Below are positions 1 through 40,495 of a stretch of DNA of 40,495 nucleotides, piece after piece (positions within the stretch are counted from its first letter, which is position 1; each line of letters starts with the position of its first letter). The notes under the pieces are model-generated. The model saw only the letters and a program-made list of their open reading frames with translations. It was not told where the DNA came from and ran no database searches. The stretch is from positions 1-40,495 of the forward strand of contig JBMFRX010000013.1 in NCBI GenBank assembly GCA_049967855.1. The letters are read 5' to 3'. Position numbers and translations under genes: made by a program. This DNA is from Caldisericaceae bacterium. GTDB lineage: Bacteria; Caldisericota; Caldisericia; Caldisericales; Caldisericaceae.

Positions 1-2
1 AA

Positions 3-119
3 TTTCATGTTGTTATGAATGCAGGACATGCAGTTGTTATAGAGAAACCTAACGAAATTAATACACTTTTAGCAGGCTTCATCGGAAAAATACAAAATTT
101 GGAAGCCAATAATAACTAA
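3..119 (+). CDS. 3' fragment of a probable alpha/beta-fold hydrolase (runs in from window edge)
   Basis: Frame 3 reads FHVVMNAGHAVVIEKPNEINTLLAGFIGKIQNLEANNN*; the 'AGH-x4-E-x-P' pattern is typical of the catalytic-His C-terminus of alpha/beta hydrolases. Confidence 0.65.
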   Translation, partial: FHVVMNAGHAVVIEKPNEINTLLAGFIGKIQNLEANNN

Positions 120-187
120 TAATCAAATTTGAATTTTTGCCTTACGAGGAAACATCCTGCGGAAAAGAGTACAGGATACAAAGGAGT

Positions 188-219
188 AAAAAAAAGGGGA
201 GGCTCTAACAAGCCTCCTT
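188..219 (-). terminator. Intrinsic terminator downstream of the clpB-rsmG-C25 peptidase operon
   Basis: Stem GGAGGCT(198-204)/AGCCTCC(211-217) with 6-nt loop; the A-run at 188-195 is a U-tract on the minus strand. Confidence 0.75.
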
Positions 220-316
220 ATGCTATCTTTAGTTCTAGACCAGAGATGTATCACCCATTTTCTACATTATAATTATATATTGAAAATCACCCTCAATAAG
301 TCGAGAGTCATCAATT

Positions 317-2062
317 TTATTTCACAAAAAGAAATAGTAATAAGTCCCTTCCATCAATCCTATGGTTAAAATCAAGATCGCAAAACTCGTTGAATCCTTC
401 GTCCATATAATTCTTTCCAAATGATTTTATGATTGCTGCAAAATCATTTTCGTCAACAGAGCCATCGAAATTTACGTCTCTCTCTTCAAATCCCTTGCAA
501 GAAACAGGCAAAGAGGATTGCCAGGTTGAGGCTTTAACTTGTATTGAACCAACTACAAAACCTCGAATTTTGCCTTGAACTGAGACATCTCCTTGCACTC
601 CATTTAATCTTACAATTCCGAACTCATTGTCAATAATTGCTCCTGTTTGAGACACAGAATCGACATAGAAACTATGGCGCGGGAAAACAATAAATAGATC
701 TGATTTTGTATCAAAATTAAACTTTGCTTGAAATGTTTTATCAGAAGAGAAGGAAATTGGTATAAAAACATCTGGCACGGCGTTCTCTGATTCAATCTTA
801 CAAGAGAAATTAAGTTTCCACTTAACTGCAGGGTCACCGTATATGTTTAAATCGTATATATTCATAAGACTGCCCTCTGCAGGGTCTTCAATATCTTTGT
901 AGAGTAGATTCTTGAAATAATACTCAAATGAATCATACAACGACTTCCCAACAGAGCTTCCATTGCAAAGATTACGCGTGAAATAATAGTTAATACTTGA
1001 AGAACCGCCGTCATCTGGGGCTGTAAAATAAGAGGGAGTGAAGCTTATCTCAGTGGAGCCAATAAACACCGATGCCCCCTTTATGAGTATTGCCTTGCCC
1101 AAATTGTCATCTCCGTTCTCGTTGAGACAGCTTCCTGAGAACAAAATACCCGATGCTTTAAAATCATCTGTCTTGTTGATAAATTCTTTGAAGGTGTAAC
1201 CATCATCTGGCAATCCATTACCGTTCTTATCAATCCAGCTTTCACTGTATGCGGCGCCACTGCTGCCGTGGGCATCCCAGTCAACAAAAGCAGCATCGCC
1301 AATAGATGCAAGAAAATTGTTCTTAGTTAGAGGGAGAGTGCAGTCATACAGAGAAGGATAAGAACCATCCTTTTCAAAGAGAGTGGTTGTGTGAGAAGGA
1401 ATAACAGTCTTCAACAGCTGCATAAGTCGAGCTCCATCGCCATTAAAAATGTGAGCTCCATTGTAATCTTCCTGAGGAAATGAAATAAAAGACGCCGCAA
1501 GGACTGCTTTTTGGGAAGGATTCTTCTCAAACTCTACTGTATTCTCGAAAACTTCTTGTATCAGCAAGGGGTCGTCAAAGGGTATCCTTCCTACAATTAT
1601 CATTGGCTTAATCTGCATTGCATCACCATAAAGCTCTCCTGGGTAGCCGTCCTTATCTTTATCTATGTCTTCTCCAAGCAAAGCATAGTAAAGGTCAGTT
1701 TCGGTAGGAGATGGCACGCTTGTACTTGCATTATGCTGAGTATCTGATGGGTACATAAGAGGACGAGGAATAGTCTTCTCGCTGCCTACTATCAACAAGT
1801 AACCAGAGTTAAAATGCTTTGCAAGATATGCCCTTATGTCCTCTGCTTTTGAAGAGCCAATATCGTCTGTTGTGACTACTGAAACATTAAAGTCAGTTTT
1901 TCTGTATCGCGCAAAAAGCATAGCAGAATTCACAAGAGACGGGCTTGTCAAGATGATGTAGTTTTCAGAATGATTATAATTCGCATTTGCTGTATTTGTG
2001 CTCAGGAGAAGCGATATAACAAGAATAAAACAAACTACTCTCTGCTTCACTAAATTGCCCAT
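317..2062 (-). CDS. Secreted C25-family (gingipain-like) cysteine peptidase with C-terminal dockerin-like domain
   Basis: Signal peptide; YLLIVG, TDLYY, VGRIP motifs; His (DAHGS) and Cys (SGSCLN) dyad; NIYGDP end of the catalytic domain; C-terminal duplicated Ca-loop repeats DVNFDGSVDENDF...DLDFNHRIDGRDL. Confidence 0.8.
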   Translation of the reverse strand: MGNLVKQRVVCFILVISLLLSTNTANANYNHSENYIILTSPSLVNSAMLFARYRKTDFNVSVVTTDDIGSSKAEDIRAYLAKHFNSGYLLIVGSEKTIPRPLMYPSDTQHNASTSVPSPTETDLYYALLGEDIDKDKDGYPGELYGDAMQIKPMIIVGRIPFDDPLLIQEVFENTVEFEKNPSQKAVLAASFISFPQEDYNGAHIFNGDGARLMQLLKTVIPSHTTTLFEKDGSYPSLYDCTLPLTKNNFLASIGDAAFVDWDAHGSSGAAYSESWIDKNGNGLPDDGYTFKEFINKTDDFKASGILFSGSCLNENGDDNLGKAILIKGASVFIGSTEISFTPSYFTAPDDGGSSSINYYFTRNLCNGSSVGKSLYDSFEYYFKNLLYKDIEDPAEGSLMNIYDLNIYGDPAVKWKLNFSCKIESENAVPDVFIPISFSSDKTFQAKFNFDTKSDLFIVFPRHSFYVDSVSQTGAIIDNEFGIVRLNGVQGDVSVQGKIRGFVVGSIQVKASTWQSSLPVSCKGFEERDVNFDGSVDENDFAAIIKSFGKNYMDEGFNEFCDLDFNHRIDGRDLLLFLFVK

Positions 2063-2628
2063 AGCATGAAAATAATTCTTTCAATCACCGAAAGAATACT
2101 CCACCCAAACAACAACGAAAAGTAGCTCTTCTTATCAAAACTCTGGGTGCTTGTCCCGACATAATAAGTAACAATTGCTACAAGAACTCCAACAACAATC
2201 AAGCTTGAAGATACAAAATTGCTTACTGCTTCGCTCTGAATCAAAGAAAGGAAAATTAGAATTATCATAGTGAAAGAAATGAACTTCTCATAAAACTCCC
2301 TTGCCTCAAATAAGGAGTAAACGAAAAGGAGAGCTATGAAAGTAAAAATTAAAGGTGAAACGATAAGACTTCCCATTGTGCTCAATGACCCAAAAACAGA
2401 CGAGTACAAAAGCACTCCTGAAATTGTGCAGAAAACAACTTCCTTTCCCCTATGGACAGTTCGCTTGCAGGCATTCAAAAAGAACAAACTCAAAAGAAAC
2501 ATTATTGCAGAAATGACAATAATTCCTGCAAGACCAAGAGAAATGGAATAGAGCAGCAAAAATTTCGCAATTAGAAAAGTGACAATCAGGGTAATCGAGG
2601 TATTAAGAAAATCCTCTTTCACGCTCAT
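2050..2628 (-). CDS. Hypothetical integral membrane protein (about 6-7 TM helices)
   Basis: 192 aa, almost wholly hydrophobic; overlaps both neighbours, suggesting translational coupling. Confidence 0.75.
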   Translation of the reverse strand: MSVKEDFLNTSITLIVTFLIAKFLLLYSISLGLAGIIVISAIMFLLSLFFLNACKRTVHRGKEVVFCTISGVLLYSSVFGSLSTMGSLIVSPLIFTFIALLFVYSLFEAREFYEKFISFTMIILIFLSLIQSEAVSNFVSSSLIVVGVLVAIVTYYVGTSTQSFDKKSYFSLLFGWSILSVIERIIFMLWAI

Positions 2629-3335
2629 TTACGCCTGAGGCTCCTCAAAATTGAGGAGTAAGCTCTCGGATACTTCTGCGGAGTATTCCACTCTTTTGAT
2701 ATGCAAACAAGGTAGCGCTCAGTATCACCTTTATAGAGAGTATAGGGCTCTATCTTTTCCAAGCGCCCTCCGAGTTCATTGATCAAGCCAGTATAATTTT
2801 GCAGTTCATCTATGTCTTTCTTCCCTTTCCACAGAACAAGAGAGCCTCCAACTTTGACAAAAGGCATACCTATTTCAAGATTGAGAGGTATTTTACCGAA
2901 TTCCCTCATCGTGGCAATATCAAAAATCTCTCTAAATTGCGAATCTTTTGCCAGTTCCTCACCTCTCGCATTGAAAACCGCAACATCTTGAAGTCCAAGG
3001 CGTCCAAGCAAAACTCCAAGGAAGAGCGCTCTTTTTTTCTGAGAATCAAGAAGTGTTAAAGATATTTGAGGAAAAGCTATTTTGATAGGCACACCAGGAA
3101 AGCCGCCACCCGTACCTATGTCAACAATTTTGTCCCCTTCAGAAAAGGGTGGTACGACTCTGACCAATTCAAGAGAGTCTATAAAATGCTTTAGGACAAT
3201 CTCTTTATCTTCAGTGATTGCTGTAATATTAATACGCGTACCGTTCCAATCTTTGAGAACGTTTCTGTAGACTTCAAACATGTCAACAGCCTGCAGAGAG
3301 AGAGCAATCTTTAATTTTCTTGACTCTCTCCTCAA
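2625..3335 (-). CDS. rsmG: 16S rRNA (guanine(527)-N7)-methyltransferase
   Basis: INITAI...KHFIDSL, SAM motif DIGTGGGFPGVPIKI, LLDSQKKR, TPQKYPR. Confidence 0.93.
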   Translation of the reverse strand: MRRESRKLKIALSLQAVDMFEVYRNVLKDWNGTRINITAITEDKEIVLKHFIDSLELVRVVPPFSEGDKIVDIGTGGGFPGVPIKIAFPQISLTLLDSQKKRALFLGVLLGRLGLQDVAVFNARGEELAKDSQFREIFDIATMREFGKIPLNLEIGMPFVKVGGSLVLWKGKKDIDELQNYTGLINELGGRLEKIEPYTLYKGDTERYLVCISKEWNTPQKYPRAYSSILRSLRRK

Positions 3336-3349
3336 GAGGTTTTGAAGGT

Positions 3350-5965
3350 TTAGCTGGCTAATTTGAATGCCACCTCCCCTTTTTCAACATAACAATCTAT
3401 ATGGGCTTTCTTGTCAATTTCGTTCTTGATGATAAACTCGGCAAGCGGATTTTCAATATATTTCTGAATCGTCCTCTTAAGAGGCCTTGCACCATACACA
3501 GGGTCAAAGCCCTTGTTTACTATGAGAATCTTGACGTCGTTATCAAATGTGACTTCAATTTCCTTGTCTCTCAGCTTTGAAATGGTTTTGTCGAGGAGTA
3601 TATCAACGATCTGTTTCAGTTCACGCATACCAAGCGGATTGAACACAATAATATCGTCAACCCTGTTTAAAAATTCGGGCCTAAAAATGTGTCGCATCTC
3701 CTCATAAACCCTCTCTACAATACGTTCATATTGGTCCATATACTCTTTAGTCCCTGGCATTGCATTAATTTCTGAGATATACTTGCTTCCTATATTAGAA
3801 GTCATAATAATAATAGTATTCTTAAAATCAACAGTTCGACCTTTTGAATCGGTCAGCCTGCCGTCATCAAGAACCTGCAATAGTATGTTAAATACATCTG
3901 GATGAGCCTTCTCTATCTCGTCAAGCAAAACCACTGAATACGGAGCCCTCTTTACAGCCTCTGTAAGCTCTCCTCCTTCTTCATAACCAACATATCCTGG
4001 AGGAGCACCGACCAATCTTGAAACAGCAAATTTCTCCATATACTCGCTCATATCAACCCTAATCAGGGCTCTATCTGTGTCGAATAATGATTCGGCAAGC
4101 GCCTTGGCAAGCTCTGTCTTGCCTACACCAGTAGGACCGAGGAATATAAAGGAACCAAGAGGTCTATTTGGGTCGGAAAGCCCTGCTCTTGCCCTCCTTA
4201 TAGAATTAGCTACCGCTGAAATAGCTTGTTCCTGTCCGACTACTCTCTTTCTAAGCGTTGCTTCAAGCGAAAGTATTTTTTCCTTTTCAGTTTCGAGCAT
4301 CCTTGAAAGAGGGATACCAGTCCAACGCGAAACTACCTGGGCTATTTCCTCTTCGCTGACTTCTTCTTTGAGAAGCGGAGAGTTTTCCTGAAGTTTTTTC
4401 AAATTATCGTTTGCAACTTCAAGTTTCTTGTTTAGATATGGCAGCTCGCCATAAATTATCTTCGCTGCTTCGTCAAGTTCGCCACGAGTTTCAGCAAGAT
4501 GAGCACGTGTTTTCAAGTCCTCAATAGATTGTTTTATCTTTCTTATCTCCTCAATCACCTCTTTTTCTTGCTTCCACTTTGAAGTTAAGGCAAAATCTTT
4601 CTCTTTGAGATTGGCAAGCTCTCTTTCAAGAGATTGCAGCCGTTCTACAGATGATTGTTCTGTCTCTTTCTCGAGGGCTTTTTTCTCCATTTCAAGCATT
4701 CTTATCTTGCGCTTCAGCTCATCAAGCTCCACTGGCATACTGTCAATTTGCATTCTTAGAAGAGATGCTGCCTCGTCGATCAGATCTATCGCCTTATCAG
4801 GAAGAAACCTATCAGTAATGTAACGCGAGGATAACTTAACTGCTGCAATAATCGCACTATCTTTAATTCTTACTCCGTGATGCACTTCATACTTCTCTTT
4901 CAAGCCACGAAGAATAGCAATTGTTTCGTCTATTGATGGTTCCTTAACAAGCACAGGCTGAAATCTTCTCTGAAGTGCTGCATCTTTCTCGATGTACTTT
5001 CTATATTCGTCGATTGTGGTTGCACCTATCGTCCTGAGCTCCCCCCTTGATAAGGCAGGCTTGAGCATATTCGATGCATCCATCCCACCTTCACCTGTTG
5101 CACCGGCTCCAACGATTGTATGAATCTCATCAATGAAGAGTATAATCTGACCGCTTGCATTCTTAATCTCATCAATAACAGCCTTAAGCCTGTCTTCAAA
5201 CTCGCCTCTAAACTTTGTTCCTGCAACAATTGCCCCCATATCAAGTTGGAAAATAACCTTGTCTTTCAAGGTTTCTGGTACATCCCCTGAGACAATCCTC
5301 TCTGCGATGCCCTCCACAATTGCAGTTTTACCAACCCCGGCTTCACCTATCAGGATTGGGTTGTTTTTGGTTCTCCTTGATAATATCTGAATAGTTCTTC
5401 TTATTTCCTCGTCTCTTCCAATAACAGGATCGAGCGAGCCGTTTTTTGCAAGCTCTACAAGATTACGTCCATATTTCTCAAGAGCTTTATACTTGTTTTC
5501 TGGATTTCTATCAGTCACTTTGGCACCTCCACGTATATTTTGAATCGCATTTAAGACCTTTTCTCTCGTAAGACCATACACAGTGAAAACCTTGCCAAGC
5601 TCGCTTTTATCATCAAGAGCTGCAAGGAAAAGATGTTCTGTGCTTATGAATTCGTCTCCCATTTTTTTTGCTTCCTCTTCCGCCAACTTAAAAATAGAAT
5701 CAACCCGAGATGTTATGTAAAATTGATCGTCCGTGATACCCTGAACTTTTGGGAAATGCTCAATAATCCCGTAAACATCTTTAACAAGAAGCTCCTTATT
5801 TATTTTGAGGTCAAATAAAATCATAGGCACAACGCCTTCTTGCTGGTTTAAGAGCGCTATCAAGAGATGCTCGCTATCAATCGCGCTGTTTCCCTCCCTC
5901 TGAGCTATTTCCTTTGCCTCCATAAGGGCTTCCTGAACTTTTTCAGTAAACTTATTCTGGTTCAT
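3350..5965 (-). CDS. clpB: ATP-dependent chaperone/disaggregase ClpB
   Basis: Clp N-domain, two AAA+ modules ([16 protein letters not shown]), coiled-coil middle domain, GARPLKR. Start set at ATG 5965 behind SD GGAGGTG. Confidence 0.95.
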
Positions 5966-6124
5966 AATCACCTCCAATCACTTTCAGAAGTTTATTTTAT
6001 TTTAATACAATTTGTTTATTTAAAAAAACTGTTACTCATTCAATACGAAAAACCATTAAGCATTCTTAATTGAAATCCTGAAGAGTTTCTGAGAATTTAA
6101 CGCAACCAGCCTGAAGAAAAATTC

Positions 6125-7513
6125 TTAAGGAGCCATCGTTATTAGTCCGTATACTGTAATAGTGTCACCGTTATCAACTGCGGCATTATCAGGATAGGTA
6201 TCTGGATACTTCAAAATGTCGTCCACATTTATGTAATTCTTCCCGCCTTGCGTTATAACCTGTGGGTTTTCGTAAAGACACGGTGCCACCATCTCTTCAG
6301 GAAAACAGAGCTCTCCATTGATAATTGTTGCATATCTCTTACTTATTGTCCTTTCCCTTACAAGAGAGGCAAGAATATCTCCATATATCAAAACAGGAGC
6401 AAACTTTCTATTAACAGTTATTTCTCCGCAGCAGCCATAGATGTTGTCCCTATCAAATTTGCCGTTTAAAGTGAATGAAACAATCCCATTGGAGTCAGTT
6501 TTAAGGTCATAAGCGCCTATGGGCGTGTTACGCATTACTTTGCCATTTGCATCGGTTATCAGGAAATCAATTTTCTCATCCTTACCCTCAATGACAACAA
6601 TGCCTTTATCACCCTTATGATTTGGGAATATATCGCCTACTGTTGTTATAGGAGAAACAGGCTTTGCCTTGTAAAACACTTTGAAATCTTCTCCGAGAAT
6701 AGTGTCGGGATTATCTTTATCTTCAATTACATATTTTCCTGGCTCGTCAAAAGTAATCTTTTTTTCAAAGTAGTTGGCACAATCATCACAGGTGCCAGGT
6801 ACTGTTTTAACTTCAATTTTCTTTTCTGAAGGGAATATCACATAAAAAGCTTTTGTACTCTTTTGCACATAGCCTTTTATAACTGCAGTCTGGTTGACAT
6901 AGATTCCACAATAAGTAAACGCAGCTGCAGAACAGCATCGTATGACAGGAACATCGCTTACAAACTGCACAGGGAAAAACAGCTGGTCTTGAGAAATTTG
7001 AGGGTTCTCGCGTGTGAAATCACTATCCGAAAGCACAATATCCCTATTGACATCAAATGTTCCAATGAGAGAATATGGTCTTTTCATTGTTTCAAAATAG
7101 TTAATAAGCTGGATTTCGTGGACTCCTTTCTCAACAGAAACTGGCTTTCCAGTAAGCTTGCCCAGCCAATGCTTGTCCAAAACTATCATAAAATTTCCTG
7201 TGGTCTTAATCAGGACGCTGTACATTTCAGGGAGCTTTGCAAGAGCAAAAGATAGGGAAGTATTCTTGCCTATCTCAACGGTAAATTCTATTGTTTTAGA
7301 ATCATAACCTTCCATTGATAGGGTTACTTTATGCTTGCCCAAAGAAAGCTTATAATTGTCCAAAGGCGTTTTGCCCACTGAAACTCCGTCTATGCTGATA
7401 GATGCGCCCTCAGGAACTGAATCAATCGTTACGCTTCCTTCTTTCGCGGCGGGCTTGCACCCTGAAACAAGTAACAATAAAACCACCAATAATATTGCCA
7501 ATATCTTTTTCAC
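6125..7513 (-). CDS. PEGA-domain lipoprotein with Cys-rich C-terminal region
   Basis: Lipobox LVSG-C; PEGA domain (IDSVPEGASISIDGVSVGKTPL...GKHKVTLSMEGY); GTG start after GAGGCGG. Confidence 0.8.
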   Translation of the reverse strand: MKKILAILLVVLLLLVSGCKPAAKEGSVTIDSVPEGASISIDGVSVGKTPLDNYKLSLGKHKVTLSMEGYDSKTIEFTVEIGKNTSLSFALAKLPEMYSVLIKTTGNFMIVLDKHWLGKLTGKPVSVEKGVHEIQLINYFETMKRPYSLIGTFDVNRDIVLSDSDFTRENPQISQDQLFFPVQFVSDVPVIRCCSAAAFTYCGIYVNQTAVIKGYVQKSTKAFYVIFPSEKKIEVKTVPGTCDDCANYFEKKITFDEPGKYVIEDKDNPDTILGEDFKVFYKAKPVSPITTVGDIFPNHKGDKGIVVIEGKDEKIDFLITDANGKVMRNTPIGAYDLKTDSNGIVSFTLNGKFDRDNIYGCCGEITVNRKFAPVLIYGDILASLVRERTISKRYATIINGELCFPEEMVAPCLYENPQVITQGGKNYINVDDILKYPDTYPDNAAVDNGDTITVYGLITMAP

Positions 7514-7611
7514 TTCCGCCTCTTAATCTATTATACAGTAACACACAAACAATACAAAAGTTAATGGCTTTAATGGATACAAAATATTGCAGACTTTTGA
7601 TATAATTCAGC

Positions 7612-8481
7612 ATGCGAATAAAAATTTTGTCAATACTTCTTTTGGGAATGATTTCTGTCGGCACTGCTTCAATTCTAATAAAGCTTTGCAATGCATCTCC
7701 TATTGTCATTGCAACATACAGAATGTTTTTAAGCGCTTTAATGGTGCTCCCTGTGTTCCTGCTAAAAGGGCTTCTCGAAGCAAGAGAAAAGAAAAGCCAA
7801 ATAAAAGATTTTATCCCGCTGGGGATTCTCATTTCAGCGCATTTTATCCTCTGGATTTATTCTCTTTCTTACACGTCTGTTGCAAGTTCAACGGTGCTCG
7901 TGACCACCAATCCTATGTTTGTTCCCATTTTTTCATTTCTCATCTACAAAGAAAGAACAAACAAGAGATTGTTGCTCGGCATATTAATAGCAATCACGGG
8001 AAGCATACTCATCGCATTGGCTGCAAAGAACTCGGGCATCAGCAGGAATTTTGGCAATCTCCTCGCACTTCTTGGAGCTGTCGCAGTATCCCTGTACCTC
8101 ACAATCGGAAAAAGGGTTAGAAGTAATTTCAGCCTCATCTCTTATATTTTCTTTGTCTACTCTTTTGCTGGAATAATTCTCCTTGCAGTTGCTGTGATTA
8201 CCAGACAAAACCTATTCATCCACAGCAGCAAAACTTATTTGCTTTTATTTCTGATAGCTCTCATTCCACAGGTGATAGGACACACTGCATACAACTGGGC
8301 TTTAAAGTATCTGTCAGCATCTTTCATTGCAATTTCCATACTTGGGGAACCTATTTTTGCAACAATATTTGCCTTTTTCATACTCAAAGAAGTCCCTTCA
8401 ATTCTTGAAATTATTGGGGCTATCTTGATAATGGCCGGAATATATTTCTCTACGAGGGTAGAAGCTTATTTAAACAAATAG
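7612..8481 (+). CDS. DMT/EamA family transporter
   Basis: 289 aa, ~10 TM, two EamA repeats (SLSYTSVASSTVLVTTNP; ALKYLSASFIAISILGEP). Confidence 0.9.
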   Translation: MRIKILSILLLGMISVGTASILIKLCNASPIVIATYRMFLSALMVLPVFLLKGLLEAREKKSQIKDFIPLGILISAHFILWIYSLSYTSVASSTVLVTTNPMFVPIFSFLIYKERTNKRLLLGILIAITGSILIALAAKNSGISRNFGNLLALLGAVAVSLYLTIGKRVRSNFSLISYIFFVYSFAGIILLAVAVITRQNLFIHSSKTYLLLFLIALIPQVIGHTAYNWALKYLSASFIAISILGEPIFATIFAFFILKEVPSILEIIGAILIMAGIYFSTRVEAYLNK

Positions 8482-8695
8482 AAGAAACCAACGCTTCAAC
8501 TTTTTTGTGAACTATTAATCGTTTCAGCCACTTCGCAGAATAAATTTGCAAAAGCTCTCTTCAAAATAGCGAATAAGGAATTATGGCAGCAACCACGAAT
8601 CAACAAAAACTATAATTATGCTTACCCTTACGGTCAGCGGGGCAGCCACTGAAAGCACAAAAAGTGAAATGATAATGCGATAAGCCCTGTATTTT

Positions 8696-9148
8696 CTATC
8701 TGGAAAGTAGCTTTTCAGCAACCTGTCTTATAATATTAGAGTCCGCCCTCCCTTTGAGCTCTGAAACTGCAACCTTCATTACCCTTCCAAAATCCTTCTT
8801 GCCGTCTGCGCCAATCTCAGCAATAATCTTACTTATTATTTCCTCAACTTCTTTCTCTGAAAGCTGCTCTGGAAGATATGCCCTCAAAATTGCAAGTTCC
8901 TCTTCTTCTTTTGAAGCAAGGTCGTTTCTTTCTGCTTGTTTATACATCGCAATGGACTCTTCACGCTTCTTTATTTCTCGTTGTATGACACTCATCACAT
9001 CGTCGTCGGTAAGCTCTTTTCCTTTTTCTCTATTGTCAATCTCCTCATATTTCACGGCAGATTTTAACATCGTGAGCACACTTACCTTGAGACTATTCCT
9101 TGCCTTCATAGCCTCAATATAGTCTTTTGAAATCTTCTCGCTTAACAT
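8696..9148 (-). CDS. GatB/YqeY domain protein
   Basis: EAMKAR...LTDDDVMSVIQREIKKREESI...YLPEQLSE...FGRVMK...GRAD pattern. Confidence 0.92.
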   Translation of the reverse strand: MLSEKISKDYIEAMKARNSLKVSVLTMLKSAVKYEEIDNREKGKELTDDDVMSVIQREIKKREESIAMYKQAERNDLASKEEEELAILRAYLPEQLSEKEVEEIISKIIAEIGADGKKDFGRVMKVAVSELKGRADSNIIRQVAEKLLSR

Positions 9149-9412
9149 TTCAGCCTCCTTGAACGTGAAACTTTTTGCAAAACTGATTTATTTTATTATA
9201 ATATAATCAAATGAAAAATCTGTATTGCTTTAAAAACACTGTGGTCTACAACCATTTCATTTGTCTTAAAGTAAGACCTGTTTCTGCTTTACGAGAACAG
9301 CGCACGGATATGGTATATGAATGCAGTTGATCCTTTCATAGTAAGCTTGATATGCTTTTCACTCATTTTTGTAGCTGTCATTGTAATAATTAGGCAATCT
9401 AAGATAACATAC

Positions 9413-9434
9413 AGGGAGGGCATATGCCCTCCCT
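9413..9434. promoter_or_regulatory. Perfect 22-bp GC-rich palindrome just upstream of the buk RBS
   Basis: AGGGAGGGCATATGCCCTCCCT equals its own reverse complement; it ends ~11 nt before SD GGAGG. Confidence 0.6.
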
Positions 9435-9456
9435 TAAACTTTAGCGGAGGTAACAA

Positions 9457-10527
9457 ATGAAAATACTTGCGATTAACCCAGGCTCTACATCCACTAAAAT
9501 AGCGGTGTTCAATGATGAAAAACCTGTCTTTGAAAGTTCAATTAGACATTCTTCTGAAGAGCTGAAGAATTTCCAGAGAATTGTTGACCAGTACAACTTA
9601 AGGGTAGAAGTCATCCAGAAGGAACTTGAGTCTCATAGCTTCACCCTGGAGGATTTTGACGCCTTTGTAGGCCGTGGAGGACTTTTGCATCCAATTGAGT
9701 CTGGCACATACATAGTGAACGAAGCAATGATTGACGACCTGAAGGTTGCACGATACGGCGAGCATGCTTCAAACTTAGGAGCAATAATTGCCTACAGCCT
9801 TGCAGAGAAAGTTTCAAGAAACGCATACATTGTTGACCCAGTTGTTGTAGACGAAATGGGACTACTTGCAAGATTCACAGGGCTCAAAGAAATTCAGCGC
9901 AATTCAATTTGGCATGCACTTAATCAAAAAGCAATAGCCAGACAAGCAGCGCACGATATGGGAAAAAAATATGGAGATGTAAATCTTGTTGTTGTCCACC
10001 TTGGGGGAGGTATTTCTGTTGCAGCTCACAAAAAAGGCAAGACAGTTGATGTCAACAACGCCCTGAATGGAGATGGTCCTTTTGCTCCAGAAAGGTCAGG
10101 CGGACTTCCATCCATTGGTGTAGCTAACTTATGTTTCAACGGTAAGCACACATTCGATGAAATAAAGAAAATGTTTGCCGGGAAAGGAGGCCTTGTTTCT
10201 CATCTTGGCACAAACAATGCAGTAGAGGTGGAACAGATGATAGAAAAAGGTGATACCTACGCAAAATCAGTGTATGAGGCAATGGCCTACCAAATTGCAA
10301 AAGCAGTAGGAGAAATGGCAACAGTCCTTGAGGGCGATGTCGATGCAATAGTAATAACAGGTGGGCTTGCACGTTCAGACCTGCTGCTTGGCTGGATCAA
10401 AAATCGCGTTTCGTGGATAGCAAAAGTACTAACATATCCAGGAGAAGATGAAATGAAAGCACTCGCAGAAGGAGCTCTTAGGGTTCTCAGAGGAGAGGAA
10501 AAGGAAAAGACATATGAAAGAATTTGA
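9457..10527 (+). CDS. buk: Butyrate / branched-chain carboxylate kinase
   Basis: ILAINPGSTSTKIA, GRGG, HASNLG, HALNQKA, HLGGGISV, GPFAPERSG, YPGEDE. Confidence 0.95.
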   Translation: MKILAINPGSTSTKIAVFNDEKPVFESSIRHSSEELKNFQRIVDQYNLRVEVIQKELESHSFTLEDFDAFVGRGGLLHPIESGTYIVNEAMIDDLKVARYGEHASNLGAIIAYSLAEKVSRNAYIVDPVVVDEMGLLARFTGLKEIQRNSIWHALNQKAIARQAAHDMGKKYGDVNLVVVHLGGGISVAAHKKGKTVDVNNALNGDGPFAPERSGGLPSIGVANLCFNGKHTFDEIKKMFAGKGGLVSHLGTNNAVEVEQMIEKGDTYAKSVYEAMAYQIAKAVGEMATVLEGDVDAIVITGGLARSDLLLGWIKNRVSWIAKVLTYPGEDEMKALAEGALRVLRGEEKEKTYERI

Positions 10528-11209
10528 TGTTAAAAGTATAAGCAATAAAGAATTCAACATTTTCGCGGGGCGTATAGGCTCGGGGAAAACTGAAGTTGCC
10601 ATAAACCTTGCAATAAAGTTGAAATTGCTTGGTATTGACCCAACTTTATTCGATATGGACGTAGTAAAACCCTATATAAGGATTAGAGATATTGAGGAAG
10701 CTTTTTCATTCTACAACATAAAACTTGTAGCACCCCCGGAAATAACAAAATCAATAGACCTACCTATTTATCCGAAGTTCATAATTGGAGAGCTTATGGA
10801 ACGCGGCACAGTGAAGATACTTGACGTTGGCGGAGATACGTATGGTTCAGGCTCAATAGCGCAGTTCAGGCAGGCAATTGGAGAAGATTACAATTTCTTT
10901 TTTGTTGTAAACACAAACCGCCCTGAGACCCAAACAAAAGACGAGATTATTTATGCAATGTCAGGAATACAATCTTCATCAAGAATGAAAATCACACACA
11001 TCGTTTTTAACAGCAATCTCAGGTGGGCAACAACAAAGGAGAGCATTCAAGATGGTTTCAAAATCGTAAAGAGCGTTTCAGATGAAACAGGCATCCCAAT
11101 AATGTTTGGCTGCGTTGATGAAAGGAAAATTGATTTGATTGATTCGATTAACTTACCTATATTGCCGCTTAAGCTTTTTGTGAATCCTCTTCCTATTCTG
11201 GAAGATTAA
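10514..11209 (+). CDS. P-loop NTP-binding protein (MinD/CobQ-like), of the type found between buk and vor genes
   Basis: GRIGSGKTEVAIN, DMDVVKPY, DVGGD, VVNTNRPET. Confidence 0.75.
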   Translation: MKEFDVKSISNKEFNIFAGRIGSGKTEVAINLAIKLKLLGIDPTLFDMDVVKPYIRIRDIEEAFSFYNIKLVAPPEITKSIDLPIYPKFIIGELMERGTVKILDVGGDTYGSGSIAQFRQAIGEDYNFFFVVNTNRPETQTKDEIIYAMSGIQSSSRMKITHIVFNSNLRWATTKESIQDGFKIVKSVSDETGIPIMFGCVDERKIDLIDSINLPILPLKLFVNPLPILED

Positions 11210-11230
11210 AAATACACAAGGAGGTTTTGA

Positions 11231-11464
11231 ATGGAACCAAAGGTAATTATTGATGAGCAGAGATGCAAAAGCTGTGGTCTTTGCGTAAGCATCTGCCCAA
11301 AAAAAGTCCTAAGAATTTCTGACAAAATAAATTCTCATGGTTACCACCCAGTCGAGTTATTCGACAATGAGAATTGCATTTCTTGCGGGTTCTGCTACCT
11401 TATCTGCCCTGATAAGGCAATCGTTAGCGTAAGCCGCCCTGAACCCGTGAAGCAAGGAGGCTAA
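11231..11464 (+). CDS. 2x[4Fe-4S] ferredoxin-like delta subunit of 2-oxoacid:ferredoxin oxidoreductase
   Basis: CKSCGLCVSICP and CISCGFCYLICP. Confidence 0.92.
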   Translation: MEPKVIIDEQRCKSCGLCVSICPKKVLRISDKINSHGYHPVELFDNENCISCGFCYLICPDKAIVSVSRPEPVKQGG

Positions 11465-11465
11465 A

Positions 11466-12527
11466 ATGGGAGAAAAAGTATTAATGAAGGGTTCCGAAGC
11501 CATAGCTGAAGCAGCAATCAGAGCTGGTGCAATGGCTTTTTATGGTTACCCTATTACTCCGCAGAACGAAACACCAGAATATTTCTCAAGAAGAATGCCT
11601 GAGCTAAATCGCACCTACCTTCAGGCAGAGAGTGAAGTTGCCGCAATTAATATGGTTTACGGCGCAGCATGCACTGGGACAAGAGTTATCACTACATCTT
11701 CAAGCCCTGGCATCAGTTTAATGCAAGAGGGTTTCAGTTACATTGCAAACTCTGATGTGGGATGTGTTGTCGTAAATGTAATGCGTGGTGGACCAGGATT
11801 GGGCGATATCGCCCCAGCGCAGGGAGACTACTTCCAGGCAACGAAAGGAGGCGGCCACGGAGATTATCATTCTATTGTGCTGGCACCACACACAGTGCAG
11901 GAACAGTGCGATATGATGTATGATGCATTTGACCTGGCTGACAAGTACAGAATAATGGTTGTGGTGCTGGTTGACGGACTCCTCGGACAGATGATGGAGC
12001 CTGTGGAATTCAAGGAATGGTACGATATTAAATCACGAAAGACTCCTGATTGGGCAACTGTAGGCCAGGGAGAACGCGAAAATAGAAACATAATAACGTC
12101 TCTTGAGCTTCTGCCGGAAGGACTTGAAAAGATGAACATAAAACTGCAAGGTAAATACAAGACAATCGAGGAAAACGAAGTGCGTTTTGAAGAATACAAA
12201 ATGGATGATGCAGATTATGCTATCACCGCATTTGGTACAACTGCTCGTATTGCCAAAACTTCTATAAATATGGCACGCAAAGAAGGCATCAAAGTGGGCC
12301 TGATTAGACCAATTACGCTTTATCCTTTCCCTTACAACATTGTAGAAAAAAGGGCAGAACAGGTTAAATTCTTCTTCGACGTAGAAATGAATGCAGGTCA
12401 AATGATTGAGGATGTTAAGCTTGGCATTAGTGGCAAGAAACCTGCATACTTCTATGGACGGCTTGGCGGAATGGTGCCAACGGCTGAAGAAATATTTACT
12501 GCTTTCAAAAAGCAAATTGGAGGCTAA
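11466..12527 (+). CDS. vorB: 2-oxoacid:ferredoxin oxidoreductase alpha-type subunit (VorB-like, 2-oxoisovalerate)
   Basis: GYPITPQ, QAESEVAA, SSSPGISL, RGGPGLG..QGDYFQATKGGGHGD. Confidence 0.88.
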   Translation: MGEKVLMKGSEAIAEAAIRAGAMAFYGYPITPQNETPEYFSRRMPELNRTYLQAESEVAAINMVYGAACTGTRVITTSSSPGISLMQEGFSYIANSDVGCVVVNVMRGGPGLGDIAPAQGDYFQATKGGGHGDYHSIVLAPHTVQEQCDMMYDAFDLADKYRIMVVVLVDGLLGQMMEPVEFKEWYDIKSRKTPDWATVGQGERENRNIITSLELLPEGLEKMNIKLQGKYKTIEENEVRFEEYKMDDADYAITAFGTTARIAKTSINMARKEGIKVGLIRPITLYPFPYNIVEKRAEQVKFFFDVEMNAGQMIEDVKLGISGKKPAYFYGRLGGMVPTAEEIFTAFKKQIGG

Positions 12528-12528
12528 T

Positions 12529-13275
12529 ATGAAACTAATCTATAAAGCACCCGATACAATGACAAAAACGGACACAACTTATTGCCCTGGTTGCCCACAT
12601 GGGATAGCTCATCGACTTGTTGCAGAATCACTTGAGGAAATGGGCCTTGTAAAAAAGACCGTAATAGTGTGGCCAGTGGGTTGTTCTGTGTTTGGCTATT
12701 ATTTCATTGGAACTGACGCAATTGAGGCAGCACATGGCAGAGCTTGCGCAATGGCAACTGGAATAAAGAGGGTACATCCTGAAACTTTCGTAATGACATA
12801 TCAAGGAGACGGAGACCTTGCCTCGATTGGTATTGCTGAGACAGTACACGCAGCAGCAAGAGGCGAGAAAATTACTACAATTTTCATCAACAATGGAAAT
12901 TATGGAATGACAGGCGGACAAATGGCACCAACTACACTAATAGGACAGGTTACAACTACCTCGCCTTACGGAAGAAAACCTGAGGCAAACGGTTTCCCAA
13001 TGCACGTGCCCGAGATGCTTGCAACTCTTGATGGACCAGCATATGTAGCAAGAGCAGCCCTTGACAATCCTCAACATATTATTCAGGCTAAGAAATTCAT
13101 CCAAAAAGCTTTTAAAGCACAAATGAATGGCCTTGGATTTTCAATTGTAGAACTTGTTTCTACCTGCCCAACCAACTGGAAGATGACACCCGTTGAAGCA
13201 ATGGAAAGAGTTCGCAGGGAAGTTCTACCTGTTTTTCCAATTGGGGAGTTTAAAGTAGCAAAGGGGGTTGAATAA
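12529..13275 (+). CDS. 2-oxoacid:ferredoxin oxidoreductase beta (TPP-binding) subunit
   Basis: YCPGCPHG, QGDGDLASIG, NNGNYGMTGGQ, STCPTNW. Start moved to ATG 12529 after SD GGAGG, 1 nt after the alpha-subunit stop. Confidence 0.9.
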   Translation: MKLIYKAPDTMTKTDTTYCPGCPHGIAHRLVAESLEEMGLVKKTVIVWPVGCSVFGYYFIGTDAIEAAHGRACAMATGIKRVHPETFVMTYQGDGDLASIGIAETVHAAARGEKITTIFINNGNYGMTGGQMAPTTLIGQVTTTSPYGRKPEANGFPMHVPEMLATLDGPAYVARAALDNPQHIIQAKKFIQKAFKAQMNGLGFSIVELVSTCPTNWKMTPVEAMERVRREVLPVFPIGEFKVAKGVE

Positions 13276-13276
13276 A

Positions 13277-13831
13277 ATGGAAAAAGGAGTTGTAATATCT
13301 GGATTTGGCGGACAAGGCGTAATGCTTGCAGGAGAGCTTCTTGCAGAAACGGGCAAAGAGGAAGGAAAATTTGTAACATTTCTGCCATCCTATGGTCCTG
13401 AGATGAGAGGCGGCACCGCAAACTGTCACGTTATAATTTCTGACGAAGAAATAGCATCCCCTATTATTGATAAACCAGAAGCAGCAATAGTGCTCAACTT
13501 ACCTTCCCTTGATAAATACGAACCTCAAATGAAAGAAAACGGTCTGGTCATAATAAATAAGTCAATTGTTCCTAGGGAAGTTAAACGCACTGACATAAGA
13601 GTGCTTCAGATAAAAGCACAGGAAGTTGCAAGAGACCTGGGTAACGAAAAAACAATGAACATAATGCTACTTGCAGCATACGTTGAAATAGAGAAACCAG
13701 TGACAATAGACGGCTTGAAGAAAGCCCTAAAAACATTCCTGACCGGACGAAAGGAAGCTCTCATTGCTGATAACGAGAAAGCGATTGATAAAGGTGTTGA
13801 AATAGCACGAGAATTTGTTGGAGGAAAATAA
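13277..13831 (+). CDS. 2-oxoacid:ferredoxin oxidoreductase gamma subunit
   Basis: SGFGGQGVMLAG, PSYGPEMRGGTANC. Confidence 0.9.
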   Translation: MEKGVVISGFGGQGVMLAGELLAETGKEEGKFVTFLPSYGPEMRGGTANCHVIISDEEIASPIIDKPEAAIVLNLPSLDKYEPQMKENGLVIINKSIVPREVKRTDIRVLQIKAQEVARDLGNEKTMNIMLLAAYVEIEKPVTIDGLKKALKTFLTGRKEALIADNEKAIDKGVEIAREFVGGK

Positions 13832-14181
13832 TGAAAACGATTAAACCTTCTGAACTTTCTCCAGAGCCAGTTGAGTTCAACGGAGAACTTATTCCTGGTG
13901 TAACAATAAGGTGGTTGATAAAGAGGGAAGACGGCGCTGACAAATTCGCTATGAGATACTTTGAAGTGGAGAAGGATGTTTTGATCCCGGAACACAAGCA
14001 CCCATGGGAACATGAGATATTCATCCTTGAAGGCAAAGCAATCATCACCGAAGGAGATGAAGCACGCACCGTCGACGCAGGCACAGCCGTATACATCAAA
14101 CCAGATGCACCTCACTCATACAAGAACATTGGCGACGGTAAGCTTGTATTTTTGTGCATAATACCTTATACTAAAGTGTGA
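13831..14181 (+). CDS. Cupin-domain protein
   Basis: PEHKHPWEHEIFILEG ... PDAPHSYKN cupin motifs. Confidence 0.9.
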   Translation: MKTIKPSELSPEPVEFNGELIPGVTIRWLIKREDGADKFAMRYFEVEKDVLIPEHKHPWEHEIFILEGKAIITEGDEARTVDAGTAVYIKPDAPHSYKNIGDGKLVFLCIIPYTKV

Positions 14182-14924
14182 ACATAGAATTAAAAGGCAA
14201 GACAATACTTATAACTGGGGGCTCTTCTGGAATAGGAAGGGCCTCTTTAGCAAAGCTTTTGGATGGAGGCGCTGAGGTAATCGCCGTTGGAAGAGATGAG
14301 AAGCACATTGAAGACTCGCTCAAGGCTGCACCGCACGTTTCTTTTATAAAAGCCGACCTGAGAGACGAGTCAAGCGTAGATTATATAGAGAGAGAAGTCT
14401 CTAAACTCACCGACAAAATATACGGCTTCGTGCACGCAGCTGGAGTTATTTACTGTGAACCTTTTGAGACCTTCAGACTGCACGAGTTGCAGGAAATGCT
14501 CAGAGTAAATGTGGAATCGGGCTTCAGACTTCTACAGAAGATTTTACCATTGTTAAAGAGAGGCGGAAGCGCAGTTTTTATTTCCTCTATCGATGCCTAC
14601 TTTGCGGGGGATGCCCCTTCAAGCGGATATGCACTGTCAAAGAGTGCTTTGATAGGGCTCACAAATGCACTTGCAAAAGAATTTGGCACCAGAGGTATAC
14701 GTATAAATACAATCATTCCAGGACTTATCCGCACGCCAATGACAGAAGATTTCTTCACTAATGAATTCAAAGAACGCCGCAAACACTTCTTAGAAAGAGT
14801 TCCTCTCGGTAGGGCGGGTACGCCAGAAGAAGTTGCAAACCTTCTTATGTTTCTGCTATCTGATGCATCATCATACATTTCTGGAGATTCAATATTTATT
14901 GATGGAGGATATCACACCACATAA
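14178..14924 (+). CDS. Short-chain dehydrogenase/reductase (FabG-like)
   Basis: TGGSSGIG, HAAG, YALSK catalytic YxxxK, PGLIRTPM, IDGG. Confidence 0.92.
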   Translation: MNIELKGKTILITGGSSGIGRASLAKLLDGGAEVIAVGRDEKHIEDSLKAAPHVSFIKADLRDESSVDYIEREVSKLTDKIYGFVHAAGVIYCEPFETFRLHELQEMLRVNVESGFRLLQKILPLLKRGGSAVFISSIDAYFAGDAPSSGYALSKSALIGLTNALAKEFGTRGIRINTIIPGLIRTPMTEDFFTNEFKERRKHFLERVPLGRAGTPEEVANLLMFLLSDASSYISGDSIFIDGGYHTT

Positions 14925-16115
14925 ATGCCTCGGATAATACACACAGGTGACCTTCATCTTGGGTTTCCAACCTACAGAACAGAAATTAATTATGATTATT
15001 TTAAACCTTTTTCATCAGTTGTAGACTACGCAATAGAGAACAGAGTAGACCTGGTTGTAATTGCAGGAGACGTATTTGACAAGAGAGACCCTCAAACAAA
15101 CATACAAAGAGGTTTTGCAAGGGAACTGCGCAGGCTCACAAGAAATAATATCCCTGTGTTCATTATCACTGGAAACCATGAGGGTTCGCCAAATCCTGAG
15201 CGTAACATTCACCTTGACGTTTACAAAGAGCTTGAGATAGAAGGAGTGACAATTGCAAAGAAGATTTCGAACTACAAAATCGCCAACCTCAACATTGTGT
15301 CTTTACCTTACCCTTTTAAGCGCAATTTGATGCATCTTGATGATTACAGAGACAAAAATGAGTATGAAATTGCCGCAGAAATGAATAGCACGATGATTGA
15401 ACTACTTAACAACGCTTACAATTCACGCGATAAAAGCTTGCCAACGATATTCGTAGCACATATACCTGTGAATGAGGGACATATCGGAGATGAGATGTAC
15501 GGAAGTTTCGATATAGACCTGCCAATTTCAATAGAAGATATAGACAGAAGTGAGGTTTCTTATGTTGCCCTGGGACACTTCCACGACAGGCAAATAATGA
15601 GTTCAAAGAGATACGTCCACCCGTTTGTTTACTGTGGCTCTCTGGACAGGATTAGTTTTGGGGAAGAAAACTCAGTAAAGGGCTTCTTCGATGTCACAAT
15701 AGATGAAACAACACATAAGGCAAACTTTGTTTTCGTAGAGAATACAAGCGCAAGAGCATTCTACACGATAAGAATTGGGAAAGACAATGATTTTGAGTCC
15801 ATTGATATTGAACGCGCCAAAAAAAGCATAACTCGCATAATACTAACAAATGAAATTTCTGACGAAGACTCTCTGAGAAAGCTAATCGATGAAGTTGGCA
15901 AAATTGCCTACGTTTTTGCTGGCTTCGAGGATAGGCGTGTTACTTTGAACAACCCAAGGAAAGGAACATTTCCTATAGCAATTTCCCCGAAGGAAGCAAT
16001 AGAAAAATATCTTGAACTCAGGAATGATGATTATGTAATGGATCATAAAGACCAGATAATAAAAAAGGCCGAAAGTATACTTGGTGAGGTTGAAAGTGGA
16101 GATAGAGAAATTTAG
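14925..16115 (+). CDS. sbcD: SbcD/Mre11-family metallophosphoesterase nuclease
   Basis: HTGDLHLG, IAGDVFD, TGNHE, AHI, YVALGHFH, YCGSLDRISFGEE. Confidence 0.85.
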   Translation: MPRIIHTGDLHLGFPTYRTEINYDYFKPFSSVVDYAIENRVDLVVIAGDVFDKRDPQTNIQRGFARELRRLTRNNIPVFIITGNHEGSPNPERNIHLDVYKELEIEGVTIAKKISNYKIANLNIVSLPYPFKRNLMHLDDYRDKNEYEIAAEMNSTMIELLNNAYNSRDKSLPTIFVAHIPVNEGHIGDEMYGSFDIDLPISIEDIDRSEVSYVALGHFHDRQIMSSKRYVHPFVYCGSLDRISFGEENSVKGFFDVTIDETTHKANFVFVENTSARAFYTIRIGKDNDFESIDIERAKKSITRIILTNEISDEDSLRKLIDEVGKIAYVFAGFEDRRVTLNNPRKGTFPIAISPKEAIEKYLELRNDDYVMDHKDQIIKKAESILGEVESGDREI

Positions 16116-19050
16116 AAAGGGAATTGCAAGCATCACTACAGCACTTATTATTGGAGGAATTATTCTAAGCACGCTTGCTGTGACACCTTTTCTTCAAAAT
16201 GACCCCAACCCATCCTCAACAGTTATAAGGGCATATCTTAAAGAAATGGCTTTGAAATACAATATCCCGTCGGTAGTCCTTATGGGAATTGCTTACACAG
16301 AATCTGGATGGAGACAATTTGATTCAAGTGGTAATCCGATAATAAACTATAATTCCCAGACTTCTTTTGACATAGGCATAATGCAAATAAATAGTGTTGG
16401 CAGAAGCGATATTGATAAGCTCAAAACAGACATATTCTACAACATTGAAGTTGGCGCAAAGATTCTTGATGGGAAATGGAAAATCACTCCAGGCATAGGA
16501 GATAGGGATAGAAATGTACTTGAAAACTGGTACTATGCAATCTGGGCATACAACGGCTTTTCGTATACCAATCACCCATTGAACACAACTGGACGACACT
16601 ATCAAGATAAGGTAATAGATAACATAGGACGTTTTATACTCGGCAACGACGGGCAGCCTCTCTGGACCCCAACAACTATAACCAAACCAGATCCTGCAAC
16701 AATTGCCAACCCTCCACAGTGGATACCTACTCCCATACCCTACCACTATGGTGACCTTTACTCCAATTCAATGTCATCAGATAACGCACGCTTGCTTGCA
16801 GGACCATCAAACAGCGTTATAAAAACAAACAGAGATACTATGATTTCGTATTTGATGCAGAATGTTGGGACAACAGTCTGGAAAAAGAACAGTGGTACAT
16901 TTGCCAAACTCACCTTAACAAAAAATAATTCAGTTCTTGAATACACGTCAGCAGTTTCAAAAGATGTTGTCCAGGGAGAATCTTACCAATTCTCTTTTGT
17001 AATTAATGCCCCCTCTTCAGGAATATATTCAACCCAAATTTCAATGTACAATGGGACGTCAAGTTTTGGATCAAATGTTACAGGCACTATCGAATTGCTC
17101 GACGTTCAAGTAAGCGATGGAGCACAGTCATTTGATAACGGATTTGACATTGGACAAAGAGTGCCGTTGAAGTTCAACTTTAGTTTGCCCAGCCCACTGA
17201 ACAGCTTTGTCAAAATAACATTACAAGATAGTTACGGCAATACCACCTATGCTTCGCTTGTAAACACTGGCACAGTACAGCAAAACATTGACACTTCTTT
17301 CGTGCCATTGTCACAGTTGCTAATCCCTGGGTCATATACACTTAAAGAAGAATTAATATTTGTTGATGGACAATTCAATATTTCAGAAAATACCCCGTTC
17401 CCATCTTATTGCGATTTTGCAAAGCCTTTTATTATCAATAATATGTCGCAAACAGGAATTATGGTTGATTCGTCTCCTGAAGGAGCACACATTCTCATAA
17501 ATGGTGCGGACAGCGGATTTATAACCCCAGCATTCGTCAAAATCCCTCCAGCGTTATACAATGTAACGCTAACAAAAGATGGCTTCCTGAACCAACAGGT
17601 TAGCACAAACCTTGTATCTAACATAGGTTTTGTGTACTCTGCGCTTCAAGTTGATAGCTCAAATTTCAGTATGTCCCTTGTTCCAAACATTGTAAATCTT
17701 GCTCCTATCAACAGCGGGGATTCCTCATTTGCAACACTATCGGCTAATTTTGATGGAACAGTCTCTTCGCCTATCACGATAACTTCTGATTCAAAATGGT
17801 TATCAGTTTATCCATACAGCTTTAATACGGCAGCTGCAATAAATGTTTTTGTTGACTCCCGATGGGTAACGAACAGTGGAATCATTCAAGGAAAGCTCAC
17901 GTTCAGCAACAATTCCAAGTCATACACCGTTGCCATTACTGCTAATATTATAAATAGCAGTGCTCAAATCTACTTTCAACCTTCTCGTGCGACTCCTCGT
18001 GAAGGAGACACTCTTGCAATCGATGTCCACATAAGCTCTCCTAAGTATCCTCTTCAGAAAACGCATTTTGATGTCTCTTATGACCCATCATTCCTCTCAT
18101 ACATTGACTTTGCTCAAGACGAACAATATGCAGTCACTTCTGACAATACCGATGGAAGCATTGATTTTGATATAGCAAACCTCAACGGCCTTACAGGCGA
18201 TAGCAAGGTCATCTCGATTAATTTCAAGGCTTTAAAGCAAATAGGCAGCGGAACTCTCATAAAAATCCCAAATGCAACAGCAATATCTATGGACAACAAA
18301 CAAGTTTCCTTGCAAACAGGAACTTCAATTATTTCGATACTTCCAAAGCTCACATTGCCTTCGCAAGTTTCAGGACTTACAGCAGAACCTCTCATCGGGA
18401 AAATCCAGTTGAATTTTTCTCCCTCACAGCAAGGCAGTTATCCTATTAAAGAATATGAAATATATCGCTCAAAAGATGATTCTCTTGACAATGCTCTTTA
18501 CATTGGTAGCACCCAAAACAATTCGTTCATTGACAATGGCCCCCTCGAGAGAGTCCCTTATTTCTACTGGATATTGGCTGTAGATTCGTATAATAATTCG
18601 TCCATTCCTTCAGCATCGGTCGAGGCAATCCCCCTTGTATTTTCAGACTCACTACCAAAAAACGTCAAACTGGTCTTCGTAATTGGAAAACCATATGTTT
18701 ACATAAACGGCATTCAGATGCCAATGGAAGTGGCTCCATTCATCAAGGCAGGACGCACTTTTGTCCCTGTAAGATATGTTGCTCAACCCTTTGGGGCACA
18801 GGTTATCTGGAACAGCAAAACACAACAGGTGACATTAATCCACAAGAAAGTCATAGAACTCTGGATAAACAACTCCAAAGCCCTGGTTGATGGAATTGAA
18901 ACCCCCATTGATGCAGGAGATCCTACTATTGTGCCATTTATTCAAAGTGGTAGGACAATGCTTCCACTGAGATTTGTGGCTGAGAATTTCGGTTGTGATG
19001 TACAGTGGGATGCAAAAACACAAACAATTACAATAGATTATCAGAACTAG
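16096..19050 (+). CDS. Large exported multidomain protein: SLT lytic transglycosylase, Ig-like, PEGA, BACON-like, cohesin, FN3, copper-amine-oxidase-N ('stalk') domain
   Basis: N-terminal TM/signal; IAYTESG, GIMQIN, AIWAYNG (SLT); VDSSPEGAHILING (PEGA); SDSKWLSV (BACON-like); EGDTLAIDV...VSYDPSFL...INFKAL (cohesin); YEIYRS...YWILAVDSYNN (FN3); GRTFVPVRYVAQPFGAQVIW and GRTMLPLRFVAENFGCDVQWD (stalk). The GTG 16096 start is approximate. Confidence 0.8.
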   Translation: MEIEKFRKGIASITTALIIGGIILSTLAVTPFLQNDPNPSSTVIRAYLKEMALKYNIPSVVLMGIAYTESGWRQFDSSGNPIINYNSQTSFDIGIMQINSVGRSDIDKLKTDIFYNIEVGAKILDGKWKITPGIGDRDRNVLENWYYAIWAYNGFSYTNHPLNTTGRHYQDKVIDNIGRFILGNDGQPLWTPTTITKPDPATIANPPQWIPTPIPYHYGDLYSNSMSSDNARLLAGPSNSVIKTNRDTMISYLMQNVGTTVWKKNSGTFAKLTLTKNNSVLEYTSAVSKDVVQGESYQFSFVINAPSSGIYSTQISMYNGTSSFGSNVTGTIELLDVQVSDGAQSFDNGFDIGQRVPLKFNFSLPSPLNSFVKITLQDSYGNTTYASLVNTGTVQQNIDTSFVPLSQLLIPGSYTLKEELIFVDGQFNISENTPFPSYCDFAKPFIINNMSQTGIMVDSSPEGAHILINGADSGFITPAFVKIPPALYNVTLTKDGFLNQQVSTNLVSNIGFVYSALQVDSSNFSMSLVPNIVNLAPINSGDSSFATLSANFDGTVSSPITITSDSKWLSVYPYSFNTAAAINVFVDSRWVTNSGIIQGKLTFSNNSKSYTVAITANIINSSAQIYFQPSRATPREGDTLAIDVHISSPKYPLQKTHFDVSYDPSFLSYIDFAQDEQYAVTSDNTDGSIDFDIANLNGLTGDSKVISINFKALKQIGSGTLIKIPNATAISMDNKQVSLQTGTSIISILPKLTLPSQVSGLTAEPLIGKIQLNFSPSQQGSYPIKEYEIYRSKDDSLDNALYIGSTQNNSFIDNGPLERVPYFYWILAVDSYNNSSIPSASVEAIPLVFSDSLPKNVKLVFVIGKPYVYINGIQMPMEVAPFIKAGRTFVPVRYVAQPFGAQVIWNSKTQQVTLIHKKVIELWINNSKALVDGIETPIDAGDPTIVPFIQSGRTMLPLRFVAENFGCDVQWDAKTQTITIDYQN

Positions 19051-19080
19051 AAATTCCGTAGAGAAGTGTGACTTAAGCAT

Positions 19081-19109
19081 TTGCAAAAACTAAGAGAAAT
19101 TTGTAGAAT
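19081..19109 (+). promoter_or_regulatory. Sigma70-type promoter of the Na/Pi cotransporter
   Basis: TTGCAA-17 nt-TAGAAT, followed by SD AGGAGG and GTG at 19155. Confidence 0.6.
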
Positions 19110-19154
19110 CATCGTAGAGGAACTTTTTCAGTAAATTATTCTATAGGAGGCCAA

Positions 19155-20786
19155 GTGGTTATTCAAAGTGTTTTTTTGTTTCTTGGAGGAATAGCACTTT
19201 TTATATATGGAATAACTATAACAAGCAAGAGTTTTGAAACATTTGCCTTTGGTGGTTTCAGAAAATTTCTTGACAAAGTTACTGCAAGGCCAATACTTGC
19301 GGTTCTTCTCGGCACAGTTTTCACCTCAATAATACAGTCAAGTTCTGCAACTACTGTCACTGTGGTGAGCCTTGCAAATTCAGGCACTTTGAGTTTTGAA
19401 AGCACTCTTGGTATAATCTTTGGTGCTAATATCGGAACTACTGCAACAGCTCAAATCATCGCATTTAATTTTACCAAGTATTCACTAATTATTTTTGCTA
19501 TTGGATTCTTCCTTTCAATGATTCCAAAAAAAGAGCTTGTAAGAGAACTCGGCAGGGGTATAATGGGCTTTGGGCTTATATTTATTGGAATGCAATTTAT
19601 GGAACAGTCAGTTGCTCCACTTAAGAATTCTCCTTTTTTCATCGACCTTTTTGTTAAGATGAGCAAAAAACCGATACTTGGAGTTCTCGTTTCTGCTGTT
19701 TTCACTGGAATTGAGCAGAGTTCGTCAGTCACAGTAGGTATTGTACAAGCGCTTGGCGCCGAGGGGCTTCTTGACCTTAAAGCAGCGTTCTCTCTTGTAA
19801 TTGGAGCAAACATTGGAACGACGGTTACTGCAATTCTGGCTTCGCTTGGCACAAACACTCAGGCAAGAAGAGCAGCTATTTCACATGTTATTTTCAATTT
19901 AGTAGGGGCTGTTATATTCCTCATTATCTTCAAGCCCTATGTAGCTTTGATTTCCAAAACGTCTTCCAGCCTTGTGCGGCAGATAGCAAACGCCCATACA
20001 ATGTTTAACATTATCTGCACAATTCTATTTCTTCCCTTTATTAGACAGTATGCAAAACTCATCAAGAAACTTGTCCCAGGAGAAGAAGTTGTTGTTGAAA
20101 GCGGAACGAAGTATATCGACAAACGGTTGTTGAATATGCCATCGTTTGCAATTGATGCAATGTACAAGGAAGTTTTCAATATGTTTGGAATGGCAAAGAA
20201 AAACCTTGAGTCAGTCTGCCTTATGGTGAGCAAAAACACAAACAAACTCTTGCAGAATATCAATCTCAGAGAAACCGCCATTAACCAGGTTAACAAGGAA
20301 ATACAGGCATTTGCTCCTCAAATAACCTCAAAGCAGTTAACGAGTGAACAGTCAAAGGAAGTGAACCTCCTTGTTAATGTCGCTTCCCAAATAGAAAGAA
20401 TTGGAGACATCTTGAAAGGTATCTCGGAGCTTCAGATAGAGAAAATGAAAGAGGGAATTTTGTTTTCAGATATTGCAATGGAAGACATAACAAAAATGAT
20501 TGATACAATAAGAACTGAATACGAAATAATTGAAAATAATTTTGACAGTTTTTCATTTGAACACTTCAGGCGAATCGAAGAAATGGAACAGTCTATTGAC
20601 GACATGGAAATTGCCTTAAGAGAGGCTCACGTGGAAAGGCTCGTCAACGGGGTTTGCAGTGCCGAAGCAGGGATTATATATGTAGATATGCTTTCAGATT
20701 TAGAAAGAATCTCAGACCATATATACAAGATTGCTCGACTTCTTAAAGAGAAAGAAAATCTAAAGGAGTTTACAAACGATAGTTAG
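19155..20786 (+). CDS. Na+/Pi cotransporter family protein with C-terminal PhoU-like domains
   Basis: Two QSSS...GANIGTT repeats; C-terminal ERIGD and ERISDH PhoU motifs. Confidence 0.92.
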   Translation: MVIQSVFLFLGGIALFIYGITITSKSFETFAFGGFRKFLDKVTARPILAVLLGTVFTSIIQSSSATTVTVVSLANSGTLSFESTLGIIFGANIGTTATAQIIAFNFTKYSLIIFAIGFFLSMIPKKELVRELGRGIMGFGLIFIGMQFMEQSVAPLKNSPFFIDLFVKMSKKPILGVLVSAVFTGIEQSSSVTVGIVQALGAEGLLDLKAAFSLVIGANIGTTVTAILASLGTNTQARRAAISHVIFNLVGAVIFLIIFKPYVALISKTSSSLVRQIANAHTMFNIICTILFLPFIRQYAKLIKKLVPGEEVVVESGTKYIDKRLLNMPSFAIDAMYKEVFNMFGMAKKNLESVCLMVSKNTNKLLQNINLRETAINQVNKEIQAFAPQITSKQLTSEQSKEVNLLVNVASQIERIGDILKGISELQIEKMKEGILFSDIAMEDITKMIDTIRTEYEIIENNFDSFSFEHFRRIEEMEQSIDDMEIALREAHVERLVNGVCSAEAGIIYVDMLSDLERISDHIYKIARLLKEKENLKEFTNDS

Positions 20787-20807
20787 CTCTAAAGTTATCC
20801 CAAATTT

Positions 20808-20840
20808 ACTACGCATCCGTGCCAGGCACTGGTGTGTAGT
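20808..20840. repeat. REP-like imperfect palindrome, copy 1
   Basis: ACTACGCATCCGTGCCAGGCACTGGTGTGTAGT; 31/33 identical to the reverse complement of 29453-29485; lies between convergent genes. Confidence 0.8.
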
Positions 20841-20856
20841 AAAACGAAAATTGTTT

Positions 20857-21240
20857 TCACCTGTTATGACTAATAATTGCCCTTACTATAAGGTAGATAA
20901 CCAAAACCCATATGGATATAACAATTACTGCGCCAATCCACTTGACCCTTGTATCAAAATTGGCTTCTTTTGCTTTTTCCCTGCATTCCAAAAGAACTTC
21001 CTTAGGAACCAGCTTTAACGAAAGGGCAATTCCTAAGGGTATTATGATAATGTCGTCAAGATAGCCAAAGACAGGAATAAAATCTGGAATTAAATCAATT
21101 GGAGATAGCGCATACCCAACAACGAAAATAATAATTCCCTTGGCTAAAAGTGGCACCCTCGGGTCACGAAGCGCGTAGTACAAGGCAAAAGTATCATCTT
21201 TGAGTTCTCGGACTCTGTTTTTGATGCTTTGAATATTCAT
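20857..21240 (-). CDS. YkvA/DUF1232 family membrane protein
   Basis: YALSPIDLIPDFIPVFGYLDD signature. Confidence 0.92.
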   Translation of the reverse strand: MNIQSIKNRVRELKDDTFALYYALRDPRVPLLAKGIIIFVVGYALSPIDLIPDFIPVFGYLDDIIIIPLGIALSLKLVPKEVLLECREKAKEANFDTRVKWIGAVIVISIWVLVIYLIVRAIISHNR

Positions 21241-21704
21241 ACATAGAAATTATACACCTTTTGACCGTTTGAAGAATATCTCTTATTACTTGAGCAATAG
21301 CTACGAAGTTTAGAATGGAAAGTAAGCCTTTGAATGGCTTCGTAAAACTAACAGGCACTCGAAGAAGTTCCTCGGCAGGTGTTTTTGACAAACCCTTTCC
21401 GTCACACGGAAAAAAGTGTTCTACGAATCTGCTTCGGTATAAGTAAAATATAGGTACACTTTCTGCAGTAAGGGATTAACAGATTTTGATTATTTAGCAA
21501 TATCAATACAATACTTGTGAGAAAGGCGGTTATTGGAATTGGTAAAAGGTGAAAAGTGGTTTCAGACAGAACAAATATGAAGGAAAGGCTATTTATTAAT
21601 GAGAATCTTGAGCTCACTTGCAAAAGTTGTGCTTACAGCAATACAGTTGACAGTGCCAACAGTTTTTGTTTTTCAATATTGGAAGGTCATTTTTTGAGGG
21701 CAGT

Positions 21705-22376
21705 ATGGACGAGATAGAGATAGAGCGCATAACAAGGTCAAACAGAAAAACGATTTCACTTGAGGTAACAGACAAGGCAACCCTTGTAATAAAGGCCCCT
21801 TATTCTGTTTCAAACAACGCTATAAATGAAGTGATTCATAGGCACATCAGGTGGATCAGGAAGAGAATATCAAACGCAAGAACCATCGACAAATCATCCG
21901 AAAAGCAATTTGTTTCAGGAGAAAGCTTTCTCTATCTTGGAAGGACTTACAGGCTTTTCATTGTAAAAGAGCAAACCGAGATACTTAGGTTCGATAACGC
22001 TTTCTACCTCAGAGAAGATAACCAACCCTTTGCAAGAGACAGATTCATCGAATGGTACAAAAAAACCTCAAGAAGTTTCATCTCAGAAAGGGTGCGTTTC
22101 TATTCAAATCTAACAGGCATTAAATACCAGAAGGTAAAAATAACTTCTGCAAGAAAAAGATGGGGCTCTTGTTCGAGGGAAGGAAATTTAAGCTTTACGT
22201 ACAAGCTGATTATGGCACCTATTTTCGTTATAGATTATGTTGTAGTGCATGAGCTATGCCACATATTAGAGCACAACCATTCAAAGGCCTTTTGGGAACA
22301 TGTCAGAACAATTTTGCCAAACTACAAAGAGTCCAAAGATTACCTCAAAGAAAAAGGACGAATGATAGACTTATAA
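21705..22376 (+). CDS. YgjP/DUF45-like (M48/SprT-type) zinc metallohydrolase
   Basis: RSNRKTISLEV, GESFLYLG, KRWGSCS, IDYVVVHELCH, HNHSKAFW. Start at ATG 21705 after GAGGG. Confidence 0.9.
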   Translation: MDEIEIERITRSNRKTISLEVTDKATLVIKAPYSVSNNAINEVIHRHIRWIRKRISNARTIDKSSEKQFVSGESFLYLGRTYRLFIVKEQTEILRFDNAFYLREDNQPFARDRFIEWYKKTSRSFISERVRFYSNLTGIKYQKVKITSARKRWGSCSREGNLSFTYKLIMAPIFVIDYVVVHELCHILEHNHSKAFWEHVRTILPNYKESKDYLKEKGRMIDL

Positions 22377-22388
22377 AAGGGAGACTAA

Positions 22389-23312
22389 ATGGACAAAAGC
22401 CAGGATGCTTCAAAGGAAGTTTACGAGTTTTTAGCAACAAATCAAATCTACCCGCAAATTAGCAGAAACGGAACGATAACGTTCAAAAGCCAAAATGGTG
22501 TTCAAATATCACAAGAGCAACAACTTGACCTTCTTCGAACTCTTAAAATAAGTACTCCTGAGGAGTGCAAGAGAGTGAGGGATTACGTTAAAGAACTGCG
22601 TAAGCAGGTGAAATCACACGTACCCATAAAAGACTGGGTAAAGGAGGAACGCCCAAGGGAGTTGCTTGTAAAGAATGGAAGCCAAAATCTGACACTTGCA
22701 AAACTCCTTGCAATAATACTGCGCACAGGAAGCGTTGGGAAAAGCGCAGAGGAACTTGCTAGAAACATCCTGGATGAATTCAAAACATTGCGAAATCTTG
22801 ACTCTGCAACGATAGATGAGATATGCAAAATTCAAGGCATTGGTATTGCCAAGGCAGCCCAGATTAAGGCAGCGTTCGAAATAGGAAAACGTCTTATGCA
22901 TGAGCAAGCCGAATCCACTAAGAAAATTCGGAGTCCAAGGGAAGCATTGCAGTATGTATCTGAGTACTTCGCACCATATTTGAGAGATGCAAAGAACGAA
23001 TTTTTCTTTATCGTTCTGCTTGATATAAAGAACAAACCCATCAAACACGTTGAGATAAGCAAAGGAAGCATAAATGCAAGTATTGTTGACCCAAAGGAGG
23101 TGGTAAAGGAAGCAAGTCTGAGCTCTGCTTCATCAGTCATCCTTCTCCATAACCATCCATCGGGAGAGACCGAGCCCTCTGAAGAAGATTTAAAAATCAC
23201 TTCCCAGATTGTAAAAGCATTGGAACTTGTGAATGTAAAGGTACTTGACCACATAATTCTTGGTAAGAACCACGATGATTTTTTCAGCTTTGCAAATGCA
23301 GGAATTCTTTAA
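22389..23312 (+). CDS. radC: RadC (JAB-domain) protein with ~78-aa N-terminal extension
   Basis: IKDWVKEERPRELL, LLAIILRTG, HhH motif IQGIGIAKA, HNHPSGETEPSEED, LDHIILG. Confidence 0.9.
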   Translation: MDKSQDASKEVYEFLATNQIYPQISRNGTITFKSQNGVQISQEQQLDLLRTLKISTPEECKRVRDYVKELRKQVKSHVPIKDWVKEERPRELLVKNGSQNLTLAKLLAIILRTGSVGKSAEELARNILDEFKTLRNLDSATIDEICKIQGIGIAKAAQIKAAFEIGKRLMHEQAESTKKIRSPREALQYVSEYFAPYLRDAKNEFFFIVLLDIKNKPIKHVEISKGSINASIVDPKEVVKEASLSSASSVILLHNHPSGETEPSEEDLKITSQIVKALELVNVKVLDHIILGKNHDDFFSFANAGIL

Positions 23313-23418
23313 CTCTTAAGGCTTTCGTTTTAAGAAACATCGCTGCAAAAAAATACAAGCTTAACCTAATAATCGTAATATGCACAAATATCAATTTTGT
23401 TAACATCTATTTTGGAAT

Positions 23419-23449
23419 TCACAATTAAATCACAATTAAAAGATATTCT
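23419..23449 (+). promoter_or_regulatory. Tandem 11-bp direct repeat (OmpR/PhoB-type box) upstream of a -10-like hexamer
   Basis: TCACAATTAAA-TCACAATTAAA (23419-23440), then TATTCT (23444-23449), SD GAGGA and ATG 23465. Confidence 0.55.
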
Positions 23450-23464
23450 TACTATGAGGACTGT

Positions 23465-25066
23465 ATGCATACTTTCAATAGGTCGAACAGAAAAGTAATT
23501 ATTGAAACATTATGCCTAATTGCGGTTATCGCAATAGCAATTGCGATACGTTCTTACATTATGTTTGGCACTTCGCTTATTCCAGGAATGAATGGAGGTT
23601 ACTACCTCGTCCAAACAAGAAGCATAATCGAAAAGGGGCACCTTGGCGAGCATGATATGCCACTTCTATTTTTGCTTCAAGCTGGTTTTGCACTTGTCAT
23701 TAAGTTCTTATCAAATATGAATCTTGAATCCTCTATCTTCCTGTCCGTGAAAATCTTCGACAGTGTAATTCCTGCTCTTTCTGCAATCCCTGCGTATCTT
23801 GTGACAAAATACCTTAATAAAGATAAAAACTATATTCTGCCGATTATTGCATCAGCAGCAGTTGTGACAATTTCATATGGTCCGCTCAGGATGCTTGGCG
23901 ATTTCCAAAAGAATGCTCTCGGAATGATGTGGTTCCTTTTTATGGCGTATTTCCTCATTAAAGCACTCTCGGTGAATTCAAAGCGAGACCTTATCTTATC
24001 ATTAATTTTTCTTGTTCTGTGCGGGCTAACGCACATTGGGGCATTTGGAGTTGCATTGGTTTTTATCGTGCTCGCAGCTTTAACTTCGATGGTATTTATT
24101 TCAAGAATTTCAAAGCGCAGTTTAACAGCGTTCAGCCTTACAGTAATCGGAATTTTAGCTTTACTTGCCCTGTTGAAGATTAGCTCAGACTCAATAAGGA
24201 TATCGAGATTAATCTCCTATATTGAAGCGCCGCTTTCCTTATTCCAATTCTCAAATGCAAAAGGTATGTTTAGAGCAGAAAGTATCCAGAACACAATTAT
24301 GTTTGGGCTTATATCGGTTATAATGATTTTGATGCTCGCCTGGCAGAGACGCTCGTTCAAGAAGTGGGAATATGTAGTAATTATACCTTCTGTTGTTATG
24401 ACGCTTTTTCTTATTTCTCCTTTTGTTAGCCAGGATTTCTCCACGCGTTCCCAAATAATGGCTTTTGCTCCAGGAATGATTGCCCTCGCCTTCTTTTTCA
24501 GGCACAGCAACAATTTATTCAAGTGGGCTGTTGCAACCTTAGTCGTAATTGCTTTAATTGCAGGGCTTCCTTCAATTTTGGTTACGGCGAGCACTCCATC
24601 AATATCTGCTGCCTCTTACTATGAGCTCACAACTCTTCAAAGTTCTATTACTGAGCCAAGTGAGACATTAGTAATAGCACGTCACGGACTAGAATGGTGG
24701 GTGGCCTGGGCACTGCACACAAACGTTGCTCAAGCAAACGCTGTTACATCAAATGATTGGAACGATTACAAGAATGTATTGTATATTCAGGAAATTTCTG
24801 AGGGAAATGGATTGGGCAATCAACCACTTCAATTGCAACAGCCTCCTTTTGGGAATATTGTGTCCTTTGCCCCTGACCAAAATAAAGCACCACAACCTCC
24901 AAACCAGATGCCTCAAAACAATCAACCTCAAAATGGAACATTACCGCAAGGCCCATTTTCCAATACAGTGATTGCAAGCTCTGATGAAATTACTCTCTTT
25001 AAGGGGAATTATTTTATCCTCTACAAGTTGCCTACTGCAATCACACTGCCAGGTGGCAACAAATAG
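23465..25066 (+). CDS. Polytopic membrane protein, GT-C/PMT-like topology, with Pro/Gln-rich C-terminal segment
   Basis: TM1, then loop PGMNGGYYLVQ...DMPL, 10 or more TM helices incl. GLTHIG, and a soluble C-terminal domain; resembles GT-C glycosyltransferase architecture (inference). Confidence 0.55.
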   Translation: MHTFNRSNRKVIIETLCLIAVIAIAIAIRSYIMFGTSLIPGMNGGYYLVQTRSIIEKGHLGEHDMPLLFLLQAGFALVIKFLSNMNLESSIFLSVKIFDSVIPALSAIPAYLVTKYLNKDKNYILPIIASAAVVTISYGPLRMLGDFQKNALGMMWFLFMAYFLIKALSVNSKRDLILSLIFLVLCGLTHIGAFGVALVFIVLAALTSMVFISRISKRSLTAFSLTVIGILALLALLKISSDSIRISRLISYIEAPLSLFQFSNAKGMFRAESIQNTIMFGLISVIMILMLAWQRRSFKKWEYVVIIPSVVMTLFLISPFVSQDFSTRSQIMAFAPGMIALAFFFRHSNNLFKWAVATLVVIALIAGLPSILVTASTPSISAASYYELTTLQSSITEPSETLVIARHGLEWWVAWALHTNVAQANAVTSNDWNDYKNVLYIQEISEGNGLGNQPLQLQQPPFGNIVSFAPDQNKAPQPPNQMPQNNQPQNGTLPQGPFSNTVIASSDEITLFKGNYFILYKLPTAITLPGGNK

Positions 25067-25428
25067 AAATAAGAACTTGAGTCATTAAAAGGGGGGCTCG
25101 CAAACAATCACTTTAGATCTAAACTATGCAATCATCCAACACTTGAGAATCCAGTTATGCAAAAAATTGACAAAAATGCTTAACTATCCTTATAGGATTA
25201 ACAGAATATCTGAGCATATAATGACGAAAGCTTTGGGAACAGGCGAAATTTCAGTTAGGAAGAGCAAACCCCCTTCAAAATTTGACTACAAAAGTATTAA
25301 AAGGAAGAAAAATATTCCATTTGAGTCTTGCAGAGACAAAAGCATTTTTAAATTATTTGTAATTTGTTTAAACATCTGTATAATTCAAAAAACAATGTTG
25401 AATTCTGTTGAAAAGGGAGAGACTAAAT

Positions 25429-27288
25429 ATGCCAGAAAAGAGTGTTATTGTTATTGGAGCAGGTCTTAGCGGGCTTGCAACTGCAGCGCTTCTTTCAAAG
25501 AGAGGTTTTAAGGTTACGGTTATCGACAAGAACTACCAGCCCGGTGGCTCTTCAGGTGCATTTAAGAGAAATGGCAATATCTTTGACGTCGGTTCCGCAA
25601 TGATGTTTGGATTCGGTGAAAGTGGATTCAACCCTCACACTTTCCTTTTTAACGAAATAGAAGAATCCATAGAAGTAATTCCGCATAAAGCGATGTACAG
25701 GCTCCATTACAAGGGAGAAATAATAACCTTTTGGAACGACTTTGATAGCTTTTTTAGAGAACTTGAAAGACTTTTTCCACAGGAAATTGGAAACATAAAG
25801 AGGTTTTACTCATATATTGACGACCTCTACACGAATGTTGTGATGAAAGACCCTTCTCTTATTGCCCCATCGGAGATACCAAGAGATGAACTTTCTAAGA
25901 GATTTAGAGAAGACCCATTAACTCAACTGAGGACTTTGCCTCTTCTTTTCAAGAATTCTTCGTCAATTTTGAAAAAATTCACCAAGTCGAAAGAAGTCAT
26001 TCAGTTCTTTAACAAAATAACCTCCACCTACAGTTACACCAATATGGACGAGACCCCTGCAATTATGGCAGTAACAATGTTCATGGAAAATCACAAAAGC
26101 AGCAGCTTTTACATCTATGGCTCTACTCAGGTTTACGTAGGGAAACTTGAGAAAGCGATAGAGAAGAACGGAGGAAAGATATTATACAGCAAAGAAGTAA
26201 CATTCCTAAACATAAACGATGGGGTTGTTACCGAAGCGGTCCTTGACACTGGAGAAAAATTGGTTGCCGATTACTACGTCTTCAGCGGAACTCTTTATAA
26301 TCTTTACTCACACCTGCTTCCTGATGACAAAATACCGAAGAAGATTAAGGAGAGATTTATGAAATTTAAGAGGACCCAAGCAAGCATTGTTTTATATGCT
26401 GTCGTAGACAAGAGAGTTTTCCCTGTCGATACACAACCAATAGAGATGCTTACAGAAAACCCAGTGGATATTGATGAATCTGAGATAACTCTTTACATAA
26501 CTACCATCGATGACCCTTATTTAAACGTGGAAGGTAAACACAATGTTATCGCAATAGGACCCTCTTTCAGAAATTGGCCTTCGCCAAAAGACGATTCATA
26601 CAAAGACCCAAAACTAAAGAAAGCCTACGAAAAGATGAAAGAGGAAGAGGCGCAAAGAATAATAAATTACATTGATTCACACTTTCCTGGCTTTAAAGAT
26701 GCAGTTTCATATTACGAAATAGGGACTCCTACAACGATAGAAAGATATACTCTGAAAAATTTCGGGTCTGTCGCAGGCCCAAAACAGATGATTGGACAAG
26801 AACTTCTTAAGCGCCCTCACGCAACGACTTTCCTTGATAACCTTTTTATGTGCGGCGAATCTACCGTAATGGGGACAGGGACTCCTGCAGTAGTGATTTC
26901 GGGAATTAGTGCCGCAGACGTCATACTGAGAAAAGAACATATGGATGAATATCGTTATGCTACCAACAAGGAATTTGTAAAAAGGATTGAAAAAGTTGCA
27001 GAGCCTTATCCAAGAACAAACTTGCAGAAACTTGCAGACCTTTGTCAATGGTGCGAAAACGACACTTGTAGGACTGCTTGCCCTTATGAAGTGGATGTTA
27101 GGGGAATTCTGAGAAGACTCTATGTGGAAAACGTCTATGGTGCCAAAAAACTTCTTAAATCAGACGAGGAAGGAACGCTTACGTGCCTCAAATGTGCAAA
27201 ACAGTGTGAGTCTTCTTGTCAAAGGAAAGTTATTCTTAACGAATCCGTACCTATACAGACTATTCTAAAAAACTTGAGCGAAACGTAA
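25429..27288 (+). CDS. Phytoene desaturase/CrtH(CrtISO)-family FAD oxidoreductase fused to a C-terminal 8-Cys Fe-S domain
   Basis: VIGAGLSGL, GGSSGAFKRNGNIFDVGSAMMFGFG, GTPTTIERY, NLFMCGESTVMGTGTPAVVISG; tail CQWCx4Cx3CP...CLKCx3CESSC. Confidence 0.85.
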   Translation: MPEKSVIVIGAGLSGLATAALLSKRGFKVTVIDKNYQPGGSSGAFKRNGNIFDVGSAMMFGFGESGFNPHTFLFNEIEESIEVIPHKAMYRLHYKGEIITFWNDFDSFFRELERLFPQEIGNIKRFYSYIDDLYTNVVMKDPSLIAPSEIPRDELSKRFREDPLTQLRTLPLLFKNSSSILKKFTKSKEVIQFFNKITSTYSYTNMDETPAIMAVTMFMENHKSSSFYIYGSTQVYVGKLEKAIEKNGGKILYSKEVTFLNINDGVVTEAVLDTGEKLVADYYVFSGTLYNLYSHLLPDDKIPKKIKERFMKFKRTQASIVLYAVVDKRVFPVDTQPIEMLTENPVDIDESEITLYITTIDDPYLNVEGKHNVIAIGPSFRNWPSPKDDSYKDPKLKKAYEKMKEEEAQRIINYIDSHFPGFKDAVSYYEIGTPTTIERYTLKNFGSVAGPKQMIGQELLKRPHATTFLDNLFMCGESTVMGTGTPAVVISGISAADVILRKEHMDEYRYATNKEFVKRIEKVAEPYPRTNLQKLADLCQWCENDTCRTACPYEVDVRGILRRLYVENVYGAKKLLKSDEEGTLTCLKCAKQCESSCQRKVILNESVPIQTILKNLSET

Positions 27289-27310
27289 AATAGAATAGAA
27301 CTACCTTTAT

Positions 27311-27345
27311 ATGCATGCCTTCTAGGAGTTGCATTTTATGTTTTT
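27311..27345 (+). terminator. Possible weak terminator after the Crt-like gene
   Basis: Imperfect stem ATGCA..CCT/AGG..TGCAT followed by a T-rich tract. Confidence 0.3.
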
Positions 27346-27655
27346 ATGAAAATGTTTAGAAAATGAGTTCTTCCTGGAAAAATAGTGGAGAGTTGTATTT
27401 GAATTGTTGCGAAAATCTTTTTGTCTCTTTCCTAAAGACGTTAATGGCTGTAGAGGACTGTGGATAGGAAATTCCACTATATAGAGCTTGAACAAACAAG
27501 GGACCTATAAAAATTAAAGATTTCGCATTATTACAACGTCTGAAATTTTTTTCGCGATAATTTATTTTGCGATGAGACTTTCAAGAATTTTAGAATTGAC
27601 TTCTGTTCAAAAACCTATTTCACATAAAATCGCTTTAATAAGAAGCCTTTAACTT

Positions 27656-28774
27656 TTAAAATAGCCTTATATTCTTCCTTCTGATAGCTCTTCCTTTCCA
27701 GGTTGACTTTCCTGTTATCACCAAGAATACGGAAGCAAAACCTATGATTGAATTGACAAGAGATACCAATGGGTAATAGAGAGGCAACTCTCTTGGAAGC
27801 TTAAATTTAATTGAAGCTATAAGCCATATCAAAAGCGTTTCGAAAATCGAGGCAGCCGCAAGGAATTTCACAATAGGAGGATTTCTAAATACAAGTGCAA
27901 AAATAGGAGCAAATGATATAACAAGCATCCAAATCCAAACAAAAAGAGAAGGAATTAACCTGAGTTCAAATAACGGAAAATAGCTTTTCGATAGACCTAT
28001 AAAAGCTTCTCTGAAACTCTTATACATTCTGCAACCAACCAATTCAGAAAGGTTGAATATACCAACCCTCAAGTTGCTCTTCCTTGCAACCTTTGAGAGT
28101 TCGATATCCTCCACAATAGCCCCTTTAACACCCTTATGCCCTTGGATTTTCTCGTAAGACTTCCTCTTGAACATCATGAACTGACCGTTTGCAAACATAA
28201 AAAAGTAGAAATATCTTGACAGAAAACTTAGAAAAATAGGAAACATCGATAGGATGCTGAAATTCAGGAAAGGAACAGTAACCTTCTCTCCAAAACTTAT
28301 AGTATCTTCCCTCGGTATTCCGGTTATAAAGTCAAGATTTTTGGATTGCATTTCATCAACCATAATAGATACTGCATTGCCTGCAAAATAAGTATCTGCA
28401 TCTGCAAAAATAAGAATATCTCCAGTCGAGTGAAGATAAAGCCTGTAGCAAGCCCAGTTCTTTCCAGTCCATCCTTCTGGTGGCTCTTCTTTGCCATCAA
28501 TCATAATCAGGCGTCTGTCTTTAATAGATTTGATTATTTCAGATGTTCTGTCAGACGAATTGTCATCTAACACAACTATCTCGATATTCTCATAATCTTG
28601 TGATAGCAATGAATTTATACACTTTTCAATCGTCCCTTCTTCGTTTCTTGCAGGAACAAGAACAGAAACCCTAATTTCCTGAAAGCAGCTTCTTTTTATT
28701 GGCTTCTTGACAATAATAGCATTGAGAAGGGTGTTGAAGAATTGATACACAATGAATATAAACACTCCGTTCAT
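27656..28774 (-). CDS. Membrane-bound GT2 glycosyltransferase (CrtQ/CruC/HpnB-like)
   Basis: VLVPARNEE, LDDNSSDRT, PEGWTGKNWAC, FADAD, ANGQF, IVEDIEL, CRMY, C-terminal TMs and TWKGR. Confidence 0.88.
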   Translation of the reverse strand: MNGVFIFIVYQFFNTLLNAIIVKKPIKRSCFQEIRVSVLVPARNEEGTIEKCINSLLSQDYENIEIVVLDDNSSDRTSEIIKSIKDRRLIMIDGKEEPPEGWTGKNWACYRLYLHSTGDILIFADADTYFAGNAVSIMVDEMQSKNLDFITGIPREDTISFGEKVTVPFLNFSILSMFPIFLSFLSRYFYFFMFANGQFMMFKRKSYEKIQGHKGVKGAIVEDIELSKVARKSNLRVGIFNLSELVGCRMYKSFREAFIGLSKSYFPLFELRLIPSLFVWIWMLVISFAPIFALVFRNPPIVKFLAAASIFETLLIWLIASIKFKLPRELPLYYPLVSLVNSIIGFASVFLVITGKSTWKGRAIRRKNIRLF

Positions 28775-29350
28775 CTATAAGGTTCCCCTGTACTGCCCGA
28801 AGATTAATAAAATAGCATTTAGAATTGCAATAGTTGTGAACCTTATGTCAGCGAACCTGATGGCAACGAAAAACACAAGTAATGCTGACGAGATAACAAC
28901 AATCATCCTGTCATTAATCTTTTTCCCATAAATTCTTTTAAGCAAAGCAAAAATGACAAATGTTCCGCCCAAGAAGGTTGGCACTTCCCAGAGAGTAAGC
29001 GCACTCCAAACCCCAAATGTTGTTGTAATGCCCTTTCCTCCTTTGAACTTAAGAAAAGGAGTGAATATGTGTCCCAGTATTGGCGCAATTGAAATAACAA
29101 CGAAAGGAAAGAAATGAAGTTCGTTTCTGGTAATAATAAGATAAAGCGGCATTACTCCCTTAAGATAGTCAAGAACAAGAGAAGGCACACCTAATTTGAG
29201 GCCGTTTGCCCTAAAACTGTTTGCTGGGCCAGGATTGTTATCATTTCCAAAGTCTCTTATGTCTAAATTGAATAGGATTTTGCCAACCAAATATGAAAAT
29301 GGGATTGACCCAGCGAAAAAAGTGACAGAAAGCAAAATAAAGAATCTCAT
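28775..29350 (-). CDS. PlsY-like (acyl-phosphate-dependent acyltransferase family) protein, divergent
   Basis: GSIPFS, DIRDFG..NPG..N..R, DYLKG, LGHIF.PFLKFKGGKG; lacks C-terminal HxxN motif 3. Confidence 0.85.
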   Translation of the reverse strand: MRFFILLSVTFFAGSIPFSYLVGKILFNLDIRDFGNDNNPGPANSFRANGLKLGVPSLVLDYLKGVMPLYLIITRNELHFFPFVVISIAPILGHIFTPFLKFKGGKGITTTFGVWSALTLWEVPTFLGGTFVIFALLKRIYGKKINDRMIVVISSALLVFFVAIRFADIRFTTIAILNAILLIFGQYRGTL

Positions 29351-29452
29351 TTTTTATCCTATTTATCTTTATTATAAGTTAGTTTAGATAAATTTCCAAG
29401 AAGTAGCTATTTTTGTTATTTTTTTTGAAGAGAAATTTTTTTAAACCATTCA

Positions 29453-29485
29453 ACTACGCACCAGTGCCTGGCACGGATGAGTAGT
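29453..29485. repeat. REP-like imperfect palindrome, copy 2 (inverted relative to copy 1)
   Basis: ACTACGCACCAGTGCCTGGCACGGATGAGTAGT; lies between divergent genes. Confidence 0.8.
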
Positions 29486-29535
29486 TAACGTTTGATTTTT
29501 TGCGGAAGACACTATAATGAAATGAGGAGGGCGAA

Positions 29536-30399
29536 ATGGAAAAGGCAATTGTTGCTTCAGACCTCACCTACAGGTATGGTAAGCTTTTAGCGGTTGACCA
29601 TATAAGTTTTGAGGTGAATAAGGGTGAAATAATAGGCTTCTTGGGGCCAAATGGAGCAGGAAAGTCAACAACTTTCAAAATGCTTGTGGGGTTGCTCAAA
29701 CCGATGGGAGGGACAGCAAATATACTGGGAATGGATACAGTAAAGGAGCCTAAGAAAATACAACAGCATATAGGTGTATGTTTTGAATACACAAATCTTT
29801 ATGAGGATATTAGCGCAATAGGAAACCTTGTCTTATTTGCAGATTTATTTGGCGTAAAGAATTTTGACCCTTATAGCCTTCTAAAGAGAGTTGGGCTCTC
29901 GGGCAAAGAAAAAGAAAATGTCTCAACATTCTCCAAGGGAATGAAACAAAGAGTAATGATTGCAAGGGCTCTAGTGAATAGCCCAGAGATAATATTCCTC
30001 GACGAGCCAACCGCAGGATTAGACCCAGTTTCTTCTGAAGAGGTTCGCAATGTGATACTTGAAGAGAAGGAAAGAGGTGCAACTATTTTTCTCACAACAC
30101 ATGATATGTTCGAGGCAGACAAGCTCTCAGACAGAGTTGCTTTCATAAACCAGGGGCATATTGTTTCAATTGACACACCACACAATCTGAAGCAACAATA
30201 TGGAAAAAGAAGACTAAAAGCACTTGTAAAGACCGGTGATGGAGATCTGCGGGAAAGAGAGATTGAACTTGATAACAACAAAACGCCCGAAAATGTGTTT
30301 GAACTTTTCAAGAACGAGCAGGTCGTAACACTGCACAGCGAAGAGGCAACCCTTGAAGATATTTTTATAAGAGTGACAGGGAGAGGTTTAAAGGAATGA
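29536..30399 (+). CDS. ABC-2-type exporter ATP-binding subunit
   Basis: GPNGAGKST, FSKGMKQR, FLDEPTAGLDP, TTH, ATLEDIF; TATAAT and SD GAGGAGG upstream. Confidence 0.93.
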   Translation: MEKAIVASDLTYRYGKLLAVDHISFEVNKGEIIGFLGPNGAGKSTTFKMLVGLLKPMGGTANILGMDTVKEPKKIQQHIGVCFEYTNLYEDISAIGNLVLFADLFGVKNFDPYSLLKRVGLSGKEKENVSTFSKGMKQRVMIARALVNSPEIIFLDEPTAGLDPVSSEEVRNVILEEKERGATIFLTTHDMFEADKLSDRVAFINQGHIVSIDTPHNLKQQYGKRRLKALVKTGDGDLREREIELDNNKTPENVFELFKNEQVVTLHSEEATLEDIFIRVTGRGLKE

Positions 30400-31454
30400 G
30401 CTTAAGAGCAGTTAAAACTCTCGCAAGAAAAGATTTTATTTTGTTCTTCAAAAACAAATTTTTTGCTGTTATCACAGTTCTCGGGCTTGTTGTTTATGTT
30501 GTAATTTACTTACTGATGCCCAAATCCGTAGATGACACGATGGGAATAGCCATTTATGCAAAAGGCGGTGTTTCACAAGCACTTGCAGCCTCTCTTGAAA
30601 GAGAAGACGTAAGAATTATAAACGCAAAATCCACGGATGAACTGAAGAATCTTGTAAGAAACAATGAAGTTCTTGCAGGGTTTTACTTTCCAGGCGACTT
30701 TCAGGAAAAAGCCATCAACAAAGAGACTATAACAATACAGATTTACACCGCTAACACTATTCAACCAGAGCTCCTGAATGCTCTTGAATATATCGGAAAG
30801 GAAATGGTCTACACTGAGCTTGGGCACAGCCTCAACATCGAAAGCAAGAGTGAAGTGCTGGGAGTGGATCTGGCTGGCAAACAGATTCCCCCGTCCAGAA
30901 GAATCATACCTGTTCTTGCCTTTCTTCTAATAATCACCGAGACTCTTGGCCTTGCCAATCTCATAAGTGATGAGATAGAAAAAAGGACAATTCAAGCAGT
31001 TCTTGCAACTCCCGTGACGGTATTAGATATTTTTGAGTCAAAAGGGATAGTTGGACTCACGACAACCCTTTTACCTTCATTGCTTTTTATTCTTGTTACG
31101 GTTGGTTTTAAGAGTTTTGGTGCAATATTAATCCTTCTAATCATTGGAAGTCTTTTCACAATAAGTGTGGGGTTTCTCATCGGAAGCATTGCTAAGGATA
31201 TTATGTCTGTGATTGCATGGGGAGCTTTGTTCTTCATCATTCTGATTATACCCTCAGTGAACGTTATCGCTCCAGGAAGTTTGACGGGCTGGGTACAATT
31301 GATACCTTCAAGCTTTCTTGTGGAATCACTGAATAACGTGATTAATTTTGGGAAGGGTTTCAAGGAAATCTGGACTACGCTTTTTGTACTATTAGTTTCA
31401 TCGGCCGTTCTTCTCACTATGGGCACACTTACTCTTAGGAGGCGATTTCAGTGA
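30396..31454 (+). CDS. ABC-2 exporter permease
   Basis: TM1, extracytoplasmic domain, 5 TMs; DEIEKRTIQAVLATPV motif. Confidence 0.9.
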   Translation: MSLRAVKTLARKDFILFFKNKFFAVITVLGLVVYVVIYLLMPKSVDDTMGIAIYAKGGVSQALAASLEREDVRIINAKSTDELKNLVRNNEVLAGFYFPGDFQEKAINKETITIQIYTANTIQPELLNALEYIGKEMVYTELGHSLNIESKSEVLGVDLAGKQIPPSRRIIPVLAFLLIITETLGLANLISDEIEKRTIQAVLATPVTVLDIFESKGIVGLTTTLLPSLLFILVTVGFKSFGAILILLIIGSLFTISVGFLIGSIAKDIMSVIAWGALFFIILIIPSVNVIAPGSLTGWVQLIPSSFLVESLNNVINFGKGFKEIWTTLFVLLVSSAVLLTMGTLTLRRRFQ

Positions 31455-32530
31455 GCATTAGAAGAATTATCATTCTTTTAAAGAAAGAGTTTGTAATAGG
31501 TTCAAAGAGCTTTATCTTCGTTTGGGCACTTGCAGTGCCAATCATATTGACTCTAATAATGTCTCTCGTTTTTGGCGTTTTCCTTGCAAGAACTCCTCGC
31601 CTTGGGGTTTACGTTGCCTCTCCTTCGCAGGTTTTGGCAGAAGCAAAGAATACAAAAGCAATCTCAACAAGGGAGTATGCTTCAGTAGAACAACTCAAGA
31701 ATGCTGTTTCACAAGGAGCAGTCGATGTTGGAGTGGTAATACCAGAGAATTTTGATAGAGATGTTAAACTCGGCACAAAAACAGGTATTGAGGCTTTCAT
31801 TTTTGGACAGAGCTATGCAAGAAATAGGGAAATCATTGTTACAGCACTTGGCAACATAATTAGAGGAATAGCTAGCAAAGAGATAGCAATTTCAGTAGAA
31901 CTTATTAAAATTGGGGATAATTATGCTGCACCATTGCAGGATAGGATTTTCCCTTTCATAGTACTGATTGCAATATTTTTTGGTGGCGTTTTTATCCCTT
32001 CGTCCTCATTAATACAAGAGAAAAATAAGAAAACAATTGACGCCTTGAAAATTGTCCCTTCAAGAATGACAGAAATAATGCTTGCTAAAATTCTTTTGGG
32101 TGGTTTTGTAGCTTTGATTGCAGGTCTCATTACTCTTGCCCTCAATAATGCCTTTGGAATGTCCCCAGCTTTACTAATCCTCTCTATGACCTCTGGTGTA
32201 ATAATGGCAACATTCATAGGAGCCTTGCTTGGAATTTATTTGAATGATTTTGCAACACTCCTTTCCTTCTGGAAGATTGGAGGTATATTGCTTTTCTTCC
32301 CCGCAATTATCTACATATTCCCACAGATTCCTGCATTCATTGGGAAGCTCTTCCCAACTTACTACGTGCTTGAACCAATTATTGAATTATCTAAAGGAAA
32401 CACAAATTCTGGAAGCGTGTGGCAAAACCTGATGATATGCTTCGCAATTGACCTAATCCTCGGTGCAGCTGTTTTCTTCCAGTCTAAGAGACTTGAGAGC
32501 CAGGATTTCCCATTGCTTGAAAAAAGATGA
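31451..32530 (+). CDS. ABC-2 exporter permease
   Basis: Paralogous layout; QEKNKKTIDALKIVP motif. Confidence 0.9.
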   Translation: MSIRRIIILLKKEFVIGSKSFIFVWALAVPIILTLIMSLVFGVFLARTPRLGVYVASPSQVLAEAKNTKAISTREYASVEQLKNAVSQGAVDVGVVIPENFDRDVKLGTKTGIEAFIFGQSYARNREIIVTALGNIIRGIASKEIAISVELIKIGDNYAAPLQDRIFPFIVLIAIFFGGVFIPSSSLIQEKNKKTIDALKIVPSRMTEIMLAKILLGGFVALIAGLITLALNNAFGMSPALLILSMTSGVIMATFIGALLGIYLNDFATLLSFWKIGGILLFFPAIIYIFPQIPAFIGKLFPTYYVLEPIIELSKGNTNSGSVWQNLMICFAIDLILGAAVFFQSKRLESQDFPLLEKR

Positions 32531-32575
32531 ATGACCACACTTTAGGTTGAAGGGTTACAAAAGAGCTTTAATTGA
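32531..32575 (+). pseudogene. Remnant 5' end of a second ABC ATPase gene
   Basis: ATG directly after the permease stop reads MTTL*VEGLQKSFN*, resembling ABC ATPase N-termini (LxVxxLxKSF). Confidence 0.45.
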
Positions 32576-32584
32576 ATATCTTGT

Positions 32585-34288
32585 TTACTGATATTTCATT
32601 GACTCGAGTTTCTTCCTCAAAGTCCTCAGTTCCCGCTCTTTCTTCTCACTTTGCTCTCTTTGAAGAAATTTCTCAAGATAGACAATGCGGGCTTTAATTT
32701 TATTAGCCTCTTTCAACTTATTTGCATCTGCCCTATTTTGTGCGCAAGCAGGGCTCATCTTTTTCGGGTTAGGCTTATCTTGCTCAAAAAGCTCTATTCT
32801 GCCGTTATCAAGATAGTACAATTTATTGGCAATCTCCTTAAGCAGATACCTGTCATGAGTCACAAGAAGAATTGTCCCTTTAAAATTCTTCAAGGCGCTT
32901 ATTACGGCGTCGTTTGTCTCAATGTCAAGATGATTGGTAGGCTCATCAAGCACAAGGAAGTTGCCATTGATGAAACTCATCTTTGCGAGGATTAGCCTTC
33001 GTTTTTCCCCTCCGCTCAATTCGTTAACCCTTTTAAAAACATCGTCTCCTGTAAAATCGAAGCTTGCAAGGAAATCACGTGCAGAAGGTATGTCAAGGCC
33101 TTCCTTAAGTATTTCTTCAAGGATAGTTTGCGGGCCATCTATGAAGAAAGAATCCTGTGGAAAATACCCGATGTGGATGCTAGCACCAATGTATAAAAAA
33201 CCACTATCAGGAGATTCTTCTCCTACGATTATCTTGAGCAAGGTAGTTTTCCCTGAGCCGTTTTTTCCAAGGAGGCCTACTCGCTCGCCTCGCATAAGTT
33301 TAAGGTTAACATCTTTAAGAACACTTTTATCTCCATAGCTTTTTGCTAAGTTCCTTGCTTCAATTACTTTCTCTCCTCCGCGTGATTCACTTTCTATTCG
33401 AATTGAAACTTCCTTTTTTCGAATGGTTTCAGGGATTTCTATCCGTTCGATCTTCTTTTCTCTACTTTTGGCTTGCGTTGAACGTGTGCCATACCTGAAC
33501 TTTTCTATAAACTCACGTTCCTTTGCAAGATACTTTAATAGATGCTCTCTTTCCTTTGAAACTCTTTCATCTTCAGCGCTCTTCATATAAACAAACTTCT
33601 CGTAATTTCCTGGATATTCTTTCATTGTTCCATTTTCAAGATAAAGTATAGAGGTTGCAATTTTGTTTATCAATACCTTGTCGTGAGAAACGATCAGCAC
33701 GCCTCCTCTAAATGCTGCAATATGCTTCTCAAGAATTTCTATAGTTTCTATATCAAGGTGATTTGTGGGCTCGTCGAGTATTAAAATGTCAGGTTGGGCA
33801 ATAAAAGCTTTTATCATAAGGCATTTTGTCCTCTCTCCTCCGCTCAACTGAATTAGCGGACGCCTTACAATATCCATATCAAGGCCGAACTCATCAAGCA
33901 TTGCCGAGATTTCCTGCTTGTAGATGTATCCACCAATTGCTTCATAGCGTTCCATAAGCTCGCTGAATTCTCTACCGAAATTGCCATTCCTCTCAAATTC
34001 GGACAATTTAAACTCGAGTGTTTTGATTTCAGGAAGTCCAGATTCAATTTCCTCTAAACCTGAGGTTTGAGTCCCTTTAACTTCCTGCGGGACATATGAA
34101 AAAGAGCCGCTTATCGATACAGCGCCGCTGTCCTTAGGAAGAGTGCCTACAATTATCTCGAGCAGAGTTGTTTTGCCTGAACCATTATCTCCTATAATGA
34201 CTTTTCTTTCCCTGTCAAGAACAAACGAGACATTTTTCAGCAAATACTTGTTGCCATTAATATAATTTAAGTTGGATACAGTAAGCAT
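32585..34288 (-). CDS. ABC-F family ATPase (ribosome-associated)
   Basis: Two NBDs (GDNGSGKTT, GKNGSGKTT; LSGGE x2; LDEPTNHLD x2), inter-ABC linker, no TM segments. Confidence 0.92.
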   Translation of the reverse strand: MLTVSNLNYINGNKYLLKNVSFVLDRERKVIIGDNGSGKTTLLEIIVGTLPKDSGAVSISGSFSYVPQEVKGTQTSGLEEIESGLPEIKTLEFKLSEFERNGNFGREFSELMERYEAIGGYIYKQEISAMLDEFGLDMDIVRRPLIQLSGGERTKCLMIKAFIAQPDILILDEPTNHLDIETIEILEKHIAAFRGGVLIVSHDKVLINKIATSILYLENGTMKEYPGNYEKFVYMKSAEDERVSKEREHLLKYLAKEREFIEKFRYGTRSTQAKSREKKIERIEIPETIRKKEVSIRIESESRGGEKVIEARNLAKSYGDKSVLKDVNLKLMRGERVGLLGKNGSGKTTLLKIIVGEESPDSGFLYIGASIHIGYFPQDSFFIDGPQTILEEILKEGLDIPSARDFLASFDFTGDDVFKRVNELSGGEKRRLILAKMSFINGNFLVLDEPTNHLDIETNDAVISALKNFKGTILLVTHDRYLLKEIANKLYYLDNGRIELFEQDKPNPKKMSPACAQNRADANKLKEANKIKARIVYLEKFLQREQSEKKERELRTLRKKLESMKYQ

Positions 34289-34368
34289 TTTCTTCCTCTT
34301 TCATTTTTTCCCTAATTTAAATATAATGAGAAAAACTGATTTTGCAATATCTTTAAGAAGGTAAATTT

Positions 34369-35502
34369 ATGGAAATCGAAGAGGAAATTAGAAAGGCAGC
34401 AATTAATTTTTGTGAGACATTCATCAAACCACATGAAAGTGAGATAGAGCAAAGTGGTTTATACATTGACGAAATCCTTAAAGAACTTGGCTCTCTCGGC
34501 TATATGGGTATATCTATTCCAAAGGAGTTCGGAGGATTAGGACTTCCATTTGAAATAGGGGTGAACATTTCCATAATACTCTCGAAATACAACGGAACTA
34601 TAGCTTCAATATTAGGCGCAAGTCAGCTTGCAGCACTTGCAATAGAGATAGCAGGCTCTACCGAGCAAAAGGAAACATACCTTTCTGAATTAGCAAAAGG
34701 CAAAATAATCGGCTCATTTGCCTTAACTGAACCAGAAGCTGGCTCAGACCCCTCTTCAATTAAGACAACTGCTCAAAAAATCGACGAAGGCTACATTCTC
34801 AATGGGACAAAAGCCTTCATAACGAACGCTGGACTCGCCTCAGTTTATGTGGTTATGGCAAAAACAGAACCTGGGGCAGGAGCAAGAGGTATTTCTGCAT
34901 TCATCATTAATAAATCTGACACGGGTTTTTCTGTTGGACGCAGAGAGCATAAGATGGCCCTCGATTTTCTTCCAAACTCGGCACTTAGTTTCAATGATGT
35001 TGTAATCCCGAAAAATAGGCTCATAGGAAGGGAGGGCTCCGGGTTCATAACTGCAATGAAAGTGCTTGAAATTGGAAGGATTTTTACTGCAGCAGGAGCT
35101 GTTGGGCTTTCTGAAAGAGCTCTTGAAGAGGCAACGATTTACAGTAAGAGGAGAATGCAAGGTGGTCAATCAATTGCAAACTTTCAAATGATTCAGTCTT
35201 ATCTTGCAGATATGGCAACAGAAACAGAAGCCTCGAAAATGCTTGTCATAAATGCTGCCCGCTTGAAAGACAAGGGAGATAAAAAGTCTCAAACGTATTC
35301 ATCGATGGCAAAATACTACTCCTCGAAGACTGCAGTTGATGTTGCAAGGTTGGCAGTGCAGATTTTCGGGGGATACGGCTGGGTAAAAGACTATGTAGTA
35401 GAACGCCTCTATAGAGAAGCAAAAATGTATGAAATAGTTGAGGGCACAAGCGAAATTCAGAAGTTGATTATTGCAAATAACTTACTTAAAGAGCGCAAAT
35501 GA
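34369..35502 (+). CDS. Acyl-CoA dehydrogenase (short/branched-chain type)
   Basis: FALTEPEAGSD, LNGTKAFITN, QIFGGYG, RLYREAK..EIVEGTSEIQ. Confidence 0.93.
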   Translation: MEIEEEIRKAAINFCETFIKPHESEIEQSGLYIDEILKELGSLGYMGISIPKEFGGLGLPFEIGVNISIILSKYNGTIASILGASQLAALAIEIAGSTEQKETYLSELAKGKIIGSFALTEPEAGSDPSSIKTTAQKIDEGYILNGTKAFITNAGLASVYVVMAKTEPGAGARGISAFIINKSDTGFSVGRREHKMALDFLPNSALSFNDVVIPKNRLIGREGSGFITAMKVLEIGRIFTAAGAVGLSERALEEATIYSKRRMQGGQSIANFQMIQSYLADMATETEASKMLVINAARLKDKGDKKSQTYSSMAKYYSSKTAVDVARLAVQIFGGYGWVKDYVVERLYREAKMYEIVEGTSEIQKLIIANNLLKERK

Positions 35503-35508
35503 AAAGGG

Positions 35509-36114
35509 GTGAGTAGAATGTACATTGTGGTATCAGGCAACATTGGGGCTGGAAAAACCTGCCTGTCTCAAATTATTTCTGAGGATCTTGGTTTCAGCGT
35601 TTACTTTGAAGATTTCCATGCAAATCTCTTCCTTAAACAGTACTACAAGGATATGAAGCGGTGGGCCTTTGCTACGCAAATAAACTTCCTTGCGCTGAGG
35701 TATGAACAGATAGTACATCATATACTGCTTTCAAGTGTCCCTTCTGTCCTCGACCGTTCCATATACGAGGACAGAGAAGTGTTTGCAAAGTCGCTGCACG
35801 AAGAAAACCTTATGACAGACGAAGAATGGACAGTGTATAACAAATTGTACGACCTTATGGTTGCACACCTACCAACACCTAATCTTCTGATTTATCTTGA
35901 TAAAACGGTTGATGAGCTTTTAAGAAATATCTCAAAAAGGGGACGAGATTTCGAGATAATACCAAGAGACTATCTTGAGGGTCTTGAAAAACGTTATGCA
36001 GCTTTTTACGATAACTGGCATTTTCCCAAAATAAGGTTCACAAACGATATCTACGAAAACAGAAGCGAAATCGTTGACAAGATAAAGAACGCTCTTTATA
36101 ATTCAGTTTATTGA
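35509..36114 (+). CDS. Deoxynucleoside kinase (dCK/dGK family)
   Basis: SGNIGAGKT, RWAFATQ, DRSIYED, KRGRDFE. Start GTG 35509 or ATG 35518. Confidence 0.92.
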   Translation: MSRMYIVVSGNIGAGKTCLSQIISEDLGFSVYFEDFHANLFLKQYYKDMKRWAFATQINFLALRYEQIVHHILLSSVPSVLDRSIYEDREVFAKSLHEENLMTDEEWTVYNKLYDLMVAHLPTPNLLIYLDKTVDELLRNISKRGRDFEIIPRDYLEGLEKRYAAFYDNWHFPKIRFTNDIYENRSEIVDKIKNALYNSVY

Positions 36115-36206
36115 GATACCGCAAACTGAAACTTGCCTGAAAGATATTTTCGGCGTAAAGACAATCTGGCACCTTTAGGAAAACAAAAAAGTCTTATAAT
36201 GTAAGT

Positions 36207-36887
36207 ATGAGAATTAGAGTTAACTTTGAAAGGCCTTTTGAGACATCTTACATAGGGCATCTCGACCTTAAAACTGCTATGGAGAGAGGGCTGAGACGCA
36301 CTATGCTTCCTCTCAAATACACAGAGGGCTTCAATAAGCGTGTTAAACTTGAAATGGGTTTTCCTTTGAACGTCGGAATGGTTGGAGAGGATGAGTATTT
36401 TGATTTCTACCTTCAGGAAACAGTTCCACTTGACCTTATCACAAAACGCTTAAGCGAATCCTTCCAGGGAATAATCAACATCAAAGAAGCGAGACATATA
36501 TCAGACAAACTGCCCCCGATAACATCTTACGATGCAATACTCGTCAATTTTGTATATGCAGAGCTCACAGAAGACTATCCAGAGGAGCTAATTGAGAAAG
36601 AAGTAAAGCACATTAGAGAATCGAAAGAAATACTGGTAATGCGTGATGGGAAAGAACACAACGTGCGCGATTTCATAGAGAGAGTTGAACTCTTGAAGAA
36701 AGAGTTTCTCGACCTTGAGATTCTTTTTTCTGTATTTTACACTTCTCACGGGAGCATGAGAGTGAATGAACTTGAGACACTTCTTAAGGAAAGTGGCGTT
36801 CCGATTAATTTCAAATTTACGGTCAGGAAGAAAACGTCTCTTTTAAGCAGTGGAAAGATTATTACGCCTTTTGATGTGACTGCTTGA
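36207..36887 (+). CDS. TIGR03936/DUF2344 radical-SAM-linked protein
   Basis: RIRVNF...YIGHLDL...RGLRR..LPLKYTEGFN...PLNVGMVGEDEYFD. Confidence 0.82.
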   Translation: MRIRVNFERPFETSYIGHLDLKTAMERGLRRTMLPLKYTEGFNKRVKLEMGFPLNVGMVGEDEYFDFYLQETVPLDLITKRLSESFQGIINIKEARHISDKLPPITSYDAILVNFVYAELTEDYPEELIEKEVKHIRESKEILVMRDGKEHNVRDFIERVELLKKEFLDLEILFSVFYTSHGSMRVNELETLLKESGVPINFKFTVRKKTSLLSSGKIITPFDVTA

Positions 36888-38709
36888 TGAGCCTGATCTT
36901 GCTTATTCCCACTGAAATGTCGTTTGCGATTTCCACAAGAATTCCGACCTCATCTTTTCCGAAGGCATTCTTCTTTGACGAATAGAGATTAAGTAAACCT
37001 ATTGCATTATCAAGATAGGTTAATGGCAATGCTATGCTTGACATAAAACCCCTCTTGAGCGCCTCTTCTCTCCAAGAGACAAAAATGGGGTCACTCTGAA
37101 TGTCATTTACAATAAATGGTTTGTTGTGCGTAATTGCCATGCCAGTAGGTCCTTTTCCATAGGTCTCATCATAAAGAATTATCTTTATTTTCTCAAGATA
37201 ACCCTCTTCTGAACCAGCAAACATAACAGGCTTAATTTCTAAAGAATTTTCCTGCTTATAGCCAATCCAAACAAATACAACAAAGTTAAGTGCTGAAACA
37301 ATTTTACGACACAGCTTTTGCAGGAAAGTATTTTCATCATCTTCTCTTAGAACCAGTTCTGCAACTTCACGAGCAAAAGTTTGGTATAGAATGAGTTGAT
37401 TAACTTTGACTTCTTTCTCTTTAAGGTCGCTGATGTCTTCAACTACACCTACATCGTAGAGGAAATTCCCTTTATTATCTTTCATAATTGATGAAACCGT
37501 GAAACGCCCCCAAAAGTAACTTCCATCTTTTCTCACGAATCTCTTCTCATTTGTATACTGCGAAATTTCACCATTTACAAGCTTCTCATGCAAATCAAGG
37601 TCATTCTCAAGGTCTTCAAGATAGGTATATTCTACCCACCGCATACCGAGAAGCTCCTCCCGTGAATAGCCAATCATCTTTGCAAACGACTCATTTGAGT
37701 CAATGATCTGTTCATTCTTGTCCGCAATCACAAACCCAACAGCAGATTCGTTAAAAACGCTTTCAAACCTACGCCTGCTCTCCTCTGCAGATTCTCTTAG
37801 CTTTCTATTTTCAGTAATATCGGAACTTATTTCTATAACTTTTTCAACAACTCCTGAGCTATTTTTTATGGGAATTGCCTTTGCATTCCACCACGTCCCG
37901 TCAGGAGTTTGGATTTCACCCTGTTCTAAAGTGCCACTTACAAGAGCCCTTGCCACGGGGCACCCATCACAAGGTAAATCTCTTCCAAACAACTCGTAGC
38001 ACTTTTTCCCAACAAGATTCTCTGAAGGCAGCCCAAATAACTCATTTTCTCGTTTATTTACAAACAGGAGTCTTTGCTGACCATCTTGTAATGTTACTAA
38101 GTCTTTCATATTTTCGAAAATTATGCTTTCAAAGCTTTCCTTCTCGACAAGTTTTTCTTGCGAGTTTTTCCATTCAAGCGCAAAGCCAATAACTAAGGCA
38201 AACGCACCAAGAATTTCTATCTCAAATTGAGAAAATTCTCTCTCTTCTACACATTCATCAAAACCAACAAAGCCCCAAAGGGACTTGTCAACAAAAATCG
38301 GAAACAGAGCAATTGATTTTATTGACTGCATTTCAAGGATGCTCCTATACGCAGTGGGCAGGTTGCGAACCAATCCCGAAAATGGTTTGCCTTGCCTGAA
38401 TAATTCAAACAAATCATTGAAACCTTCGTTTTTGATATCGATATTCTGGAGTTTTGGATTGTTGATTTGTTTAGAAATACCGAAGTTAACCCACTCGAAT
38501 TTCTGTCTGGCATAAATTTCGCCTTGGCTATTTTCTTCGAATTGGAACACATAAACCCTGCTTACTTTCATTGCTCTTCCTACATGCTCTACAGCGCGCA
38601 GGACACCCGTTTCCCAATCCTTTTCTTTGAAGAAAAATTCCATTGCCCTAACAACGGCAAGCAAAATGTCTGCTCTTCTTAATAGTGCTGACTCCCCTTT
38701 GTCAGTCAT
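36862..38709 (-). CDS. GAF-PAS-PAS-GAF sensory protein lacking an output domain (possibly truncated)
   Basis: GAF (SRVYVF...WGFVGFDEC), PAS (CYELFGRDLPCDGCPV), PAS/PAC (EKRFVRKDGSYFW...EDIS), GAF (GKGPTG..WREEALKRGFMSSIALPL). Start ATG 38709 after SD GGAGG. Confidence 0.82.
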   Translation of the reverse strand: MTDKGESALLRRADILLAVVRAMEFFFKEKDWETGVLRAVEHVGRAMKVSRVYVFQFEENSQGEIYARQKFEWVNFGISKQINNPKLQNIDIKNEGFNDLFELFRQGKPFSGLVRNLPTAYRSILEMQSIKSIALFPIFVDKSLWGFVGFDECVEEREFSQFEIEILGAFALVIGFALEWKNSQEKLVEKESFESIIFENMKDLVTLQDGQQRLLFVNKRENELFGLPSENLVGKKCYELFGRDLPCDGCPVARALVSGTLEQGEIQTPDGTWWNAKAIPIKNSSGVVEKVIEISSDITENRKLRESAEESRRRFESVFNESAVGFVIADKNEQIIDSNESFAKMIGYSREELLGMRWVEYTYLEDLENDLDLHEKLVNGEISQYTNEKRFVRKDGSYFWGRFTVSSIMKDNKGNFLYDVGVVEDISDLKEKEVKVNQLILYQTFAREVAELVLREDDENTFLQKLCRKIVSALNFVVFVWIGYKQENSLEIKPVMFAGSEEGYLEKIKIILYDETYGKGPTGMAITHNKPFIVNDIQSDPIFVSWREEALKRGFMSSIALPLTYLDNAIGLLNLYSSKKNAFGKDEVGILVEIANDISVGISKIRLIKQSHQKA

Positions 38710-38733
38710 AAAATAGTTACCTCCGTCTAAAGT

Positions 38734-38823
38734 TGGTGCCGAAGGTGGGAATCGAACCCACACGGAGCTCTGAACCCCTGCGGATTTTGAGTCCGCCGCG
38801 TCTGCCAGTTCCGCCACTCCGGC
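38734..38823 (-). tRNA. tRNA-Leu (anticodon CAA), CCA-encoded
   Basis: GCCGGAGTGGCGGAACTGGCAGACGCGGCGGACT-CAA-AATCCGC, long variable arm, GTGGGTTCGATTCCCAC, CTTCGGCACCA. Confidence 0.96.
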
Positions 38824-38837
38824 ACTTTTGCTGCTTA

Positions 38838-38865
38838 ATTATACGATTAAACTGCAATCCGTCAA
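38838..38865 (-). promoter_or_regulatory. Sigma70 promoter for tRNA-Leu
   Basis: Minus strand TTGACG-16 nt-TATAAT, 14 nt before the mature tRNA 5' end. Confidence 0.65.
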
Positions 38866-39494
38866 GAGCGCCTTAAGAGCTTCTTTAAATATTTCTCGTA
38901 CGAAGCTTTCCATTCTTTGCGCAAAGAGCTTAGCCCAAATAGTTCTTCAACAATTGTGAACAATAAAACAGCCAAGAAAAAATAAAGGCTATTTGAAAAT
39001 AAATAGATTAGAAATGCAAAAATCGGAAGTATCACCGCAAGCGATACAACCTGTGAGTGAGTTATTAAAAGAAGCAAAATCCAAATGGCGACTAATACTG
39101 CAAGCAAGATTAGAGCTTCGCTAAAAGGAAAAGATGCAAAAACGACAAACAGGAAAACTCCTGCTGTAGTTGCAGCCCCCTTGCCTCCTCTGAACCCAAG
39201 AAAAGGAGAGTAAACATGCCCAAGCACTGCGCAAAAGCCAATTACGGTAAGTACGGCTGGGGAGAACTTGTACAGATAATATGGCAAAACCAGCGCAACA
39301 ACTCCCTTGAGCAAGTCGCCAGCCAATGCAACAAATCCAGCCTTAATACTGACTAGATGAAAAACGTTCCCCGCACCTGGGTTCTTGCTCCCATAATCCC
39401 TTATGTCAATATGCTTTGAAACTCTACCCACTATGTAGGCAAAAGGAATAGAACCCATAAAAAATGCAAATAAGGCACTTAACGCATATTTCAT
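38862..39494 (-). CDS. Second PlsY-like acyltransferase family protein, divergent
   Basis: GSIPFA, DIRDYGSKNPGAGNV, DLLKG, LGHVYSPFLGFRGGKGAAT; no HxxN motif 3. Confidence 0.85.
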   Translation of the reverse strand: MKYALSALFAFFMGSIPFAYIVGRVSKHIDIRDYGSKNPGAGNVFHLVSIKAGFVALAGDLLKGVVALVLPYYLYKFSPAVLTVIGFCAVLGHVYSPFLGFRGGKGAATTAGVFLFVVFASFPFSEALILLAVLVAIWILLLLITHSQVVSLAVILPIFAFLIYLFSNSLYFFLAVLLFTIVEELFGLSSLRKEWKASYEKYLKKLLRRS

Positions 39495-39500
39495 ATTTTC

Positions 39501-39523
39501 ATTATATCAAAAAACAGTATAAT
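39501..39523. promoter_or_regulatory. Back-to-back divergent -10 boxes for the plsY-like and ECF sigma genes
   Basis: ATTATA 39501-39506 (TATAAT on minus, 6 nt before ATG 39494); TATAAT 39518-39523 (8 nt before ATG 39532). Confidence 0.6.
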
Positions 39524-39531
39524 ATGAGCTG

Positions 39532-40065
39532 ATGGATGAGAAAGAACTGATTAGACGTCTGAAAAGAGGAGATGCTTCCGCGCAAGAGGCATTCATAAGA
39601 AAATATCAAGACCTGATTTATGGTGCCATATTTCAAATTGCCAGGGACGCCGATCTTTCAAAAGACGTACTACAGGAGGTTTTCATAAAGGCATTAAAAA
39701 ATATTAACAAATTCAATGAGAATGCAGAAATATCGACCTGGCTTTACAGAATTGCGATGAATACCCTGAATGATGAGCTAAGGCAACTTAACAAGGTGCA
39801 TCCTCTAACGGACGATTTGCCACAAACAGTTGATTCTCCAATTTATTCATTTGATGAGAAAAAGAAAATCATATTCGAGGGAATGGGGAAACTTGACGAG
39901 AATTACAGAGAAATACTTTCACTTGTTGATATTCAGGGGCTAAGCTATGAAGAGGCTTCCACGCTGATTGGAGTGCCGATTGGCACAGTACGTTCGAGGC
40001 TTGCTAGAGCGAGAGAAAAATTGAGGGATATAATCCTTGAAAGCAACTTTTTCGATAAAATTTAA
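39532..40065 (+). CDS. ECF RNA polymerase sigma factor
   Basis: Region 2 DVLQEVFIKA...STWLYRIAMN; region 4 GLSYEEASTLIGVPIGTVRSRLARAR. Confidence 0.93.
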   Translation: MDEKELIRRLKRGDASAQEAFIRKYQDLIYGAIFQIARDADLSKDVLQEVFIKALKNINKFNENAEISTWLYRIAMNTLNDELRQLNKVHPLTDDLPQTVDSPIYSFDEKKKIIFEGMGKLDENYREILSLVDIQGLSYEEASTLIGVPIGTVRSRLARAREKLRDIILESNFFDKI

Positions 40066-40073
40066 AAAGCGAT

Positions 40074-40102
40074 GGAACTTTTTAGGTAATTTAGGAGTCT
40101 AA
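40074..40102 (+). promoter_or_regulatory. ECF (sigmaE-like) promoter upstream of the anti-sigma gene
   Basis: GGAACTT-16 nt-GTCTAA. Confidence 0.7.
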
Positions 40103-40108
40103 ATTGCG

Positions 40109-40495
40109 ATGAAAGAGAAAATTTCTGAATACCTTGATGGTAGAGTAAACAAAGAAGAGATGAATAAATTCTTCGAGGAAAATCCCGAGGAATATATTTA
40201 CTATGAACAGCTTACCAAAATGAAAAGTGTGCTTTCGGAGATGAAGACAAAAGCTCCTGATATTACAGGTAGTGTTCTTGCCTCAACAAGAAAAACAAGC
40301 CTTTCGAGAAAGCTGTCAATAGCTATCTCTATTGCTGCTGTTGTTTTGGTATCGGGCTTTCTTGTTAAGGCTTATGTTTTTAAGCCTGAGATGAACTTAC
40401 AAATGGCAGATAAATCAAATCCTCAATTAAAAAGCTTTGCATTTTCACCGCAAAAGCCTTCAATTAACATAGAAATTAGCAAATCAAGTGAGGCT
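40109..40495 (+). CDS. Membrane-anchored anti-sigma factor (partial, runs off window; not in ORF track)
   Basis: MKEKISEYLDGRVNKEEMNKFFEENPEE... then a single TM (LSIAISIAAVVLVSGFLV); open to the window end; directly follows the ECF sigma gene. Confidence 0.8.
   Translation, partial: MKEKISEYLDGRVNKEEMNKFFEENPEEYIYYEQLTKMKSVLSEMKTKAPDITGSVLASTRKTSLSRKLSIAISIAAVVLVSGFLVKAYVFKPEMNLQMADKSNPQLKSFAFSPQKPSINIEISKSSEA

Follow-up and report, generated by a model that had tools for sequence, protein, structure and literature searches.

A remodelled PlsY-like protein coupled to a CruC-type glycosyltransferase, beside a Crt-family flavoprotein with an Fe-S domain, in a Caldisericaceae bacterium

The window, i.e. 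the whole stretch of DNA analysed, comprises 40,495 nucleotides from a Caldisericaceae bacterium (GCA_049967855.1 JBMFRX010000013.1:1-40495) and contains three adjacent genes, all of them intact and genuine ORFs. The first, on the plus strand at 25429..27288, encodes a flavoprotein, Crt-Fer4, of 619 aa counted from the ATG; the ORF caller picks a TTG at 25408, and the domain coordinates given below follow a 626-aa numbering. The two others lie on the minus strand: a plsY-like gene, plsY* (28775..29350, 191 aa), whose stop codon leads directly, with zero gap, into the ATG of a GT2 glycosyltransferase gene (27656..28774, 372 aa). This bears out the earlier note's description of one gene on the plus strand and two coupled genes on the other. 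The Crt-Fer4 gene and the plsY*-GT2 pair are convergent, with 367 bp between them, and the trio forms two convergent units rather than a single operon. A sigma70-like site with 10/12 consensus matches is found upstream of each unit (25357..25384, plus strand, for Crt-Fer4; 29371..29399, minus strand, for plsY*-GT2); the region contains 14 such sites versus 11.1 +/- 3.1 in shuffles, so that overall there is no excess above chance. The exact three-gene arrangement is limited to close kin, and a check of whether the homologues of all three genes co-occur found PlsY* within 5 kb of Crt-Fer4 in 0/80 other genomes; of the proposal of one three-gene module, the adjacency is thus retained and the single unit is not. 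The closest triple (L120/L121) has a frameshift in plsY*, and in L122 it is GT2 that is frameshifted. Such lesions, together with the patchy distribution among kin, could mean that a carotenoid or light-response cluster has been lost and that the genes are its decaying remains, but this is extremely unlikely in view of the intact state of the three window genes, of the 451 places in the genome collection where Crt-Fer4 relatives are found, of the at least eight C-terminal cysteines retained in 106/119 homologues and of the recurrence of synthase-less operons across several phyla.

PlsY is the glycerol-3-phosphate acyltransferase of phospholipid synthesis, and its His92 has a role in acyl-phosphate binding. 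The window PlsY* matches PF02660 (Pfam) and scores 102.8 bits against TIGR00023, for which the cutoff is 137.2, so that the equivalog level is not reached; its model (pLDDT 96) has the fold of 5XJ6 (TM 0.85, rmsd 2.1 A). For the Aquifex aeolicus enzyme (5XJ5-5XJ9), the accessible part of PMC5700162 gives Ser35, Arg45, Lys104 and Asn180 as the clamp of the glycerol-3-phosphate phosphate, Asn37 as the oxyanion residue, and an activity loss of >95% for N180D. Compared with that enzyme, as described there, the window protein keeps the fold, N39 (Asn37), R47 (Arg45), H94 (His92) and K106 (Lys104), the last within the GGKG loop (G104-G105-K106-G107), but has D37 for Ser35, V151 for Ser142, Q186 for His177 and G189 for Asn180; because of a one-residue insertion the Ser35 equivalent is either N36 or D37, and it is clearly Asp in insertion-free relatives. 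Throughout the subfamily the Ser35 position is occupied by Asp (64/65 loci) or Glu (1/65), and that of Asn180 by Asn in 0/65 (Asp in 24, Glu in 18), with Asn37 kept in 60/65, His92 in 64/65 and Lys104 in 58/65. Among ordinary PlsY hits (n=20), Ser35 is present in 20/20 and Asn180 in 19/20. Support for the PlsY* clade is 86% SH-aLRT only, in a quick tree where the window protein lies nearer to synthase-less Bacillota copies than to crt-cluster copies. The genome has five further PF02660 genes, one of which retains Ser35, His177 and Asn180. By its residues, PlsY* is a remodelled PlsY that has lost the normal glycerol-3-phosphate pocket, and it is predicted to act as a sugar O-acyltransferase; it had already been called a non-canonical PlsY, and the kept fold and replaced pocket residues agree with this.

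All the motifs put forward as the signature of the GT2 (GWTGKNWAC, ANGQF, EDIEL and CRMY) were located in its ORF. In a quick tree the protein groups with the GT2s of Thermus and Deinococcus crt clusters, on a side with 100% support, and it is 33% identical to the Thermus enzyme over 62% of the length. The staphylococcal CrtQ-type enzyme, for which our reference was the GT2 of the Staphylococcus pasteuri crt cluster, assigned by position, lies across the deepest split of this tree, so that of the label 'CrtQ/CruC-like' the second half stands and the first does not. Assignments as HpnB (119.6 bits, cutoff 379.25) or CruG (100.6 bits, cutoff 600) were likewise rejected. Judged by motifs and tree placement, this is a CruC-type membrane GT2, predicted to O-glucosylate a hydroxylated polyene or isoprenoid.

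The PlsY*/GT2 pair is the strongest result of our analysis. A GT2 of the CruC/CrtQ family is found at most 1.5 kb from PlsY* in 54/65 loci from three phyla (Chloroflexota 22/24, Bacillota 12/16, own phylum 20/25). Of the 14 crtB-bearing Chloroflexota genomes with PlsY*, 8 have it no more than 5 kb from crtB; the order is crtB-crtI-P450-lycopene cyclase-plsY*-GT2-MFS-photolyase in L253, and clustering assigns an identical core to L254 and L257. The Thermus cluster reads crtB-phr-...-cyclase-PlsC-type acyltransferase-GT, and in the three Chloroflexota loci PlsY* fills the slot of CruD in Thermus (CruD/CruC naming from the accessible part of PMC4021367). Set against the CruC/CruD systems of Chlorobaculum tepidum, Chloroflexus aurantiacus and the Thermus thermozeaxanthin cluster, as far as the accessible parts of PMC13704108 and PMC4021367 describe them, the likeness lies in the GT2 motifs (GWxGKxWAC, NGQ, ED, RMY), in the coupled acyltransferase gene and, for Chloroflexota, in the place of the pair in a crtB-P450-cyclase-photolyase cluster. 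The differences are that PlsY* is of the PlsY fold (PF02660), whereas the Thermus/Deinococcus partners are annotated 'lysophospholipid acyltransferase family', that its predicted donor is an acyl-phosphate, and that neither crtB nor any match to PF04240 (cruF) was found in this genome. The location of the pair inside complete crtB-crtI-P450-crtY clusters ties the acceptor closer to carotenoid-like chemistry than the earlier note allowed; its proposal of an acylated glycolipid or glyco-isoprenoid, possibly from a non-carotenoid or scavenged substrate, keeps its glycosylate-then-acylate logic and loses the looseness of the carotenoid tie. Since PlsY* has no normal pocket and is found within crt clusters elsewhere, the two enzymes likely glycosylate a pigment-like molecule first and then acylate it with a fatty acid, and we are rather confident that their product is an acyl-glycoside.

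It might be argued instead that the pair is a general cassette which converts a home-made lipid (diacylglycerol, long-chain alcohol or polyprenol) into an acylated glycolipid, the flavoprotein belonging to the same stress regulon and to another pathway. Most examined Bacillota pairs indeed stand alone, without carotenoid or light genes: a synthase was found in 0/16 Bacillota PlsY* genomes, 14 of which have neither Crt-Fer4 nor heliorhodopsin, and the examined neighbours are not carotenoid genes. The pair also occurs without Crt-Fer4 in 14/21 PlsY* genomes of the own phylum and in G022, where a 65%-identical pair is found and no Crt-Fer4 orthologue, Crt2 or heliorhodopsin; the convergence of the window genes, with separate promoter-like sites, and the choice of both CruC-type and CrtQ-type GT2s (by the tree) as partners of PlsY* point the same way. 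We nevertheless find this general role doubtful: the nearest named tree relatives of the GT2 are CruC-type carotenoid glucosyltransferases, crt clusters are known that contain the pair, and in the own phylum PlsY* both tracks heliorhodopsin (14/21 with PlsY* versus 10/72) and is present in 7/10 Crt-Fer4 genomes. For the acceptor of the acyl-glycoside in this organism, we cautiously favour a carotenoid, apocarotenoid or retinoid. Carotenoid-glycoside esterification has two known acyltransferase families, CrtO and the PlsC-like CruD; PlsY* is likely a third acyltransferase fold for such esters, to judge from its sequence and genomic setting. If true, this would add a third, mechanistically different route, via acyl-phosphate, and many 'extra plsY' annotations would be wrong. 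Full-text literature searches, with most subscription titles outside their scope, returned no paper which by its title or abstract start deals with a PlsY-fold carotenoid or sugar acyltransferase or with an Fe-S-fused CrtH-like enzyme.

The latter architecture is that of Crt-Fer4, which joins a CrtH/CrtD-like FAD oxidoreductase part (roughly aa 1-510) to an Fe-S domain with eight cysteines. Pfam places Amino_oxidase at aa 20-507 and Fer4_20 at aa 525-621 (37 bits, cutoff 25.8), and the N-terminal GxGxxG corresponds to G10-x-G12-x-x-G15 in an alignment of 33 homologues. The best fold matches of the AlphaFold model (pLDDT 87), 4REP, 3KA7 and 4DGK, have the CrtI-type FAD fold, the top one being the gamma-carotenoid desaturase 4REP (TM 0.79 by target). 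The best NCBIfam model is that of carotenoid isomerase, TIGR02730, and together with the two Pfam domains it upholds the earlier reading as an Fe-S-fused CrtH-like flavoprotein; the score (246.5 bits versus a cutoff of 586.9) is too far below for a bona fide CrtH/CRTISO, and a CrtI/CrtN/CrtP desaturase was discarded on the same basis (TIGR02734, 137.3 bits versus 238.1). Crt-Fer4 presumably also resembles the retinol saturase RetSat. Its eight cysteines (Cys539, 542, 547, 551, 586, 589, 593 and 597) all align with the Fe-S domain of 4YLF_B, which makes the C-terminus, by alignment, a truncated NfnB/GltD/DPD-type 2x[4Fe-4S] domain with predicted cluster binding; the first cysteine motif is present in 119/119 homologues and the second in 105/119. 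With CrtH/CRTISO, Crt-Fer4 has in common the top-scoring family model and the CrtI/CrtD fold, but it carries the additional 2x[4Fe-4S] domain and its hosts are anaerobes without a poly-cis desaturation pathway. CRTISO requires reduced FAD, according to the accessible part of PMC3382138. We think it fairly probable that electrons reach the FAD from the Fe-S domain, so that Crt-Fer4 would isomerise or saturate double bonds instead of carrying out an O2- or quinone-dependent desaturation.

A search for the squalene/phytoene synthase family PF00494, positive in 8/14 control genomes, gave no match anywhere in the 1.30-Mb genome, whose completeness is rated at 99.99%, and the synthase went undetected in 27/29 Crt-Fer4 genomes. 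The absence of phytoene/dehydrosqualene synthase, initially claimed for the window, therefore holds genome-wide and in most genomes with these genes. CrtO also gave no match in this genome, with a profile built from 11 CrtO neighbours, and beta-carotene dioxygenase was not found by a search which matched no control. A staphyloxanthin system was rejected, neither crtM nor crtO being found. The genome also encodes a second Crt enzyme (Crt2, with 41-45% identity to the Crt2 proteins of the operons) with an SDR and a SnoaL protein, a Rieske oxygenase, a heliorhodopsin and a photolyase, dispersed partners which had been overlooked. There is one polyprenyl synthase, and PlsX is present as a possible acyl-phosphate source. 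A degV-like gene (by resemblance) precedes plsX, and DegV is found near one plsY*-GT2 locus.

Elsewhere, the genes within 5 kb of Crt-Fer4 (80 genome loci) include a second Crt enzyme in 20 cases, GT2 in 19, CrtO in 16, TspO-like in 15, UvsE in 9, Rieske oxygenase in 7 and heliorhodopsin in 3. Both units repeatedly have heliorhodopsin, photolyase/UvsE and TspO-like genes as companions. The accompanying GT2s are of the CrtQ type, another clade of the tree than the window GT2, and a 71%-identical Crt-Fer4 (L119) has no GT2 within 10 kb on either side. Operons with two Crt-family flavoenzymes, a CrtQ-clade GT2 and CrtO (PF18927) have the same layout as the staphyloxanthin cluster (CrtM-CrtN-CrtP-CrtQ-CrtO), but lack CrtM, and their flavoenzymes are not CrtN/CrtP (crtI_fam 137 and 79-94 versus a cutoff of 238); our genome departs further, its GT2 being CruC-type and CrtO not being found. 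In its accessible part, PMC9907078 reports Crt-family oxidases in Clostridia/Fusobacteria without head-to-head synthase and calls their function unclear; by that description they resemble Crt-Fer4 in synthase-less anaerobes, the difference being that CrtN is the enzyme named there.

Taken as a whole, the explanation that we tentatively put forward, as a possibility somewhat short of probable, is that GT2 and PlsY* form an acyl-glycoside on a scavenged carotenoid- or retinoid-like alcohol prepared by Crt-Fer4. The acceptor, probably scavenged given that no phytoene/squalene synthase was detected in the genome, would be isomerised or reduced by Crt-Fer4; GT2 would then transfer a sugar to its hydroxyl, and PlsY* a fatty acid from acyl-phosphate to that sugar. 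Scavenged carotenoids or retinoids are the candidate substrates that fit best. Crt-Fer4 probably works in the same process as the unlinked Crt2, SDR and SnoaL protein, and the product would likely serve in protection against light and oxidants, or in chromophore storage, in light-exposed anaerobes. In an evenly drawn Bacillota sample, heliorhodopsin is present in 4/4 non-centre Crt-Fer4 genomes versus 14/296 others, which speaks for this explanation, although Fisher p-values for co-occurrence are overstated because kin are not independent; against it, heliorhodopsin is found in just 12/29 hand-picked Crt-Fer4 genomes and is missing from G686 and G687, both with a complete CrtO-type operon. The earlier note is thus supported in part: glycosylation followed by acylation, the non-canonical PlsY and the missing synthase persist, while the single unit and the CrtQ label do not, and the acceptor is tied more closely to carotenoid-like chemistry.

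The link to heliorhodopsin invites a more specific, and in our judgement unlikely, version, in which synthase-less anaerobes run a retinoid salvage or synthesis for this protein. Crt-Fer4, Crt2, SDR, SnoaL and sometimes the Rieske oxygenase would produce an all-trans retinoid from scavenged carotenoids or from a C20 prenol of the cell's own making, GT2 and a CrtO or PlsY-fold acyltransferase would store it as acyl-glucoside, and an alpha/beta hydrolase beside heliorhodopsin would free it. If true, this version would explain the chromophore source in such cells and the role of the orphan carotenoid oxidases of anaerobes. Synthase-less versions of the system would in any case supply named genes for the role of these oxidases (PMC9907078, accessible part) and for how organisms with heliorhodopsin obtain their retinal (bioRxiv 10.1101/2021.02.01.429150).

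A short conjugated polyene could also be built by Crt-Fer4, Crt2, SDR, SnoaL and Rieske from a home-made C15/C20 prenol, and the resulting retinoid-like chromophore or pigment stored as an ester by GT2 and the acyltransferase. Consistent with this, SnoaL-SDR-Crt2 replaces crtB-crtI-P450-crtY directly upstream of plsY*-GT2 in G295, in a photolyase/heliorhodopsin cluster of a genome where no synthase was found; Crt2 is present in 4/4 Crt-Fer4 genomes tested, and Crt-Fer4 in 0/14 crtB-bearing versus 1/5 crtB-less Chloroflexota PlsY* genomes. The single polyprenyl synthase, the co-occurrence of heliorhodopsin and the dioxygenase search, with the reservation made above, go in the same direction. 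However, the best family match of Crt-Fer4 is an isomerase and not a desaturase, 14/18 non-centre heliorhodopsin genomes of the Bacillota sample have no Crt-Fer4, and we know of no precedent for a polyene made from a C15/C20 prenol without head-to-head synthase. We hold this origin to be quite unlikely.

Very unlikely, finally, is a role of Crt-Fer4 in reducing or isomerising external unsaturated fatty acids at the expense of ferredoxin or NAD(P)H, with PlsY*, as an acyl-phosphate-using enzyme, handling the modified chains. Three homologues of roughly 960-1030 aa do bear a full Fer4_20 + Pyr_redox_2 reductase module, i.e. a complete NAD(P)H-to-Fe-S module, 18/41 well-flanked Crt-Fer4 loci are without any pigment or light neighbour, and the two degV observations would suit such a role; but the neighbours that recur are CrtO, CrtQ-type GT2, TspO-like, UvsE and heliorhodopsin genes rather than fatty-acid kinase genes.

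The three genes described in the earlier note are all present and intact: a flavoprotein gene on the + strand (Crt-Fer4, 25429-27288) and, on the - strand, a tightly coupled pair in which the plsY-like gene (plsY*, 28775-29350) comes first and the glycosyltransferase gene (GT2, 27656-28774) second. The flavoprotein gene and the pair are convergent and separated by 367 bp, and this convergence rules out a single operon. The lack of a squalene/phytoene synthase, remarked on earlier for the window only, holds for the entire genome (1.30 Mb, of which the window is contig C13; completeness rating 99.99%, such ratings covering genomes of this phylum only): neither the synthase nor a CruF-type hydratase was found in it by searches that did match in the positive controls. 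A search for beta-carotene dioxygenase gave no match in this genome, and none in the controls as well. In our reading, the three genes are a real but loosely assembled part of a light- and oxidant-linked, synthase-less system, and PlsY* is the well-supported novelty of the locus. Just 5' of the flavoprotein gene, 23465-25066 (+) encodes a 533-aa polytopic membrane protein with a Gln/Pro/Asn-rich tail, for which there was no Pfam or NCBIfam match and no counterpart in the other loci searched. Farther off lie genes for a RadC/JAB-domain protein extended at its N-terminus by about 80 aa (22389-23312, +), a protein that combines SLT, PEGA, cohesin and copper-amine-oxidase-N domains (16081-19050, +) and a dockerin-bearing peptidase C25 (317-2062, -).

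The predicted structure of PlsY* has the PlsY fold (TM 0.85 vs 5XJ6). Its nearest named match comes from a 'Caldisericaceae bacterium', which makes the host probably an anaerobe of the Caldisericota. When the active-site residues described in the text of PMC5700162 are transferred to it via alignments (Aquifex aeolicus numbering), the equivalents of Asn37, Arg45, His92 and Lys104 are retained, and Ser35 is replaced by Asp, Ser142 by Val, His177 by Gln and Asn180 by Gly, substitutions which bear out the non-canonical character already attributed to this protein. A profile built from 26 close relatives (family threshold E <= 1e-45) detected PlsY* in 21 of 93 genomes of the same phylum, 19 of 301 of Chloroflexota (the phylum of G051) and 16 of 301 of Bacillota (that of G049). 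Position 35 is Asp in 64 of 65 PlsY* loci and Glu in one, a count that is partly built in because the search profile itself contains Asp; Asn180 occurs in none of the 65. Ordinary PlsY matches (n=20) keep Ser35 in all cases and Asn180 in 19. Since N180D costs more than 95% of activity, presumably via repulsion of the G3P phosphate (same text of PMC5700162), acidic residues at the clamp would speak against G3P and would suit a neutral sugar acceptor. Of the six PF02660 genes in the genome, only C2:108709-109329 combines Ser35, His177 and Asn180; its intact pocket, together with the residues of the window protein, rules out that the latter is the housekeeping PlsY. Fatty-acid remodelling seems to us a decidedly improbable role for the locus. 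The six copies (L002-L007, within 1.3 Mb) include C5:75132-75743, which follows a gpsA-like gene and is itself atypical. A further atypical PlsY in the window (38862-39494, -) keeps Ser35, is without His177 and Asn180, and forms a divergent pair with an ECF sigma factor gene (39532-40065, +); its orthologue in G002 (L176), which also has a sigma-factor-like gene in divergent orientation beside it, comes immediately before GT2-plsY*.

In 54 of the 65 loci, PlsY* has a GT2 of the window's family no more than 1.5 kb away; outside this phylum, the same holds for 34 of 40 loci, which were not selected for GT2 presence. Phytoene/squalene synthase was matched in 14 of the 19 Chloroflexota PlsY* genomes, and in none of 16 from Bacillota or 12 from the same phylum as the window; in 8 of these 14 genomes, at most 5 kb separate PlsY* from the synthase. 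An illustration is provided by L253, with the order Rieske-crtB-crtI-P450-lycopene cyclase-plsY*-GT2-MFS-photolyase-hydrolase and plsY* at 6612-7301: the core of this cluster is common to L254 and L257, and L260 has genes of the same type in a different order, with a CarH-like regulator. The phylogenies of PlsY and GT2 are quick trees. That of GT2 separates CrtQ-type from CruC-type enzymes, with 100% support for either side, and places the window enzyme on the CruC side together with crt-cluster enzymes, so that it is not a CrtQ and only the CruC half of its earlier description as CrtQ/CruC-like stands; six PlsY*-linked GT2s group on the CrtQ side. A Thermus cluster follows the plan of L253, with a PlsC-type acyltransferase in the plsY* slot. 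We equate it by gene position with the HB27 locus for which the text of PMC4021367 names this acyltransferase CruD. The possibility that Thermus CruD is itself PlsY-like is ruled out, the gene preceding the glycosyltransferase being annotated as lysophospholipid acyltransferase family, and a search of Thermus plasmids with the window PlsY* gave no match. Chloroflexus CruC and CruD produced carotenoid glucoside esters in E. coli, according to the main text of PMC13704108, where the word PlsY is absent. The PlsY* system would work like CruC/CruD and yet, by membership tests, is not a member of it, nor of the staphyloxanthin pathway, CrtH or housekeeping PlsY. Most likely, PlsY* takes the role of CruD or CrtO and adds the acyl group to the sugar of glycosylated carotenoid-like lipids. 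That GT2 and PlsY* act on an unrelated, home-made glycolipid we regard as possible though rather unlikely. In L252 and L258, also from Chloroflexota, plsY* is followed by two tandem GT2 genes (L252 has a third nearby), and the synthase was looked for in both genomes and not found.

The flavoprotein combines an amino-oxidase domain with a C-terminal Fer4_20; its top-scoring family model is that of carotenoid isomerase, with a score far under the cutoff, and its predicted structure (pLDDT 87) best matches the CrtD/CrtI fold, in agreement with the Fe-S-fused CrtH-like oxidoreductase proposed earlier. Proteins of this kind, 610-650 aa in length, form a large family in anaerobes (451 loci matched), whose cultured members include Parasporobacterium paucivorans, Acetobacterium wieringae and Trichococcus palustris. 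The eight cysteines of the window protein, conserved among homologues, line up with the 4YLF_B Fe-S domain. Three longer homologues have an added Pyr_redox_2 and hold the full NAD(P)H-to-Fe-S module, so that the window form would be a truncated one in need of an outside electron partner. Because CRTISO requires reduced FAD and CrtI turns isomerase without oxygen (text of PMC3382138), electron input would fit isomerisation or saturation; alternatively, Crt-Fer4 may export electrons for oxygen-free desaturation. Crt-like proteins of about 960-1030 aa, fused to a full reductase module (Fe-S and NAD(P)H-flavin), were seen in L126, L127, L128 and L131; in L127, three of them stand in tandem and are joined by a fourth Crt-like gene, in the vicinity of an FAD_binding_3 protein and a ferredoxin-domain protein. 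There are also Crt-family flavoproteins of about 690 aa (L010:339-2420, L012-L015), several of which begin with about 210 unannotated, hydrophobic-looking extra residues.

Among the best 80 of the 451 Crt-Fer4 loci, on which these neighbourhood counts are based, genes within 5 kb include Crt2, a second Crt-family flavoenzyme (20 loci), GT2 (19), CrtO (16), a TspO-like gene named from its Atlas neighbours (15), UvsE (9), Rieske (7) and heliorhodopsin (3); these GT2s are CrtQ-type. Where at least 3.5 kb was available on both sides (41 loci), 23 loci have at least one listed neighbour and 18 none. Crt2 is present in all four Crt-Fer4 genomes tested, and was looked for in G022 and found absent; a Rieske oxygenase, present in one of the four tested, is ruled out as a fixed partner. 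The synthase was not found in 27 of 29 Crt-Fer4 genomes, hand-picked from the best 80 of 451 so as to favour GT2 loci. Crt-family oxidases of synthase-less Clostridia and Fusobacteria are reported in the text of PMC9907078, their function being left open there. A new synthase-free polyene route we judge improbable. A tocopherol-cyclase-like gene (PF14249) was seen near Crt-Fer4 in L044 (14972-16039) and L105, and a SOUL heme-binding gene inside the operon in L053.

The neighbourhood check suggested in the earlier note gave a divided answer: the plsY*-GT2 pair recurs, and the flavoprotein was found within 5 kb of PlsY* in none of the best 80 of 451 loci, which rules out a widely conserved three-gene cluster. 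Among 16 metagenome loci, the full triple is limited to L120 and L121, which count as one lineage because they are 99.9% identical; heliorhodopsin-Crt-Fer4 faces GT2-plsY* there. L122, at a contig end, is a partial case with Crt-Fer4 and GT2, and L119 and G022 have one unit apiece. Frameshifts affect plsY* in both near-identical contigs and GT2 in L122, and may reflect real decay or assembly error; with three intact ORFs in the window, gene decay is a very improbable explanation of the locus. Across genomes, the co-occurrence of the two units suggests an association above chance, with kinship as a caveat: PlsY* is found in 7 of 10 own-phylum Crt-Fer4 genomes, several of which carry a long, more distant form, and in two of the four non-centre Bacillota ones (four candidates scored per genome in this sample).

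The recurring partners sit on other contigs of the genome, apart from the window units: Crt2 with an SDR and a SnoaL protein, a Rieske oxygenase, a photolyase, PlsX, and a heliorhodopsin adjoining a hydrolase and a second PlsY*. Heliorhodopsin occurs in all four non-centre Bacillota Crt-Fer4 genomes vs 14 of 296 others, in 12 of the 29 hand-picked Crt-Fer4 genomes and, within this phylum, in 14 of 21 PlsY* genomes vs 10 of 72; it is absent from two genomes bearing a full CrtO operon. It lies directly upstream of plsY*-GT2 in G244, which has crtB. In G295, where the synthase was not found, SnoaL-SDR-Crt2 is directly upstream of plsY*-GT2, inside a photolyase/heliorhodopsin cluster. According to the main text of bioRxiv 10.1101/2021.02.01.429150, the retinal pathway is complete in just 1 of 381 heliorhodopsin-only genomes, and some heliorhodopsins have carotenoid genes, photolyase and UvdE nearby; 'acyltransferase', CrtO and TspO do not appear in that main text, and its supplements may list such neighbours. 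The reading that we place above its four rivals, tentatively and at slightly less than an even chance, is that synthase-less hosts feed in scavenged carotenoids or retinoids: these would first be prepared by Crt-Fer4 and Crt2, and PlsY* would then acylate the sugar of the glycosylated carotenoid-like lipid.

The trio of SnoaL/DUF2358, short-chain dehydrogenase and Crt2 (C10:43919-46986, i.e. L170:7920-10987) is near rubrerythrin-like genes in this genome and recurs in G644, G551, G494 and G295; its SnoaL protein matches limonene-epoxide hydrolase weakly (E 0.012). The heliorhodopsin locus (C2:6575-10308, L171) also encodes a cytochrome b561-like small protein, an alpha/beta hydrolase, a molybdopterin oxidoreductase and the solo PlsY*.

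Follow-up and report, generated by a model that had tools for sequence, protein, structure and literature searches.

The window (the whole stretch of DNA analyzed, 40,495 nucleotides of contig JBMFRX010000013.1 from a Caldisericaceae bacterium) carries a gene for a Crt-family flavoenzyme with an Fe-S tail at its C-terminus, convergent with a glycosyltransferase gene and its paired acyltransferase gene. The features discussed below are as follows, with residues numbered as in the 619-aa protein.

25429..27288, + strand: the fusion gene, an intact single-frame ORF of 619 aa, encoding a CrtISO-clade FAD enzyme plus a GltD-derived Fe-S tail
25429..26937, + strand: Crt/RetSat-type FAD domain, residues 1-503 (Pfam Amino_oxidase 13-500; fold match 4rep_A)
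25558..25575, + strand: strand 44-49, past the FAD-binding GG motif, with predicted contact to C539-W541 (modelled interface only)
26116..26166, + strand: helix 230-246 with invariant E241 and E245, the predicted docking face for R562, R563 and N568 (conservation and model)
26980..27270, + strand: Fer4_20 helical Fe-S domain, residues 518-614 (Pfam profile and fold)
27043..27069, + strand: C539, C542 and C547, which with C597 are the predicted distal (exit) cluster ligands (NfnB equivalents)
27079..27081, + strand: C551, the putative proximal-cluster ligand (NfnB C51); one-cluster forms lack it along with C586/C589
27112..27132, + strand: R562, R563 and N568, predicted docking residues, invariant or nearly so (alignment and model)
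27184..27219, + strand: C586-x2-C589-x3-C593-x3-C597, the rewired second motif (alignment)
27656..28774, - strand: GT2 glycosyltransferase of carotenoid type (CrtQ/CruC-like), a convergent neighbor and conserved partner
28775..29350, - strand: PlsY-like acyltransferase, paired with the GT2; below the PlsY cut-off, with the same family at 18 of 80 loci of ~800-aa forms

The C539 codon begins at base 27043 and the stop codon ends at 27288; the peptide claimed for this interval by the initial annotation lies there in frame, and its eight cysteines were confirmed (positions 539, 542, 547, 551, 586, 589, 593 and 597, i.e., eight in residues 539-597 vs. one in residues 1-500). Residues 1-500 are Amino_oxidase and have the MAO/PPOX-type FAD fold of the CrtI superfamily, with carotenoid desaturases as the closest structures (top match 4rep_A; Z 32.4, rmsd 3.3 Å, 463 residues aligned). 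This domain scores under every named-family cut-off in NCBIfam; the top model is the carotenoid isomerase TIGR02730 (residues 6-497, 246.5 bits, cut-off 586.9), and the CrtI phytoene desaturase family TIGR02734 reaches 137.3 bits (cut-off 238.1). Atlas matches for the fusion are confined to unnamed ‘FAD-dependent oxidoreductase’ clusters.

The tail was proposed to be the helical two-cluster domain of GltD-type proteins, an identity borne out by a Pfam Fer4_20 match above cut-off (residues 518-614, 37 bits, E 3.3e-9, cut-off 25.8) and by fold prediction. Its best PDB matches by sequence are Thermotoga maritima NfnB (4ylf_B, E 1e-4) and DPD. Folded alone (pLDDT 88; whole protein by AlphaFold2, pLDDT 91.7, pTM 0.93), it superposes on 4ylf_B with Z 12.8 and rmsd 1.9 Å over 88 residues, the Z scores for NfnB, GltD and DPD being 12.8, 11.6 and 9.6 at ~2 Å; Foldseek gave TMq 0.65 and E 2.6e-4 against DPD. 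In whole-protein fold searches the matches were taken up entirely by the Crt domain, and none of the PDB chains among the matches listed covered both the Crt half and the tail half. The FAD and NAD(P)H domains that follow the Fe-S domain in GltD are absent, as the protein stops at residue 619. At E ≤ 0.001, a homolog search that scored 8000 candidates yielded 1201 proteins. A frameshift or chimera was ruled out by the single open frame and by the presence of PF14691 on most of the best 120 of these 1201 proteins (nearly all 610-730 aa), and a chance cysteine cluster or zinc finger by profile, fold and the pattern of cysteine co-loss. The protein is a real and conserved fusion, apparently uncharacterized, a Crt-family flavoenzyme wired like DPD. 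Full-text literature searches on the architecture or pathway, in a collection with few subscription journals, returned no description of it.

PMC7596348 gives the ligands of the distal NfnB cluster as C39, C42, C47 and C100, and those of the proximal cluster as C51, C90, C96 and E117. C539, C542, C547 and C597 align to the distal set and do not vary in any of 120 close homologs (best 120 of 1201); across those 120 proteins, C551 is conserved in 108, C586 and C589 in 105, and C593 in 118. Canonical GltD domains have seven cysteines plus a Glu/Gln ligand and a second motif C-x3-C-x5-C-x3-C, and Cys3 + Glu/Gln ligation of the proximal cluster is not found in the 619-aa protein, where the eighth position is L613 (L/F/I/M in 112 of the 120; Q or E is kept in 109 of 120 ~800-aa forms). 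Because the second motif is C-x2-C-x3-C-x3-C and Leu613 replaces Glu/Gln, the tail is a derived spacing variant: what had been described as matching spacing holds for the domain type, and fails for the spacing itself, which departs from the textbook form in its CxxC second motif and Leu613. Since L613 occupies the E117 position and the motif is shortened to CxxC, C586 likely became the fourth ligand, standing in for the lost Glu/Gln of the proximal cluster.

Electrons in DPD are described as passing from FAD to the Gln-bound cluster, then to the other cluster and out (PMC8097209); as the four invariant cysteines correspond to the distal set of NfnB, the cluster that is always kept would be the exit. 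Judging by the alignments, the distal (exit) cluster is the only one universally kept, and the other is rewired or lost; the exception is P0261, a deep ~820-aa row without the first two distal cysteines. In a census of 190 short forms (188 parsed; the sequences are related and no p-value is claimed), C551 and the CxxC occur together in 124, neither occurs in 59, C551 occurs alone in 5, and the CxxC never occurs alone. The loss in P0261 and the 59 of 188 short forms without a proximal cluster mean that a decaying or structural role for the tail also fits, a point to which we return with the neighboring genes.

For docking, the Crt domain and the tail were given to the model as separate chains, together with FAD and two clusters. 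The tail-Crt score was 0.90 vs. 0.00 for the best of three controls; of 157 solved complexes 116 attain the docking mark, as against 2 of 215 mismatched pairs, counts that are rough and are applied here to chains that are halves of one protein. Runs shared at least 98% of contacts, with partner pLDDT of at least 91. No proximal-cluster ligand is named in the modelled interface, and the face predicted to sit against the Crt domain is that of the distal cluster.

Relatives of the fusion are widespread. A GTDB genome scan found 438 stretches that encode one, of which 80 were kept (spirochaetes, Anaerolineae, Dehalococcoidia, clostridia, Bacteroidales and others, lineages that we take to be anaerobic). 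The family spans Spirochaetota, Chloroflexota, Bacillota, Bacteroidota and Asgard archaea. Cultured hosts include Acetobacterium wieringae, A. bakii, Parasporobacterium paucivorans and Anaerobium acetethylicum. Among 40 relatives of the window’s genome a single one (G033) has a full-length homolog, and the gene is thus patchy in its distribution. The G033 protein, 790 aa long, has canonical ligands and retains part of a GltD flavin domain; a search with it returned at least 120 proteins, those listed being 776-857 aa.

The family forms a size series of ~965 aa (complete GltD module), ~800 aa (a module that has lost its NAD(P)H domain), ~620 aa (eight cysteines, the grade of the 619-aa window protein) and ~614 aa (one cluster). 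The ~965-aa forms came up in a profile search of 1.84 billion representatives; they align to NfnB from 28 to 460, and some are named Helarchaeota and Promethearchaeota. They have the whole GltD module with seven cysteines plus Gln/Glu/His, and eight full-length fusions align to NfnB/GltD across the entire module (e.g., P0255, residues 546-960 vs. 4ylf_B, E 1.4e-48). One ~800-aa protein aligns to NfnB only to residue 232, and the alignment of the ~800-aa family shows the NAD(P)H domain gone and the last helix retained. In a Crt-domain tree (66 chosen rows, 497 columns, a quick LG+G4 run with long outgroup branches), full-length forms are basal, followed by a 99* clade of ~800-aa and short forms; 34 short forms make up a 98* clade, and 14 one-cluster forms fall with 4 eight-Cys rows within a 100* clade. 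In topology tests picked after seeing the tree, a single clade of all GltD-bearing forms was rejected (p-AU 0.0026), which disfavors growth of the module from ancestral short forms, and a single clade of full-length forms was not (p-AU 0.053). The comparison of these sequences supports the tail being a remnant of a whole fused GltD module, with stepwise loss.

Gene neighborhoods were compared across 81 genome loci (window included). Recurrent neighbors are a CrtQ-type GT2 (19 loci), CrtO (15), a TspO-like membrane protein (12; a label that rests on an Atlas lead, the family being on 14-17% of members), UvdE (7), a Rieske oxygenase (4) and heliorhodopsin (4). They occur almost wholly with one-cluster forms (GT2 at 18 and CrtO at 15 of 53 such loci), and a GT2 adjoins 1 of 22 eight-Cys loci, the window itself. 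An obligate link to heliorhodopsin was ruled out, the gene being present in 28 of 80 hosts vs. 5 of 40 relatives (an unmatched comparison).

These neighborhoods bear on the possibility that the short-form tail serves as a structural cap or else as an O2-labile switch, toggling lipid modification with oxygen. UvdE, the TspO-like protein and heliorhodopsin are tied to light and oxidative stress, the electron entry side was lost progressively across the grades, and GltD clusters also contribute to structure in GltS. Against this, the distal ligands and docking residues show no variation among the 120 close homologs (best 120 of 1201), and with the CxxC gained in the eight-Cys forms the second cluster still has four ligands, a pattern suggestive of selection on a functional chain; we regard such a cap or switch as improbable.

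Both convergent genes of the window recur elsewhere. In a sample of 80 metagenome loci encoding ~800-aa forms (46 of them >6 kb; several near-duplicates and a few of other grades), the window’s GT2 family is present at 17 (35-39% identity), the PlsY-like family at 18 (39-49% over ~120 residues) and a tail-less Crt paralog at 17, and the recurrence of the GT2 and PlsY-like genes marks the window’s convergent neighbors as conserved partners; the tail-less paralog counts as a conserved partner too. CrtO and PlsY-like genes alternate in the acyltransferase slot; the window’s gene matched PlsY-type records only, and CrtO, a carotenoid-glycoside acyltransferase family, was confirmed in relatives. 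Counting against tight linkage, the PlsY-GT2 pair is also present in two relatives (G022 and G034) whose genomes yielded no Fe-S form. The tail-less paralog adjoins the fusion at 20 of 81 genome loci. Of 50 genomes chosen among those with no adjoining copy, 32 carry it at another site, and it is found in 2 of 40 relatives of the window’s genome. In the host it is on another contig (C10), as are a Rieske homolog (C28) and heliorhodopsin (C2), and it shares a transcription unit with two genes labelled SDR and small SnoaL-like. A promoter scan of the DNA gave 14 sites vs. 11.7 expected, nothing above chance, and the GC profile showed no island.

The host genome (completeness 99.99%) has no match to SQS_PSY, the phytoene synthase family (control matched in 8 of 14), nor to UbiA (quinone prenyltransferase) or cytochrome bd; RPE65, CruF and CrtC likewise have no match there. 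A de novo carotenoid pathway in this genome was rejected on the SQS_PSY, CruF and CrtC results. The setting supposed by the initial annotation, one with neither O2 nor quinone, is in line with the lack of UbiA and cytochrome bd matches. The genome encodes three other Fer4_20 genes, and the window itself contains a 2-oxoacid:ferredoxin oxidoreductase operon. Elsewhere, 16 of 80 host genomes (mostly MAGs of unknown completeness) contain SQS_PSY, as do 2 of the 15 that carry a GT2+CrtO operon, and a UbiA-family match turned up in 4 of 5 further hosts; neither salvage nor the absence of quinones is therefore general. No CruF or CrtC hydratase was found in the host genome or in 3 of 4 other operon-bearing genomes.

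With phytoene synthase unmatched in the host and in 13 of the 15 genomes that carry a GT2+CrtO operon, the substrate might be an unsaturated fatty acid, a retinoid, phytol or an endogenous polyprenol, with the tail supplying electrons as in the reductive reading developed below. The SDR and SnoaL-like genes beside the host paralog and the presence of heliorhodopsin in a genome with no RPE65-type cleavage enzyme match would suit this; against it, both plasmid GT2 homologs examined (25% and 33% identity) lie in carotenoid clusters, CrtO belongs to a carotenoid-glycoside family, and heliorhodopsin occurs in just 28 of 80 hosts. A non-carotenoid substrate seems to us a long shot.

The glycosyltransferase and acyltransferase beside Crt-family genes recall CrtQ+CrtO of staphyloxanthin synthesis and CruC+CruD of Chlorobaculum and Chloroflexus, CruD being, we take it, PlsY-like; the difference is that the fusion-family clusters, and most hosts, are without a synthase. 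CruC and CruD are described as tailoring carotenoid glucoside esters (PMC13704108). The GltD-like modules (glutamate synthase beta subunit, NfnB/NfnI-L, DPD, AegA) share the predicted helical two-cluster fold of the tail. In the known modules this domain is N-terminal, whereas in the window protein it is C-terminal, has no GltD FAD or NAD(P)H domain attached, and carries Leu at the Glu/Gln position together with the CxxC; the full ~965-aa forms have CLE/CVE where NADP-type GltD-like enzymes have YRR, and a CLE motif would point to NADH as the cofactor. RetSat, which we assume to be of the same superfamily as the window protein, has to our knowledge no Fe-S tail. Its described activity, reduction of a polyene double bond at the expense of NAD(P)H/FADH (PMC5577314), resembles the reaction proposed below.

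CrtISO/CrtH (TIGR02730) is the best-scoring named family and has the same FAD fold; the window protein differs in its score (246.5 vs. 586.9) and in its Fe-S tail. CrtISO requires reduced FAD for its non-redox reaction, and both CrtISO and CrtI under anoxia are described as isomerizing on reduced FAD (PMC3382138). The tail may accordingly do no more than keep the FAD reduced for acid-base catalysis on FADH-, either cis-trans isomerization or water addition, and a non-redox reaction of this kind fits the tail equally well. Carotenoid isomerase is the top NCBIfam match for all three grades scanned, and a single cluster would suffice for occasional reactivation, in line with the one-cluster forms. 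Water addition would supply the OH needed by the glycosyltransferase in genomes where CruF and CrtC went unmatched, and fatty-acid hydratases are described as aided by reduced FAD (PMC6013536). In the host, the lack of a phytoene synthase match means that no prolycopene, the poly-cis carotene, is evident. Weighing against these non-redox schemes, CrtISO is active with no fused wire, the TIGR02730 score lies well below cut-off, and a whole NAD(P)H module for each catalytic domain is the layout of the turnover reductases DPD and GltS. We consider a tail that serves to keep the flavin reduced somewhat unlikely, though worth keeping in view.

The direction of electron flow can be addressed separately. 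GltD-like modules are described as handing electrons from NAD(P)H on to another domain, with exit via the distal low-potential cluster, and NfnI clusters lie at -513 and -718 mV (PMC8097209), vs. a CrtI desaturation that needs O2 or quinones and runs best near 0-100 mV (PMC3382138). An oxygen-free desaturase or dehydrogenase, sending FAD electrons through the tail to ferredoxin or NAD+, would draw on the CrtI/CrtD-like fold of the N-terminal domain and on the precedent of DsrL, a GltD-like protein said to run in both directions (PMC7596348); by family search the host has neither a quinone nor an O2 acceptor, and a desaturase there would consequently need another outlet. Given the gap in potential, desaturation would run uphill, barring a large positive shift in the potentials of the rewired clusters, and 64 of 80 host genomes have no phytoene source, which makes us regard this direction as hardly likely. 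The GltD origin, the low cluster potentials, the acceptor range of CrtI and the RetSat precedent favor electrons moving into the Crt flavin, and this is probably the correct direction when reduction of carotenoids, reduction of other substrates and upkeep of a reduced FAD are counted jointly. The built-in electron relay put forward by the initial annotation survives as a conserved and stably docked predicted Fe-S module; of its two outcomes saturation is favored, and desaturation is the weaker half.

Our tentative reading, plausible and well short of secure, is that the window protein is a CrtISO-clade enzyme whose GltD-remnant tail carries electrons from ferredoxin or flavodoxin to the Crt FAD, which would hydrogenate a C=C bond of a carotenoid-like polyene. 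The ~965-aa ancestor would have passed electrons from NAD(P)H to the GltD FAD, the proximal cluster, the distal cluster and finally the Crt FAD. When the NAD(P)H and FAD domains disappeared, an outside one-electron donor would have taken over, and since the NAD(P)H site is gone we infer ferredoxin as the donor of the short forms. The tail would bind two [4Fe-4S] clusters, with C586 making the proximal one an all-Cys entry point, and the outcome would be a net reduction as in RetSat or DPD. Further observations run against this scheme: the nearest named family, CrtISO, is an isomerase with no net redox change; among the 22 eight-Cys loci a GT2 adjoins the window’s alone; and the host genome has no known hydratase to supply an OH for glycosylation. 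In the same reading the substrate would be a salvaged polyene, from which the neighboring GT2 and acyltransferase would make an acyl-glycoside membrane lipid. A widespread salvage pathway may also be envisaged, in which anaerobes that have no phytoene synthase import carotenoids or related polyenes from the environment, hydrogenate them by means of the tail-less paralog and a Crt enzyme wired to ferredoxin, and acyl-glycosylate the products to anchor them; this is a speculative proposal that we hold to be unlikely as a whole.

Enzymatic carotenoid hydrogenation in an anaerobe has a counterpart in CruI, the 1,2-carotenoid reductase of green sulfur bacteria, which is not of the CrtISO clade; it is reportedly a paralog of a bacteriochlorophyll biosynthesis enzyme, and we know of no Fe-S tail on it. 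The CruI reaction is mentioned in PMC13704108. The Crt-family flavoenzymes known so far depend on O2, on quinones or on free reduced flavin, and an Fe-S-wired version, if real, would add O2- and quinone-free polyene chemistry to the family. It would also explain why anaerobes with no carotenoid synthesis keep carotenoid-tailoring genes, a puzzle that has also come up with an isomerase which Spironucleus acquired by lateral transfer (PMC6397501). If the reading holds, the family would provide a ferredoxin-driven carotenoid reductase and a four-step natural series running from an NAD(P)H wire to a single cluster. The natural truncations offer a ready test of the exit cluster and of the effect of Glu/Gln replacement on potential, and as cultured hosts exist the fusion family is directly testable. 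Carotenoids undergo hydrogenation in anoxic sediments, and an Fe-S-wired Crt enzyme, if confirmed, would be a candidate biological route to it.

Among the homologues of the Fe-S enzyme (the 619-aa flavoenzyme with a Fer4_20 tail) are several variant and broken forms. An Athalassotoga copy (locus L077, 8001-9307) has 75% identity, and an internal deletion splits the gene into two ORFs. P0261 (821 aa) lacks the first distal Cys pair, which belongs to the exit-cluster ligands, and its GltD module is independently eroded. Two other proteins, P0292 and P0305, each consist of two tandem Crt-like domains (1009-1044 aa), and relatives encode another Crt-like form (L086-L091; ~690 aa) that lacks the Fe-S tail and bears a membrane domain at its N-terminus.

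Three loci on other contigs of the source genome, G000, are as follows:
C10:43919-46986, locus L002, operon with a tail-less Crt paralogue (527 aa)
C2:7013-7783, heliorhodopsin
C28:1018-1989, Rieske oxygenase with a VanA-type C domain

The tail-less paralogue shares its operon with genes presumably for an SDR and a small protein of SnoaL type, and across the genomes compared it shows strong co-occurrence with the Fe-S enzyme. The Rieske oxygenase shares 52% identity with those adjoining the Fe-S enzyme in other anaerobes; Rieske oxygenases with this C domain form an O2-using family, here present in anaerobes. Since genome family searches matched neither phytoene synthase nor RPE65, the heliorhodopsin has no evident retinal source. 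Two additional PlsY-like genes (labels assigned by eye) lie close to it on C2.

The window itself encodes:
317-2062, C25 peptidase with dockerin (family search)
9457-10527, butyrate/acetate-kinase-family gene
11466-13831, +, 2-oxoacid:ferredoxin oxidoreductase operon (family search)
16081-19050, +, 989-aa protein with SLT transglycosylase, PEGA, cohesin and Cu-amine-oxidase N domains (family search)
23465-25066, +, multi-pass membrane protein (533 aa) with a Q/P/N-rich tail
38862-39494, -, second PlsY-like acyltransferase (family search)
39532-40495, +, ECF sigma/anti-sigma pair (family search)

The 533-aa membrane protein, encoded immediately 5' of the Fe-S enzyme, had no match in Pfam and NCBIfam searches and no counterpart among the neighbour sets of Fe-S enzyme homologues. 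The second PlsY-like gene and the ECF sigma/anti-sigma pair are divergently oriented. The 989-aa protein has a cohesin and the C25 peptidase a dockerin; the two therefore make up a cohesin-dockerin pair in a non-cellulolytic context. Reduced ferredoxin could plausibly come from the 2-oxoacid:ferredoxin oxidoreductase operon, which the kinase-family gene precedes.
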